Shown one piece after another: positions 1-64,000 of a DNA stretch of 64,000 nucleotides. Numbering within the stretch: position 1 is the first letter of the stretch; each line of letters starts with the position of its first letter. Source of the stretch: Spirochaetota bacterium (GTDB lineage Bacteria > Spirochaetota > UBA4802 > JAFGDQ01); the NCBI GenBank assembly GCA_043803405.1, contig JAZDKB010000043.1, positions 38,829 through 102,828 of the forward strand. The letters are read 5' to 3'. Both the position numbers and the translations under genes were made by a program. The notes under the pieces are model-generated. The model worked only from the letters and a program-made list of their open reading frames with translations. It searched no databases and was not told where the DNA came from.

Positions 1-63
1 TTTTCCTTCTTCAAGATACTCCAGTACTTTTTCATGATTGATAAAATTGTAATTGCTGTTCAT
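1..63 (-). CDS. hydG: N-terminus (partial, runs off window) of probable [FeFe]-hydrogenase maturase HydG
   Basis: Reverse strand reads MNSNYNFINHEKVLEYLEEGK; the 'FINxExI/V' start resembles HydG. It lies directly downstream of a TM1266-family gene, which typically precedes hydG/hydE. Confidence 0.55.
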   Translation of the reverse strand, partial: MNSNYNFINHEKVLEYLEEGK

Positions 64-122
64 GTTAATGTCTCTTTAACAAATTAATATTAGGCCCGGG
101 CCTGTTTATTTTATTTTTTAAC

Positions 123-386
123 TCATTTTTTTGTCATCAAAGCCCTTGCAGTAACCCCGCTTACATTGCCAAGCTGGCCTGTAAGCGAGTTTATTTCATC
201 TTCAGTGCCGTCAACGATCAAAGACACGACAGCGACTTTTCTTTCGTGATATGGAATGCCCATGCGGCCAATAACTATATGACTGTATTTGCTGATTATA
301 TTATTTATTGCTTCCTGCGATTCCTGCGGGTGTTCTATTACAATACCTAAAACACCGAGCCTTTTTATATCCATCATCTTCTCCAT
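123..386 (-). CDS. TM1266-family iron-only hydrogenase system regulator (NikR C-terminal-like fold)
   Basis: Motifs LGVLGIVIE, IVIGRMGIPY, SLIVDG..INSLTGQLGNVSGV. True start may be 374 (GGAG RBS). Confidence 0.88.
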   Translation of the reverse strand: MEKMMDIKRLGVLGIVIEHPQESQEAINNIISKYSHIVIGRMGIPYHERKVAVVSLIVDGTEDEINSLTGQLGNVSGVTARALMTKK

Positions 387-504
387 TGAAAGCAGTCGTT
401 AATGTTTGCGGAATTCCTATTTGCCGGATTTAATTTTAACTGAAGAAAATAAAAGATGGGAAGATTGTAGTCTGTTCTTAATCTCACGGCAACAGACAGG
501 TCTC

Positions 505-536
505 AAAAATAAAAAATCCCGCCTTACCGGGTGGGA
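505..536 (-). terminator. Intrinsic terminator inside the 5' leader of the TM1266-hydG operon
   Basis: Minus strand TCCCACC-CGGTAA-GGCGGGA followed by TTTTTTATTTTT, about 120 nt upstream of the start codon. Confidence 0.65.
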
Positions 537-662
537 GTTAAGTTCACATAGCCGGATTGCCAAACAGTAATTATCTTACAGTTATGCAATCAGCAACTCT
601 TCCTTCACCTCAGGCAAAACCTTGCTTTCAGGAATCCGTTTATTACAGGCTCGTTAATAAAG
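505..662 (-). promoter_or_regulatory. Candidate structured leader (attenuator/riboswitch-like)
   Basis: Several hairpins plus mutually exclusive antiterminator/terminator pairings; see findings. Confidence 0.5.
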
Positions 663-815
663 AATAAATCTCAATTAAAAGCCTTACAATACTATAATAA
701 GAAAATTATGTTTTTACGTAAAGTATTATTTTTATAAATTAAACGGTTCTTTTGTTTTTATATATTATAGTTGATTTATATTTATTGAATTTAATATAAT
801 ATTTTAAGGCTTATC

Positions 816-1391
816 GTGTACAAATTTAAACACGCTCATATCGAGGTCAATGAAACCGTGTTAAAATATATTATTATATGTATTGCCGCATTAATCATTA
901 ACGGATGCGACCGGGCAATACCCTTACAGGGCTTCCGGCCGGATATGCTTGTCGAGAATTATACTACGACAAACTTTAAAGAAGATAAAATCGAGTGGAA
1001 ATTAAAAGCAAAAAAAGCATCATATTATTATAAAGAAAAAAAATCCATTGCAGAAAAGATTGTTCTGAATTATTTTAAAAATAACAAAGAGTCGGCGATA
1101 GTTAACGCAGACAGCGCAGTAATAAATACTGAAACAAAAGATATTGATTTAATAGGCAATGTTGATATGATCTCAACAACAGGAAACAGATTGCAGACAG
1201 CAAAGATCAGGTGGAATAACAAGGACGGCAGCCTGAATACAGATGAGCACGTTAAAATAGCAAGAAGGAACGGCGATATAATCGAAGGCATTGGACTGAG
1301 AGCGGATTACAACCTTGAAAATTACGAAATAAAGAAAAGGGTAAGCGCGGTTTCCAAAAATATAAATAGCGCTAAACTAAAGAAGAAATGA
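816..1391 (+). CDS. lptC: LPS export ABC transporter periplasmic protein LptC
   Basis: WKLKAKKA..., LxGNV, LQTxKIRWN, IEGIGLRAD motifs; upstream of lptA/lptB. Start may be the GTG at 858. Confidence 0.85.
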   Translation: MYKFKHAHIEVNETVLKYIIICIAALIINGCDRAIPLQGFRPDMLVENYTTTNFKEDKIEWKLKAKKASYYYKEKKSIAEKIVLNYFKNNKESAIVNADSAVINTETKDIDLIGNVDMISTTGNRLQTAKIRWNNKDGSLNTDEHVKIARRNGDIIEGIGLRADYNLENYEIKKRVSAVSKNINSAKLKKK

Positions 1392-2716
1392 ATTTATTTA
1401 ATAAATTACTTCTGAATATTACTTTCAGGCATTGCAATATAATATCCCGAATCAATTTCATCTGCATTAATATCCGTAAAATTATTTTTTTAATGATTCC
1501 GGTAATTATAATATTTTTTATTCAGATCCACGCTGAAGAAAAAAAACCTGTAACAATTACCGGAAACAATGCCAAAACCAGACTTGTGGGTGATGAAAAA
1601 AACGGGAAGAATTATTTAACTGAGATTACCGGCAACCCCATAATAAAAAGCGACAATAAGGTTCTGTATGCTGATAAACTCATTATACAGGGAAATGACG
1701 GAGAAATCATTGAAGCGATAGGGAAAGTGTTCCTTAAGGATAGGATAAAAGGCTCGAGTATAAGCGCAGGGAGAGCTTTATTTTATAAGGAAAAAGGCAT
1801 CATAGAATTTTATGGAAAGCCGAATGCAATTATCAAAAGACAGGACGACGGTTCCGTTGTTAATGTCCGGTCGGACATGATGACTTATAACACGAATGAT
1901 AACACTGCAGAAGCAAATGGAAAAGTAAGATTAATCAACAATGATCTTATTATTTTGTCCGGGAAAGCAGTATTCGGAAGAGAATCCAAAACAGCTGTCT
2001 TTTCCCTGAATCCTGAAATCACAAGGGGAGATGACAAGTATACTGCTGATGAGATAATATATTATACTGATAAAAAATATTTAATCCTGAATAAAAACGC
2101 GCATGTAAAGGCTTATACCGATGAGAAAGATAAGGCTACCGGAAAAGTTACCAGATCGCTGGTTAAAGCCAGCGGCGATAAAATTGAACATTTTACCGAA
2201 GGCGAAAAAATTACTATAATAACGGGCAGGGCAATAATAGAAAGGGAAGACTCGATATCCACAGGCGACAGATTTGAAATGAAGGGAGAAAAAGGAAGGG
2301 AAGATTTAACCGGATCAAATGTGCACATAAACTATAAAAAAGAAAATATGGAAGCCATGGGGCAAAATTTCAAATTCTATAAAAACGAAGGCAGATCCGT
2401 GTTATGGAATAAATCCTGCATTATTACAAGAGACGTAAAAACGGATGCAGAGAGTTCCAGAATATACGGCGATTACATGGAGCATTACAGGGACACGGAC
2501 GAGCTTTACGCAGCAGGCAGAGTAAGCATAATCCGGAATGAAGGGATTATTAAAGGAGATATGGCAAAGTACGAACGAAAGAATAGTTTGCTTACAGTTA
2601 CAGGAAATGCCAGAATAGAAAAGGATAATTCCACATCGCTTGCACAGGTAATCACTATCAATACAAAAACAAGCGATACCAGGCTTCAGGGAAGCATCAG
2701 GGGAAGTAAACGTTAA
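1388..2716 (+). CDS. lptA: LptA/OstA-family protein with multiple beta-jellyroll repeats
   Basis: Repeated OstA-like motifs (ITGNP, AxGKV, LTVTGNARI); lies between lptC and lptB. Confidence 0.75.
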   Translation: MNLFNKLLLNITFRHCNIISRINFICINIRKIIFLMIPVIIIFFIQIHAEEKKPVTITGNNAKTRLVGDEKNGKNYLTEITGNPIIKSDNKVLYADKLIIQGNDGEIIEAIGKVFLKDRIKGSSISAGRALFYKEKGIIEFYGKPNAIIKRQDDGSVVNVRSDMMTYNTNDNTAEANGKVRLINNDLIILSGKAVFGRESKTAVFSLNPEITRGDDKYTADEIIYYTDKKYLILNKNAHVKAYTDEKDKATGKVTRSLVKASGDKIEHFTEGEKITIITGRAIIEREDSISTGDRFEMKGEKGREDLTGSNVHINYKKENMEAMGQNFKFYKNEGRSVLWNKSCIITRDVKTDAESSRIYGDYMEHYRDTDELYAAGRVSIIRNEGIIKGDMAKYERKNSLLTVTGNARIEKDNSTSLAQVITINTKTSDTRLQGSIRGSKR

Positions 2717-2788
2717 TTTTTTAAAATATATTTTTCTGGCTTTTTTGAATGATATGGTGTATCTTATAATAAAAGTATTTTTTAAAAT

Positions 2789-3538
2789 GTGAATGATATG
2801 AATAACGGAAAAAATAAAAAAGTCCTTAAGCTTGATGCGCTCGTTAAATCATATAAAAAACACAGAGTTGTGGATAATATCGGTTTTGAAATTTCCCAGG
2901 GAGAGGTAGTCGGGCTTCTGGGGCCTAACGGAGCAGGAAAGACAACAACGTTTTACATGGTTGTGGGGCTGGTTAAACCGGACTCCGGTAAAATATATAT
3001 CGATAAATCCGACATTACTCATCTTCCGATGTATAAAAGGGCAAGACACGGCATAGGCTATCTGCCCCAGGAGGATTCGGTGTTCAGGAAACTTACGGTA
3101 TCGCAAAATCTGGAATTAATACTGGAGATGCAGAACCTGACAAAAGAAGAGATTGCCGACAAAAAAAACATGCTGCTGAAAGACCTGTCAATTGAGCATG
3201 TAAAAGATCAGAAAGCGTTTACGCTTTCGGGCGGAGAGCGAAGACGCACTGAGATCGCCAGAACGCTTGCAACAACGCCGGACTTTCTGCTGCTTGACGA
3301 GCCCTTTGCTGGCGTTGATCCGATAGCTGTTGCCGATATTCAGAGCATAATCTACTCCATAAAAAAGCGGAATATCGGAGTGCTTATTACGGATCATAAT
3401 GTGAGAGAAACGCTCAGTATTACCGACAGGTCATATATTATGTTTAAAGGCGAAGTTCTAATAAGCGGCAAGTCGGATAAACTAATTAAAAGCAAAAAAG
3501 CAAGAGAAATATATCTTGGTGAAAAATTTTCAATGTGA
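2789..3538 (+). CDS. lptB: LPS export ABC transporter ATP-binding protein LptB
   Basis: GLLGPNGAGKTTTFYM, GYLPQE, LSGGERRR, DEPFAGVDPIAV, ITDHNVRETL. Confidence 0.97.
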   Translation: MNDMNNGKNKKVLKLDALVKSYKKHRVVDNIGFEISQGEVVGLLGPNGAGKTTTFYMVVGLVKPDSGKIYIDKSDITHLPMYKRARHGIGYLPQEDSVFRKLTVSQNLELILEMQNLTKEEIADKKNMLLKDLSIEHVKDQKAFTLSGGERRRTEIARTLATTPDFLLLDEPFAGVDPIAVADIQSIIYSIKKRNIGVLITDHNVRETLSITDRSYIMFKGEVLISGKSDKLIKSKKAREIYLGEKFSM

Positions 3539-3565
3539 TGCAATATTAATTATTAGGGAACCTTA

Positions 3566-3592
3566 AAAAATCAGGTAAAAAACCTGATTTTT
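3566..3592. terminator. Bidirectional terminator-like hairpin
   Basis: AAAAATCAGGT-N5-ACCTGATTTTT. Confidence 0.6.
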
Positions 3593-3683
3593 ACACAGAT
3601 TTGTTCCCAAATGGTTACATCAAAATTTAATTTTTAGAGGTAACCAGTATTAAAATTTACGGATAAGCGATATCGGGATACTA

Positions 3684-5111
3684 ATGGACTTATCTGCAAA
3701 AACAAGTTTAAAACAGACTGGAAAAACGGTTTTAACCCGCCAGCTTTTACAGTCAATCGGGATGCTTCAGCTTTCCAATGTTGAACTAGCTGAAAAAATT
3801 GCATCTGAGCTGATAGAAAACCCCATTCTCGAAGAAGATGCCGAGAACCTCCCTGAATCCGATAATGATGAAAATAAAGTATCAACTGTCGACAAAGAAT
3901 TAAGCGGAGATGAATCATCGTTTACCACAAAAGAAGACTGGGACCAGACATACATTGATAAAAACATGCCGTACGATTCGTACGACGACGAAAAGAAACG
4001 AAGCTTCATCGAAAATGCCGTTGCTCAGAAAGAAACACTTAAAGAGCATTTAACAGAACAAGCAAGCCTGATAGCAAAAGACGAATCGGAATTCCAGCTT
4101 TTTGAAATGATCATTACTTCGCTGGATGATAACGGCTTTTTGACCACAAGGCCTGAGGAAATTGCAGAAGCAGGTTCATTTTCACATGAGAATGTAATAG
4201 AAGCAATTTTTGTTATTAATTATCTGGACCCTGTTGGCTGCGGCGTGGCAAATGTAAATGATTCATTAATAATTCAGACCATGCATGTTTATCCGGATGA
4301 TGATATTTTGCTAAAAATATTAAAAGATTATTTTCTTGATCTTGAAAAACTGAATTATGAAAAAATAGCTTCAGCCCTGGGCATTACATCCGCTGAAGTG
4401 ATAAGGAAAAGCAGGCTTGTTCATAACCTTGATCCGTTCCCCGGATTAAAATATTCGTCAAAAAAAACAAGGTATATTATTCCGGATGTCGACGTAAGGT
4501 ACATGGACGGCGAAATTATAATCGCAATGAACGATGACTGGATACCGAAAATAAAAATAAATTCATATTATAAAAATATTCTTAAAAAAAAATCGATTGA
4601 TGCAAAGCTTTCGGACTATTTAAAAAACAAAATGCAGTCTGCAAACAATCTGCTTAGCAGCATTGCAAACAGGAAGGCTACCATTGTTAAAGTAATAAGC
4701 GCAGTAATGGAACACCAGCGCGACTTTTTAATTAACGGTTCAGGTCATTTGAAACCCCTGGTTTACACAGATATTGCTCGGGAGGTAGGGTTGCATGAAT
4801 CGACTATCAGCAGGACAGCAAATAATAAATTTGCCCAGACGCCGTGGGGGGTCTTTGAACTGAAACACTTTTTTGTTTCAAAACTGAAGTCGCAAAATAC
4901 AGCCGACCATTCCTCGGAAGAAGTTATGAATATAATAAAAGGAATCATCGCGAATGAAGATCCGGAAAATCCTGTATCCGATCTGCAAATATACAATCAA
5001 TTGAATAGAAAAGGCATAAATATTGCCAGAAGAACAATTGCCAAGTACAGAAATAGTCTAAATATTTCTTCATCAAATATCCGTAAAAAACTAAATTTAA
5101 TTAAATCTTAA
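3684..5111 (+). CDS. rpoN: RNA polymerase sigma-54 factor
   Basis: LLQSIGMLQL..ENPILE, LHESTISR, RpoN box ARRTIAKYR. Confidence 0.97.
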   Translation: MDLSAKTSLKQTGKTVLTRQLLQSIGMLQLSNVELAEKIASELIENPILEEDAENLPESDNDENKVSTVDKELSGDESSFTTKEDWDQTYIDKNMPYDSYDDEKKRSFIENAVAQKETLKEHLTEQASLIAKDESEFQLFEMIITSLDDNGFLTTRPEEIAEAGSFSHENVIEAIFVINYLDPVGCGVANVNDSLIIQTMHVYPDDDILLKILKDYFLDLEKLNYEKIASALGITSAEVIRKSRLVHNLDPFPGLKYSSKKTRYIIPDVDVRYMDGEIIIAMNDDWIPKIKINSYYKNILKKKSIDAKLSDYLKNKMQSANNLLSSIANRKATIVKVISAVMEHQRDFLINGSGHLKPLVYTDIAREVGLHESTISRTANNKFAQTPWGVFELKHFFVSKLKSQNTADHSSEEVMNIIKGIIANEDPENPVSDLQIYNQLNRKGINIARRTIAKYRNSLNISSSNIRKKLNLIKS

Positions 5112-5132
5112 ACCAATTAAAACGGAGGAAGC

Positions 5133-5912
5133 ATGAATATCAAAATTAAAGGCAGACATTTTGATGTCTCGGAAGAATTATCAGAGTATACATTGAAAAA
5201 ATTTTCAAGACTTGAAAAATATTTCCATAAACTTATAGATACGGAAATTATAATGTCTATGGAAAAACATAATCATGTAATCGAAGCAGTTATTAATGGC
5301 GATGGAATGAAGTTTTTCGGAACTGAGAAAGCTTCCGATATGTATTCGGCTATTGACATGCTCATCAAAAATATGGAGAAGCAGGTTGTAAAACATAAAG
5401 AAAAACATTCCGCACATAAAGCGCAACCGCTTAAAAATAATGTGCAGGCTGAATCTCCGCAAAATCAGATTGAAGTTATTTATAATCTGGCCGCGAACAG
5501 GCCAAAGGACGAAGTTGAAGCATTTCTGGAGATGAGAGTCGACAACAGGGATTTTATTCTTTTTAATAAGAATTTAAAAGATAACATAAACAGTTATAAC
5601 GTCCTTTACAAAACAGGGAACGGATTTAAAATGGCCGAGTTGCCGAAAAAAATAAAAAAAGAAGAAAAAATTGAAGCTGAACATCTGATGGAATTCGACT
5701 TCATTGTACGTAAGGATTCGTCCACTAATCCGGAAATTGAATTAAAAAAATGCAAGAGTAAAACAATAAAATGCATGGAAATAAATAATGCCATTAAGGA
5801 AATAAGCGAATCCGCCGTGAATTTTGTTCCGTTTTTTAATAGTGAAACAAATGTGTTTAATATAATTTACAAAAATAAGGATGCCATAGAAGTAATTATT
5901 CCTCCAGCATAA
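5133..5912 (+). CDS. hpf: Ribosome hibernation promoting factor (long HPF/RaiA) with extended C-terminus
   Basis: MNIKIKGRHFDVSEEL..KFSRLEKYF..DMYSAID..EKQVVKHKEK; downstream of rpoN. Confidence 0.88.
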   Translation: MNIKIKGRHFDVSEELSEYTLKKFSRLEKYFHKLIDTEIIMSMEKHNHVIEAVINGDGMKFFGTEKASDMYSAIDMLIKNMEKQVVKHKEKHSAHKAQPLKNNVQAESPQNQIEVIYNLAANRPKDEVEAFLEMRVDNRDFILFNKNLKDNINSYNVLYKTGNGFKMAELPKKIKKEEKIEAEHLMEFDFIVRKDSSTNPEIELKKCKSKTIKCMEINNAIKEISESAVNFVPFFNSETNVFNIIYKNKDAIEVIIPPA

Positions 5913-5932
5913 ATAAAATATGAGTTTCCATA

Positions 5933-5964
5933 ATCAGCCCGCAGCTGCACAACTGCGGGCTGAT
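5933..5964 (+). terminator. Strong hairpin after hpf
   Basis: ATCAGCCCGCAG-N8-CTGCGGGCTGAT, a 12-bp perfect stem; the U-tract is weak. Confidence 0.6.
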
Positions 5965-6167
5965 ATTAATCTGACTTTAAAATAAAAAAATTGATTTGCT
6001 TTCTTCATAAAAATCGATGAAATAACAACTTTTTTATTTATTGCTTTTATTTGACTGTTCCCTGTAATTAAATAATTTAATTTGTTGAAAATAAATATAA
6101 ATGAGAGATATTGCCTTTGCTGTATTATTATTCTTTGTAAAGAATACCCGACTGGTTACATAAATAA

Positions 6168-9100
6168 TTGATATTAAGGTACCTTGGTATGCAGATAGGG
6201 ATTGATGCAGGGACTAAATTTTTAAAAATCGTTTATACCGATAAAAACGGGATTATTCCCCACGTGTATTGTCAGCATTTCGGAAATCCCGAAAAAGAAG
6301 TCACTAGCCTTCTTAAGGATAAAGAATTTTCTGATATTGAACGAATAGTATTTTCAGGCGCTCACGCTGGTCTGCTCGCACAGGCTCATAAAAACGCGGA
6401 AACTGCAGATGAAATCTCGGCTATAATCGAATGTGTTAATTACCTGAACATAAAGTGCAGATATATTGTCAACGTTGGTTCAGGCTCAATAAAACTGATC
6501 GAACTGGATGACAGGGGCAGCTTCTCATCATACTTGGAAAATTCGCTCTGCGCGGCCGGCACAGGGTCCTTCCTTGACGAACAGATGCATAGAATGAATT
6601 TTTCCTACAAGGACATTGAAACAATGCCCTTTATAAAAGACGTTCCGGACGTGGCGACTCGATGCGCTGTTTTCGCAAAATCCGATCTCATTCACAGACA
6701 GCAGGAAGGCTACAGCAGAGAGGAGATGTGGTCAGGACTATGCAAAGGCGTTGCTGCTACAATGCTTCAGTCTGTTTTTAAAGGCAATACCCCATCCGAA
6801 GAAACATTATTCTGCGGAGGACTTTTCCTTAATCCGATTGTAAAAATATGGGTGAAAGATACGGTAAAAAATGCAGTATTTAACGATAACGGCCATTTTT
6901 TTTCCGCAGTCGGATCAGTTATTCTGAACGGAAAAAAGAAACGTAATAATAATTCGATTCAAGTCCGGATAAAAGATTCAAATAAAAAAACCGAGCTTCG
7001 GCCTATTGAATTAAAATATTCAAATCCGGTAAGCTTTACCGCAAAGAAAGAATATTTCTTCAATGATCTTGAAGTGAGGATACACAAAGAACCTGGGATA
7101 AAGGCGGACATATCTCTGGGAATAGATATCGGTTCTACGAGCACAAAACTTATAGCGATTGAAGCAAAAACGCAGGATGTGCTGATCGACATATACGGGC
7201 GTACAAAAGGAAACCCGGTAGAAGCAACAAGAATTCTCTTTAATGAACTGAGCGATATTCTCGGCATCTGGGCGGGCACAGATGTCCGCAGCAGGGCATA
7301 CGAGAAAAAACCGGGCGATTCGCGTTTTAATGTTGTGAGCGCAGGCACAACCGGATCGGGCCGAAAGCTGATCGGTAAAATTATAGGCGCGGACATTATT
7401 ACAAATGAAATTACAGCTCATTACAAAGGAGCCGCTTTCTTTAATCCTACCATAGAAACAATTTTCGAAATAGGAGGACAGGACTCCAAATATATAAGGG
7501 CAAAAAACGGCCATGTTGTGGACTGTAACATGAATTTCGTATGCGCGGCCGGGACCGGATCTTTCATAGAAGAGCAGGCGCAAAGACTGGGTTTCAATGT
7601 CCGCGAAATAGGCGATCTTGTGCTAGGCATTACGCCTCCGCATACATCCGACAGATGCACGGTTTTTATGGAGCAGGATATCAACAAGCTCCTTAGAAAC
7701 GGATATACAAGGGAAGAAGTGCTTGCCGGAATTATAAGATCAATCTGTAAAAATTACCTGAACAGGGTAGTGGGTTCAAGGCCTGTTACAGGAGACAGGA
7801 TTTTTTTTCAGGGTGCTACTGCCAGAAACAAAGGGCTGGCTGCCGTATTCGAGTCCATTCTGCAAAAGGAAATAATAGTGTCACCGCATTGCCACGTGAT
7901 GGGCGCTTTCGGAGCTGCAATATTATCTCTGGATCGCGTTCAGCGCAGAGAAACATTTTTCAGAGGGCTGGATATATTCGAACAGAAAATAGAGCTCGAA
8001 TATACCAGGTGCGATAAATGCGCCAACTTATGTAAAATTACAACAGCAAAATACGACCGGGGACTCAGCAGCTCATGGGGATTCATGTGCGGAAAGGAAT
8101 CACTGGAAGAAAAAAAGCCTGAGTACTCTACCGATCATTTTAGAAAAGCGTCCGGTCTAACCATTAAACCCGGAAGAAGACCGGCTGAAGAACCGGAAAC
8201 AAAAAAAATCGGCATACCGTTTACTCTTTCAATGCACAATTATCTGCCGCTGTGGAGGACATTCCTTGATGAGCTTGGTTTTGAGGCAGTCATTTCCGGG
8301 CAATCCACTCATGAATTAAAAGAAAAAGGCATACGCCTTTCGAAGTCCGATTTTTGTTTTCCGGTAAAGTTAAGCCTCGCTCATTTTCACGACCTTGCTG
8401 ACCGCCGGGATATTGATGCAATATTTTATCCGGCTATATTAAGCGAAAAAAAACAGGATAACTCCATGCCGCGCATGTTTTGTCCGTACGTAATTGCATA
8501 TCCATCACTTGCAAAGGAAAGCCTTGCTGTTTCCAAAAAAATTATTTCACCATCTATCGATTTCAGGCAAAATAGCGATCAAATTATCAATACTCTTTAT
8601 AACAGTTTTAAAAGCTATAATTTAGATAAACCCCGGATTTTAAATGCATATAATAAGGGAATAGAAAATTATAATGAGTATTTGAAGAAAAAGCATGAAT
8701 ACGGCAATGTTATATTAACAGACATAACTCAGGTAAACAAAATAAGAGACAGAAAAAAGACCGGCATTGTATGCATCGGCAGGCCGTATAATCTTTATGA
8801 TAAGGTTATAAACCTGGGACTGACCGAAAGCTTAAGGAAAATGAATATAGTCGTTTTTCCTTATGAATTCCTTATTGATCCGGAAGGCGATAATCCTGCG
8901 GTTGATTATATGTACTGGAATTACGGTGAAAAGATTTTATCAGTCGCGGAAAGGATAAGATGGATCGATAATATCTATCCCGTATATTTTACAAATTTTT
9001 CATGCGGGCCGGATTCATTCGTGCTGAGCCGGTTTGAAGAGATCATGGCAGGAAAGCCTTATCTTATTATAGAGCTCGACGAGCACGGCTCGGAAACCGG

Positions 9101-10421
9101 ATACCTGACGCGCATTGAGGCTTTCATGGATGTTATCCTGGAAAAGGACAGAAAGAATACTACAGAAAGAAAGTCTGCAAAGCATTTCAGCAAATCATGG
9201 AAGCAGAAAGAAAGAAAAATATGGTTCCCGCCCATGTTCGAGATCGCACCCAGATTTTTTGCAGCCGCATTCAGAGCATGGGGTTTTGACGCGGAAGCGC
9301 TTCCGACAGAGAACGAGGAAGCATACGAATTCGGCAGGCAAAATACGCGCGGAAGCGAGTGCCTGCCCGCATGCTCAACAATCGGAGTATTCCTGCAAAA
9401 GCTGAAAAAGCTCAACTCCGATCCTTCAAAACATGCTCTCTTTATGCCGACAGCCGAGGGCCCGTGCAGATTCGGACAGTATGCCATGCTGCACAGAAGC
9501 ATACTCGACAAAAACGGCTTTAAAGAAACTGAAATATTTTCGCCGACTTCAATGAATTCGTACATGGGCATGGGCGGTGATTTAAGGCGATATCTTCTGG
9601 ATATAATAATGTCCGGTGACATATTGACCAAGCTTGTGCATAAAACGCGGCCTTATGAAATAAATAAAAACGATACGGACAGGCTTTTGGAAGAAATCTT
9701 AATGCAGATGGAATCAGTTATCGAGAAGAAGGGCGATCTGTTAAAATCAACGGCAGATGCACTAAAAAGGCTTTCACTCATTCCCGTCTTCCCGGAGAAA
9801 AAGCCGCTTGTGGGAATTGTAGGTGAAATTTATGTCAGATCGAATCCGTTCTGTAACAACAATGTGATCCGCTTCATTGAAGAAAGCGGCGGTGAAGTAT
9901 GGCTTGCTCCGTTCTCGGAATGGGTTATTTATACTGCCTGGATGGAAAGATATTTTGCCCGCATTAATAAGAACGGTTTTTTCAGCAGATTAGGAATAAA
10001 CATTAAAACAAATTATATGATAAAAAGGATGCACGATTTTGAAAATTCCCTGAGACAATATATTCCGGACAGGATAGAGCCTCCAATGGAGGAAGTACTG
10101 GATAAAGGCAAAGAATATGTGCCTATTGAATTTGAAGGAGAAACAATACTTACAATAGGAAGAGTGATTAAATTTTTCGAAAGCGGAACCGATATTATTG
10201 TGAATTGCGCGCCTTTCGGATGCATGCCCGGAAATATTACTACATCGATATTTCATAATATCAGAAAAAAATACAATAAGCCTATAATTAACTTATTCTA
10301 TGACGGAGAAAGCGACGTAAACAGAATAATTAAAATTTATCTCAGCAATATTAAAAACGGGGATATAGCTGAACTGCCGCTGCTTGCAGGCAAACAGGTA
10401 TCATTGACAAATATAAACTAA
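6168..10421 (+). CDS. 2-hydroxyacyl-CoA dehydratase activase fusion (two BadF/BadG ATPase domains + DUF2229/dehydratase-like domains)
   Basis: GIDAGT/GIDIGSTSTK, two CAAGTGSF motifs, RCAVFAKSD/RCTVFMEQD, CFPVK, FSCGPD, GPCRFGQY, PFGCMPG. Likely start is the ATG at 6189. Confidence 0.92.
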   Translation: MILRYLGMQIGIDAGTKFLKIVYTDKNGIIPHVYCQHFGNPEKEVTSLLKDKEFSDIERIVFSGAHAGLLAQAHKNAETADEISAIIECVNYLNIKCRYIVNVGSGSIKLIELDDRGSFSSYLENSLCAAGTGSFLDEQMHRMNFSYKDIETMPFIKDVPDVATRCAVFAKSDLIHRQQEGYSREEMWSGLCKGVAATMLQSVFKGNTPSEETLFCGGLFLNPIVKIWVKDTVKNAVFNDNGHFFSAVGSVILNGKKKRNNNSIQVRIKDSNKKTELRPIELKYSNPVSFTAKKEYFFNDLEVRIHKEPGIKADISLGIDIGSTSTKLIAIEAKTQDVLIDIYGRTKGNPVEATRILFNELSDILGIWAGTDVRSRAYEKKPGDSRFNVVSAGTTGSGRKLIGKIIGADIITNEITAHYKGAAFFNPTIETIFEIGGQDSKYIRAKNGHVVDCNMNFVCAAGTGSFIEEQAQRLGFNVREIGDLVLGITPPHTSDRCTVFMEQDINKLLRNGYTREEVLAGIIRSICKNYLNRVVGSRPVTGDRIFFQGATARNKGLAAVFESILQKEIIVSPHCHVMGAFGAAILSLDRVQRRETFFRGLDIFEQKIELEYTRCDKCANLCKITTAKYDRGLSSSWGFMCGKESLEEKKPEYSTDHFRKASGLTIKPGRRPAEEPETKKIGIPFTLSMHNYLPLWRTFLDELGFEAVISGQSTHELKEKGIRLSKSDFCFPVKLSLAHFHDLADRRDIDAIFYPAILSEKKQDNSMPRMFCPYVIAYPSLAKESLAVSKKIISPSIDFRQNSDQIINTLYNSFKSYNLDKPRILNAYNKGIENYNEYLKKKHEYGNVILTDITQVNKIRDRKKTGIVCIGRPYNLYDKVINLGLTESLRKMNIVVFPYEFLIDPEGDNPAVDYMYWNYGEKILSVAERIRWIDNIYPVYFTNFSCGPDSFVLSRFEEIMAGKPYLIIELDEHGSETGYLTRIEAFMDVILEKDRKNTTERKSAKHFSKSWKQKERKIWFPPMFEIAPRFFAAAFRAWGFDAEALPTENEEAYEFGRQNTRGSECLPACSTIGVFLQKLKKLNSDPSKHALFMPTAEGPCRFGQYAMLHRSILDKNGFKETEIFSPTSMNSYMGMGGDLRRYLLDIIMSGDILTKLVHKTRPYEINKNDTDRLLEEILMQMESVIEKKGDLLKSTADALKRLSLIPVFPEKKPLVGIVGEIYVRSNPFCNNNVIRFIEESGGEVWLAPFSEWVIYTAWMERYFARINKNGFFSRLGINIKTNYMIKRMHDFENSLRQYIPDRIEPPMEEVLDKGKEYVPIEFEGETILTIGRVIKFFESGTDIIVNCAPFGCMPGNITTSIFHNIRKKYNKPIINLFYDGESDVNRIIKIYLSNIKNGDIAELPLLAGKQVSLTNIN

Positions 10422-10456
10422 TATTCTAAAAAATTTTTTACCGGAAGGCGATAAAT

Positions 10457-11650
10457 ATGAGCCAATATGTAGATTTAAAAAAAATAGAACGAAAACTGGA
10501 AACAGTTGAGCCTCTGGATAAAGCCTTATCGATCCTTAAGGAAAAGACACATGGTCTTATTCTTTATATAAAAAATGACATTGAAAAAAATGTAATTCAA
10601 ATAACCAATATACTTGAAGATAACAGCATTATTATTATTACGGATCCTAATTACCAGCCGGAAGGCAACATTATAACCATTTACGGTTTGCTTGATAAAT
10701 ACATCGAAATTCATCTTGATATAAATGAAACACAGGGCCCGGGCGTATTCAAATGCAAAGTTAAACAATTTAAAAGAGCTGTGGAAGTAAGAAAGGAGTT
10801 AAGGCTCAGGGTTAAGCCGGAACAGGTAATTGCTTCAGGCTTTATGGTATCGAAACACGCTATTGACATTACAACCTATAAAATACCTACAACAATTAAA
10901 GTTCTGCTGGATCAGTTCCATTCCAGCAATCTTCATATGAGCGATGTTGTTAAAGTCGATGTTTTTGATAAGAGCGATTCTATTCTTGAAAATATCAGGA
11001 AACAGCAAAAAATATTTTTTGTCGAAGATATTAATAATCCCGAAACATTTCAATCAACTTCCGAAGACATAATTAATATTCATGAATTGCTGGGAGAGAA
11101 TTTGCCCGGCTACATAAGGAAGAATATTGAAAAAGGATATAAATCGGTTATTATTGCGCCAATTGTTTACATAATGGATTCGGGAGCCCCTGTTTCATTC
11201 GCATATTTACAGTTGATTTCCAAGTCCAGACTATTTACATTGAATGATATCGAAGAAATAAAAAAAATGCTGGGAAAGCTTGTGAACAGGATCAAGGACG
11301 CCAATACTGTTTTAATACAGACAAATCAGGAGATCGTAAATTTAAGCAAATCCGGGGCAAAATTATATATTACAGACGAAGAGTTAAAGAAACATCTTCA
11401 AAGCACAAAGGGATTTATTTTTAACATAGTCTTTAAATTACAGGCGCCGGTCACCATCTATTGTGAGATAAAAAATCTGTACCGTGACGATCATGGGAAC
11501 CTGTTTGCCGGGATCGCGTTTGCCGGCCATTCTTCCAGAAAAAATGAAATGAAAAGATATTATTCTTTCCTTGAACCTATGATTAAAAATTACAAGCAGC
11601 AGCTCCTTGAAGCAAGAAAAAAAACAATCAAACAGCCAGTCAGTAAATGA
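10457..11650 (+). CDS. DUF1577-like protein (PilZ/GAF-like domains; spirochaete family)
   Basis: RKELRLRV PilZ-like motif, 'KGYKSVIIAPIVY..AYLQL', C-terminal 'VNLSKSGAKL'. Confidence 0.6.
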   Translation: MSQYVDLKKIERKLETVEPLDKALSILKEKTHGLILYIKNDIEKNVIQITNILEDNSIIIITDPNYQPEGNIITIYGLLDKYIEIHLDINETQGPGVFKCKVKQFKRAVEVRKELRLRVKPEQVIASGFMVSKHAIDITTYKIPTTIKVLLDQFHSSNLHMSDVVKVDVFDKSDSILENIRKQQKIFFVEDINNPETFQSTSEDIINIHELLGENLPGYIRKNIEKGYKSVIIAPIVYIMDSGAPVSFAYLQLISKSRLFTLNDIEEIKKMLGKLVNRIKDANTVLIQTNQEIVNLSKSGAKLYITDEELKKHLQSTKGFIFNIVFKLQAPVTIYCEIKNLYRDDHGNLFAGIAFAGHSSRKNEMKRYYSFLEPMIKNYKQQLLEARKKTIKQPVSK

Positions 11651-12450
11651 TAAACACTAATACAGCATTAATAGCAGGCGACGGATCATTGCCATTAATA
11701 CTTGCACAAAGATTAAATGACTCCGGCATATTATCGCTTGTAATTGTATTACAGGGCAATACGGAAAGATTCGGATTTATTCAGAAAAATATATTTGAAT
11801 CCGCTCCCGGAAAAATAAAAAATATTATAAATATTTTAAAAAAACATGAAATAAAAAACCTGATAATGATCGGTAAAATAGATAAAAACGCCTTTCTGGA
11901 GCGGAAAGGTTTTGATCTGAAGGCTTTGAAATTATTGAAGAGCATAAAAAACGGAAACGATATGTCCATTTTTTATGCTGTTGAAAGAGAATTGAAAAAT
12001 ATAGGAGTAGAAATTCTTCCTCAGGACTTATATCTTAAAGATCTGCTGGTTAAAAAAGGAGCAATCACCGGCAAAAAACCTTCAAAAAAAGATATGCTGG
12101 ACGCGCAATTCGGGCTAAAATATGCGAAACAAATTGCTTCAATGGATATTGGACAGGCAGTTGTCGTAAAAAACCAGGTAATTACAGCAGTAGAGGCGGT
12201 GGAGGGATCGGACGAAACAATCAGGCGCGGGGCCGGTCTTGCCAAAACAGGCTCAGTTGTCTGCAAAGCTGCCAGGGCAAAACAGGATAAAAGATTCGAC
12301 ATACCCGCAGTCGGGCTTGATACAATAAAACTTATGTTCGAATGCAAGTGCTCATTGCTGGCTCTGGAAGCAGACAGTATTTTCATTGTGAACCCCAAAG
12401 AAGTCATTGATTATGCAAACTCCAAAAAGATTTCGATCATTGGAATTTAA
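11647..12450 (+). CDS. lpxI: UDP-2,3-diacylglucosamine pyrophosphatase LpxI
   Basis: ALIAGDGSLP, DIGQAVVV, AVEAVEGSD, QDKRFDIPAVG. Confidence 0.92.
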   Translation: MINTNTALIAGDGSLPLILAQRLNDSGILSLVIVLQGNTERFGFIQKNIFESAPGKIKNIINILKKHEIKNLIMIGKIDKNAFLERKGFDLKALKLLKSIKNGNDMSIFYAVERELKNIGVEILPQDLYLKDLLVKKGAITGKKPSKKDMLDAQFGLKYAKQIASMDIGQAVVVKNQVITAVEAVEGSDETIRRGAGLAKTGSVVCKAARAKQDKRFDIPAVGLDTIKLMFECKCSLLALEADSIFIVNPKEVIDYANSKKISIIGI

Positions 12451-12471
12451 AAAACGTTTTACATTTTGTTG

Positions 12472-12498
12472 TAAAGTCATTTTTTATTTTACCGACAT
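12472..12498 (+). promoter_or_regulatory. Possible sigma-28-type promoter
   Basis: TAAA-N15-ACCGACAT versus consensus TAAA-N15-GCCGATAA, upstream of the 12569 start. Confidence 0.4.
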
Positions 12499-12568
12499 CT
12501 ATTAGTAGTATCGATAAACAAATTCCCGGAACAGACATGCATCATATTAATAATTTTTGGAGATAAAT

Positions 12569-13090
12569 ATGAAAAAAATAATTTTTCTTTCAGTATTTTT
12601 AATGGGTTTCTTTTTCATTTCTAATTCAACAGGGCTGCCTCAAAACGGCAGTTTGCTGATCAATAAAATCAGGCTATTGCCGGAGGACATACCGCAGGGA
12701 TTTATGTATGGGGTGATCCCGACTCCCTATAAAACAACATTAAAGGATAATCCGTGGGAATTCGATAAAGCCGCAATAGAAAAGCTTGCGGATAAAATAT
12801 ATCCCGGCGGCGATTACAGACAAATATCGGCGATTCATGTAACAATTATTGCCAGAAAAGACAAACCCTATTATGATGATATAGTATGTTATATTATTCA
12901 GTTTAAAACCAGTAAGGCAGCAAGAGACGAGATAAAAAAGATGTCCGACTATGCATCCTATAATCATGACAGAGCGATTCTGCATGTTAAAGATAATTTA
13001 GCGGTATTTCTATTTGCCGATGATGTTAGCAATTTTTTACTTTTAAAAGAACTGGATAAAAAGATAGCAGATAGAATAGAAAAGAGCTAA
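12569..13090 (+). CDS. Hypothetical exported protein
   Basis: GGAG RBS then MKKIIFLSVFLMGFFF signal peptide; the ORF track starts at 12557. Confidence 0.7.
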   Translation: MKKIIFLSVFLMGFFFISNSTGLPQNGSLLINKIRLLPEDIPQGFMYGVIPTPYKTTLKDNPWEFDKAAIEKLADKIYPGGDYRQISAIHVTIIARKDKPYYDDIVCYIIQFKTSKAARDEIKKMSDYASYNHDRAILHVKDNLAVFLFADDVSNFLLLKELDKKIADRIEKS

Positions 13091-13095
13091 TTCAA

Positions 13096-14037
13096 ATGTA
13101 CAATATTTTAGTTGTTGATGTTTCCTCGGACAAAGACTCGGTTGCAGAATTGTTCAGAAAAATAGGCTACAATGTTGAGATATCTGAATCAGCATTCGAC
13201 GCAATGTCAAAGCTTAAAGCTTACGATTTCGACCTGGTGGTATCCGAAGTGGAGCTGCCGGGCAATAATGCATTTGAACTGTATAATTACATCAGCACGT
13301 ATTATCCCTACATTCCGACGATGATGATAACTGAAAAACAAATCGATAATTTTTTTGAGCGTATTTTCCAGGAAGGCATCGGCAATGTATTATGCAAACC
13401 CCTTTTGAAAGATGAAGTAGTCAACCTTGCGGAAAAATTAATCACCAAAAAAAACGTATTCGGCCTTAAAAATTATATGAAAGACATTGAGGCAATAAGC
13501 AAAATACGTATAACATCTTCGGATAAAATTCAGGAATATATCAATAAAGCCCTTGCCCGAATTGAAAAATGGGGCTTTAAAATCGAAAATAAAGTAGTAT
13601 TAAAACTTGTTCTTAATGAAGTAATCATTAACGCAGTATACCATTCACATGGGTATAAAAAAGAGAAAGAAGCACGAAAACAAATTAATCTTAAAAAAGA
13701 TGAATATGTGGATCTTTTCCTGGCAAAAAACAGCAGCGGATACGGAATTTCCATTAATGATTATCGCGGCAAACTTTCAAAAAAAATGATTCTTGAAAAT
13801 CTGAATAGAGCGATAAAACAAAGCCAATTAATATTAAAAGCTTATGAAACAGGTGAGGAAATATCGGACGAAATAACTGAAACAGGAAGAGGCCTTGATT
13901 TATTACGAAAGATTGCAAAGGATTATTATTTTATAATTAAGAGAGACGAACGTACGGAAGTAATTCTTCTTTTTACTAATATGGAAAACAAAGAACGTGT
14001 CATAGGCACATCTCTTAAAATAATAGAGAATATATAA
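13096..14037 (+). CDS. Receiver(-like) domain + HATPase (anti-sigma kinase-like) protein
   Basis: NILVVD..FDLVVSEVELPG..KP receiver fold; LNEVIINAVYHS, IxINDY, GRGLDLL ATP-lid motifs. Confidence 0.8.
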   Translation: MYNILVVDVSSDKDSVAELFRKIGYNVEISESAFDAMSKLKAYDFDLVVSEVELPGNNAFELYNYISTYYPYIPTMMITEKQIDNFFERIFQEGIGNVLCKPLLKDEVVNLAEKLITKKNVFGLKNYMKDIEAISKIRITSSDKIQEYINKALARIEKWGFKIENKVVLKLVLNEVIINAVYHSHGYKKEKEARKQINLKKDEYVDLFLAKNSSGYGISINDYRGKLSKKMILENLNRAIKQSQLILKAYETGEEISDEITETGRGLDLLRKIAKDYYFIIKRDERTEVILLFTNMENKERVIGTSLKIIENI

Positions 14038-14306
14038 AACAATTTTAAATATCTATTCGCTTATACTCCTTCTTGTCCGATTTAAAAAACCTGCCATAAT
14101 ATTAATACGTCCATATAACCTGAAAAAATATTCATAAATATTCGATTGACACGTTTATCTTTTCAATTTATTTTTGACGTATATATTCATGTTTTTATAC
14201 CGAGAATTTAATGAACTTTAAAAGATCGCTTTAGCCTCCTTACTTGTTTGGAAAATAACCAGAATTCTAATTATTTTTAAAAAAAATAATTAGTGGAAAC
14301 GACGTT

Positions 14307-15320
14307 ATGAATGATTTGAAAAATCAAGATGGTACTCCTGAAGAAAATATTTTATATTTTTTAAAGGGCAGATTCAAGTCCAACTCGCTGAATTTTTACG
14401 GACTTTTTCTTCTTATATTCAATACGCGTAAGGAACTTACAATAAGTCATGTTCTTGTTTCTTCTTTTTCTAGCGTTTACGACATGGAGCCGCACTTCGG
14501 TTGGGAAAAGTACGAAGAATTTATTGTAAATTCAAAATGGAAGGGAAATTATAATCCGAGCATGACTGCCTCAATTGAATCCTTTTTCAAACAAATAACA
14601 TTAGAGCAAATCGGACAAAAAGAAATGCTCTATAAATATATTCAGAATTATGATTACGATAATGTCGACACATTCATGTTCGACATCATAAAAAGAATAA
14701 TCCATGACAAAAATTTAATTATTGAAACAGGAATTCAGGAAGCATCGGACATGGAATTCCGCAAAACAAAGGAATCCAGATCTCAAAAAAAAGAAAAAGA
14801 ACCTAACGTTGAAAAAATATCATCTGAGGAAGGGGTAACGTTATCTATTCAACTTATTTTGGCTCCTGTAACAGGGAAGCCTTTATTTGATCTTAAAATA
14901 GGCGATGTAATTATATGTAAAATAATTCCCAATACTGACAGAGCCAATTATTTTATCGATCTCCTTGATCTGAGAGTGGAAAATTTTGTAAAACCGGTTC
15001 CATGCAAGGTCATTGATATTAAATCAGAAGGCAAAGGTTATCCGCTGGAAATATTAACTGAAATAGGTCCAGGGATTTACGGCAAATGCATTGAAGATGA
15101 GCGCCAGGTAAAACTTAGAATGTACGATCCTGCGGTTGATGAACGTATCAGTAAAAAAAATATAGCGGAAATAAGAAGGGATTCTTCTAATGAATCATCC
15201 GCATCACCTAAAATATCAATAAGGAAAAATATTAATTATACAAAAGTTTTTTATTTCGCAATCGGAGTGCTGATAATTATAGCCTTTCTGATTATTACTT
15301 ATTATTTATTCATATTCTAG
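14307..15320 (+). CDS. Hypothetical protein with C-terminal membrane anchor
   Basis: 337-aa ORF with a hydrophobic C-terminus. Confidence 0.7.
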   Translation: MNDLKNQDGTPEENILYFLKGRFKSNSLNFYGLFLLIFNTRKELTISHVLVSSFSSVYDMEPHFGWEKYEEFIVNSKWKGNYNPSMTASIESFFKQITLEQIGQKEMLYKYIQNYDYDNVDTFMFDIIKRIIHDKNLIIETGIQEASDMEFRKTKESRSQKKEKEPNVEKISSEEGVTLSIQLILAPVTGKPLFDLKIGDVIICKIIPNTDRANYFIDLLDLRVENFVKPVPCKVIDIKSEGKGYPLEILTEIGPGIYGKCIEDERQVKLRMYDPAVDERISKKNIAEIRRDSSNESSASPKISIRKNINYTKVFYFAIGVLIIIAFLIITYYLFIF

Positions 15321-15401
15321 GAAACTCATATTATCGTTTTAGATGATACGGATTTATTCAAATATTATTTTATTTAATTGATACCGGCAAAATAATTTAA
15401 G

Positions 15402-15584
15402 TTACAGTGCTCTATGCGGATGAGTTCTGAGTTTTTGCAGCTGGCCTTTTAATATAGAGATATCGAGCATGTAATTGCTGTATGTAGCATGCATCCCTTT
15501 TTTCTTGGCATTCTTTGCCTTTATCTCCATCTTCCTGATTTCGTCTTCAACTCTGCTCAGTTTTGTTTTATCCTTCACTTTCAT
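15402..15584 (-). CDS. Small basic hypothetical protein (60 aa)
   Basis: GGAGG RBS before ATG at 15584 (MKVKDKTKLSRVEDE...). Confidence 0.6.
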   Translation of the reverse strand: MKVKDKTKLSRVEDEIRKMEIKAKNAKKKGMHATYSNYMLDISILKGQLQKLRTHPHRAL

Positions 15585-15754
15585 GTTTATTCCTCCTATG
15601 CATAATAAATGATAAAAATTTTTATTTAATTTATTAAAATTAGTTCTAATTTTATCCAAATCATTAGAAGATATAAATAAAAATGAAGATCGTCAAATAA
15701 AACTCACAATTTTTTATGGTTTTATTTATTATTTTTTGCGCATATACGACATAA

Positions 15755-15952
15755 TCAGTCTTTAAAGGGGTCTTTTTTGTTTTGTTCCTCTCTTTTATTT
15801 TGTTTTTCTATCACATCTTTCAAAATATATTGATAATTGCTGGATTTATCAATGTTCAGCTGTTCCAGCGGAACTTTATTTTTATTATTTTCTTTTTTAC
15901 ATCCCGGAGAAAAAAATATTAATGCAATCAATAAGTATCTGAGTGTTTTCAT
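15755..15952 (-). CDS. Small putative lipoprotein
   Basis: MKTLRYLLIALIFFSPG-C lipobox-like signal. Confidence 0.6.
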   Translation of the reverse strand: MKTLRYLLIALIFFSPGCKKENNKNKVPLEQLNIDKSSNYQYILKDVIEKQNKREEQNKKDPFKD

Positions 15953-16133
15953 AATTTACCTTTTTAAATTTAAGAAGAGAATGGATTGTTCCTGTAATTA
16001 TACTATAAATAATATTTTTATATGCAATAAAAAAACTATTTGTAAAAATAAAATTATTTCTTCTGCAAACCGGTTGACAGCAAATATTATATATATTATG
16101 ATCCATGATTAAACGGGAAGGGAGGGATTTATT

Positions 16134-16829
16134 ATGAAAATTAATATGAATCTTGACAGGCTTGGCAGCGAAGCAGCGCCGGTTAAGCCTGCGCGTACTG
16201 ATCAAAAAGCAAATAATGATATAAATTTAGCAGGGGAAAATCTATCGCAGGCACCGGATAATCTTTTAAAAAAAAGAATCGATATTGACGCAATTATAGT
16301 TACGCAAATAGCACAGGGTTTTTTTCAAAAGGCAGTCGTTATAAGCTCAAAGCTTAAAAGTCTGGCCGCGGATGCGCTTGCAACAGGAAAAATAAAAACA
16401 GCTGAGTTAAACGATACGTTAAAAGATATTTCTTCTTTGAATAAAATTCAGGAAGGAGTGTCGTCTCCACAATCATTTTCTTTTCGCAATAATCTGAATA
16501 TCAGCCAAGCGGGCGTTACATTTGACTTTGTAAAGACAAAGGAGGATTTAAACGCTTTAAAGGAATTTGCTGAAGATATTTCCTCAAAAACAATAAATTT
16601 AAAAAAGATTGACAGAATAAACGACAGCCTTATCAATAAAGCAGATACGGTGGATAATTTATCCGGTCAGCTTATTAACAAATTCACCGAATCCGGCAAC
16701 AGAATTTCTTCAGTTAATAATTATTCTGAGCATGTTCAGGATACGGTTGGCCTGATTTTAAATTATCCGCAAACCGCACTAAAATCACAGGGGAACATAA
16801 GTCACAATATTGCGAAAAATTTTCTATAA
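16134..16829 (+). CDS. Divergent flagellin-like protein
   Basis: Strong RBS; 'SSKLKSLAADALATG' and C-terminal 'ALKSQGNISHNIAKNFL' resemble the flagellin D0/D1 termini. Confidence 0.5.
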   Translation: MKINMNLDRLGSEAAPVKPARTDQKANNDINLAGENLSQAPDNLLKKRIDIDAIIVTQIAQGFFQKAVVISSKLKSLAADALATGKIKTAELNDTLKDISSLNKIQEGVSSPQSFSFRNNLNISQAGVTFDFVKTKEDLNALKEFAEDISSKTINLKKIDRINDSLINKADTVDNLSGQLINKFTESGNRISSVNNYSEHVQDTVGLILNYPQTALKSQGNISHNIAKNFL

Positions 16830-16944
16830 AAACCGGTTGCCAATCCTGTTTCGGCATAAAACAGAGTTGATTCTTAATTATAAGTCCGATTGATTTTTTC
16901 ATATAAGCTATTCGATTTAAACTAATAATTAACAGGAACCGCTT

Positions 16945-17352
16945 ATGGAAGTATTTGACGGCTTTATTGCTGCAATCGCATCCGAGTTTAAAATAAAATT
17001 CATTAAGGATTCGGATGGGGCATATACCGCTGATATTGAATTTCAGAACGGGAGAACGCAGAAAATATTAATAACACTGTCCAAGGACGAAGCCGGCGAC
17101 AGGCTGATTCATTATTATTCGGTTATAGGTAAAACAAAACACGACTCACTGGAGCTTTATAAATTATCCCTGGAACTTAATTCAACCCTTGATTATGGGG
17201 CAATTACATTGCTGGATGGAACTTTACTGCTTAGGAACTCGATTCTGCTGAACCATTGCGAACCGCAGAGATTTATGAAATCCCTGATCTATATAGCTGC
17301 CAAAGCGGATGAACTGGAAGAGATATTTATGGGACATTATGATGAAAATTAA
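16945..17352 (+). CDS. YbjN/CesT-like (T3SS chaperone fold) protein
   Basis: GRTQKI..YYSVIG..LELNSTLDYGAI..IAAKADELEE pattern. Confidence 0.6.
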   Translation: MEVFDGFIAAIASEFKIKFIKDSDGAYTADIEFQNGRTQKILITLSKDEAGDRLIHYYSVIGKTKHDSLELYKLSLELNSTLDYGAITLLDGTLLLRNSILLNHCEPQRFMKSLIYIAAKADELEEIFMGHYDEN

Positions 17353-17436
17353 ATGTCGAAATACAGTTAATGAGTTTAGCTAATTGACATCTGGTTATGA
17401 AGAATTAAAGAATATTAACAAAAAACGGAGATTTAA

Positions 17437-17898
17437 ATGAAAGTAATAGAAGGGAACCTTGATGCTTCGGGTTTAAAATTCGGTATTGTTATTTCAAGAT
17501 TCAACGAATTTATAACAAATAAGTTATTGAGCGGAGCGATCGATTGTTTAAAGAGAAATAAAGCTGATGAAAAAGATATTACTGTTGCGTGGGTGCCGGG
17601 AGCATTCGAGATACCGCCGGTTGTGCAAAGATTGTCGGATTCCAAAAAATTCGACGCGATCATTTGCCTGGGAGCCGTAATACGGGGATCAACGCCTCAC
17701 TTTAACTACATAGCTGCAGAAGTAACAAAAGGTATAGCGCACATAAGCCTTACATCGAACATTCCGATAGTATACGGAGTTTTAACGACAGATACGATTG
17801 AACAGGCGATTGAAAGAGCAGGGACAAAGTCCGGCAACAAGGGATTTGATGCAGCGCTTTCCGCAATTGAAATGTGCAATATTTTTACTCAGATCTGA
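17437..17898 (+). CDS. ribH: 6,7-dimethyl-8-ribityllumazine synthase
   Basis: [38 protein letters not shown]. Confidence 0.98.
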
Positions 17899-17977
17899 TA
17901 ACGCAGCCTCTGGTAAAAATATTCCGGTATACTTTGGGAAAATCTGAATTAGAATCTAATTTATATAATCAATAATA

Positions 17978-18424
17978 ATGGGACAAAGACATAAAGCAAG
18001 GGAATACGCCCTGCAGGCATTATATATGTTCGAAACCGTACAAAGTCCCACAGAAGAACTTTGCTCGCTCGAATGGCTGGATAAACAGCTGCCTGAGGAA
18101 GTAAAAAAATTTACGATTTCTATAATAAACGGTTCAATAGAGAAGATCGAATTTATCGATAATATAATTAAGAAGTATTCCAAAAACTGGAAATTCGAAA
18201 GATTGAGCGCTATCGATAAATCTATTTTAAGATTATCGATTTATACGCTTCTTTTCCTTCCCGATATACCGACAGCGGTTGTTATAAACGAGGGAGTTGA
18301 GCTTGGAAAAACATTCGGCGGCGAAAGCTCGGGTCAATTTATTAACGGAGTTCTGGACGCAATAAAGAATAAAGAGCTTAACAAGGAGAATAATCTGAAA
18401 GGTGTTCCGCAAAAGAAAAAATAG
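17978..18424 (+). CDS. nusB: Transcription antitermination factor NusB
   Basis: RHKAREYALQALY, WKFERLSAIDKSILR, FINGVLD; follows ribH. Confidence 0.97.
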   Translation: MGQRHKAREYALQALYMFETVQSPTEELCSLEWLDKQLPEEVKKFTISIINGSIEKIEFIDNIIKKYSKNWKFERLSAIDKSILRLSIYTLLFLPDIPTAVVINEGVELGKTFGGESSGQFINGVLDAIKNKELNKENNLKGVPQKKK

Positions 18425-20438
18425 GTTTACTTTTGTCGAAGATGAACTCTCTCACTCCGATGAAAATGCCCCTGTAAATTTTTTTAAAAACCGAATTAAA
18501 AAAATTGAATTACTTAAAGGAAAGTCCTTATCCCTTATAATCATAATATCATCAGTAGTTATCGCGATTGCACTTGTACTTGTTTTAATTAATTTTTTTT
18601 ATAAAAAGCCGCAAATTTTTAAACCTGCAGAACAAAGCAATATTCTTTCGTTTACCGAAAAAAAAGACATCCCTTCCGGCAAAACTTCAAACGTAAAACT
18701 AGAGAAAGGAAAAGAAAATTATTCCAGGGGATATTACACCAACGCTATCACATATTTCAATGAAGTGGTTGAATCCGATGCGTCTAATGCTGAGAAAGCA
18801 ATTGCTTTAACTTATATTGGTATAATTCACGACGACAGGAGCAATTATAGTAAAGCGATCGAGTATTACCAGAGGGCTCTGAAATACGATGATAAGAACG
18901 CGATCATATACAGAAATATGGCTATTGCCTACAGACATTTAAACGACTATGATTCGGCAGCAAAGACAATAAAGAAAGGCCTTGATATTGATCCGAATAA
19001 TATACAGAATCTCATTCTTTACGGAAATATTTTATACGAGCAGGGGAATTATAAAGACGCTATTTCCGTATATGAAGATGCGTTAAAGATAAATAATGAC
19101 CCTGTTGCTTATCATAATTTAGCGCTTGCTCATATTAAGACAGGGAAGGAGTCCCTGGCAATGGATTATCTTTTAAAAGCCGGCGCTGCGGATAAGGTTG
19201 GAAATGTTGCCCATCTGGCATATTCCAAACTTGGCGTAATTTACATTGAGAGAAAGGATTTTGAATCTGCGGAAAAATATCTTAAAATGGCTGAATCCTT
19301 AAATCCGCGGGACCCCGTTGTCAGTTACAACCTTGGGATAGCATATCTTAAAATGAAGCAGCCGGATAAAGCCATCGTTGAATTTAAAAAGGCTGAGGAA
19401 TTCGGCAAGAACGATGAAAACCTGCTGGAAAATCTGGGGGAGACTTACTTTAGTTTAAATGATTATGATAAAAGCATTGAAGCATTTAGTAAACTGCTTA
19501 TTACAAACAAGCGCAACATAAAAATTCTTTCACGGCTTGCGGAGGTTTATCACGAGAAGGGAGAGCCGAGGGAAGCCCTGGAGCTTTACAAACAGATTAC
19601 CGTGCTTGAACCTGCTACGGAAAATGCACGGGTCGCTTACGCGAATATGGGTAACATACTTGACGATCTGGGCAGGCCGGATGAAGCTATTGAGATGTAT
19701 AACAGTGCTCTTGCAATAAACGAAGATGACGACACGACTCTTTACAACATGGGTATTGTGTATAAAAACGCCGGCAAGCTTGAGTTCGCGGTTAAGTCAT
19801 GGCGCAGGGCATCGGAACTGAATGCGGATGCGCCAAAGCCTTTAATGGCAATTGCGGGCATATATGAAGAAAAAAATTTTTACGATCTGGCTATAGAACA
19901 ATATCAAAAGATTATTAAACGCTGGGACAATATGCAGGAAGCTCATTTTAATCTTGGAGTCCTTTATTATAAAAAGAATCTTACGGATTATGCTAAGGAA
20001 GAATTTAAAAAAGTAATTGAACTCAATAAAAACAACGAGCTTGCTGCAAAGGCATACACAAATCTTGGGGTAATAATCAGTAAAAACGCTGGCAGCAATG
20101 AAAACTCATTTGATGAAGCGCAGGGTTATATTCAGAAAGCTCTGCTGCAAAAACCGAATGATGCTGAAGCTCTCATTACGCTCGGCTCTATTTATTTTAA
20201 GAAAGGTATGCTTGAAAAGGCAATCGATACATTCAACATGGCGATTTCATCAACGAGGGATCCAAAAATTCTTGCTGAAGCTTACAATAATATCGGAAAA
20301 TCTTATCACAGGAAGGGGCTTTATAAGAACGCGTTGACTGCTTTTACGCATGGCATTGACCAGGATCCTACTATGGAAGAAATCAGGATAAACCGCAAGG
20401 TGTCCATGCAGGCTTATGAAGAAGAATTGCGCAGATAA
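18402..20438 (+). CDS. Membrane-anchored tetratricopeptide repeat protein
   Basis: N-terminal TM segment followed by many TPR repeats (AY.NLG..Y). Confidence 0.9.
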   Translation: MFRKRKNRFTFVEDELSHSDENAPVNFFKNRIKKIELLKGKSLSLIIIISSVVIAIALVLVLINFFYKKPQIFKPAEQSNILSFTEKKDIPSGKTSNVKLEKGKENYSRGYYTNAITYFNEVVESDASNAEKAIALTYIGIIHDDRSNYSKAIEYYQRALKYDDKNAIIYRNMAIAYRHLNDYDSAAKTIKKGLDIDPNNIQNLILYGNILYEQGNYKDAISVYEDALKINNDPVAYHNLALAHIKTGKESLAMDYLLKAGAADKVGNVAHLAYSKLGVIYIERKDFESAEKYLKMAESLNPRDPVVSYNLGIAYLKMKQPDKAIVEFKKAEEFGKNDENLLENLGETYFSLNDYDKSIEAFSKLLITNKRNIKILSRLAEVYHEKGEPREALELYKQITVLEPATENARVAYANMGNILDDLGRPDEAIEMYNSALAINEDDDTTLYNMGIVYKNAGKLEFAVKSWRRASELNADAPKPLMAIAGIYEEKNFYDLAIEQYQKIIKRWDNMQEAHFNLGVLYYKKNLTDYAKEEFKKVIELNKNNELAAKAYTNLGVIISKNAGSNENSFDEAQGYIQKALLQKPNDAEALITLGSIYFKKGMLEKAIDTFNMAISSTRDPKILAEAYNNIGKSYHRKGLYKNALTAFTHGIDQDPTMEEIRINRKVSMQAYEEELRR

Positions 20439-20504
20439 AAAAGCCTGTAGCATTACTCAATTCTTTTTGCTCCCGGTTAAAAATTACACAACAGATAATA
20501 CTTT

Positions 20505-20981
20505 ATGCCGCAAATAGCTCTTCTTAAAGAATACCCTGATTACGCGCCTGTGCTTGCGTTCTGGGCATTCAGGGAATGGTATATGGAAAGGGCTATCAGC
20601 TTTGATCTGCTTATCAAGGCATATAAAGAAAGGGTCAATGATTCTAATCTGCCTATTTCACTGATTGCCATTGAAGACAAAATTCCGGTCGGTATGATTT
20701 CCCTGAAGGAGAACGACATCTGGTCAAGAAAAGATCTGAATCCGTGGCTCTCGTCGCTTTTTGTTCTTCCGGAATACCGCAGGCGCGGGATCGGCTCTTT
20801 GCTTATAGAGCACTTAATACACAGGGCAAAACATCTTAAATATCATACATTATTTCTTTTTACTGAATGTGAGAATGGTTTTCTTGAAAATTATTATGCC
20901 AAAAAAAGCTGGGAATTTCTCGAAAAAGCAAAAGGAAACGATAATAATTTTATTAAAATATATAATAATAATTTAAGTTGA
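20505..20981 (+). CDS. GNAT family N-acetyltransferase
   Basis: PWLSSLFVLPEYRRRGIGSLLI acetyl-CoA motif A. Confidence 0.9.
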   Translation: MPQIALLKEYPDYAPVLAFWAFREWYMERAISFDLLIKAYKERVNDSNLPISLIAIEDKIPVGMISLKENDIWSRKDLNPWLSSLFVLPEYRRRGIGSLLIEHLIHRAKHLKYHTLFLFTECENGFLENYYAKKSWEFLEKAKGNDNNFIKIYNNNLS

Positions 20982-21166
20982 CTTTTTCATCTTTGATTTT
21001 TATATGTGCATTCAACTTTCTGAACTGAGTGCAAACGACTGTAATTTTAACTTGATTTTGAAAAAAATTCTGTTAAAATTAACTCTGCCGGTATATTTTT
21101 TGTTTTTTTGTTTGACAGATACGGCATAATGAATATTTTTGCGTCTTGTGTGTAAAATAATCTCAT

Positions 21167-21239
21167 GAGTCGCTAGCTCAGTCGGTAGAGCAACTGCCTT
21201 TTAAGCAGTGGGTCGGGAGTTCAATTCTCCCGCGACTCA
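21167..21239 (+). tRNA. tRNA-Lys(TTT)
   Basis: Acceptor GAGTCGC/GCGACTC, D-arm TAGCTCAGTCGGTAGAGC, anticodon arm ACTGC-CTTTTAA-GCAGT, T-loop TTCAATT; CCA not encoded. Confidence 0.95.
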
Positions 21240-21279
21240 AAGCATAAATTTTTTTATTTAATATGCGTTTTTAACATTT

Positions 21280-21352
21280 GTCCCCGTCGTCTAGGGGTCT
21301 AGGACATCGGGTTTTCATCTCGACAACAGGGGTTCAAATCCCCTCGGGGATG
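21280..21352 (+). tRNA. tRNA-Glu(TTC)
   Basis: Acceptor GTCCCCG/CGGGGAT, anticodon arm TCGGG-TTTTCAT-CTCGA, T-loop TTCAAAT. Confidence 0.95.
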
Positions 21353-21363
21353 CATACAGCATC

Positions 21364-21396
21364 AAAAAAACTCAACCTATAGGGTTGAGTTTTTTT
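21364..21396 (+). terminator. Rho-independent terminator after the tRNA pair
   Basis: AAAAAAACTCAACC-TATAG-GGTTGAGTTTTTTT. Confidence 0.85.
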
Positions 21397-21569
21397 ATTG
21401 AAAAAATTCATTAACATACTGAAAATCATTATAAGCAATTTGCATTATTTTTTTTAGCCAAACCAATCATTTGTTTTGCTGTCGCGTCGTATGAGGCTGA
21501 AGGCAGAAGCCGGCTTAAAGATTCTTTTTTTTACTTGAACTGGCTGTTTAATATATGTATGCTTAATTT

Positions 21570-23348
21570 ATGAAACAAAAGCACACATATAACCTTGGAG
21601 TAGTAGGCAACTGCTCTATGCTCGCATACATCGACATGAGTGCGAATGTAAAATGGATGTGTCTGCCGAGGTTCGACAGCAGTTTTATTTTCGGATCCCT
21701 TCTCGACGAAAAAAAAGGCGGAGAATTCAGCATAACTCCTTTTAATAAAAAGTTTAAATCCAGACAATATTATTTAAAAAATACCAATATTCTTGCGACT
21801 GAATTCAGTTTAGCCGAAGGCAGTTTTAGGGTCATCGATTTCGCGCCCCGCTTTTATCAGTATGATCGTTATTTTCGTCCGACAACACTTTTCCGTAAAA
21901 TAGAACTTTTATCGGGCAATCCTTATATCGTTGTGAAATGCCATCCTGTAGGCGAATACGGAGAAACACAGCCCGAAATCGTTTCAGGGAACAGTCATCT
22001 GCGTTTTTTACATCTTTCAAGTCATGTTAGACTCACAACAGATATTTCTCTTTCATATATCCTTAATGAAAAACCATTTGCCCTTACCGAAACCAAATAC
22101 ATTGCTTTCAGCTACGGAGTGCCTGTAGAAGCTCCTCTCGCGGAAACAACCCAGATATTTTTTGAAAAAACAATGAGATACTGGATGCACTGGGTAAAAC
22201 AAACAACCGCACCCCTTTTGTTTCAGGAACAGGTTATTCGATCTGCGCTTATATTAAAGCTGCATCAATACGAAGATACAGGTGCAATCATTGCTTCAGG
22301 GACTACAAGCCTGCCTGAATATCCCGGATCAAAGCGGACATGGGATTACCGATATTGCTGGATGAGAGATACTTACTATACACTTAACGCGTTCAATAAT
22401 ATCGGCCATTTTGAAGAGCTTGAAAAATATTTTCAATTTATACGGAATATTATTTTAACTGAACCAAAGAGTATTAAACCGCTGTATACTCTTATCGGAG
22501 AACCTGTTCCTGAAGTGGAAATACTGCCTTTAGAAGGATATATGGGAGAAAAACCTGTTAGGATAGGAAATGATGCGATAAAACAGGTGCAGAACGATGT
22601 ATATGGTCAAATACTTGTGAGCCTTCTTCCTCTCTTTATTGATAAAAGGCTGAATCATCTGGATGATAATGTTACACGGCATTTGACTGAATGGCTGACA
22701 GGGAAAATATCCGAATACATGGACCAGCCGGATTCAGGCTTGTGGGAATTCAGCGAAACCGTTCACTATTACTGTAATACATATCTATTTCACTGGGCCG
22801 GAGGAAAAGCCGCTGAAAAGATCGGCATTTATTTAAAAGACAGCAATATAATTAATAAGGCACAAAAGCTGGCTGAAGATGCGAAGAAATATATTGAAAG
22901 ATGTTATAATTCTAAGAAGAAGGCCTATTCACAGTCAACAGGAGGAAGCGTTCTTGATGCAAGCAGCCTTCAGCTTATTACAATGAAGTATCTTGACCAG
23001 AAAAGTGACAAAGCAGAAAAGCATCTTAAAGCACTCGAAAGGGAGTTGTTTCACGGAAAAGGCGAGTATTTCCGCTATTTGCAGGACGACATCGGGAGGA
23101 CAAATACATCTTTTATAATATGTGGTTTCTGGTACGCAGAAGCGTTAATTACTACAGGCCATCTTGACAGGGCATATTCGATTATTGAAAATTTAATAAA
23201 TTGTTCAAACCATCTTGCGCTTTTAAGCGAGGATGCAGAGCATGACGGTTCGCAGTGGGGAAATTTTCCCCAGACTTACAGTCATGTGGGATTAATAAAT
23301 GCTGTTTGTAAACTTTCTCAAAAAACAGACAATCCGGTATTTTTATAG
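21570..23348 (+). CDS. Glycoside hydrolase family 15 (trehalase/glucoamylase-like)
   Basis: WMCLPRFDS, TTSLPE, WDYRYCWMRD, GLWE, GNFPQTYSHVG. Confidence 0.93.
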   Translation: MKQKHTYNLGVVGNCSMLAYIDMSANVKWMCLPRFDSSFIFGSLLDEKKGGEFSITPFNKKFKSRQYYLKNTNILATEFSLAEGSFRVIDFAPRFYQYDRYFRPTTLFRKIELLSGNPYIVVKCHPVGEYGETQPEIVSGNSHLRFLHLSSHVRLTTDISLSYILNEKPFALTETKYIAFSYGVPVEAPLAETTQIFFEKTMRYWMHWVKQTTAPLLFQEQVIRSALILKLHQYEDTGAIIASGTTSLPEYPGSKRTWDYRYCWMRDTYYTLNAFNNIGHFEELEKYFQFIRNIILTEPKSIKPLYTLIGEPVPEVEILPLEGYMGEKPVRIGNDAIKQVQNDVYGQILVSLLPLFIDKRLNHLDDNVTRHLTEWLTGKISEYMDQPDSGLWEFSETVHYYCNTYLFHWAGGKAAEKIGIYLKDSNIINKAQKLAEDAKKYIERCYNSKKKAYSQSTGGSVLDASSLQLITMKYLDQKSDKAEKHLKALERELFHGKGEYFRYLQDDIGRTNTSFIICGFWYAEALITTGHLDRAYSIIENLINCSNHLALLSEDAEHDGSQWGNFPQTYSHVGLINAVCKLSQKTDNPVFL

Positions 23349-23392
23349 CTGATTTAAATATAAAAAATTTAACGCACGTATGAGGATTCATC

Positions 23393-24976
23393 ATGAAAGA
23401 TTTTCTTGAGAAATCGTTAAAAGTAATCCTTGAAGCATCAAAGACCGCAGCGGAAAAAACCGAACTTGCTAATTCCTTCCCGGATATCGCATCGCAGCAA
23501 ACTCTTGTTTCACTTGTCGAATCTAAGCTTAAAAACCGGAAACTTATACTTGCATCTAACAGGGAACCCTATGTCCATATATATAAAGGCGAAAATATAT
23601 CATGGTTTCGCTCTGCCGGAGGTTTGTCCGTAGCGCTGGATTCAATGGCTTCAGCCTGTAACGCAACCTGGGTTTGCCATGGCGACGGCAATGCGGATTT
23701 TAAAATGACCGACAGTAAGGGTGAAGTAAAGGTCCCGCCGGATAATCCTAAATATACTTTGAAAAGGATAAGGCTGTCTAAACAGGAAGTCGCGGAATAC
23801 TATGAAGGGTTTTCGAATGAAACCTTGTGGCCTCTCTGCCACGTAAGTTATGTAAGGCCGAAATTTATATATAAATACTGGTTAACTTACCAGGAAGTAA
23901 ACAGGAAATTTGCAAAAGCTATTCTTGAAGTAGCGACTTCCGACAGCATAGTATTTTTGCAGGATTATCATCTTTGCCTTGTTGCCAAATATCTAAAAGA
24001 AGAAATCCCGAATTTGACAACAGTGCTGTTCTGGCATATCCCATGGCCTAATCCTGAAATATTCAGGATTTGCCCATGGAAAAATGATATCCTTGAAGGT
24101 CTGCTTGCAAACGATATAATAGGATTTCACCTGAAATATCATGCCGATAATTTTCTTGAAACTGTGGATCAGGAACTTGAGTCGCGCATTGACAGGGAAA
24201 GAATGCATATTGAAAAGAATCTGAGGCGTACAAGGATAAAAGCATATCCGATATCAATTGATTTTAAATCTATTTTTTTACAGGCAGAAGATTCCAAAAT
24301 CAAGGAAACTTATACTCAGAAAATGACCGAGTTAAGGCTAAAAAATGTTAAAATAGGGCTGGGGGTTGACAGGCTGGATTACACAAAAGGGATCCCTGAA
24401 CGTCTTGATGCAATTGAAAGGATGTTCGAAAAATATCCCGAACATGTAGGAAAGTTTACTTATGTTCAGATTGGCGTCCCAAGCCGGACACACATAGAAG
24501 ATTATCAGTATGTAGTGAACGCGATTGAAACAAAAATATTACAAATAAATGAGAAATACAGAACCGATGAATGGGAGCCTGTAATATTTTTAAAGGGTCA
24601 GTATGATTTTGATGTTCTTGTCCCTTTCTATAAAATGGCGGATGTTTGCATAGTAAGTTCGCTTCATGATGGGATGAATCTTGTAGCAAAAGAATTTATA
24701 GCTGCATCCAGCAATGACCGCGGGGTGCTTGTGCTTTCAAGCTTTACAGGGGCCGCACGGGAGCTTGAACACGCATTGCTTATTAATCCATACGATACTG
24801 AATCATTTGCAGATATACTGAATACAGCTCTTACCATGCCATACGAGGAGCAGAAAATGAGGATTGCCCGTATGAGGTTAAGAGTAGCAGAAAATAACAT
24901 TTATACATGGGCTCAAAAAATTCTGAATGATGTAGTTATGCTGGCTGAGGATAATGCCGAAACTCTGCAGCGATAA
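23393..24976 (+). CDS. otsA: Trehalose-6-phosphate synthase
   Basis: SNREPY, AGGL, LWPLCH, QDYHL, HIPWP, DRLDYTKGI, DGMNLVAKEF. Confidence 0.95.
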   Translation: MKDFLEKSLKVILEASKTAAEKTELANSFPDIASQQTLVSLVESKLKNRKLILASNREPYVHIYKGENISWFRSAGGLSVALDSMASACNATWVCHGDGNADFKMTDSKGEVKVPPDNPKYTLKRIRLSKQEVAEYYEGFSNETLWPLCHVSYVRPKFIYKYWLTYQEVNRKFAKAILEVATSDSIVFLQDYHLCLVAKYLKEEIPNLTTVLFWHIPWPNPEIFRICPWKNDILEGLLANDIIGFHLKYHADNFLETVDQELESRIDRERMHIEKNLRRTRIKAYPISIDFKSIFLQAEDSKIKETYTQKMTELRLKNVKIGLGVDRLDYTKGIPERLDAIERMFEKYPEHVGKFTYVQIGVPSRTHIEDYQYVVNAIETKILQINEKYRTDEWEPVIFLKGQYDFDVLVPFYKMADVCIVSSLHDGMNLVAKEFIAASSNDRGVLVLSSFTGAARELEHALLINPYDTESFADILNTALTMPYEEQKMRIARMRLRVAENNIYTWAQKILNDVVMLAEDNAETLQR

Positions 24977-24978
24977 AA

Positions 24979-25782
24979 TTGAATAGAATAATGACTGAAT
25001 ACCTTTTTACATCTGATGCTTTAAATAAAGTAATTGAATCGCTGAGGATAAAGCCAAGAATACTTGCCTTTGATTTTGACGGAACACTGGTTCCTATTGC
25101 GGATTCGCCGGCAGGAGTCGTATTGCCCGTAAAACTGCCATATCTTTTAAAAAATCTGTCCGGGGACAAAGATACTGTTGTTTCAGTTATAAGCGGACGA
25201 AGCGTTCCGGAACTTGAAAGGATAATCGGGATACCGTCTATTATCTATTTCGGCAATCACGGGATTACATCCTCAATTGAGGAATTCGCGGCAAGCAAAG
25301 CGGATTTGCAAAAATGGTCGCAGGAAGCTTTTAAGATTTATCAAAACCTATCATATCTTGAACAAAAATATAATGGATGTTTGATTGAAAACAAAGGGCC
25401 AGTTGTTTCAGTACATTATCGTAAAGTCGATGCTGCTATAATAGAGTCATTGCTTTTTGAAGTGGGAAAGATCGTTTCGGCATTTGATTTCAAAATTCAG
25501 AGCGGTAAAATGGTGTATGAATTAAAGCCGATGACCGGTTTTTCAAAAGGAACCGCACTTTTAAAACTCGCGACAAGCTCATTTGCCGGCTGGAGAAGAG
25601 GTGATCCATTTTTATTTGCGGGTGATGATTTTACAGATGAAGACGGATTTAAGGTCATAAAAGACTTTGGAGTAAAAGCATACGGATTAAAAATAGGAGA
25701 TGGAGAGACAACTGCGGACTATAGATTGTATGATGGCGAGATTTTAAAATTAATTGAAATGATTTTACAGGAGGAGTTATGA
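24979..25782 (+). CDS. otsB: Trehalose-6-phosphate phosphatase (HAD)
   Basis: FDFDGTLVPI, ISGR, GNHG, KGTAL, GDDFTDEDGF. Confidence 0.93.
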   Translation: MNRIMTEYLFTSDALNKVIESLRIKPRILAFDFDGTLVPIADSPAGVVLPVKLPYLLKNLSGDKDTVVSVISGRSVPELERIIGIPSIIYFGNHGITSSIEEFAASKADLQKWSQEAFKIYQNLSYLEQKYNGCLIENKGPVVSVHYRKVDAAIIESLLFEVGKIVSAFDFKIQSGKMVYELKPMTGFSKGTALLKLATSSFAGWRRGDPFLFAGDDFTDEDGFKVIKDFGVKAYGLKIGDGETTADYRLYDGEILKLIEMILQEEL

Positions 25783-26477
25783 ACTTTTCATTTGATTCGA
25801 TACTCGAGCCTCTGCGTTCAGTAGCTAACGACTTGTTATCATTCCTTCCGAAAATTATTGCAGCTGTGGCTGTTTTAATTGTGGGGTTTATTACATCATG
25901 GGCTTTAAAAAAATTGACACTTCTTGTATGTAAAGCTCTTAAACTCGATAAAAAACTTTCGGATATCTGGATTTTCCGGCTCTGGTCAAGAAATAATATT
26001 AAGCATTTGCCCTCTGAAGCTTTATCCAATTTTATTTATTACTTTTTTTTATTTGTTTCCGCTCTGCTTGTTGTAAAGATTCTGGGCGGCAAAACAAGCG
26101 AGATGATACTTGATTCCATGTTTGTAATAATACCCGGCGTTTTCAGTTTTATGCTTGTTCTTTTTCTGGGGTCGCTTCTGGCCATGTTTTTATCTTTTGT
26201 TGCACAAATTATGTTCACTACATCCAATATTAAGTACCCGTCATTCTGGGGAAAAGTGGTAGCATGGAGCATTTTTGGGATCGCCGCTGTAATTTCTCTG
26301 GAACATCTTGGAATAGCCGGCAAACTGCTGTCTTTTATATTTGTGCTTGTACTGTCTATTCTGGGAGTCGCAATCGCTCTTGCTTTCGGACTGGGATGCA
26401 AGGAGCTTGCGCGTGAATTCCTTATTGAATTATTAAAAAAGAATAAAACAGAAAACGAAAAGAAAAAGAAAGAATAA
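25779..26477 (+). CDS. Conserved TM-helix / MscS-associated membrane protein
   Basis: FLPKIIAAVAVLIVG repeat type; ALAFGLGCKELARE C-terminus. Confidence 0.75.
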   Translation: MNFSFDSILEPLRSVANDLLSFLPKIIAAVAVLIVGFITSWALKKLTLLVCKALKLDKKLSDIWIFRLWSRNNIKHLPSEALSNFIYYFFLFVSALLVVKILGGKTSEMILDSMFVIIPGVFSFMLVLFLGSLLAMFLSFVAQIMFTTSNIKYPSFWGKVVAWSIFGIAAVISLEHLGIAGKLLSFIFVLVLSILGVAIALAFGLGCKELAREFLIELLKKNKTENEKKKKE

Positions 26478-26566
26478 AAATCCGGCAAATAAGCAATTGG
26501 GAATGAATATAAGTTGACTTAATTTTAATCCAACAAATAAAAAACAAGAAAAAATCTGAAAAAATC

Positions 26567-26604
26567 TTGACGATTTTTGTATATTTTGCTATATTACCAA
26601 ATAG
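26567..26604 (+). promoter_or_regulatory. hgcA sigma-70 promoter overlapped by a palindromic (ArsR-type) operator
   Basis: TTGACG-N17-TATATT with TG extension; operator TATTTTGCTATATTACCAAATAG at 26582-26604. Confidence 0.7.
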
Positions 26605-26625
26605 ACAAATATAGGGAATTTTTTT

Positions 26626-27819
26626 ATGATACCGATAAAAATTGTTGATGGTCGCAGCGGGAAAAAAAACGTACAATCCTGCTGTGAGAATACTCAAAGC
26701 AGCTGTTCGCAGCCAGTCGATACAAGTACAAAAATTCAACTGCCTTTACATTTTGAAGCTATAGAGAAAAAACCTGAGTGGGTGTTGAGCATGGTTAATA
26801 CGCCTGCAGGACAGATTCCGCTGGTAAGCCCGGAATGGTCGAAGGCAGATCGCCGGGGATGCTTACGTTCGCGGCTCGGAGCTTTCCGCATGAGTTACAG
26901 CATACAGCCGGGCCTGTATGCGATCGGGTCTCCGGATGCCGGTTCGGACGTGTTCGTAAGCGCGAACTACAAACTGAGCTTCGATGTGCTGCGACGCAGT
27001 CTTGACGGATTAAGCGGATGGATTCTTGTGCTCGACACAAAAGGGATTAACGTATGGTGCGCCGCAGGCAAGGGCACTTTCGGTACAAATGAACTTATAA
27101 AGCAAATTATAAATACGGGGCTTGCTAAAATTGTTTCCCACAGAAGAATTATTGTGCCTCAGCTTGGAGCAGTCGGGGTTAAAGCTGCGGAAGTAAAAAA
27201 AGAGACCGGTTTTAATATTCTGTTCGGACCGGTTGATGCAAAAGACATTAAAGAATATCTGAATTTAAAATATAAAGCATACCAGGAAATGAGAAGAGTA
27301 AAATTTTCCGTATTTAAAAGACTTGAGCTTACGCCCATTGAACTGTATCCTGCTCTTAAAAGATTTCTGTGGGCTGCGCTTATAATCCTTTTACTGTTTG
27401 GATTTGAACCAACAGGAATAATATTCCGGACTGCCTGGTTAGAGGGATGGCCATTTCTTTTGCTGTGCTTTGTGAGCATTCTTACAGGCGCATTTATTGC
27501 GCCTGTGCTTCTTCCGTTCATTCCGTTCAGGTCTTTTGCAATAAAGGGAATAATTACAGGATTGACAGCAGCGATACCGCTTGTGTATTTTAGTCCCGTA
27601 TTCGGATATGATTCCGGTTTTGTTAAGGTATCGGCTGTGTTGCTGGCAGCTACCTTATCTTCATATCTGGCTTTGCAGTTTACCGGTGCAACCACATTCA
27701 CAGGTATTTCGGGCGTAAAAAAAGAACTCAAACTGGCTTTGCCGCTTTACATAGCCGGAATAGCTATATCGGTAATTTTAATAGTGATTTATAAAATAAA
27801 ATCCTGGGGTATTATATGA
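26626..27819 (+). CDS. hgcA: Mercury methylation corrinoid protein HgcA
   Basis: Cap-helix motif GINVWCAAGKGTF (Cys codon TGC), PGLYAIG, ANYKLSFD, C-terminal TM domain ending FTGATTFTGISGVKKE. Confidence 0.98.
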   Translation: MIPIKIVDGRSGKKNVQSCCENTQSSCSQPVDTSTKIQLPLHFEAIEKKPEWVLSMVNTPAGQIPLVSPEWSKADRRGCLRSRLGAFRMSYSIQPGLYAIGSPDAGSDVFVSANYKLSFDVLRRSLDGLSGWILVLDTKGINVWCAAGKGTFGTNELIKQIINTGLAKIVSHRRIIVPQLGAVGVKAAEVKKETGFNILFGPVDAKDIKEYLNLKYKAYQEMRRVKFSVFKRLELTPIELYPALKRFLWAALIILLLFGFEPTGIIFRTAWLEGWPFLLLCFVSILTGAFIAPVLLPFIPFRSFAIKGIITGLTAAIPLVYFSPVFGYDSGFVKVSAVLLAATLSSYLALQFTGATTFTGISGVKKELKLALPLYIAGIAISVILIVIYKIKSWGII

Positions 27820-28118
27820 CTTATCTTAAAAGCGTAACAACGCTTGTTTATGATCCCGGAAAATGCACAGGCTGCGGTCGCTGTATTGAAGTTTGCCCGC
27901 GCGAAGTATTCGTGATGCGCGACAAAAAAGCTGCGGTCACAGATAAAGACCGGTGCATGGAATGTGGCGCGTGCGCACTTAACTGCGAATTCGGCGCGAT
28001 TACGGTAAACGCGGGAGTTGGCTGCGCAGCTGCAGTTATCCACAGCATACTTAAAGGCGGAGAGCCCGTATGCGGGTGCAGCAGCGAAAGCAGCGCAGGC
28101 AATGCCTCATGCTGTTAA
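27816..28118 (+). CDS. hgcB: Mercury methylation 2[4Fe-4S] ferredoxin HgcB
   Basis: CTGCGRCIEVCP, CMECGACALNC, GVGCA, Cys-rich tail ending in CC; ATGA overlap with hgcA. Confidence 0.97.
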   Translation: MTYLKSVTTLVYDPGKCTGCGRCIEVCPREVFVMRDKKAAVTDKDRCMECGACALNCEFGAITVNAGVGCAAAVIHSILKGGEPVCGCSSESSAGNASCC

Positions 28119-28130
28119 AGGAATAAAGCT

Positions 28131-28484
28131 ATGGCTACGGGAAAAAAATTACATCCGCAATATGAGGCGCGTGCAAATATAATTAAGGCGATCGGTCATC
28201 CGACAAGGCTTTTTATAATTGAAGAGCTATATAAGGCTGAACATTGCGTTAACGAGCTGACGAAAATGATAGGCTCCGATGTTTCAACTGTGTCCAAGCA
28301 TTTAAGCGTACTTAAGAGCTCAGGGCTTGTAACAGATGAGAAGCGCGGAACAAGCATCTATTATAAACTCCGTACGCGATGCATTATTGATTTTATTGAT
28401 TGTATTGAAACAGTTATTAAAACAAAGGCTGAGGATGACATGCAGATCGTACAGTGCTGCGGGAGAAATTTTAAAATAAAATAG
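28131..28484 (+). CDS. arsR: ArsR/SmtB family transcriptional regulator
   Basis: KAIGHPTRLFII, CVNEL, STVSKHLSVLK, C-terminal CIIDFIDC...CC. Confidence 0.9.
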   Translation: MATGKKLHPQYEARANIIKAIGHPTRLFIIEELYKAEHCVNELTKMIGSDVSTVSKHLSVLKSSGLVTDEKRGTSIYYKLRTRCIIDFIDCIETVIKTKAEDDMQIVQCCGRNFKIK

Positions 28485-28589
28485 AATAAAAAACCGGTTT
28501 TATAATTATTGTAATGTAGTGTTTATGCAATAATACAATAAACAAGCTTATTCATAAGCGAAAACAACAAATTATTAAAGGAGTTTAAT

Positions 28590-28907
28590 ATGCTGGGAAT
28601 ATCGGATTCTGCCGTAAAACAATTTAAACAAATTCTTGAGGATTCGAATGCGTCCAAATCAGGAATACGTATTTTTATGTCCGGCCAGAGCTGCTGCGGG
28701 GTTTCATACGGCATGGGCATAACTGAAAATGGAGACAAAAACGACCAACTGCTGGAAAAAGATGGTCTGAAAATTTTCATTGATTCTGTAATTTCCGAAG
28801 GCCTTTCAGAAGCAACTATCGATTTCAATCAGCAGGGCTTTGTGATACAGGGAAATCCTTCATCAGGATGCTCATCGGGATGTTCATCCGGAGGATGCTG
28901 TTCGTAA
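28590..28907 (+). CDS. HesB/IscA-like Fe-S assembly accessory protein with Cys-rich tail
   Basis: ISDSAVKQFK..GIRIF..SCCGVSYGM..D..DGLKIFID..ATIDF..GFVI. Confidence 0.8.
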   Translation: MLGISDSAVKQFKQILEDSNASKSGIRIFMSGQSCCGVSYGMGITENGDKNDQLLEKDGLKIFIDSVISEGLSEATIDFNQQGFVIQGNPSSGCSSGCSSGGCCS

Positions 28908-29063
28908 ATAGTGAAAAACTAATTACTCTGGTAATATTATACGGTTTTCAATATAATTTAGAGCAGTTTAGAGTAACAAATATTATTTCATCGGCTACTA
29001 TTATTCAAAAATAAAATAATATAAGCTGGAGAAAACAAAGTGAATACTGATAGGAGATTAGTT

Positions 29064-29390
29064 ATGTCGCCGCAAATAAATCAGTGGGTTCGCCCTGCCT
29101 GAGACCGCCCGGAAGGCTGAGACCACTCAGCTGATGAATACCGTGTAGTATTCTTCCCGGACGGGTCAAAGACAGGACTAATAGGTTTAAACGCTTTATT
29201 TGAAGACGCTTACTTTGAAGGCAGGAAACCGGATAAGCTATTAGCAAAAGAAATAGTAAAGAAGCTGTCCGAAAGAAATTATGTTCCTCCGAACAGCATA
29301 AATGAATACGAATATATTGTTAATAGTCTCTATGAAGAATATTTCGAAGTAAATGAACGCAATAAAAAGGATGCCTTGAAAGAGAAGTAG
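29064..29390 (+). CDS. Candidate selenoprotein with two in-frame UGA (Sec) codons, 108 aa
   Basis: AGGAGA RBS; reads MSPQINQWVRPA-U-DRPEG-U-DHSADEYRVVFFPDGSKTGLIGLNALFEDAYFEGRKPDKLLAKEIVKKLSERNYVPPNSINEYEYIVNSLYEEYFEVNERNKKDALKEK*. UGA at 29100-29102 and 29118-29120; alternative in-frame GTG start at 29040. Confidence 0.72.
29133..29156 (+). promoter_or_regulatory. Bacterial SECIS-like hairpin
   Basis: GA-T-GAATAC-CGTGTA-GTATTC-T-TC; the apical loop starts 21 nt after the second UGA and has GU near its 5' side. Confidence 0.55.
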
Positions 29391-29482
29391 TGTCAAAATA
29401 AAAGGACAAAACTTTTTATATAGTATAAAAATAAAAAATTAAATGTTCTATATTGCAGTAAAAAATTACTTTTTGTTTTTAG

Positions 29483-29505
29483 TATTTTGCTATTTTGGCA
29501 AATAG
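29483..29505 (+). promoter_or_regulatory. Second copy of the putative ArsR operator
   Basis: TATTTTGCTATTTTGGCAAATAG, 20/23 identical to the hgcA copy. Confidence 0.65.
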
Positions 29506-29608
29506 TAATTATAAAATCCACCGGGCTGATTATCTCAATTGTGTCAGGCCGGGATAAAGGAAAGGTAATTTCTATAAATGATTAATCTAAAAGCAAGGAT
29601 CTGAAAAT

Positions 29609-30613
29609 ATGTTTATATTCGGGTGGTTAAATAATCAGCTTTTAAGAATGGAATGGCTATCCAGCCTGACGAAAATACTGGTAGAAAATGTATTTGGTCT
29701 AAGTATGTCAGAAAGGATTGGAGGCAGCATACATTTTTTTATATATGATGTTATCAAAATATTTATTTTATTATCTGTATTGATATTCTGTATTTCATAC
29801 GTGCAAAGTTTTTTTCCGCCCGAGAGGACGAGAAAAATACTGGGAAAATATAATGGCCTAACGGCCAATATATTTGGTGCGCTATTTGGAACAATAACAC
29901 CTTTTTGCTCTTGTTCTTCAATACCTCTTTTTATAGGGTTTACCAACGCAGGACTCCCTATAGGTGTTACCTTTTCGTTTTTAATATCCTCTCCCCTTGT
30001 CGATCTGGCATCGTTAATTTTAATTGCCAGTATATTCAACTGGAAAATTGCGATTGCTTATGTGTTTGTTGGGCTTATACTTGCTGTTATTGGCGGAACC
30101 ATTATAAGCAGGGCGAAGCTGGAGAAATATGTAGAGCCTTTCGTTTTCAGTAATAAAATGGCAGATATAGAGCAGGAAAAATTGACTGCCAGGGACAGAA
30201 TAAATTTTGCGAAAGACCAGGTAAGGGACATTGTAAAAAGAGTCTGGATGTATATCCTCATAGGAGTCGGGATCGGGGCTGCTATTCATAACTGGATTCC
30301 TGAAAGTGTGATTTCAATGGTGCTTGGCAATGATAAATGGTATTCAGTGCTTGTAGCAACAATCATAGGTATTCCGATGTATGCTGATATATTTGGCACT
30401 TTGCCTATTGCAGAAGCCCTGGTTTTAAAAGGAGTAGGACTTGGAACAGCATTATCTTTCATGATGGCAGTTACGGCGCTTTCACTTCCTTCAATGATCA
30501 TGCTGAAAAACGTAGTCAAAACAAAATTATTAGTAATATTCTTCGGCGTTGTATCAATTGGAATAATAATCATTGGATATGTTTTTAATATTTTTGGAAA
30601 TTTGTTAGTGTAA
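29609..30613 (+). CDS. ArsP/DUF318-family permease
   Basis: TPFCSCSSIP, FLISSPLVD, GIPMYAD, ALSLPS motifs. Confidence 0.9.
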   Translation: MFIFGWLNNQLLRMEWLSSLTKILVENVFGLSMSERIGGSIHFFIYDVIKIFILLSVLIFCISYVQSFFPPERTRKILGKYNGLTANIFGALFGTITPFCSCSSIPLFIGFTNAGLPIGVTFSFLISSPLVDLASLILIASIFNWKIAIAYVFVGLILAVIGGTIISRAKLEKYVEPFVFSNKMADIEQEKLTARDRINFAKDQVRDIVKRVWMYILIGVGIGAAIHNWIPESVISMVLGNDKWYSVLVATIIGIPMYADIFGTLPIAEALVLKGVGLGTALSFMMAVTALSLPSMIMLKNVVKTKLLVIFFGVVSIGIIIIGYVFNIFGNLLV

Positions 30614-30715
30614 CTTGAACTAATAATAACTTGTTAAAATGTATGTAAATATATCCGGCTGACAATCTGTCTTAGGAAAGCGGATAAAAGAAATAAACTA
30701 ATAAGGGGTAAACTC

Positions 30716-30949
30716 ATGAAAAAAATAGAAATTCTCGGGACCGGTTGTGCTAAATGTGAAAAGCTTGAAGATCTCGTCAGAAAAGCCGCAGGTGAAATTG
30801 GTGTTGATGCCGAAATTATTAAAGTTAAGGATATTAAAAAGATAATGGAATATGGAGTCATGACAACGCCTGCGCTTGTGGTGGATGGTGAAGTTATGGT
30901 TGCGGGAAGAGTGCCATCCATCGAAGATGTAAAAAAATATATCAAATGA
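30716..30949 (+). CDS. Small redox-active disulfide protein (MTH895/thioredoxin_3 type)
   Basis: IEILGTGCAKC, YGVMTTPALVVDG. Confidence 0.92.
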   Translation: MKKIEILGTGCAKCEKLEDLVRKAAGEIGVDAEIIKVKDIKKIMEYGVMTTPALVVDGEVMVAGRVPSIEDVKKYIK

Positions 30950-31044
30950 ATGAGTCCGGTTGATAGCTCAATAAAAAAACTTGTAATTTGTATTGAATAT
31001 AAATTGAATATTGCAGGTATATAATTTTTAGAGGAGAGTGTTGT

Positions 31045-31572
31045 ATGAAGTCTTTAAAAAGGTTCGCAGTTTTTTTTGTCATAATCGCCTTTGCCCTTAT
31101 AGCTGGCAACGTAGAACCCGATCATTCATCTAAATGCGGCTTCGAAACATCATTCCCATTTTCTCTTTTCACAAAAATATTTGAAACTGCGGCGGAGAGT
31201 CCTGCCGGCGATACTCACAGACATGAAACAGATGGAGCAGCTTCCCTTCTGGGCGCTGTTGCATACGCGCAGAAAAAAGCCGCGAATATAAAAGTCACGT
31301 TTATTGAACTCGGTTCGGTCAACTGCATTCCGTGCAGAATGATGCAGCCTGTAATGAAGCAGGTTGAAGAAAAATACAGCGATCAGGTTAAAGTCATTTT
31401 TTATGATGTATGGACGGAAAATGGACGACCATTTGGGCAAGTATACAAAATCAGGGCAATTCCCACGCAGATTTTCCTTGATTCTAATGGAAAGGAATAC
31501 TTTCGTCATGAAGGATTTTATCCCTTTGAGGAACTTGAAAAAATACTGAAAAAGGGCGGCGTACGCCGATGA
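31045..31572 (+). CDS. Exported thioredoxin family protein
   Basis: Signal peptide; ELGSVNCIPC, IRAIPTQIF, RHEGF. Confidence 0.88.
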   Translation: MKSLKRFAVFFVIIAFALIAGNVEPDHSSKCGFETSFPFSLFTKIFETAAESPAGDTHRHETDGAASLLGAVAYAQKKAANIKVTFIELGSVNCIPCRMMQPVMKQVEEKYSDQVKVIFYDVWTENGRPFGQVYKIRAIPTQIFLDSNGKEYFRHEGFYPFEELEKILKKGGVRR

Positions 31573-32288
31573 TACTTGATTTTTTCACAGCGCTTTCGAA
31601 CATGCTTTCTTCTTCACCCGGTATAGCGCTTACGGGATCAGTTCTATGGGGCATAGCGAGCATAATACTGTCTCCGTGCCATCTCGCAAGCATTCCGCTC
31701 GTGGTCGGCTTTATCGATAAGCAGGGGCAGATAACAACAGGCAGGGCGGCAGCGATATCCAGCCTGTTTTCCTTCGGCATTCTTATCACAATTGGACTGG
31801 TAGGCGTGATTACAGGCATACTTGGAAGAATGCTGGGCGATGTTGGGCAGTACGGAAATATCGCAGTGTCTGTTATTCTGATAATTATAGGCATGTACTT
31901 GACGGGCATTATCCGCCTTCCTTTTCTTGAAAACGGAATAAACCAGCCCGGCTTTAAAAAGAAGGGCCTTATTGCGGCATTTTTTTTGGGTCTTATATTC
32001 GGGCTCGCGCTGGGGCCCTGCACATTCGCTTATATGGCTCCGATGCTTGGGGTTGCATTTAACGTAGCGTCAACAAACCTCGGTTATGCTGTGGCGCTTG
32101 TTGCTGCGTACGCATTAGGGCATTGCTCGGTCATAATAATCGCGGGAACATTTACCGAGACTGTAAATCACTTGCTCCGCTGGAACGAAAACTCAAAAGG
32201 CGCGCTTATTGTTAAAAAGATATGCGGAACCCTGGTGATCATAGCAGGCATTTATATGATGATAACTTCAGTTAGAACATTTTATTAA
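31569..32288 (+). CDS. ccdA: CcdA/DsbD-beta family disulfide transporter
   Basis: LSPCHL and GPCTF conserved Pro-Cys motifs; multi-TM. Confidence 0.85.
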   Translation: MILDFFTALSNMLSSSPGIALTGSVLWGIASIILSPCHLASIPLVVGFIDKQGQITTGRAAAISSLFSFGILITIGLVGVITGILGRMLGDVGQYGNIAVSVILIIIGMYLTGIIRLPFLENGINQPGFKKKGLIAAFFLGLIFGLALGPCTFAYMAPMLGVAFNVASTNLGYAVALVAAYALGHCSVIIIAGTFTETVNHLLRWNENSKGALIVKKICGTLVIIAGIYMMITSVRTFY

Positions 32289-32315
32289 ACTAAAACATGC
32301 TTAAACGAAATATTT

Positions 32316-33566
32316 ATGAAAAATAAATCTAATATATTTTCATGGATAATAATAACGGCTTCGCTTGCCGGTCTTGCTTTGAGCGTGCTTTTGATCTTCG
32401 AATATTTCGGCGTATCGCCTGCCGCAGCCGATGCTGTATGCTCTCGCGGGCGCGGAGGCATTAATGCGTGCACCATTGTTTCGGCAAGCCGCTTCGCTGC
32501 TTTGAGGGGAGTGCCGCTCATTGGCGATTTACCTGTAGCAGTTTTTGGATTTGTATTTTACGGCTTTATTGCAGCGCTTGTCATTTTACAATTTTTCCGG
32601 AAAAACAGCAATGATACACTTCAAATGCATGCCGTCATTTTAGTTCTGTCAGTAGCAGCTCTTCTAAGCGATATCTTTCTATATTTTATTTCCATATTTA
32701 TAATTAAGTTCGTCTGCCCTCTCTGCATTATGACTTACGCAGCAACAGCGGTCATACTGTTATTTTCGATTATACTGGTTAAGAGCAGTAAAGATTCTGC
32801 AGAAGGATCATTTATCGAAAAAATGAAAGATTATCTTAGAAAAGAAATCCTGCTATTCGCAGTTATCGCTGTTGCTCTCGCAGCAGCCGGAATAAGCATT
32901 GGCGTAAGCGCGCGCATGATTGCGCAAACAAAGGAATCCTCGACTTATGAAGAACGATTGAAAGGCGCCATACGCCGGTACGAAACTGCAAAGGCCGCTA
33001 CTATTGATTTAAAAAATAGTATCTATACCGGCAAACAGGATGCCCCTGTAAGTTTCGTTGTATTCTTTGATTTTACTTGCAGCCATTGCAGCGAAGAAAT
33101 GCTGATACTTGAAGACCTGTTAAAAAAATATGAAAATGCTATTGCAATTTCATTTAAAAATTTTCCATTGAACGGAGACTGCACTGAACTCGAAAACAGT
33201 AAAGCAGACAGCGATGCAGAAAGTTGCATTGCTGCTGCAGCAGGTTTATGCGCGGACCGTCAGGGAAAATTCATGGAATATGCAAAACTGCTTTTTAAGA
33301 ATTATCATAATGAAAAGATCGGTTTTACAAAAAAATCGGTACGGAACGCAGCTCAGACAGCAGGCTTAAACATACTGGGTTTTGACACCTGCTTTTTATC
33401 AAAAGAGATAAAAGACCAGCTGTTGCTGGAAATAAAAGAAGCAGAAAAAATCGGGGTAGAGAGTACTCCGGCTATATTTCTCAATGGAAGACTATTGGCC
33501 GGAAAATCCCGCAAAGCGGATATGCTCGAAGGGCTGGTGCAGTATTGCCTAAAAAGAAATAAATAA
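32316..33566 (+). CDS. VKOR-DsbA fusion protein
   Basis: VKOR loop Cys pair (VCS..NAC), CPLC; DsbA domain DFTCSHC, FPL, STPAIFLNG. Confidence 0.88.
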   Translation: MKNKSNIFSWIIITASLAGLALSVLLIFEYFGVSPAAADAVCSRGRGGINACTIVSASRFAALRGVPLIGDLPVAVFGFVFYGFIAALVILQFFRKNSNDTLQMHAVILVLSVAALLSDIFLYFISIFIIKFVCPLCIMTYAATAVILLFSIILVKSSKDSAEGSFIEKMKDYLRKEILLFAVIAVALAAAGISIGVSARMIAQTKESSTYEERLKGAIRRYETAKAATIDLKNSIYTGKQDAPVSFVVFFDFTCSHCSEEMLILEDLLKKYENAIAISFKNFPLNGDCTELENSKADSDAESCIAAAAGLCADRQGKFMEYAKLLFKNYHNEKIGFTKKSVRNAAQTAGLNILGFDTCFLSKEIKDQLLLEIKEAEKIGVESTPAIFLNGRLLAGKSRKADMLEGLVQYCLKRNK

Positions 33567-33599
33567 ATTTTAATAATTATAATTTTTAGGAGAAATAAA

Positions 33600-34649
33600 A
33601 TGTCCGATTCAGTAACAAAAAAACTTTCTTTTCTTGACCGTTATTTAACTCTATGGATATTCCTTGCCATGGCAATAGGCGTAGGACTTGGATATTTTGT
33701 TCCTTCAACCGCAGCCTTCTGGAACCAGTTCCAGAGCGGCACAACCAATATCCCCATTGCTATTGGCCTTATACTCATGATGTACCCGCCTCTCGCAAAA
33801 GTAAAGTATGAAGAGCTCGGTGACGTATTCAGAAACTGGAAAATACTTCTGCTGTCTCTCGTGCAAAACTGGATAATTGGGCCTGTGCTGATGTTCTTTC
33901 TTGCAATCACCTTCCTTGCCGGATACCCGGAATATATGGTAGGCCTAATAATGATAGGCCTCGCGCGATGCATCGCAATGGTAATAGTGTGGAACGAACT
34001 CGCGTGCGGAGATACCGAGTACGCAGCAGGGCTTGTCGCATTTAACAGCATTTTTCAGGTACTTTTTTTCAGCGTGTATGCTTGGTTCTTCATAACAGTA
34101 CTGCCTCCGATGTTCGGGCTTAAGGGCAGCGCAGTGGACATTACAATAGGCCAGATCGCGGAAAGCGTCTTTATTTATCTCGGTATACCTTTTATTGCAG
34201 GAATAATCACGAGATTCACGCTTATCAAATTAAAAAACAAAGTATGGTATCACTCAAAATTTATTCCCAGGATAAGCCCGATCACCCTTATAGCGCTTCT
34301 GTTTACGATTGTCGTTATGTTCAGCCTCAAAGGCGAATACATAGTAAAAATACCCATGGACGTTGTACGCATCGCAATTCCGCTTTTAATATATTTTATT
34401 GTAATGTTTCTGTTAAGCTTTTTCATGAGCAAAAAAGTCGGAGCCGATTATCCGAAATCAGCTACCCTTTCTTTCACTGCGGCAAGCAACAACTTTGAGC
34501 TTGCAATAGCAGTAGCTGTCGCTGTTTTCGGAATCAATTCGGGAGCTGCTTTTGCCGCAGTTATAGGCCCGCTGGTTGAAGTCCCTGTGCTTATCGGGCT
34601 TGTGAATGTGGCGCTGTATTTCAGAAAGAAATACTTTGCAAAGGCTTAA
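33600..34649 (+). CDS. acr3: Arsenite efflux transporter Acr3
   Basis: [49 protein letters not shown]. Confidence 0.97.
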
Positions 34650-34670
34650 GCAACTAAGGGGTAAAATACA

Positions 34671-34838
34671 ATCCAAAAAAGAATTATAAAACTCAGTTTA
34701 ATTGCTGCAGGTGCATTACTGTCAACCGCGTTCTTATCCGCGCAGCCCTCGATTCATTTTGAAAAACTGGAACACGATTTCGGCCTACAGATAAGACCTT
34801 TAAATATTATAATTATTAATATTTGGAACCATTATTAA
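34671..34838 (+). pseudogene. Truncated remnant of an exported DUF1573-like gene
   Basis: RBS-like AAGGGG, then ATC in place of ATG; reads (I)QKRIIKLSLIAAGALLSTAFLSAQPSIHFEKLEHDFG and then degenerates into AT-rich sequence. Confidence 0.55.
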
Positions 34839-34919
34839 AATGAAAGGTCTAAGAAACTATATTCGACTTGCGTTTTTCATCTAAACAATTATAATTATTT
34901 ACGCGTTGCCGGAGGCATT

Positions 34920-35663
34920 ATGGAACTTATTCACGCTGACGATTTAAAAAAGAATTACCCTGTAGGCGAAATAACCGTATCCGCGCTAAAGGGCTTGAGT
35001 TTCTCGATTGAGACTTCTTCGTTTATTTCGTTCGTCGGGCCTTCAGGAAGCGGCAAGACCACGCTTCTCAACATTCTCGGCTGTCTCGATACCCCGACAA
35101 GCGGAAATGTCCTGATAGACGGAACCGACATTTTAAAACTAAACAGAAATGAAAGAGCTGATTTTCGCGGGCAGAATATAGGTTTTATTTTTCAGGATTT
35201 TAACCTTATGCCGGTGCTCACTGTTTTTGAGAATATTGAATATCCGCTGATAATGATACAAAACGTGCAAAAGGATGAACGTATAAAACGCGTCAGCAAA
35301 CTCCTTACTGAGGTCGGGATGGAAGATCAAAAGGACAAGTACCCTGACCAGATATCCGGCGGGCAGAAGCAGCGCGTGGCCATCGCCCGCGCCCTCGCGA
35401 CAAATCCGAAAATAGTGCTCGCGGACGAACCCACTGCCAACCTCGACCATGAAACCGCTTACAAGGTCATCGGGATCATGAAAAAAATGAAGGACGAGTT
35501 CGGCACTACTTTTATTTTTTCCACTCACGACCAGAAAATAGTCGGCGAGGCAGAGATAATTTACACGCTTGAAGACGGCCTGCTGACAGGGAGAAAGGTT
35601 ATCACGCGAAAGAAAGTAAAGAAACAATCGATAGGAGGGAAAGCTCATGCAAAGCATAATTAA
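34920..35663 (+). CDS. ABC transporter ATP-binding protein (LolD/MacB-like)
   Basis: [41 protein letters not shown]. Confidence 0.93.
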
Positions 35664-36882
35664 AATAGCCCTTCGCAACCTTATACGCTATAAACGCCGC
35701 ACCATATTGACAATGTCCCTCATCAGCATAGGAGTTGTTTTCGTAGTGTTATATATAGCGGTTTCAGGATCATTTAAAAGCCTTATAATCGGACAGATCA
35801 CGGATTCAATGCTCGGCCATGCACAGATACACAGAAAGGGATTTGTTGCCTCAATAGACAATCTGCCTCTTAATCTCACCCTTAACATGCAGGAGTACAG
35901 TGTAATTGAAGACATATTAAAAAATCAGAAAAACGTGGAAGCTTATTCCCCGCGCGTAAAGCTGGGAGGCATGTTCAGCAATTTTGCTGAAACAACAAAT
36001 ATACGGCTTAACGGAATATATCCGGAAAAAGAATTTAAAACAACGCCGTTGCTCCCAAAAAGAATTATCAAGGGAAGCGCGTCTCTTAATCGCGGAGAAA
36101 TACTCATCCCCGAGCTTTTAGCGCAGGGCATGAAGGTGAAGCCCGGCGGTCAGGCTGTTATTATCGCAACGAACAGGGACGGGTCCGTGAACGGGATGCA
36201 ATTTACCGTTTCAGGCATACTAAGCAGCGTTGTGGGGACTGGCGGCCGGGACGGATACATTAATTTTGACGATGCGGTTGAACTCCTCCGTATGGAAAAG
36301 CCCGAAGTCAGCGAGATCGCGATCCGCCTTAAAGATTTTAACAAACTCGGGGATTTTGAAAAGTACATAAAAAAAACGATCATGGGGCTTACGAGTGACA
36401 AAAAACCGGTTTACGAAGCGCATACATGGGAAGGCCTTTCACCTTTCGTGAACATTGCGAACATGGTGGATGTAATGACTTTTTTTATACGCATAATGCT
36501 CATCGCAATAGTGCTTATAAGCATAATGAACGTAATGACAATGGCGGTTTATGAACGGATAAGAGAGATAGGAACAGTGGCAGCCATAGGCACAAAGCCT
36601 GGGAAAATACTTTTAATGTATCTCACTGAAAGTTTCTTTCTTGGGATTGCCGGCTCCGTTACAGGTATAATTCTCGGTTTTATTATAATAGCAATAATAA
36701 ACGCCGTCGGAGTGACATTTGACTTCGGCAGGCAGGAAGGCCTTGTAATACACGCTTCCCTCGGAGCTATTCAAAGTATTGTTATAATGTTAACTGTTCT
36801 TATTGTTTCCATTGCCGGAGGGTTTTACCCTGCATATAAAGCATCCATGATGGAACCGGTCGAAGCCCTGAGGCACGTATAG
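35647..36882 (+). CDS. ABC transporter permease (LolE/FtsX-like)
   Basis: IALRNLIRYKRRT, MAVYERIREIGT, YPAYKAS.MEPVEALRHV. Confidence 0.92.
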   Translation: MQSIIKIALRNLIRYKRRTILTMSLISIGVVFVVLYIAVSGSFKSLIIGQITDSMLGHAQIHRKGFVASIDNLPLNLTLNMQEYSVIEDILKNQKNVEAYSPRVKLGGMFSNFAETTNIRLNGIYPEKEFKTTPLLPKRIIKGSASLNRGEILIPELLAQGMKVKPGGQAVIIATNRDGSVNGMQFTVSGILSSVVGTGGRDGYINFDDAVELLRMEKPEVSEIAIRLKDFNKLGDFEKYIKKTIMGLTSDKKPVYEAHTWEGLSPFVNIANMVDVMTFFIRIMLIAIVLISIMNVMTMAVYERIREIGTVAAIGTKPGKILLMYLTESFFLGIAGSVTGIILGFIIIAIINAVGVTFDFGRQEGLVIHASLGAIQSIVIMLTVLIVSIAGGFYPAYKASMMEPVEALRHV

Positions 36883-36910
36883 CATATTGTATTTTCGGAG
36901 GACGCCATAT

Positions 36911-37642
36911 ATGAAAAAAATAATTCTGTCTTTAATAATACTACTTGCAGGCATAAGCCAGGTTAAAAGCGAGGACAATGAAGGTCTTCTTCGCGAGATA
37001 GACAGAAACCTTAACCCGGACTCTTATGAGTCATTGCGAAAGATCGTAAACATTGAACCCGACGGACGGAAGAAAGAGTACGTTCTATTCAGCCTTAAAA
37101 AAGGCACAGATAAAGTGATAGCTCTCTTCTTATCGCCCGCAAGCGATAAAGGGAGAAGTACTCTCCGGCTTGGAGACAACATGTGGCTTTATGTTCCCAA
37201 TGTAGGAAAACCCATCCGCATCACATCCCTTCAGTCCGTTATTGGCGGAGTATTCAATAATGCGGATATACTCGCGCTGGATTACAGCGCCGAATATAAT
37301 GTCGAAAAACTTGAAGAAAAAGGCGGACAGTATATTCTTAATCTCAAAGCAAAAAATAAAACCGTTGCTTATGACCGGATTCGTTTATGGGCGGATAAAG
37401 AAAAGAAATTACCTGTAAAAATAGAATGCATGACTGAAAAAAGCATGCTCATTAAAACCCTTACTTTTAAAAACATAAAAGACTTCGGGGGCGGAATAAT
37501 AAGGCCGTCGGTAATAGAGACAACAAGTCCTTTGTATAAAGGGTACAAGTCTTTGATGATTTTTTCAAAGATCAAACAAAGGACGGTCAAAGATGAAGTG
37601 TTCACGCTGTCGTTCATGCCCCGAGTGGAATCTTTGAGATAA
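36911..37642 (+). CDS. Outer-membrane lipoprotein-sorting (LolA-like) protein
   Basis: GGAGG RBS; MKKIILS signal; FLSPASDKGRSTLRLGDNMWLYVP. Confidence 0.8.
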   Translation: MKKIILSLIILLAGISQVKSEDNEGLLREIDRNLNPDSYESLRKIVNIEPDGRKKEYVLFSLKKGTDKVIALFLSPASDKGRSTLRLGDNMWLYVPNVGKPIRITSLQSVIGGVFNNADILALDYSAEYNVEKLEEKGGQYILNLKAKNKTVAYDRIRLWADKEKKLPVKIECMTEKSMLIKTLTFKNIKDFGGGIIRPSVIETTSPLYKGYKSLMIFSKIKQRTVKDEVFTLSFMPRVESLR

Positions 37643-37645
37643 ATA

Positions 37646-38953
37646 ATGAAATCTTTGTATGTCCTGTGCACATTCGTCCTTTTCTCTTTCATGGGAACAT
37701 TTTTATACGCTGAAGAAAACGCGGATTATGATTTCAACGATACGGAATTCGAAAAGAAGTTATTTTCTTTCGCCGGTTATTCAGAGTTTTTCCCTTCGCT
37801 TTTTATCGCGGACAGAAAGGCCGCACTTTACCGTCTTAAATATCATGACAATGATCCGGGAAATCCGTACGCGGACGCGTACGCAAGGCTGCAGCCCGAA
37901 GCAACACTCGAAAAAGGCATATTCAAGGCATTCGTCAGGGCAAATGGATACGCGGAATACGCTGAAAATGAATGGAATTACGACGCTCTTCTCTATGAAG
38001 GCTATGCCACACTCAAACCGAATGAGCATATAATAATAGACTCAGGGAAAAAAACAATGAAATGGGGCAAGGGTTACGCGTGGAACCCTGCCGCGTTTAT
38101 AGACAGGCCCAAAAATCCCGATGATCCCGAGCTCGCGAACGAAGGTTTCGTTATCGCCTCAACGGACTTTATTTTTAGCTTTAACAGCCCGTTAAAGACC
38201 GTTGCGCTTACTCCGGTTGCAGTGCCGGTATATAAAAAAATCAATGATGATTTCAGCGAAACCGAAGACTGGAACTATGCTGGGAAACTCTATCTGCTTT
38301 TTTTTGATACTGATATCGATATTATGTTCCTCGCGGGTGACAGCAGGGACGACCGGTACGGTGCCGATATTTCCAGGAACATAGGCACAAATTTTGAGAT
38401 ACACGGAGAATTCGCATATATCCCGGATTATACGAAACGTTATTTTGACAGCTCAGGTGTTGTGCGTGAGAAGATATTCAATGCCTCAAGCGTACTCGCA
38501 GGAATCAAGTACCTCACTGAGAAAGAAACTACTTATATTATCGAATATTACTATAACGGCACAGGCATGTCGAAGAACGACATGAAGAATTATTATAACT
38601 TTATTGACAGGGCATATTCCTCATATCTTGAGACCGGCAGTAAAACGCTTTTAAACAAGGCATCCATGATAACAGAAGGAAATTACGGCAAGATGAGCCC
38701 AATGAAAAATTATCTTTATGCCAGAATAAGCCAGAAAGAACCGTTTGATATTCTTTACTTTACTCCTGCACTTTCTTCAATAGTAAACATTGATGATTCG
38801 AGTTTTTCACTGACTCCGGAGTTGCTTTACACGGGTATCAATAATTTCGAATTCAGGTTCAGATACACCTGGCTGTATGGCAATGACAATTCGGAATACG
38901 GGGAAAAGCCCGCGGATCATAAATTTGATCTCCGCATACGCTATTTTTTTTAA
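37646..38953 (+). CDS. Putative outer-membrane beta-barrel protein
   Basis: Signal peptide, GKKTMKWGKGYAWNP, C-terminal aromatic DLRIRYFF. Confidence 0.7.
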   Translation: MKSLYVLCTFVLFSFMGTFLYAEENADYDFNDTEFEKKLFSFAGYSEFFPSLFIADRKAALYRLKYHDNDPGNPYADAYARLQPEATLEKGIFKAFVRANGYAEYAENEWNYDALLYEGYATLKPNEHIIIDSGKKTMKWGKGYAWNPAAFIDRPKNPDDPELANEGFVIASTDFIFSFNSPLKTVALTPVAVPVYKKINDDFSETEDWNYAGKLYLLFFDTDIDIMFLAGDSRDDRYGADISRNIGTNFEIHGEFAYIPDYTKRYFDSSGVVREKIFNASSVLAGIKYLTEKETTYIIEYYYNGTGMSKNDMKNYYNFIDRAYSSYLETGSKTLLNKASMITEGNYGKMSPMKNYLYARISQKEPFDILYFTPALSSIVNIDDSSFSLTPELLYTGINNFEFRFRYTWLYGNDNSEYGEKPADHKFDLRIRYFF

Positions 38954-39084
38954 AACCTTTTTGTTTAAAACTTTTCGTAATCTTCCTAATTTGCCTCTGT
39001 CCTGATATTAATTTTTCCTTTCTGAGCAAGCTTAGTGATAAAAAAATTAACGCTGGCTTTTTATTGAAAGTTTAAATTTATTTA

Positions 39085-39897
39085 CTATTGCAGTTTAACA
39101 GCTTCGACTTCCAGCCTCACCATGCTAACATGAGCCAGGCCGCACTCATCAAGAGGGAATTTTTGCAGGTACAGATTTATTGTCTTGTGAATAAAATCGT
39201 CCTGCTTTTCTTTCGGTATTCTGTCAGTATAAGGCATCCAGGTAGTTCTGAACCAGCCTGCAAGGCCTTCGGCTCCATGCTGTGTCATGTCCTTCCTTAT
39301 AAGTTCTGCGCGTACTAGTTCAAGGTCTGCCTGCTGCAGCCAGTCGCAATATTCATCAGGAGCAGGAAAATTATAAGGGAAAACAAATTCCTTAAAATAC
39401 TGCGCCCACTGTTTCTCTTCCATAAGTTTATGAGCAACCTCGATTATATCCTGTGCATTGCCTTTGCCGCCCATCTGAAACAATATCCTTCCGGATTGTT
39501 TCAAGCTTTTCTTTACTCCATCCAGAACAGCAGCCTGGTCTTTTATCCAGTGAAGTACAGCATTTGAAAACGCAATATCAAATTTATTTTCGAAGTCTAG
39601 TCTGGTTGCATCCATTTTAATGAAAAATAATTCAGGATATTTTTCCGGTGGGTGGTTCTTTTTTGCAAGGGCGATCATGTCAGCGGAGCTGTCAATGCCT
39701 GTAACGCTCCCACCGGCCAGATACGAACACAAAAGCGCAGTGACCTTCCCGTCACCGCACCCGATATCGAGTACAGACTCGCTGCCTTTCAGGTTCAGTT
39801 TGCCTGTAAGCTCCTTTGCCCACTTGTACTGTGCTTCGGACTGCTTTGCGTAATCCTCAGAGTCCCAGGTATACGATTTTTGATTCCCGTTGCTCAT
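39085..39897 (-). CDS. Class I SAM-dependent methyltransferase (Tam-like)
   Basis: VLDIGCGDG, GIDSS, FDIAFSNAVLHW. Confidence 0.9.
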   Translation of the reverse strand: MSNGNQKSYTWDSEDYAKQSEAQYKWAKELTGKLNLKGSESVLDIGCGDGKVTALLCSYLAGGSVTGIDSSADMIALAKKNHPPEKYPELFFIKMDATRLDFENKFDIAFSNAVLHWIKDQAAVLDGVKKSLKQSGRILFQMGGKGNAQDIIEVAHKLMEEKQWAQYFKEFVFPYNFPAPDEYCDWLQQADLELVRAELIRKDMTQHGAEGLAGWFRTTWMPYTDRIPKEKQDDFIHKTINLYLQKFPLDECGLAHVSMVRLEVEAVKLQ

Positions 39898-40117
39898 TCC
39901 GTTTATTTTAGCCTTCTTTTGATGCTCTGTGCATATACCTAATTATTATTAAGAGTTTATCTCAAAGTCTATTATGAGATCGTAATACGCGACAATATAG
40001 CAATATATATATTGGGATGACATCTAAATATTCAGCCAAAATCAATAAAAATAATGCTTATATTTTAGCAAATTTTTATATAAAGCATAATTTTGCCGCA
40101 GGTAGTTAAAAGGATAT

Positions 40118-40148
40118 AAAAAAAAACCCTGCAACAAACCAGGGCTTT
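40118..40148 (-). terminator. Terminator after tRNA-Gly
   Basis: Minus strand AAAGCCCTG-GTTTGTTG-CAGGGTTTTTTTTTT. Confidence 0.75.
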
Positions 40149-40151
40149 CTG

Positions 40152-40223
<72 letters not shown>

Positions 40224-40284
40224 TTATTATTTGAATAAGCAATATTATAAATATGAGTTTTTAATTTCAAGAATTATTTTTGAG

Positions 40285-40950
40285 CTACTGTTCAAGCACA
40301 AATTGAATAGGAAGCTGATACACCATTTTAACAGGCTTGCCCTTAACTTTACCTGGTCTGAATCGCAGCCTGTTCGCGACTTTTAAGGCAGCTTCATCAA
40401 AACCGAAGCCCGCAGGCTGGGAGACAACCTTTGCGCTTTTTACCGTTCCCCTTTCATCTATCTGCATCTGAAGAGTTACTGTTTTTCGGTAAATGTCTCT
40501 GGATCTTGCTTCCTGGGGGAAATAATCGTTCAAATCAAAATCGATTATTGCGATCGGAGGATGGTTAGTAAGTTCGGCAAACATGTACCCGTCGGGATCG
40601 GTTCCTGTTCCGGAAATCTTGTTTATGTTCACGTCCGCGTTCTCCGCGTCTGGTTTGTCCTTGCCCGTGCCCTCTATCCATTCTTCTTTTTGAACAGGTG
40701 CGGGATTTGTGTCTCCGCCCATCTGTATCGATGGCGGCAGGTCATAGAGAAAATCAACATCCACATTTTTATTTTGCATGTTATTCGCGTCAAAAATCTT
40801 ATCATCGTCTGAAGCGAATAAATGAATTTTTGGAAGATAATATATGCCGAAAATTGTTGCGTGCAGTATAAATGAAACAATAAAGCAGCGCCTGAACAGA
40901 TCCATTTGACGGAATTTTTGTATGATTATTTGATGTAAGCTTAATGTCAT
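40285..40950 (-). CDS. tonB: Energy transducer TonB
   Basis: N-terminal TM with SxxLH; C-terminal YFPQEAR..IDERG.V..GFDEAALKV..FRPG..G.PV. Confidence 0.85.
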   Translation of the reverse strand: MTLSLHQIIIQKFRQMDLFRRCFIVSFILHATIFGIYYLPKIHLFASDDDKIFDANNMQNKNVDVDFLYDLPPSIQMGGDTNPAPVQKEEWIEGTGKDKPDAENADVNINKISGTGTDPDGYMFAELTNHPPIAIIDFDLNDYFPQEARSRDIYRKTVTLQMQIDERGTVKSAKVVSQPAGFGFDEAALKVANRLRFRPGKVKGKPVKMVYQLPIQFVLEQ

Positions 40951-40965
40951 AACATGATTTGCTGT

Positions 40966-41367
40966 TTAGCGTTTAACAGATAATGCGATGCGGGTAACGC
41001 CTGCCTGGCGGATTAGCCCCATAACGCGCGCGATTTTTCCGTAAGGCAGCCTCTCATCGGCAGATAGCGTAACCCTCATGTTAGGTCTGTACTTTGCTTC
41101 CTGCGCGAGCTTTAAAACCATTTTTTCTTCAGTAGTCGGAGTGGTTTCCATCATAAGTTTGCCGTCAACAGTAAGGGCAATCTGCACCGACTGCTGCACA
41201 TTCGGATCGGCAGCATTGACCTTTGGAAGATTGATGTTTACGGATTCCATTTTTAGGAAATTGGCGGTTACCATAAATATTACAAGAAGCACAAGAAGAA
41301 CATCCACCATTGGCGTAATATTAATATAACCGATTTCATCATCATCACTGCCCGGTAAAAATGCCAT
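40966..41367 (-). CDS. exbD: Biopolymer transporter ExbD
   Basis: INITPMVDVLLVLLVIFMVT. Confidence 0.93.
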   Translation of the reverse strand: MAFLPGSDDDEIGYINITPMVDVLLVLLVIFMVTANFLKMESVNINLPKVNAADPNVQQSVQIALTVDGKLMMETTPTTEEKMVLKLAQEAKYRPNMRVTLSADERLPYGKIARVMGLIRQAGVTRIALSVKR

Positions 41368-41373
41368 AAGCTG

Positions 41374-42036
41374 TCACCTCTTTTCATTTCTGGATTTTAC
41401 AGCAGATTTTATTTTACCTGAACTTAGAGTCGCGCTTATCTCTTTGGAGAATATTTCCAGATGCTGTATGATAATTTTTACTTTTTTTGAAAAGTAATTG
41501 TTCGCCATAACAACCGGTATTGCGATAAAAAGCCCGAACGCGGTTGCGTAAAGCGCTTTGGATATGCTTCTCATAACGACTTCCGCGCCTGTGCTGCCGA
41601 GAGTCCCCAGACCGTAAAACGCTTTGATTACACCAAGCACAGTTCCCAGAAGCCCGATGAACGGTGCGTTGTTCCCCAGGGTGTTCAGTATAGTCAGCCG
41701 CTTTTCCATAAATATTTTTTCTTCTATTATTTTGCCAGCCATTAAATCCGCAAGCCCCTGTTCGTTTTCTTTTTCAATCGCGTGTTCAATTGTAAAGCGC
41801 GCGAATCTTGCATATACGTTATCGCCCGCTTCTTTAACCATGTTTGCGGCTGCCTTAAGATCGCGTGTTCTTAAAAGCTTAATCAGCTCTTCGGCAAATG
41901 CCGTGATTTTTTTGCTGGAATTTTTTCTAAAGATTATCGCTCTTTCAATGCCTACTGCCAAAGCCAGAATGCTGGCAAAAAATAGCATGATAAAAACAAA
42001 TGTTTCGCCGTAATCAACTAATATTAGTTCCGACAT
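41374..42036 (-). CDS. exbB: MotA/TolQ/ExbB proton channel
   Basis: APFIGLLGTVLGVI, ALYATAFGLFIAIP. Confidence 0.9.
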   Translation of the reverse strand: MSELILVDYGETFVFIMLFFASILALAVGIERAIIFRKNSSKKITAFAEELIKLLRTRDLKAAANMVKEAGDNVYARFARFTIEHAIEKENEQGLADLMAGKIIEEKIFMEKRLTILNTLGNNAPFIGLLGTVLGVIKAFYGLGTLGSTGAEVVMRSISKALYATAFGLFIAIPVVMANNYFSKKVKIIIQHLEIFSKEISATLSSGKIKSAVKSRNEKR

Positions 42037-42267
42037 ATACTCTCTCTTGAAAAATTATTAGGACTTACTCTAAGCATCCTGCCAATTTAAATACTGCATT
42101 AGCTGTCGCGCAATCAAAAAATATATAAATTTTTCACCTGATATATTAAAAATTTAATAAAATAAATTATCAATATTTTGAATAATACTTGATTACAATT
42201 ATCAAAAAATATATAATTTATATATAAAAAAATTAAAATTGTTATTTTTAAGACTTTTGCATTTTTC

Positions 42268-44650
42268 CATGAAAAAAACAAAAGAAAAAATAATAAAAAA
42301 AAACGCCAGCAATACGATTTGTAAACCTCTATCCGACAATAATCTGTTATACAGCAATGCAGAACAATACCGCATTATTACAGGCACTTCCATGGACGGC
42401 TTTTGGGCAGTCGATATGGAAGGCGGTCATTTTAAAGATGTTAATGAAGCTTTTTCCCGCATGATAGGATACAGCAGAGATGAACTGCTTTCAATGTCCG
42501 TCCCCGATATTGTGACTGTGGAAACTCCGGCTGAGATTCAGGAGCATATCCGGAAAATAATAAAAACCGGTTCCGATTTTTTTGAATGGCAATTCAGATG
42601 CAAAGACGGCCGTATAATTGATGTTGAAGTTAGCGCGACTTATTACAGCCAGTTGAAACAACTTTTAATTTTCCAGCGCGATATAACAAAACGCAAGCAG
42701 GCGGAAGAAGCATTACGTGCAAGCGAGGAACGTTACAGGCAATTGGTAGAGACTGTAACCGATTATATTTACACAGTAAAGATTGAGAACGGCAGGCCGG
42801 TAGCTTCTGCACATAGTCCCGGATGTATTGCAGTAACAGGGTATTCGGCAGAGGAGTATGAATCTGATCCGTATCTGTGGTATAAAATGATCCATAAGGA
42901 TGACAGGGAGGCAGTTACGGAGCAGACAGCCGCCATATTTTTAAAAAGAGAAGCATTCCCGCTGGAACACCGGATTATTCACAAGGATGGCAAAGTCCGA
43001 TGGGTGAGAAATATGCCGGTCCCGATATATGAAAACGATACACTTGTTTCCTGCGACGGCCTTATCAGCGACATTACCGAACGCAAATATGCAGAGGAAG
43101 CTCTGCACATAAGCAAAGAGAAATACCGTAATATATTCGAGAGGGCAATAGAAGGGATTTTTCAATGTTCATTTGAAGGCAAATTTATCAGTGTTAATCC
43201 CTCATTTGCAAAAATGCTCAGATATGAATCTCCTGACGATCTTATTGCAAATATCAGGAGTATCCGGAATCAGCTGTTTATACATCCCGAGGAAAGCAGC
43301 TCTTTCCTGGTGGCGCTTAAACAGGCAGGGACTCTGTTCGGGTTTGAACATCAGTTTTACCGGAAAGACGGCACAAAAATATGGATATCGTCAAATGTAA
43401 ATCTAATCCGCAATTCAAACGGCAAAAGCCTGTATATTGAAGGCACATCAATTGATATCACTGAACGCAAACAGGCTGAAGAGGAGCGGGAGAAGCTCCA
43501 GTCGCAGCTGCGCCAGGCACAGAAGATGGAAGCTATAGGGACATTTGTTGGCGGGATAGCTCATGATTTCAATAATATTCTGAGCATTATTATAGGTTAT
43601 GCAACCCTGCTTCAAATGGAACTCGATGAGAATACGGAACTGCACTCTTATGCAGATCTTATACTTTCTTCATCGGAAAAGGCAGCTAACCTGACAAAAG
43701 GCCTTTTAGCTTTCAGCAGGAAACAGCCGATGAATTTAAGGCCGTTAAAACTGAATGAGCATATAAAAGGAACTGAAAAAATTTTAAAACGTCTTTTAAC
43801 TGAAGATATTGTTTTTAAAAAGATTCTAACAAAAGAAAACACCACAATAATAGGAGATACTACACAGATAGACCAGATATTATTCAATCTCGTAACCAAT
43901 GCAAGAGATGCAATGCCGAAGGGAGGAAAATTAATCATCGAAACCGCTCTTGCGGTTTTTGATAAGGAGTTTCCCAGTCTAATCGGGATCGGTAAGCCGG
44001 GAAAATATATTTTAATAACAGTTTCCGATACGGGAGCCGGAATTGATGAAAAGACAAGGGAGCATATTTTTGATCCTTTTTTTACTACAAAAGAAGTCGG
44101 CAAAGGCACAGGCCTCGGTCTTTCAACTGTGTATGGAATCGTCAAGCAGCTGAACGGCTATATAAATGTGATCAGTATGCCTGGCATGGGCACTTCTTTT
44201 AATATTTTTTTTCCCGTCGCTTCGGGGCCGGTTAAGGAAAAAAAATCCGCAGCCAGAAAAATTAAAAAGGGACATGAGAAAATTATCATTGCAGAGGATA
44301 ATGAACAGGTAAGGCTGCTTGTAAAAAAAATTCTGGGCAAATACGGATATGCTATAGTTGAAGCAGTCGATGGTGAAGATGCTGTGGAAAAATTCAGGAA
44401 GAATTCAAATGCAGATCTTTTAATTATTGATTCAGTAATGCCGAAAAAAAACGGCAGGGATATTTATAATGAAATAATTAAAATAAAACCGGGCGTTAAA
44501 ACGCTTTTTACAAGCGGATATACACGGGATGTTATTCTCGACAAGGGTATTGAAGATAAAGAATTTGATTTTATTTCAAAACCCATAACACCGGCTAAAT
44601 TGCTAAATAAAGTCAGGGAGATCCTCGATAGGGAGAGGTTGAAGAACTAA
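42268..44650 (+). CDS. Cytoplasmic multi-PAS hybrid histidine kinase (PAS x3-HisKA-HATPase-REC)
   Basis: PAS/PAC 'DITERK' repeats, QAQKMEAIG..AHDFNN, DPFFTTK..GTGLGL, C-terminal receiver. The ORF track starts at 42239; ATG 42268 is plausible. Confidence 0.93.
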
Positions 44651-44828
44651 TCCGCATCCTGAAAAATGCCTTACATGCAATCTAATTATTTTCTTGATTA
44701 TGGTGATAAAGAACACTATATTATATTCATAAAGATTAAAGATTTTCCCTTCCTGCATGATTTCATGCTGCTGAGCAGTTTTACTGTTTAGATAAGATTG
44801 GGTTTCTTTTAAACTGTTCTGCTTAATT

Positions 44829-47800
44829 ATGAAAGAAAAACAAACGAAAAAGACCGGCGTTAAGCGCAGATCGTCCTTACAGTCTTTGCAAATGAGTGAA
44901 GAACGGCTGGCGCTTGCCCTTGAAGCCACTGGCAATGCTTTGTTCGATTACAATGCAAAATCCGGAGTGTTCTATTTAAGCCCGGAGTTGTGTGCTATGA
45001 TCGGATACGGACCGGATGAGTTATCTTCTTCATTTGATTCACTGATAAGCCTTGTCCATCCTGACGATAAAGAATCCTTAGCCAATATTTTCCTTCAGTA
45101 TAACGAGAACCTCAGAGATAAACACGAAATTAAAATCCGCATAAAAACAAAAAAAGGCAAATGGCGATGGATATTAAGCCGCGGGATCATAGTATCGCGC
45201 GACAGGAAAAAACGCGCACTCAGAATAGTGGGGACTCATGCGGATATTACTGAGTTTCAGGAAGCTGAAAAAATATCCGGAGAGAATGAAGAGCGTTTTA
45301 AAGTAATTTCGCGTACGATCAATGAAATGATTTATGACTGGGATCTGGATTCAAGAACCGCATGGCTCAGCGAAGCTTACCAGGCTTTGTTCGGATATTC
45401 TGAGAATTACGTAAAATACAACTGGTGGTTCGATAAAATTCATCCGGACGACAGGGAGCTTGTAAATTCGGACATTACTGAATTATTCGAAGGCAATAAG
45501 CAAAAAATGTCCTTTGAATACCGCTTCCTGAAAGCCGATGGATCTTACGCATATATACTCGATAGCGCATTTTTATTGCGTGATATAAAAGGAAATCCAA
45601 GCCGGATTATCGGCGCAATGATGGATATTACGGGACTTAAACAGGCCGAAAATGCGCTAAGAAGAAGCGAGGCTACATTGCGATCCATAATTTCCACAGC
45701 GCCTGTCGGCATTTCGCTTCTCAGCAAGGACAGAAAATTGCTGTGGGTAAATGACAGAAACGCTACTATCGCGGGTTTTACCCTGAAAGAGCTCAGCAAA
45801 GATGTCAGACAGATGTATCTTAATGAAGAAGAATATATACGGGTAGGGGAGGTTATTTATAACGAAGTCTGGAAAGGTAATATCGGGGAAACTGATACGA
45901 AGTGGATACATAAAGACGGCAGGGTGCTGGATATTCATTTAAGCGTTGCAGCCATTGATCCGAATGACAGATCAGCAGGCGTTGTATTTATTACGCAGGA
46001 CATTACCGAACGAAAGCGCGTTGAAGAGAGCCTTAAGGCGAGTGAAGAACGCTTTAAGCAGCTTGTTGAATCAGTAACCGATTATATTTACACTGTTAAG
46101 ATAGAGAACGGCAGGCCGGTTGCCACAACACATAGCCCGGGCTGTATTACAGTGACCGGATATTCCAGCAATGAGTATGAAAACAATCCGCTGTTGTGGT
46201 ATAATATGATTTATGAAGAAGACAAAGAATCTGTTTTAAAGCAGACCGCTGCTGTGCTTTCCGGGAAAACTGCTGAACCTCTGGAACACCGCATTATACA
46301 CAAGAACAGCAATGTCCGATGGGTTAGAAATACGCCTGTGCCACGATTCGAAAACGGAAAGCTTTGTGCTTACGACGGTTTGATCAGTGATATAACCGAA
46401 CGCAAGCATGCTGAAGAAGCATTAAGGATCAGCGAAGAAAAATACCGCGATATATTTGAGAGGTCAGTGGAGGGGATTTTTCAAAGCAGTCCGCAGGGAA
46501 AATTTCTTAATGTGAATCCTTCACTTGCATTAATTTTCGGATATGAATCACCCGAAGAAATGATAGCAACTATTGAAGATATTGGCAACCAGGTTTATGT
46601 TTATTCCGATGAACGGTTAAAATTCAAAGCAGCCATAGAAGAATCGGGTAAAGTAGTAGGCTTTAAGCATCTCGCCTATAGGAAAGATAAAAGTAAAATC
46701 TGGATATCGTTAAATGTTCGTATTGTCCGTGATGACAGGGGAAAAATGCTGTATTACGAAGGCACTGCGCTTGATATCACAAGACAAAAACATATTGAAG
46801 AAGAAAGAGAAAAACTTCAGTCTCAGCTCCGACAGGCGCAGAAGATGGAAGCAATCGGTACATTTGTCGGAGGCATTGCCCATGACTTTAATAATATATT
46901 GAGCGTAATACTTGGTTATGGATCGCTTTTACAAATGGGCATAAGCAATGATGATCCCATGCATAAATATGTTGATCTGATTGTTACCACATCCGAGAAA
47001 GCGGCTAATCTTACCAAAGGGCTTTTGGCGTTCAGCAGGAAGCAGCCTGTTGATCTGAAACCTGTAAATCTGAACGAAATAATAATAGGAACTAAAGGAC
47101 TTTTAAAACGCCTGATTACGGACGATATTATCCTTGCGGAAAATTTTACAACTGATAATACTACCATTATGGGCGATGTCAGCCAGATCGACCAGGTATT
47201 GTTCAACCTTGCAACTAACGCTAAGGATGCTATGCCTAACGGAGGAACATTGACACTGGAAACAAGATGCATTGAACTGGATGAAGATTTTTCGTATATA
47301 CTGAAGTCCGGAAAAGCGGGTAAGTATGTATTGCTTTCTTTTTCAGATACCGGCACAGGAATAGACAAAGACATAAGAGAACATATATTCGATCCTTTTT
47401 TTACAACCAAGGAAGTCGGGAAAGGAACCGGGCTTGGGCTGTCCACTGTTTACGGCATTATTAATCAGCATGGCGGTCATATTAATATATACAGCGAGCC
47501 CGGCATTGGAACGACATTTCATATTTATTTTCCGGCATTAGGTGCAAATGTTGAAAGAGAAAATTTACCGGCTTCTGAAATAAGAGAGGGAAAAGAGACA
47601 ATACTTTTGGCCGAAGACAATGATAATGTAAGACAGCTTTTAAAAACAGTGCTGGAAGCGCATGGTTATTCAATCATAGAAGCAGTAGACGGCGAAGACG
47701 CAATAATGAAATTCAAAAATAATAAAAATATCGATCTTTGTATTATAGACTCAGTTATGCCGAAGAAAAACGGAAGACAGGTATATGACGAAGTTATAAA

Positions 47801-47957
47801 AATAAAGCCGGACATTAAAGTGCTTTTTACAAGCGGTTACACAAGGGATATTGTTCTCGATAAAGGCATTGAAGAGAAGGAATTCAATTTTCTTTCAAAG
47901 CCTTTAATGCCGAATGAATTGCTGCAAAAAGTGGGGGAAATACTGGATAATAAATAA
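44829..47957 (+). CDS. Cytoplasmic multi-PAS hybrid histidine kinase (PAS x5-HisKA-HATPase-REC)
   Basis: Same motifs as the upstream paralog, with additional N-terminal PAS domains. Confidence 0.94.
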   Translation: MKEKQTKKTGVKRRSSLQSLQMSEERLALALEATGNALFDYNAKSGVFYLSPELCAMIGYGPDELSSSFDSLISLVHPDDKESLANIFLQYNENLRDKHEIKIRIKTKKGKWRWILSRGIIVSRDRKKRALRIVGTHADITEFQEAEKISGENEERFKVISRTINEMIYDWDLDSRTAWLSEAYQALFGYSENYVKYNWWFDKIHPDDRELVNSDITELFEGNKQKMSFEYRFLKADGSYAYILDSAFLLRDIKGNPSRIIGAMMDITGLKQAENALRRSEATLRSIISTAPVGISLLSKDRKLLWVNDRNATIAGFTLKELSKDVRQMYLNEEEYIRVGEVIYNEVWKGNIGETDTKWIHKDGRVLDIHLSVAAIDPNDRSAGVVFITQDITERKRVEESLKASEERFKQLVESVTDYIYTVKIENGRPVATTHSPGCITVTGYSSNEYENNPLLWYNMIYEEDKESVLKQTAAVLSGKTAEPLEHRIIHKNSNVRWVRNTPVPRFENGKLCAYDGLISDITERKHAEEALRISEEKYRDIFERSVEGIFQSSPQGKFLNVNPSLALIFGYESPEEMIATIEDIGNQVYVYSDERLKFKAAIEESGKVVGFKHLAYRKDKSKIWISLNVRIVRDDRGKMLYYEGTALDITRQKHIEEEREKLQSQLRQAQKMEAIGTFVGGIAHDFNNILSVILGYGSLLQMGISNDDPMHKYVDLIVTTSEKAANLTKGLLAFSRKQPVDLKPVNLNEIIIGTKGLLKRLITDDIILAENFTTDNTTIMGDVSQIDQVLFNLATNAKDAMPNGGTLTLETRCIELDEDFSYILKSGKAGKYVLLSFSDTGTGIDKDIREHIFDPFFTTKEVGKGTGLGLSTVYGIINQHGGHINIYSEPGIGTTFHIYFPALGANVERENLPASEIREGKETILLAEDNDNVRQLLKTVLEAHGYSIIEAVDGEDAIMKFKNNKNIDLCIIDSVMPKKNGRQVYDEVIKIKPDIKVLFTSGYTRDIVLDKGIEEKEFNFLSKPLMPNELLQKVGEILDNK

Positions 47958-47959
47958 GT

Positions 47960-48970
47960 CTATTTTAAATCATGCTCTTTGAAATAGTTTTCAAATATTT
48001 CGCTGTCCAGCTGTACCAGCCTGTTCTTAATTTCCGTAATGCTTTCATAATCATAATTCTGAAACCTGAAATAATCCAGCATCCAGATGTATTTATTCAT
48101 TATTCTCGGAATAATATTCGACTCTTTTACTTTTTCTCTGCTTAAAACATGAAGATTTTTTTCAAGAGTATAGATCTCGCGTTTAATTGCTTCAATCTGT
48201 TCACTGTTTATATTTCTTCTGGCATAAAAAATATCGTTGAGAAATCCGAATACGGGTATCCATTCCCGGATGTCGCCGGCGTCGGGCTTTTTTTCCTTCA
48301 CAATGGCAATGAGATCCTGAATTGGTTTTGATTTAAGCGGGGTTAAATCGACTTCAGAGGGATTAATAAAAAAGGCTTCCTTAAAAAACAGCAGGCTTCT
48401 GGTTATTTCATTGGAATTAAAATATGCCTCACCGAGCAGGGAATTTAGCCTTGCGCTGTTCCTGTTTGAACTTCTGGCATACTCGAGCGTTTCAATTGAT
48501 GTTTTATACTCTCCAAGGATTAAAAAGCACATGCCCAGGTTCAGCAGAAGATCAAAATTATCCGTTGTGCTTTCCTGTTCCTTAAAAGCGATTTTGTAGT
48601 GCTCGGATGCATTAAAGAAAATATGCTTCATTGCCGAAAGGTATGCTGTTGAATCGATCATGCTGTTGCCGGCGGCGTAAATCTTAAAGTCTTCCCATTC
48701 GCGCATTAAAAAATCCGCTGTCTGCTTGCCTCTTGAAAGCCCTGACAGTTCGCCGGTCCTGTTAGACCAGAATTTTGCGGTTCTGTACGCTTCTGTAAAT
48801 CCCGGATAATCAGGATTAATGTCCATAAGATTATCCAGTTGACGTATTGCATCTTTAAAACGTCCCTCTTCAATAAATTGATAAACTTCGTTGATACCGG
48901 TTAAAAGAGGATCATCCGAAAATGTAAGCTGGCCGTTATTCATGTTTATAATTCTATGCAAAGGCCCCAA
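47960..48970 (-). CDS. TPR-containing hypothetical protein
   Basis: LLNLGMCFLILGEY / LLGEAYF TPR-like repeats. Confidence 0.7.
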   Translation of the reverse strand: MGPLHRIINMNNGQLTFSDDPLLTGINEVYQFIEEGRFKDAIRQLDNLMDINPDYPGFTEAYRTAKFWSNRTGELSGLSRGKQTADFLMREWEDFKIYAAGNSMIDSTAYLSAMKHIFFNASEHYKIAFKEQESTTDNFDLLLNLGMCFLILGEYKTSIETLEYARSSNRNSARLNSLLGEAYFNSNEITRSLLFFKEAFFINPSEVDLTPLKSKPIQDLIAIVKEKKPDAGDIREWIPVFGFLNDIFYARRNINSEQIEAIKREIYTLEKNLHVLSREKVKESNIIPRIMNKYIWMLDYFRFQNYDYESITEIKNRLVQLDSEIFENYFKEHDLK

Positions 48971-51141
48971 TCTTTATATTTGCTGTCATGAGTAAATATT
49001 AAAACCTGTCTTTTTAAGGAAATATCATCAACTGTTTTTTTAAATCTGATAATTCTTTCTTCATCCATCTGCTGAAACGGCTCATCAATAATCATTGGAA
49101 GATTCATCTTGAAATCGCCTACGGTTTCCGTCAGAGCAAATTTAACGGAAAGGTATAATAAGTAAAGAATGGAATTGTTAATTTCTTCACCAGGCATTTC
49201 ATTTTTTAATAATTTACTAATAGCATTCTCATTAATTAAATCAGTATACTGATTATCGGTTATAAAATGAAATTTTTCCGCAGCTGTCCTGGCTAATCCT
49301 GCGATCTGTTTTTCTTCTCTTTTTGCTATGGCATCTTTAAGCAAATTATTAATATATCCGAAAGAAATTTTATAATTAGTAAGCTTTTGCAAAGCAGTTT
49401 GCAGCTTGGTTTGTTCTTCCCTGAGGCCGGTTAGCTCATTGTTCTGAACAATGCCGCGGCTTAATTCTTCGTCAATTTGCATTAATATTTTTTCGGTCCT
49501 TATAATGTTTTCTTTCAGTTTTGCTATATCATGGTTCCTGTTCAGTATTAAGATATTAGTCTTGTCCATATCCAAATCGCACTGTGAATTATCCGCAAAT
49601 GACTTGATGCAGTTGTCGATTTCCTGTTTTATTTCATTTTCATTCGTTTTTAACTTATCTATTTCATTATTAAATGCTTCTATATAATCATTCCCCTTTA
49701 AATTTTCCCTGATGTTTAAAAGTTCGGTTTGATTTATTGAGTATTCACCGTATTCTTCAAAATATTTAACCAGGTATTCGTAAATAGCTTCAAGCTTGTA
49801 TTCATTAAGGATGATGCTGTTTTTCTGTAAAGTTTCCTCCAGTTTTTTTTCCACCCCGGACTTTTTCTTCATTATACGCTTTAAATCGGAAGATCGCATT
49901 TTAAGAAAATAATATAAGAGCAGTAAAAGAGAGCTGAAAATTGAAAAAGCCAGCAAACCGACTATAAAATGGGCTTTATATTCGTCTAAAACTGCGATCG
50001 GGAATGCGTAGTTCGAAATCCCGAAAAGAGCTGCCAGAATCAGTATACATGAGATATTTATTGATAAAATAATATTTTTAAAATTATTCTTTTTTTCTGA
50101 CCTTAATAAATAAAAATTTTCAATTTCTTCATGTACGTCCCTTACTTCCCTGTAGCTTTCCTGGATTTTCTTTAAATTTTTAATGTTGCTTTCTTCGAAA
50201 TTGTAAAATTTAGGATATTTAATTTTAATATTCTCTTCGGTCTTTATAGCTAAATCTATCTTTTCCTGTTCAGCCTGTTTTTCTTTTATTTTGTTTTCAA
50301 TTGCGGTTTTTATTTCTTCCAATTGTTTTAAGTTATTATGAATGCTTATTAGTTTTGCTTTATTTGCGCGTGCGTCGGACAATCCATTTTCCATGTTTTT
50401 TAATTCATCTTCAAGTCTTGTTTTTTCTTTGTTCAGACGCTCCGACTTCGATGTATGGATGCCCGCGATTTGAATTTTCTTTTCAATTTTTTTTAATTCA
50501 TTTTCATTCTTCAAAATATGATTTATAAAAGCAGTGTCGCCCGGATTTTCGTTCCGGAATGCATTGGAAATATTTTTATGCAGAGAAAAGAATTTGCCTT
50601 TGTCATCCATCAAAAATTTTTGTAGAATTTTATAGTCCAGTCGTCCTTTTCTTGCAATATCAATGGGCTCGGGAAGGTAGCAAATATTTAAAAAAGTCTG
50701 CATGTCAATTTTACTGAAAAGCCAGGCAGTTTCAGTGTCGTTTTTAGCTTCCAATAATTTAATGAACCATTCTCCGTCAATATTTATGTTTTTTCTTTCT
50801 TTATCTGGTAATTGAAATAGTTGTTTTTCACTGCTGAAAGAATATTCCCCCTGATCCATATCTGCATAATTTATAATAAAGGATTCTTTTTTGTCTTTAA
50901 TGAATCTGTATTGATTGGAGGAATTGTTAAACAACAGCTCAAAATGCATATCATCCCATGCTTTTCCGTTAAGGGAAAATTGTCCGAAAAATTCCCCGAA
51001 AAGCGTGTCAATGATTGCCTTTGCAATTAAAGTTTTACCGGACTCATTTTTGCCGTATATAACAGTGATGCCTTTATCCAGCTTAAATTTTATATTATTC
51101 AGTAGCCCGGGTTTTGAAACTATGCATTCCAGTAATTGCAC
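48946..51141 (-). CDS. YhaN/SbcC-like coiled-coil AAA ATPase with internal TM segments
   Basis: Walker A YGKNESGKT, Walker B IIDEPF, FTH; coiled coils with two hydrophobic stretches. Confidence 0.8.
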   Translation of the reverse strand: MQLLECIVSKPGLLNNIKFKLDKGITVIYGKNESGKTLIAKAIIDTLFGEFFGQFSLNGKAWDDMHFELLFNNSSNQYRFIKDKKESFIINYADMDQGEYSFSSEKQLFQLPDKERKNINIDGEWFIKLLEAKNDTETAWLFSKIDMQTFLNICYLPEPIDIARKGRLDYKILQKFLMDDKGKFFSLHKNISNAFRNENPGDTAFINHILKNENELKKIEKKIQIAGIHTSKSERLNKEKTRLEDELKNMENGLSDARANKAKLISIHNNLKQLEEIKTAIENKIKEKQAEQEKIDLAIKTEENIKIKYPKFYNFEESNIKNLKKIQESYREVRDVHEEIENFYLLRSEKKNNFKNIILSINISCILILAALFGISNYAFPIAVLDEYKAHFIVGLLAFSIFSSLLLLLYYFLKMRSSDLKRIMKKKSGVEKKLEETLQKNSIILNEYKLEAIYEYLVKYFEEYGEYSINQTELLNIRENLKGNDYIEAFNNEIDKLKTNENEIKQEIDNCIKSFADNSQCDLDMDKTNILILNRNHDIAKLKENIIRTEKILMQIDEELSRGIVQNNELTGLREEQTKLQTALQKLTNYKISFGYINNLLKDAIAKREEKQIAGLARTAAEKFHFITDNQYTDLINENAISKLLKNEMPGEEINNSILYLLYLSVKFALTETVGDFKMNLPMIIDEPFQQMDEERIIRFKKTVDDISLKRQVLIFTHDSKYKDWGLCIEL

Positions 51142-52232
51142 AGATCCTCCAGTTTGTAGAATCCGGAATTGAGTACCTTGTTAAATATATCGGATAAAAT
51201 ATCCATGTCAATATTTGCCGGCAGTTCATTATTTTTTATTGCGGAATTCAGCATGCTGAAAAATTCCCCTCTGAGTGATTCCTCGCCTGCAAACTCGCTG
51301 ATAAAAACATTGATTGTGGGAATTGATGCGTCTTGAATATAAATATTTTTAAATGTTGCATATAATTTATTAATTTCGGAACGGTCGAATTTAAAGTTTC
51401 TTTTGCCGGTTAGCTTTAATTTAAGCGCCGAATCGCTTAAATTTTTTTCTTTTAAAATATCCGTAATAGGGCTTGTATCGCTCCACTGACTGCAATCGAT
51501 CTCAATGCTTTCTAATTTTGCACTATTTACAGTCAGCCTTTTAATCTGATAGATTTCATTATCCTTAATGCTGATAGAAATAGCGTATCTGTCGCCGTTT
51601 TCATTGAATGTAACTGCTTCCGGGCTCCCGGGATATGCACCGATGTATCTGCCGTTATATTTAAAGAGTTTAAAGTAATGATTGTGCCCAAGGGCGTAAA
51701 AGTCAAAATTTAGCGAAATTATATCTTCTTTATTTATTACGCTTATTTTATTTTCTCGTATTTCTTCTTTTTCATTTAAATTGAAATCAGCATGGAAAAG
51801 GCCTATATGAAAACCGGAATCCGAACTTTTTTTTATTTCGGGAATACTGCGTTTGCTGCAGGCGGGAAGCCCGTAAATATAGATATCCTGATTATCGCGG
51901 GAAAGATGATAAGGCGAAAAATCCCCATCATCTGAAAATAATTTTGAAACATTCAGTTTTTGCAGTAAAGACGCATTATTTCCATTTAGTTCGCAATCTC
52001 CAAGCGTATAAACTATTTCAATTCCGGTATCACGAAGATTTTTAAATTCACTTGCAACAAAATCTATCGATTTTTCATTTATTCCATTGGTGTGAAAAAG
52101 ATCGCCTGCAATTATGAATATGTCATGGGATTTTGCCAGATAGGATAATTTCTTAAAAGTTTTTAACCTGAAACTTTCGGGTATTTCTTCCGAACCTAGA
52201 TGTATATCCGATGTTAAGAGAATTTTTACCAT
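51120..52232 (-). CDS. YhaO/SbcD-like metallophosphoesterase
   Basis: TSDIHLG, AGDLF, FH, ALGHNH, YPGSPE. Confidence 0.85.
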   Translation of the reverse strand: MVKILLTSDIHLGSEEIPESFRLKTFKKLSYLAKSHDIFIIAGDLFHTNGINEKSIDFVASEFKNLRDTGIEIVYTLGDCELNGNNASLLQKLNVSKLFSDDGDFSPYHLSRDNQDIYIYGLPACSKRSIPEIKKSSDSGFHIGLFHADFNLNEKEEIRENKISVINKEDIISLNFDFYALGHNHYFKLFKYNGRYIGAYPGSPEAVTFNENGDRYAISISIKDNEIYQIKRLTVNSAKLESIEIDCSQWSDTSPITDILKEKNLSDSALKLKLTGKRNFKFDRSEINKLYATFKNIYIQDASIPTINVFISEFAGEESLRGEFFSMLNSAIKNNELPANIDMDILSDIFNKVLNSGFYKLEDLCNYWNA

Positions 52233-52634
52233 TGCATAAACCCGGACTATTATATTATCTGCTGAAACAGGCGCTAAAAGTGCTCTTGTTTAAAGGTTGT
52301 GTATTGCGCTATTTTACTTTACAGGCTATGATTAATTTATCGATATGTGCGCTGAATTTAATTAGTTCTCAATGAATAATTGTGCCTTCCCTCTTGATAT
52401 AAAGATGAAAACCCGCACACAGGTTATCTTTTAGATGAGTTTCAATTAAAAACAATAAGAATAATTAATTATTTTGTTATTTACAAAAAGCAAAATGTTT
52501 ATAATTATATAACAAAATTTTACTTAATTTACCTCAATTGTTGAATCATTTCAACTGAAGAACAAATTTTTTCTTTGACCGGAATAACAGGTCTGTAACA
52601 AGTTTAAACCAATCAATTTTTTGTTGAGAATAAA

Positions 52635-53660
52635 ATGGATGATTCAGATATAATAAAAAAAGAACGGAGAAAGCGGATACTAAAACTTGCCGCACGTCTT
52701 TCAGTTTTCCTGCTGATAGGATTGTCGGTATATCTGTTCATTTCTTCAATTATACTTATTTTTCAGACAAAGCCTGATAAAGAAGTAATTGTTCCATACG
52801 TTACAGGGAAACGTTTTGCAGATGTTCATAACAGCTTAGTGCATAAAGGGCTTATACCTGAAATAAAACATTATGACGTTTACGACCTGGATAACGGTAT
52901 TATATTAAATCAATATCCGGAAAACGGGAAAATAGTATATGAGGGACAGAAAATAAAACTTGTTGTAAGCAGAAGCAGTGTATATTTGCCAGTGCCTAAC
53001 TTGGTCGGAGCAAAACTGCCTTTTGCAGTAAACAAACTGAAAAATATTCATGTTAACGACAGGTCTTATTCTGTGGGAACAGGCGTAATTTCCTATGTCC
53101 CGTCCGATAAAATTGCAGAAAGCATTGTTATGGATCAAAGCCCGGAAGCGGGCGCGGAGATTTCACCGGACAGGAAAGTCAATCTGCTTGTTTCTGCGGG
53201 CAAAACCGGAACGGATATGAAGATGCCGCAGTTGGTCGGCCAGTCTATTGATTTATGCTTAGATCTTTTAATTTCCAAGGGACTTTCGGTAACTGAAGAA
53301 GTAATCGCAACCGACCAGCCTTCTAAAAGCGGCGTCATAGAATCTCAGATGCCAAGACCCGGTGAACCAGTAGAGAAAGGAATGCCGGTAAAATTAGCTG
53401 TAAGTTATTTTCATCAGAAAGAAAAGACATATATATCCTATGAAAGAATCACTTACCAGATACCTAATAATGAAAAAGAAGGTATATTTGAAGCTTATGT
53501 TGAAGATGCTTTATCAAAAAGAATGGTGTTTTCCAGAAAAATGAAACCCGGGTGGAAAATAGATTTTATTTTTAAACGAAAAGGGGAAGCTAAAATAAGT
53601 ATAACTAAAGACGGCAGCGTAATTGAAACAATAAATATTGAACCAGATGATTTTAATTAA
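52635..53660 (+). CDS. PASTA domain-containing membrane protein
   Basis: TM then three PASTA repeats (VPYVTG..QYP, VPNLVG..QSP, MPQLVG..QMP). Confidence 0.88.
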   Translation: MDDSDIIKKERRKRILKLAARLSVFLLIGLSVYLFISSIILIFQTKPDKEVIVPYVTGKRFADVHNSLVHKGLIPEIKHYDVYDLDNGIILNQYPENGKIVYEGQKIKLVVSRSSVYLPVPNLVGAKLPFAVNKLKNIHVNDRSYSVGTGVISYVPSDKIAESIVMDQSPEAGAEISPDRKVNLLVSAGKTGTDMKMPQLVGQSIDLCLDLLISKGLSVTEEVIATDQPSKSGVIESQMPRPGEPVEKGMPVKLAVSYFHQKEKTYISYERITYQIPNNEKEGIFEAYVEDALSKRMVFSRKMKPGWKIDFIFKRKGEAKISITKDGSVIETINIEPDDFN

Positions 53661-53736
53661 TATTTTTATTTATTATTGACAAAAATGAGGCTTGAGAAAC
53701 AATCAACCCTTTGATGATAATTTGGAGGTATATAAG

Positions 53737-54027
53737 GTGTCGGTAAAAATACGGTTACAAAGAATAGGAACAAAAAAGAAACCATTTTACAGAGTGGCGG
53801 CTGTTGACAGCAAGAAAAAGAGAGACGGAGAGGTAATTGAATATCTTGGTCAATATCATCCAATCTCAAAAACAGAGCAATTTACTGTTGATGAGAATCG
53901 TGTAATTAACTGGCTTAAGATCGGCGCAGTGCCGACTGGAACGATCGAGAAACTGCTGAAAAAAGCAGGTATCTGGAAAAAATTTAAAGATGGTAATGTT
54001 TCTGCCGGAGGTACAAATGGACTTTAA
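53737..54027 (+). CDS. rpsP: 30S ribosomal protein S16
   Basis: GGAGG RBS, GTG start, VKIRLQRIGTKKKPFYRV. Confidence 0.96.
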   Translation: MSVKIRLQRIGTKKKPFYRVAAVDSKKKRDGEVIEYLGQYHPISKTEQFTVDENRVINWLKIGAVPTGTIEKLLKKAGIWKKFKDGNVSAGGTNGL

Positions 54028-54253
54028 AGAGCTTGTGGAGTATATGGTAAAATGCCTTGTGGATAGTCCTGGTGATGTTGAAATTCACGAAGTTGAGGGA
54101 GAAAAATCTACAATCCTTGAACTTAAAGTCAAAAAGGAAGATATCGGTAAAGTAATAGGGAAACATGGAAGAATTGCCAGAGCTATTAGAACAATCCTTA
54201 ATGCCTCCGCTACAAAATTAGGAAAGAAGGTAGTACTGGAAATACTTGATTGA
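54017..54253 (+). CDS. khpA: KH domain RNA-binding protein KhpA
   Basis: DIGKVIGKHGRIARAIRT; lies between rpsP and rimM. Confidence 0.92.
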   Translation: MDFKELVEYMVKCLVDSPGDVEIHEVEGEKSTILELKVKKEDIGKVIGKHGRIARAIRTILNASATKLGKKVVLEILD

Positions 54254-54786
54254 GCGGATCGGACCAATTCTTAAGAATCGCCAGAATTACCGGAGTTCAT
54301 GGATTAAACGGGCGCTTAAAATTGGAAGTAGTAACGGATTTTATAGAACGTTTTTCACCTGGAAGCAAGTTGTATATAAAGATGGGGGATCATTACCAGC
54401 CTTTTTTATGCGCTGAATTTACAGGAATAAGTAAAACTCCTCTTTTAAAGTTAGAAAATATAAACGATAGAGATGTTGCGCTGTCTTTTAAGGGGAAAGA
54501 ACTATATACAACAATAAGTGAAGCGGAAAAAACAAGGCATCAACTGGGGGATGATGAATTTTATTTTTATGATTTAATAGGGTGCATTGTTTACATGGAA
54601 AATAAGATCTTCGGTAAAGTTGTTGATATAATGGAAATCGGAGAGAACAGTATTTTGGTTTTAAACGATAAGAAAGGAAAAGAATTCCTGATGCCGTTTA
54701 ATGATTCCATGGTAGATACCGGTAATATTTCAAAAAGCAGAATTGACATAAAACCTATTGATGGATTATTTGAATTGGAAGAATAA
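54250..54786 (+). CDS. rimM: Ribosome maturation factor RimM
   Basis: HGLNGRLK, DEFYFYDLIG. Confidence 0.93.
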   Translation: MSGSDQFLRIARITGVHGLNGRLKLEVVTDFIERFSPGSKLYIKMGDHYQPFLCAEFTGISKTPLLKLENINDRDVALSFKGKELYTTISEAEKTRHQLGDDEFYFYDLIGCIVYMENKIFGKVVDIMEIGENSILVLNDKKGKEFLMPFNDSMVDTGNISKSRIDIKPIDGLFELEE

Positions 54787-54972
54787 CATCACTTTCGTTT
54801 CTGCAAATGGACTGCTGAGAAAGTTAATATAGCTGGGAAGCAAAGAAGATGAAAGTGAGCATAATAGATAAACGCTCATCGAAATGATAAAGACGGATAT
54901 TTTTTAAAACATTGCAGGCAATCTCCGATAAATGACGATAGAAGGATGCAAACAAAGGATAATAAATATTAA

Positions 54973-55662
54973 TTGAAATTATTTAAAATAATAACTCTTT
55001 TCCCGGATTTTTTTTGCAGCCCTTTAAAGTCCAGCCTGTTAGGAAGAGCTATTGACAATCAGATAATTAAAGTTAATATTATTGATCTGAAGTATTTTTC
55101 AACTGATAAGTTCCATCGCTGCGATGATGCCCCTTATGGTGGCGGCAGCGGTATGGTTCTTCAGGCGGGCCCTTTGTTCAGGGCAATAGAGTCTGTGAAA
55201 GACACGCGGACGAAGGTTGTGTTTACATCGCCCGGAGGAATGCTGCTGAATCAGGAACTGGTAAAACAGCTGTCCATTGAAGAAGATCTATGTATTATTT
55301 GCGGACATTATGAAGGGCTGGATCAAAGGGTTATCGATAAATACGTCGACTATGAGATTTCCATAGGCGATTATATTATATCCGGAGGCGAGTATGCTGC
55401 TCTGGTAATAGTGGATTCGATTGCAAGGTATGTGCCGGGATTTATGTCTAACCCGGATTCATTAGTGGAAGAAAGTTTTCAAAATCATCTGCTTGAGTAT
55501 CCCCAGTACACAAGACCTTCGGAAATTGAAGGTTTGGAAGTTCCTGTAGTTCTTTTAAGCGGGGATCATAAAAAAATTCGGGATTGGCGCCTGGAGAAAG
55601 CAGCTGAAAAAACAAAAAAAGTCAGACCGGACTTATATAAAAAATATTCAGACAATAAATAA
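54973..55662 (+). CDS. trmD: tRNA (guanine37-N1)-methyltransferase TrmD
   Basis: [42 protein letters not shown]. Confidence 0.97.
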
Positions 55663-55688
55663 AAAATAAAATAGAGGAGCAACAAATT

Positions 55689-56111
55689 ATGGATATCATT
55701 AAGACAATAGAAAAGGAAATTATCCCTGTACCAAAAACAATAAATTTTCAGGTCGGTGATACTGTTAAAGTTCATTATAAAATTATTGAGGGAAACAGAG
55801 AGAGGATACAGGTTTACGAAGGTGTTGTAATTGCAATGAACAACAAAGGTATCAGCAAAACATTCACCGTTAGAAAAGTTTCTTTTGATGTGGGTGTTGA
55901 ACGCGTTTTTCCATTGTTCTCACCCAGAATAGCAAAAATTGATGTTCTAAGAAAAGGCAAAGCAAGACGTGCGAAGCTGTACTTCCTGAGAGAGAGAACC
56001 GGTAAAGCCAGCAAATTAAAAGAAAAGAGACCAGGCTTTGCTCCGGTTCAGCACAAAACCGAGGAGACCGCAGCGCCTGTAGAAAATGATTCCCAGAAAC
56101 CGAGTGAGTAA
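55689..56111 (+). CDS. rplS: 50S ribosomal protein L19
   Basis: [33 protein letters not shown]. Confidence 0.98.
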
Positions 56112-56113
56112 AA

Positions 56114-56764
56114 TTGCCGGAAGCTGACAGCAAAATATCTTTTTTTATAGAAAAACAGTTATTAAGCAAAAAATATAATATAATTGCAGGAGTGGACGAG
56201 GCCGGAAGAGGCGCCCTTGCCGGGCCACTGGTAGTTGGCCTCGTCATTTATGCTAAATCTGTAATTCAAAATTCCCCTGAAGAACTCATTACTCAAATAC
56301 GCGATTCAAAGCAACTTACACCCCGAAAAAGAACCGAAGCTTTAGATATTATTAAAAGAATGTCGGCTTATGTGGCTACTTCCGTTATTTCGCATCGAAT
56401 AATAGATCAATTAAATGTTAACAGGGCAACCGAATATGCTGTTAAGCAGCTTATTGGAAAGGCCAGGCTTAAACCCGATGTAATTATTATGGACGGAAAT
56501 TTCAATTTCAACGTCGGTATCCCTTTTATTCCGGTTATTAAAGGTGATTCAAAATCCATTTCCATAGCTTCCGGATCTATTGCTGCTAAAATAAAAAGGG
56601 ATAGTATAATGGAAAAATACGATTCAATATTCTCAGGTTATTTGCTCAAAAAGAATAAAGGATATGGAACGCTTGAGCATCTTGAAGCTATTTCGATGCT
56701 GGGGCCTTGTATTATTCACAGAAAAACTTATGAGCCGGTAAAAGGTATGATGATAAATTTATAA
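56114..56764 (+). CDS. rnhB: Ribonuclease HII
   Basis: GVDEAGRGALAGP, DSK, KGD, SIAAK, KGYGT. Confidence 0.96.
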   Translation: MPEADSKISFFIEKQLLSKKYNIIAGVDEAGRGALAGPLVVGLVIYAKSVIQNSPEELITQIRDSKQLTPRKRTEALDIIKRMSAYVATSVISHRIIDQLNVNRATEYAVKQLIGKARLKPDVIIMDGNFNFNVGIPFIPVIKGDSKSISIASGSIAAKIKRDSIMEKYDSIFSGYLLKKNKGYGTLEHLEAISMLGPCIIHRKTYEPVKGMMINL

Positions 56765-56775
56765 AACGGTTTTTA

Positions 56776-57831
56776 ATGAAAATTGAAACAAATCAGATTA
56801 AAATAACCGGTCAATTATCATCGCTCGATGTATTGAAAAATTTAAAACCCGGGAGTCGCGTGCCTGTAACAATTACCGAAAGGCTGGGACAGAGATATGC
56901 TGTTCTTGATATCGGCGGAAGCAAGGTAAAGGCGCAATTCCTTCAGGGCGTTCCAAACTTTTCTAAATTATTCCTTGTTCTGGAAAGCAAAGCAGGCGGT
57001 ATTTTATTATTTAAAATTGCCGACAACTCACAGCATAAAGATGAATTGATGGAGAGATTGAGCGAATCGACCGTATTTAACAGGGGCAATTTCGGGAAAT
57101 CGATATATAATTTACGTTCTCAATTAAGAGAAAGCATCGGCAGTATTTTTGCACTTAATAAATCTTTGTTAAAATTTACCGGTTACACTGACAAAGACAA
57201 TAAAAATGAAAGATTAAAAAATATTTTTAATAAACTTTTGACAAAAGGCGCGGATTATAAAAATTTACTTTTGATTGCCGAACTTCTGGCTAATCAAAAT
57301 AACAGTATTACGCAACTAGTTAATTATATTTTTCCTCAGATCAGCCTGGATCATCAACAGATATCCGATAAAGATAAACTTAAGCATATAATTAAATATT
57401 TTGGTGATTTGATCGATGAATCATTTACAGAAGATGAAAAAGCAGATGCGATCCGGGATATATTAGGAACAATGACAGATGCATCGGAGAAAGGAGAAAC
57501 ACAATTTGGCGAGGTACTATTTTTCGACGATAATAAATTTAAATTGTGCAGATACATTTTATACAATAATAATATCGTTATGTCCTTGAATTTATCTTAT
57601 CTTGGGTATATAGATATATTAATTAGGCAGGATAAATCGTTCCGTTCAGTTGCTTTTTACTGCGAAAATGAAGAAAGCACAAGCGCGTTAAAAGGCGAAA
57701 TAGCTGCATTACCTTTATATTACGAAAAGGATATTCGAATCATTTTTTGCAACAATACGGAATCTATTAAAAAAATTATTGAAATTATTTCTGATATAGA
57801 TTTAGAATATCAATTGGATGTTAAAGCATAA
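56776..57831 (+). CDS. Hypothetical protein (possibly FliK C-terminal-like)
   Basis: 351-aa ORF upstream of the FlhB-like gene; 'LNLSYLGYIDI' is reminiscent of FliK-C. Confidence 0.55.
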   Translation: MKIETNQIKITGQLSSLDVLKNLKPGSRVPVTITERLGQRYAVLDIGGSKVKAQFLQGVPNFSKLFLVLESKAGGILLFKIADNSQHKDELMERLSESTVFNRGNFGKSIYNLRSQLRESIGSIFALNKSLLKFTGYTDKDNKNERLKNIFNKLLTKGADYKNLLLIAELLANQNNSITQLVNYIFPQISLDHQQISDKDKLKHIIKYFGDLIDESFTEDEKADAIRDILGTMTDASEKGETQFGEVLFFDDNKFKLCRYILYNNNIVMSLNLSYLGYIDILIRQDKSFRSVAFYCENEESTSALKGEIAALPLYYEKDIRIIFCNNTESIKKIIEIISDIDLEYQLDVKA

Positions 57832-58117
57832 CAATAAAAAGAAATTGGGAATTGCGATCGGATATTCTTCAAATAAACCGGCGCCGGAGATTCTGGCGGT
57901 TGCCAGAGGTTTTCTTGTTGACAGATTAATTCAGATCGCAAATGACAATAACATAACAATTTACAAAGATTCAGATCTTGCAGAAATCCTTTCTTTTATG
58001 AAACCAGGAGACCAAATCCCGGAGACTCTCTTTCGAATAATGTCGGAAATACTGGCATATTGTTACAAGGTTAATGAAAAATTCAGGGAAAAGATGGTGA
58101 AAGGCGGACTTTATTAG
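57818..58117 (+). CDS. FlhB C-terminal-like (EscU/YscU family) protein
   Basis: APEILAVARG, A..NNITIYKD.DLA, QIPE.LF..EIL. Confidence 0.88.
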   Translation: MLKHNNKKKLGIAIGYSSNKPAPEILAVARGFLVDRLIQIANDNNITIYKDSDLAEILSFMKPGDQIPETLFRIMSEILAYCYKVNEKFREKMVKGGLY

Positions 58118-58126
58118 GTAAAATTC

Positions 58127-59308
58127 ATGAGAAAGATTCAAGTTGAAGAATTAAAACCGGGGATGAGATTCGATAAGCCTGTATATATAGACAGCAATAA
58201 TATTTTTGTCGGCGCACATATTACAATTAAAGAAGAAGATATTAAAAAGCTTATGCGCTGGGGCGTAAGCGATGTTGAAACTGCGGGGACAATGATATCT
58301 TCCAAAGAAGAAGTAAAGCAGTATTCAAAAAGAGCTGAATCCTTGAGCTCAACCGATTCCAAAAAAATCATAGCTGATTACAATAATCTTTTAAAAAAAA
58401 GAAAAAATCTTATAGAAGTACATAAAAAGGCGTGTAAAGCGGTCGGCGATGTTTACAGTGCAATAAAAAACAGCGAAAATTTTAATACAGACGAACTTGA
58501 ATTAGCGCTCGGAGATATAATTGACTTAATCAAAGAAAACAATAATATTTTTCTTTTTCTTTATGGCCTTGATGAAGGGAAAAATTATTTGATGTATCAT
58601 TCGGTTAATGTGACTTTTTACGCAGTGCTTATAGGCATGGGGTTAAAATATCCGATGGCCAAGTTAAGAGAACTGGCACTCGGAACCCTTCTTATTGACG
58701 CCGGCATGGCTAAAATTCCTGTTTACATAACTCACAAGCAGTCGGCCCTTACGGAGCAGGAATTCAACCTGATAAAAACTCATCCGATACATGGATATAA
58801 ATGTTTGCGCGAGTTCGGGAAAGTTAAGGAATCGGTTGCGCTCATATCTTTGCAGCATCAGGAACAGTTTGACGGCAGCGGATATCCGAGAGGCCTTAAA
58901 GGCAACATGATCAGCGAGTATGCGAGAATTGCGACAATAGCAGATAGTTATGAAGCACAGATTGTAAACAGAAGTTATAAGAAAAAGCAGCTTTTTTATC
59001 ATGCCATGAAACAGCTTGTTGCGCAGGGCAGCAACACATTCGATCCTGTAATCCTGCGTGTATTTATGTCGAAGATGTCGGTTTACCCGATAGGATCGAT
59101 TGTTGAGCTTAATGATAAAAGCAGAGGCATTGTGATCGGCTCTGCGCCGGATAAACCGCTTCGTCCAATTATAAAACTTATTTACGATTCCGATAGAAAA
59201 AAAGTTGAAGATACCGTAATAATCAGCCTGCCTGAAGAAACCGCCTACTTTATTGTCAAGGTTCTTGATGAGAAAGAATCAAACATAAACCTTCTTGAAG
59301 TACTATAG
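58127..59308 (+). CDS. HD-GYP domain protein (degenerate HD)
   Basis: LKPGM N-terminal domain, HSVNV, DGSGYPRGL, IADSY. Confidence 0.88.
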   Translation: MRKIQVEELKPGMRFDKPVYIDSNNIFVGAHITIKEEDIKKLMRWGVSDVETAGTMISSKEEVKQYSKRAESLSSTDSKKIIADYNNLLKKRKNLIEVHKKACKAVGDVYSAIKNSENFNTDELELALGDIIDLIKENNNIFLFLYGLDEGKNYLMYHSVNVTFYAVLIGMGLKYPMAKLRELALGTLLIDAGMAKIPVYITHKQSALTEQEFNLIKTHPIHGYKCLREFGKVKESVALISLQHQEQFDGSGYPRGLKGNMISEYARIATIADSYEAQIVNRSYKKKQLFYHAMKQLVAQGSNTFDPVILRVFMSKMSVYPIGSIVELNDKSRGIVIGSAPDKPLRPIIKLIYDSDRKKVEDTVIISLPEETAYFIVKVLDEKESNINLLEVL

Positions 59309-59330
59309 TATTTAACTTCTGCTGTTAAAA

Positions 59331-59705
59331 ATGCCGACAGAAAAAAAATCCGGATATAAAAAAGATTTGGGTGATGCAGGAGAAGGAATTGCCGCATCTT
59401 TCTTCAAGAGCAAAGGATTTGTAATTATTAAACGAAACTACCGGTTCGGAAAGGTAGGCGAGATCGATATTATAGTAAGGAAAAAGGACTTAATTGTTTT
59501 TGCCGAAGTTAAAAGCAGAAATTCCGGTCAGTACGGGGGAGCATATTATTCCATTAACGAACGTAAAAAACAGACCATTAAAAAAGTTGCCAGGCAGTTT
59601 TTACACACTCATCCCGATTTTCTCTCCAAAGATATTACTTACAGATTCGATATGATCGCGATCAGTAACGGACAAGCTGAATGGATCGAAGATATTTTCA
59701 GGTAA
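59331..59705 (+). CDS. yraN: YraN family endonuclease-like protein
   Basis: G.AGE, GEIDII, FAEVKSR, RFD. Confidence 0.92.
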   Translation: MPTEKKSGYKKDLGDAGEGIAASFFKSKGFVIIKRNYRFGKVGEIDIIVRKKDLIVFAEVKSRNSGQYGGAYYSINERKKQTIKKVARQFLHTHPDFLSKDITYRFDMIAISNGQAEWIEDIFR

Positions 59706-59723
59706 ATCAAATGATTATAAAAC

Positions 59724-59760
59724 AAAAAAGGCTATCTCGAATGTTAAGATAGCCTTTTTT
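59724..59760. terminator. Bidirectional terminator between convergent genes
   Basis: AAAAAAGGCTATCT-N9-AGATAGCCTTTTTT. Confidence 0.85.
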
Positions 59761-59781
59761 AATTAAAATATATAAATAAAT

Positions 59782-60567
59782 TTATTTTATATATTTTTGT
59801 AATAATCCTAAATATTTTTCTTTGATTCCTTTATCGCTTATGATTTGATTATACTTTTTTAAATATTTTCCATTATCTTTTTTAGTAAATACTGAATATA
59901 ATTCAGATTTTGTATTAGGGATTACTAATATTTTAACCTTGTTTTTAATATTCAGTCTTTTTGCTTCATAAATCAATGATAAAGATTCCGGATTAAAAGC
60001 CGCATCAATCCGTTTTGCAATTAGCTTGTTAAAATTTGTCGTTTGCCAGTCAGTTGCGGGTACGAGATTCCATTTAATCCTCTTATCTCTCAACGTAGGA
60101 GGGATAAAACCATCCTGAAAAAATCCCAGGTTAAGACTAAAAAGATCGTTTACTGAATTAATTTTGTTTAACTTGCTGTCAGACGTTACGGCTATCCCTG
60201 CTTCCATTATAAAAAAGGATTCATTCGGGAAATCGAATATTTTCACCCTGTCCGGATTCTTTGCCAGCAGGGCAATTACATTTACTTCTCCGTTTTCCAG
60301 AGATTTAAATAATCTTAGTGGAGGCAGCGGGCCTCTCCAGTTTAATTCAACGTTCATTTCAGGAGCTATATATTTTTCCCAGAATTCGATTATGGCCCCG
60401 AGATGTTTGTTGTTTTCACTGATGGTGTGAGGTTCAAGCGAAAAATAACCGATGTTAATTTTTTCTTTGCTGAACGATGAGCTTAAAGGAAAAAATAAAA
60501 AAAGCATAAAAAGAACAAAAATATAACTTTTTTTTAAATTTAAATATTTATTCATTATGCCCCCCAT
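59782..60567 (-). CDS. Extracellular solute-binding protein family 3-like
   Basis: Signal peptide; PPLRLFKSLENGEV, KNPDR..FDF, KLIAKRIDA. Confidence 0.75.
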   Translation of the reverse strand: MGGIMNKYLNLKKSYIFVLFMLFLFFPLSSSFSKEKINIGYFSLEPHTISENNKHLGAIIEFWEKYIAPEMNVELNWRGPLPPLRLFKSLENGEVNVIALLAKNPDRVKIFDFPNESFFIMEAGIAVTSDSKLNKINSVNDLFSLNLGFFQDGFIPPTLRDKRIKWNLVPATDWQTTNFNKLIAKRIDAAFNPESLSLIYEAKRLNIKNKVKILVIPNTKSELYSVFTKKDNGKYLKKYNQIISDKGIKEKYLGLLQKYIK

Positions 60568-60695
60568 TTTTTTTAGTTTTGATGGAGAAATTATAACTTA
60601 TAATATTAAAAAGTCAAAGAAAAATATTTTATAAGTAAAAATTTTTTAAATAAATATTCTTCTTTTTTATTTATTAGTTTTTGTTGCGGACAATT

Positions 60696-62174
60696 TCAGG
60701 GGATATATTCATAAGCCCCCAGGTCGAATCCGTTGCCGTTAGGCCTTGTGTTTTCTTCGATATCTTTTAAGGGAGCAGAGTCTACAATACCTGTATCAAT
60801 CACCGACGGAGCGTTCGCTCGTAAATGAAGATCGAATGCAGGGACTGATGCAGTAGGCGGATCAATGAACAGGCCGGGATACCCGGTAAAGTTTTCTATT
60901 GCATAATTATGATCTTCTGTTATGTTTTCCGTAATAATAAAATTAGTCGCTATATTGTTACGGACAAGACAGTTCCAGCTTGGGGTGCCGTCTTTGTGCG
61001 GTACAATGGCTATCCAGGGCGGACCCGGGCTCTCATTGTTAAGGTCTATAACTGTGTTGTTAACTATTCTGCAGTTGACAGCTCCATAAAGCGAGATACC
61101 GTGCCAGTGGTCGGTAATTACGACATTATTTTCAATTATCCAATTAATATAAAAACCGTCGAAACAACCGATTCCCTGAAGAGTCCCCCTGAAAGGCTGA
61201 TTCGGATCAGAATAATTTATGATAGTATTCCCGCGCAGCACAACGCGCTCCCGCGGCGGGTCGTCATTGATCGACCATGACTGGAACCCGTCGTCATGAT
61301 TCTGGTTAACCGCATAGCAGTTTTTAACAATATTGTATTCAAAAAAAAGATCATTGCCGAGTCCCCGCATTCCGTCACCTGCAAAGTTTTCGACCGTGTT
61401 TCCTTTAACCAGGGCAAAGTTCCCGGATACGGTTATGCCGAAATTGACATTAAGCAGATTATTATTGCGTATTGTCATATTATTGCCGGAAGCTGAAATT
61501 CCGTTCCATGGGAGCGCGTTCCACTGTTCCAGTGTCCATGATGACGAATCTGCAGCAGATTGAATGCTGCAATTGTCGAGCGTAATATTATATGCAGGTC
61601 CGTGCCACCCGCTTGATTCAAAAGACACTAGGGAGGCGTACAGTTCCGCGTTTCCGGATAACGGTATCACCGAGAGTCCCTTGAAACGCCATCTGCAACT
61701 CGATTGAACATGTAGCCGTGTTACCGTGGCGCCGGTTTGTGCAATTACATTGATGTACCCTGTATTAAAGTAATCCTGAATAAAAATATTCCCGTGATTT
61801 CCGCTCTTAAGAATGATTGTATCGCCTGCTTTTACCGGGGCGCCCGGGTTCTTTACTATCATAGCAATGCCTGCTGCATAAGGATGGCCTGCGGGTTCCA
61901 TCGATTCGATTTTGCCGCTTTCGATTACTTCTTCGAACGTTGTCCATGGAAGCGTCTCTGTCCCGGGATTGTTTATGTTTCGATCCATATGACCCGGATC
62001 AACATAAAATACGCTTCCTGTTATTTCTGTGTTTTCGGTATTGATTTCCTCCGGATATGTATTGCCTTCGTAATATGGATATTCCTTTGGCTTATCCTTA
62101 TCATTGCAAGAGCAGGATTGAATTATAAATATAGTTAATATAATTAAAAAATAAGATATTATATTATGCTTCAT
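60696..62174 (-). CDS. Lipoprotein with right-handed parallel beta-helix (pectin lyase-like) repeats
   Basis: MKHNII..QSC lipobox; FYVDPG, repeated 'IxNN' turns, HDDGFQSW, C-terminal DLGAYEY. Confidence 0.8.
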   Translation of the reverse strand: MKHNIISYFLIILTIFIIQSCSCNDKDKPKEYPYYEGNTYPEEINTENTEITGSVFYVDPGHMDRNINNPGTETLPWTTFEEVIESGKIESMEPAGHPYAAGIAMIVKNPGAPVKAGDTIILKSGNHGNIFIQDYFNTGYINVIAQTGATVTRLHVQSSCRWRFKGLSVIPLSGNAELYASLVSFESSGWHGPAYNITLDNCSIQSAADSSSWTLEQWNALPWNGISASGNNMTIRNNNLLNVNFGITVSGNFALVKGNTVENFAGDGMRGLGNDLFFEYNIVKNCYAVNQNHDDGFQSWSINDDPPRERVVLRGNTIINYSDPNQPFRGTLQGIGCFDGFYINWIIENNVVITDHWHGISLYGAVNCRIVNNTVIDLNNESPGPPWIAIVPHKDGTPSWNCLVRNNIATNFIITENITEDHNYAIENFTGYPGLFIDPPTASVPAFDLHLRANAPSVIDTGIVDSAPLKDIEENTRPNGNGFDLGAYEYIP

Positions 62175-62577
62175 ATAACAGGATCTTTTAAATGACAAAA
62201 TATTTATACAAATTATAGATAAAGGTTTGCACACGAATATGGAAAATTATCAAATCAATATAATAAAATTTCGTTAAGCAGGCAAATACTTTTATCAATA
62301 ATTTAGAGTGCGTTTAAAAACCTTTGTTATAATATGAATTAACATTTTTATTAATATTATCTGCTCCTGGACACATTAATATTTATGATATGTCCGAAGT
62401 TCATTTGTTATGTTACAGTGGTTATGGGAGTCACTTAATCCTTTATCATTCGGGATATGCATTCTTTAATTATTCCTTGACATTAATGATTGACGGCCAT
62501 ATATCTAAAGTCCTATTCATATATCATTTCTTTTCATCACAAATAATTTAATATAAAGAATCAACTGGGGGGATTGT

Positions 62578-63840
62578 ATGAAAAGATTCTTATATTTTTT
62601 AATTATTGCGTTCTTTTTTATTGTTACTCTTTTTCCGGTAAATTTAACTGCCGCAGACAAACCGATCATAATAGGCGCGCCTCTTTCAACAAGCTTCCTG
62701 TATGGCTGGGATGCCGAGCGCGGGATGAAGCTTGCAGCTGAAGAGATCAACAAAGCAGGCGGAGTGAAGATCGGCGATGAGATGAGGCCTTTTAAGATTG
62801 AGGTCGCGGACACGAACGATCTTGATGCAAATGTGCCTGTAACTGAAGTTCTTGAAAGTGTTGAAAAACTTATTGTTGAAAAAAATGCGGATTTTATAAT
62901 CGGGGGGCCAAACCGTTCCGAAGCTGCACTGGCTGCAATGGACATTATGAGTAAATATAAAAAGGTAAGCATAATCACTACAGGCGTTCTTACTCCCGCA
63001 TATTCTGTAAAAATAACACAAAATTATAAGAAGTATAAATATTGTTTCAGGAATACAAGCCATGTCGGAGTAATGATGGGCGAATTCGTTGCTCTTCTGG
63101 GAGATATTAAAAAAAATTACGGCTTTGATAAAGTTTACATTATGGTTCAGGATGTGGCTCACGCCAGGGGAGGCGGAGAGGCCATGAAAATGGCGCTGAT
63201 TTCAAAAGGATGGACAGTAATTGACATGAAGATATATCCGACCGGGACAGGCGATTTCTCAGGAGGGCTGAAAGATTCAGCTAAAAAAGGCGCTAATCTT
63301 CTTTTTCTGTGGATGGATATGCCGGAGAGCGCTATATTGCTGAAACAGTGGACCGATATGAAACTCCGATCTCTTCCGGTAGGTTTTGTAAATGTCGCGG
63401 AACAGCCCGGTTTCATGAAGGCAGGCGGCAAAGCTGAGTATCTCATAGTAAATCTTGTGAACGGCGGCAATGCACCTGCAAATATCACTCCATGGACAAT
63501 GAAATTCGCGGATGCGTATAAGGCAAAATGGGGTCTTGAGCCAGAAGGCTACGGTACTTCATCAAGTTATATGGCAGTATACCAGCTTAAGGATGCGATT
63601 GAAAGAGCGAACAGTCTGGACAGTGAAGCAATAGTAAAAGCCCTGGAAGAAAGTGATATAACAGGCGTTTACGGCAGAATGAGATTTAATAAGAAATCGC
63701 ATCAGATTATTTCGTCGCTTGATCCGAAACAGGGAGCTGTTACCGGGATTGTTCAGTGGCAGAAAGGAAAAAGAGTGCAAATTTTTCCTCCTGCTGTAGC
63801 AGAGGGAAAGGTTAAAGTTCCTCACTGGATGGAACAATGA
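62578..63840 (+). CDS. Branched-chain amino acid-type ABC substrate-binding protein
   Basis: IIIGAPL, AAEEINKAGG, IIGG..SE, YCFR, DAIERA.SLD, GVYGRMRF. Confidence 0.88.
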   Translation: MKRFLYFLIIAFFFIVTLFPVNLTAADKPIIIGAPLSTSFLYGWDAERGMKLAAEEINKAGGVKIGDEMRPFKIEVADTNDLDANVPVTEVLESVEKLIVEKNADFIIGGPNRSEAALAAMDIMSKYKKVSIITTGVLTPAYSVKITQNYKKYKYCFRNTSHVGVMMGEFVALLGDIKKNYGFDKVYIMVQDVAHARGGGEAMKMALISKGWTVIDMKIYPTGTGDFSGGLKDSAKKGANLLFLWMDMPESAILLKQWTDMKLRSLPVGFVNVAEQPGFMKAGGKAEYLIVNLVNGGNAPANITPWTMKFADAYKAKWGLEPEGYGTSSSYMAVYQLKDAIERANSLDSEAIVKALEESDITGVYGRMRFNKKSHQIISSLDPKQGAVTGIVQWQKGKRVQIFPPAVAEGKVKVPHWMEQ

Positions 63841-63862
63841 TATAATAAGTTCCTATTTTAAT

Positions 63863-64000
63863 GAGAGTGTAAAAAAGATTGTGTAAACAGCCATAGAATA
63901 AATAATTGAAGACAGAGGAGAAGAAAATGGCTGAAGGAAAAGAAATAGTAGAAGAACTGTTAAAGCAGATAGATTTTAAGAATTTAACAGTAAATCAGAT
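63863..64000 (+). mobile_element. Left end of probable IS256-family insertion sequence (partial)
   Basis: Terminal sequence GAGAGTGTAAAAAAGATTGTGTAAA resembles IS256-family IRs; GAGGAG RBS and ORF at 63927 MAEGKEIVEELLKQIDFKNLTVNQ resemble IS256 transposase N-termini. Confidence 0.65.

Follow-up and report, generated by a model that had tools for sequence, protein, structure and literature searches.

Comparison with described systems

ArsD is an arsenite metallochaperone with an N-terminal CC motif. It is a putative functional analogue of the protein described here, being likewise small and encoded in ars operons, with a vicinal thiol pair close to its N-terminus. The UxxU metal-binding (seleno)protein (NF041115, a model of 74 positions) is likewise small, has two closely spaced selenocysteines (Sec, U) and has been proposed to bind soft metals (PMC13188914). 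MbdU and TsoB also contain two Sec residues, and TsoB combines an x4 spacing with a DsbD-like part. HgcA, HgcB and the selenoproteins of the SAO system provide a further parallel, namely, an N-terminal Sec which is hidden from gene callers, is exchangeable with CC and occurs in a heavy-metal context (10.1101/2022.07.06.499078). Finally, the MTH895/ArsE thioredoxin (TIGR00412, PF13192) is encoded in the same operons as the protein considered here, and in many Desulfobacterota carries a related domain fused to its N-terminus.

Positions 29064-29390 of the window (the whole 64,000-nucleotide stretch of DNA that was analysed) are a hidden gene, and the selenoprotein family to which it belongs is apparently new, although its general kind is known. 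The family differs from NF041115 in its variable Sec spacing and in having the Sec pair on a flexible tail, and when three carrier genomes were searched with the NF041115 model (cut-off 95 bits) at E 0.1, the gene was not hit in any of them, including at the homolog positions in G411 and G416. The models of MbdU and TsoB span 468 and 572 positions, compared with 108 residues of the window protein, which was matched neither by the MbdU model NF045648 (cut-off 600 bits, ~470 aa), which missed the gene in all three carrier genomes, nor by the TsoB model NF045694 (rhodanese/DsbD fusion); the latter hit only neighbours, weakly, and DsbD-like proteins are indeed encoded beside the window gene. The CC/Se motif family NF041239 (cut-off 40 bits) had a match at the gene in none of three carrier genomes. 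In contrast to MTH895/ArsE, the window protein stands alone and lacks the thioredoxin fold; TIGR00412 does not match it, and the N-terminal domain shared by the two has no model of its own. Compared with ArsD, it has another predicted fold and Sec in place of Cys, no ArsA-like acceptor is found among the 27 recurring neighbours scanned, and the ArsD models PF06953 and NF033727 match neither the window protein nor other members. HgcA, HgcB and the SAO-system selenoproteins are unrelated to it in sequence and have a CU dipeptide rather than paired Sec (10.1101/2022.07.06.499078).

The original prediction could not match the protein to any described family, and this still holds. Scans against Pfam and NCBIfam (June 2026) matched no family model to the window protein, nothing consistent to 71 members (at most three members per weak model) and nothing to four further double-Sec members. 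Table 1 of the 119-family catalogue of May 2026 contains no recognisable entry when compared by domain identifier, size and motif only (PMC13188914). Our literature search did not find a description of the family, which could already be contained in supplements, BSepDB, RefSeq or Haft and Tolstoy 2025. Database proteins of the family are either Cys-type or start after the second TGA and, where named at all, are named only 'hypothetical protein'. Apparently, therefore, this double-Sec family is uncatalogued. Bacterial proteins with two Sec had been called rare; they are uncommon but not exceptional, because by our own count 14 of the 119 families in Table 1 have two or three Sec (PMC13188914). 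What is unusual about the present family is the combination of a nearly invariant Sec pair, variable spacing and an arsenic-operon setting.

A hidden gene with two in-frame TGA codons

The gene lies among genes for mercury methylation, arsenic resistance and thiol redox reactions, with the following features.

26626..27819, + strand: hgcA, N-terminal CC form (NF040863, 397.5 bits, cut-off 275)
27816..28118, + strand: hgcB (NF040864, 117.3 bits, cut-off 99)
28131..28484, + strand: ArsR/SmtB regulator (NF033788)
28590..28907, + strand: IscA/HesB-like protein, Cys form (TIGR00049, PF01521)
29052..29057, + strand: Shine-Dalgarno (SD) motif AGGAGA, 6 nt 5' of the ATG at 29064; a similar SD/start region is aligned in the homolog L077
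29064..29390, + strand: double-selenocysteine protein gene, 108 aa (frame reading and homologs), ending with TAG at 29388-29390
29100..29102, + strand: TGA for Sec13 (U13), counterpart of the first L077 TGA in the alignment; distance to the SECIS loop 39 nt
29103..29117, + strand: 15-nt in-frame insertion relative to L077 (DNA alignment), turning UU into U-x5-U
29115..29132, + strand: additional 7-bp hairpin over the second UGA, beginning 12 nt after U13, loop without the consensus G
29118..29120, + strand: TGA for Sec19 (U19), aligned with L077, 21 nt from the SECIS loop
29133..29156, + strand: bSECIS-like hairpin beginning 12 nt after U19; the core of its stem is at 29136-29153, and the second of the six loop bases is G
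29139..29348, + strand: folded domain, approximately residues 26-95, beta-hairpin and three helices, with conserved G-L, N-Y-x-P and Y..E-Y
29609..30613, + strand: ArsP_1 permease (PF03773)
30716..30949, + strand: unfused MTH895/ArsE thioredoxin (TIGR00412)
31045..33566, + strand: thioredoxin, DsbD_TM (CcdA-like) and VKOR-DsbA fusion (Pfam)
33600..34649, + strand: Acr3 arsenite efflux transporter (TIGR00832, 460.9 bits)

The sequence is exactly as had been noted from it: AGGAGA, six nucleotides, ATG and a 108-codon frame, the only internal stops of which are TGA at 29100 and 29118, with five codons between them. The 89 codons following U19 do not appear in the table-11 list of + strand open reading frames (at least 60 aa; ATG, GTG or TTG starts), consistent with the suggestion that gene callers miss the gene. 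A possible alternative start is a GTG in the same frame, eight codons 5' of the ATG (29040-29042), which has a GGAG motif of its own; comparison with L077 supports the ATG. The bare pattern is no proof of a gene, since 50 frames in the window genome match a start, U-x(0-5)-U and at least 70 open codons, five of them with an SD-like motif. It is the homologs with paired TGAs at the same place that establish the reality of the frame.

The window genome has the complete machinery expected of a Sec user: selD, tRNA-Sec (selC), selA and selB are clustered on contig C26, each above its curated cut-off, and selD carries an internal TGA of its own. All four genes that the original prediction proposed to look for are thus present. 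TGA terminates 322 of the 1682 open frames of at least 900 nt, and is therefore an ordinary stop in this genome, which excludes general TGA recoding. From these observations and the homologs we infer Sec insertion itself; both UGAs of the window gene are almost certainly meant as Sec.

Homologs and conservation of the TGA pair

Pooling both locus sets, and leaving out two further copies from the 301-genome draw described below, there are 67 distinct family genes (window included) with two in-frame TGAs ahead of the same domain. They are spread over Desulfobacterota, Leptospirales-type Spirochaetota and Nitrospirota, and 62 of them have an SD motif and in-frame start upstream. The spacing is x2 in 29 genes, x3 in 27, x4 in nine, x5 in one (the window) and x0 in one (L077). 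Accordingly, U-x5-U, while correct for the window, is a private variant rather than the family pattern, for which U-x2-U or U-x3-U is the norm. Other homologs have CC or CxC at the TGA site, and 11 copies of the family have an extra Cys.

The first locus set came from a GTDB scan, with mainly double-TGA members as seeds (57 loci), and a metagenome scan (three loci). After four duplicate loci were dropped, and with 14 fused and three partial rows uncounted, it held 62 stand-alone copies: 53 with two in-frame TGAs (among them L077, the gene of the window and a pair of near-duplicates), eight with Cys only and one with a single TGA. In the last, in L059 near 7000, a stop codon occupies the expected place of the first TGA and the start; this copy is possibly a broken allele. 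Because the first seed was biased to double-TGA members, we additionally sampled the phylum to which Desulfonema magnum, a cultured carrier, belongs, taking 300 genomes in an even draw with D. magnum itself as the centre. The domain was detected in 67 of these 301 genomes. We inspected 45 stretches around the matches, strongest first; among these best 45, the stand-alone copies comprised 24 double-TGA genes (in 23 genomes), seven Cys-type genes and one degenerate gene, the remainder being ArsE fusions. All 23 carrier genomes encode selA, but this co-occurrence is uninformative, since selA is found in 282 of the 301 genomes anyway.

In the phylum of the window the domain was found in only four of 401 genomes, all within its own family. 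Four of six same-family genomes have the gene, all four with a U-x4-U copy and one also with a C-x3-C copy; one same-family contig (L020) is titled uncultured Leptospirales. Elsewhere, three adjacent paralogs with CC, U-x3-CU and CxC are found in L036:6400-7700 (= L080), and L029 has four paralogs, three Cys-type and one double-Sec. Such arrays suggest specialisation of Cys and Sec forms.

The comparison yields the pattern that the original prediction had looked to homologs for, namely, TGA or Cys at both positions (paired TGAs, with CC or CxC in other homologs) and conservation that begins at the start codon instead of after the second TGA. None of the signs that had been named as speaking against the gene was found: selABCD are not lacking, the two positions are not occupied by residues other than Cys, and conservation is not confined to the part behind the TGAs.

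SECIS hairpins

In the bSECIS consensus a G-bearing loop lies 16-37 nt after the UGA (PMC13188914). The loop of the window hairpin lies within this range for U19, at 21 nt, and is conserved in L077. For U13, in contrast, the distance of 39 nt is just beyond the consensus range and failed the SECIS filter; in relatives, the first UGA is 24-35 nt from the loop. The proposal that a SECIS-like hairpin follows the TGAs is thus borne out for U19, but only with this reservation for U13, and the decoding efficiency of U13 is the weakest link for the window copy. The additional hairpin at 29115..29132 begins at the same offset from U13 as the SECIS from U19 (12 nt); its stability has z −2.6, and four of 200 shuffles fold equally well. 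With the consensus G missing from its loop, it may be at most a non-canonical element. By itself, the window SECIS has no exceptional stability (z −1.1 to −1.3).

Across the family, a hairpin satisfying the SECIS model follows the second UGA in 51 of the 67 double-TGA genes, and 48 of the 67 pass at the first; of the controls, eight Cys paralogs and 300 ordinary TGA stops, the model accepted one and 26, respectively. For the named hairpin, 50 main-clade genes give 84.9% pairing and 21 compensatory cells, the latter compared with 8.4 ± 2.3 after shuffling; these counts are inflated by kinship and coding constraint. When the hairpin position is slid, pairing drops to 15-49%. RNAalifold did not predict a structure common to the main clade.

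Closest relative and origin of the Sec pair

The closest relative, L077, is 50% identical and reads C-Y-U-U at the corresponding place. Its adjacent TGA-TGA (L077:1275-1280) precedes a conserved SECIS, a third TGA sits upstream of the start, and the gene is divergent from arsR-arsC-acr3. In the DNA alignment with the window, the start region and both TGAs are aligned, indicating that both window TGAs were inherited. The 20-nt block 29136-29155, which holds the hairpin, is identical in the two: codons agree in 6/6 cases within the SECIS block as opposed to 18/37 same-residue codons outside it. The 15-nt insertion separating the TGAs in the window looks, in the sequence, like a local duplication. 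The GAC-C(G/A)C context shared by the two TGAs is indeed present, but the argument that had been built on it, the improbability of two independent nonsense mutations, does not stand, as the similar context would stem from the local insertion or duplication and not from two independent events.

In a tree of the core domain, window and L077 (100/96) fall together with eight Cys-type proteins (100/96) and outside the main double-Sec clade. All double-Sec rows are united in 0/200 bootstrap trees; the alignment has only 78 columns, and the bootstrap was not fully settled. The end branch of the window row is longish (0.81). The tree favours a second origin of the Sec pair, but this is only suggested, since the AU test (48 of 112 rows) does not reject a single double-Sec clade (p 0.15).

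Protein architecture and the ArsE fusion

The N-terminus is hydrophilic and, as read from the sequence, has no obvious signal peptide or membrane helix. In the AlphaFold2 model, residues 1-20 have pLDDT 48-56 and are followed by a beta-hairpin and three helices with pLDDT >90. Fold searches gave no clear structural match, which does not make the fold new: the best Foldseek hit had E 0.28 and TM 0.30 and the best VIA-align hit Z 5.9 (rmsd 2.5, 62 aligned), with RRE/PqqD-like and homeodomain-like folds considered. ESM Atlas, queried with a Cys-type homolog, returned nothing at or above 0.8. Designer PPR proteins, retrieved in a PDB sequence search, were rejected as they reflected only summed weak repeat matches.

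ArsE/MTH895 fusion proteins have a homologous domain as their N-terminal part (profile match probability 99.4), in agreement with the statement in the original prediction that a similar small domain is fused to, or lies beside, MTH895-type thioredoxins in anaerobes. There are 29 such fusions in the loci examined, and TIGR00412 matched all four fused paralogs tested. In the window genome itself the domain occurs once, and ArsE is unfused. No long fusions of 304-2000 aa were found, which is weak evidence; ten long open frames considered as new fusions were rejected, all being ArsE fusions plus upstream non-coding sequence.

Genomic neighbourhood and possible function

To describe the family context, we considered approximately 7 kb around 51 double-TGA loci, excluding the window and eight partial, duplicate or Cys-type loci. 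The neighbours include acr3 (28 loci), arsP (17), arsC (15) and arsM (9), with at least one of these four in 36 loci, as well as arsR (29), ArsE-type thioredoxin (24) and CcdA (24). L033 is a minimal arsR-acr3-gene unit amid unrelated genes. In 15 of the 51 loci, D. magnum among them, nearby ars transporters and enzymes are lacking, and the gene immediately upstream is acr3 in just 7 of 50 loci, which counts against a fixed partnership with Acr3. In P. mercurii ND132, arsenic induces an operon arsR-arsP-arsE-DGC (10.1101/2022.10.17.512643). Other proteins recurring near the gene are a PF04060 Fe-S protein (14/51 loci; L066:13247-13816), a DGC-domain protein (8/51; L049:1660-2085) and a rhodanese (8/51; L070:701-1246).

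From the computed anatomy of the gene, the conservation of TGA/Cys and of the hairpin, the Sec machinery, the domain fusion and the neighbourhood we infer a ligand, partners and direction of transfer. The reading that we favour, and to which context and anatomy give about an even chance, is that the protein is a cytoplasmic, high-affinity chelator or chaperone of As(III) or methyl-As(III), that its di-selenol arm is flexible, and that its operons, in anaerobes, are under ArsR control. By binding the hairpin that follows the UGAs, SelB would direct Sec into both of them, yielding a small soluble protein with a flexible N-terminal two-selenol arm and a beta-hairpin/three-helix domain. The Se pair of the arm would capture As(III) (arsenite or methylarsenite) and pass it to Acr3 or ArsP for efflux, or to ArsM, while the co-encoded ArsE/Trx/CcdA relay would keep the arm reduced. 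The domain may then be a carrier module, combined with a CC or UU arm when stand-alone and with the CxxC ArsE thioredoxin when fused. Variable spacing and the extra Cys of some copies appear to accord with a chelating arm rather than with a redox motif of fixed form. Against the chelator model, two ligands do not fill a trigonal As(III) site, the 15 loci mentioned above are without ars transporters or enzymes nearby, and the 27 neighbours scanned include no ArsA-like acceptor.

A serious but rather doubtful alternative is a genuine double-Sec redox relay, the arm of which would cycle between diselenide and selenol and shuttle electrons between Trx/CcdA and ArsC, ArsM or others, as does the CxxC of ArsE. 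Fusion of the domain to the MTH895/ArsE thioredoxin in 29 proteins, the presence of Trx and CcdA in 23-24 of the 51 loci, and the resemblance of the commonest spacing, U-x2-U (29/67), to CxxC all speak for it. However, the Sec pair is not set in a thioredoxin fold, disorder is predicted for the arm, the spacing varies from 0 to 5, and the fusion model consists of two well-folded domains with no fixed mutual orientation (pLDDT 90, pTM 0.53).

It is unlikely that, within a real family, the window copy is decaying or selenium-throttled, with the 15-nt insertion having moved U13 out of SECIS range so that translation mostly terminates. Such a fate would accord with the greater U13-to-loop distance than in relatives, with the occurrence of U-x5-U in only one of the 67 genes and with the longish end branch. 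Yet the insertion is in frame; SD motif, start, both TGAs, SECIS and domain are all intact; and the new 7-bp hairpin stands at the same offset from U13 as the SECIS from U19.

Quite unlikely, too, is a dedicated accessory of mercury methylation, binding Hg(II) or methylmercury and delivering it to, or removing it from, HgcAB. The window gene does lie downstream of hgcAB, both same-genus genomes have hgcA (in one of them 9 kb from the gene), and HgcA and HgcB are themselves sometimes selenoproteins (10.1101/2022.07.06.499078). In the 301-genome draw, hgcA is found in 14 of 23 carriers as against 77 of 278 genomes without a detected copy (Fisher p 0.002), an enrichment confounded by kinship, genome size and the published linkage of hgcAB to ars genes (PMC7438021). 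Nevertheless, hgcAB is near the gene in only 4/51 loci, nine of the 23 gene-positive genomes have no hgcA match, the complete genome of D. magnum among them, and in 77 of the 91 genomes with hgcA no copy was detected; the gene thus neither co-occurs strictly with hgcAB nor is strictly located beside it. Of the partnership with HgcAB/Ars envisaged in the original prediction, the ars part agrees with the operons found, which are mainly of the ars and thiol-redox kind, but hgcAB is not an obligate companion.

A pseudogene, a chance frame or TGA read as Trp or Gly, for which one might cite the 50 comparable frames (five with SD) and the L059 homolog with a single TGA behind a stop, is highly improbable and largely refuted by the conservation of paired TGAs, aligned with Cys, across three phyla, by the use of TGA as an ordinary stop and by the complete Sec machinery.

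Returning to the favoured chaperone reading, its most far-reaching form would be a family of Se-based arsenic chaperones present in ~7% of sampled Desulfobacterota, in which one SECIS decodes two UGAs 0-5 codons apart (including UGA-UGA) and the pair arose at least twice from CC ancestors; we put this forward tentatively, as a composite that is more likely wrong in some part than right throughout. If true, selenium supply would be directly linked to the handling of As(III) in anaerobic sediments and, via shared ArsR operons, to mercury methylation. Irrespective of function, a common, apparently uncatalogued double-Sec family is added to the bacterial selenoproteome, and a recurring unannotated component of anaerobic ars operons can be named. 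As some of these operons also contain hgcAB, the link between arsenic resistance, mercury methylation and selenium gains a concrete candidate gene. The natural spacing series (UU, U-x2-U to U-x5-U) offers a test of how one bacterial SECIS serves two UGAs, a question that bears on the engineering of multi-Sec proteins.

Several further features of the window and its genome may be mentioned. The promoter/terminator scan of the + strand from hgcA to arsP detected no terminator-like site outside coding regions. Two DNA sequencing runs had no reads covering the gene. The window HgcA has an N-terminal CC (TGC TGT, 26680-26685) as opposed to the CU reported for most HgcA, despite the genome being a Sec user, and the hesB-like gene (28590-28907), a Cys form, has a Cys-rich C-terminal tail. 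Downstream of acr3, positions 34920-38953 encode an ABC ATPase and a permease, with homologs in seven and five of 59 clustered loci, respectively (window included). Finally, a motif scan of the window genome (G000) revealed other in-frame TGA candidates with SECIS-like hairpins at C4:209431, C4:215690, C4:218702, C19:16741 and C6:142040, the first three of which look, by their motifs, like FdhA, HdrA and MvhD.
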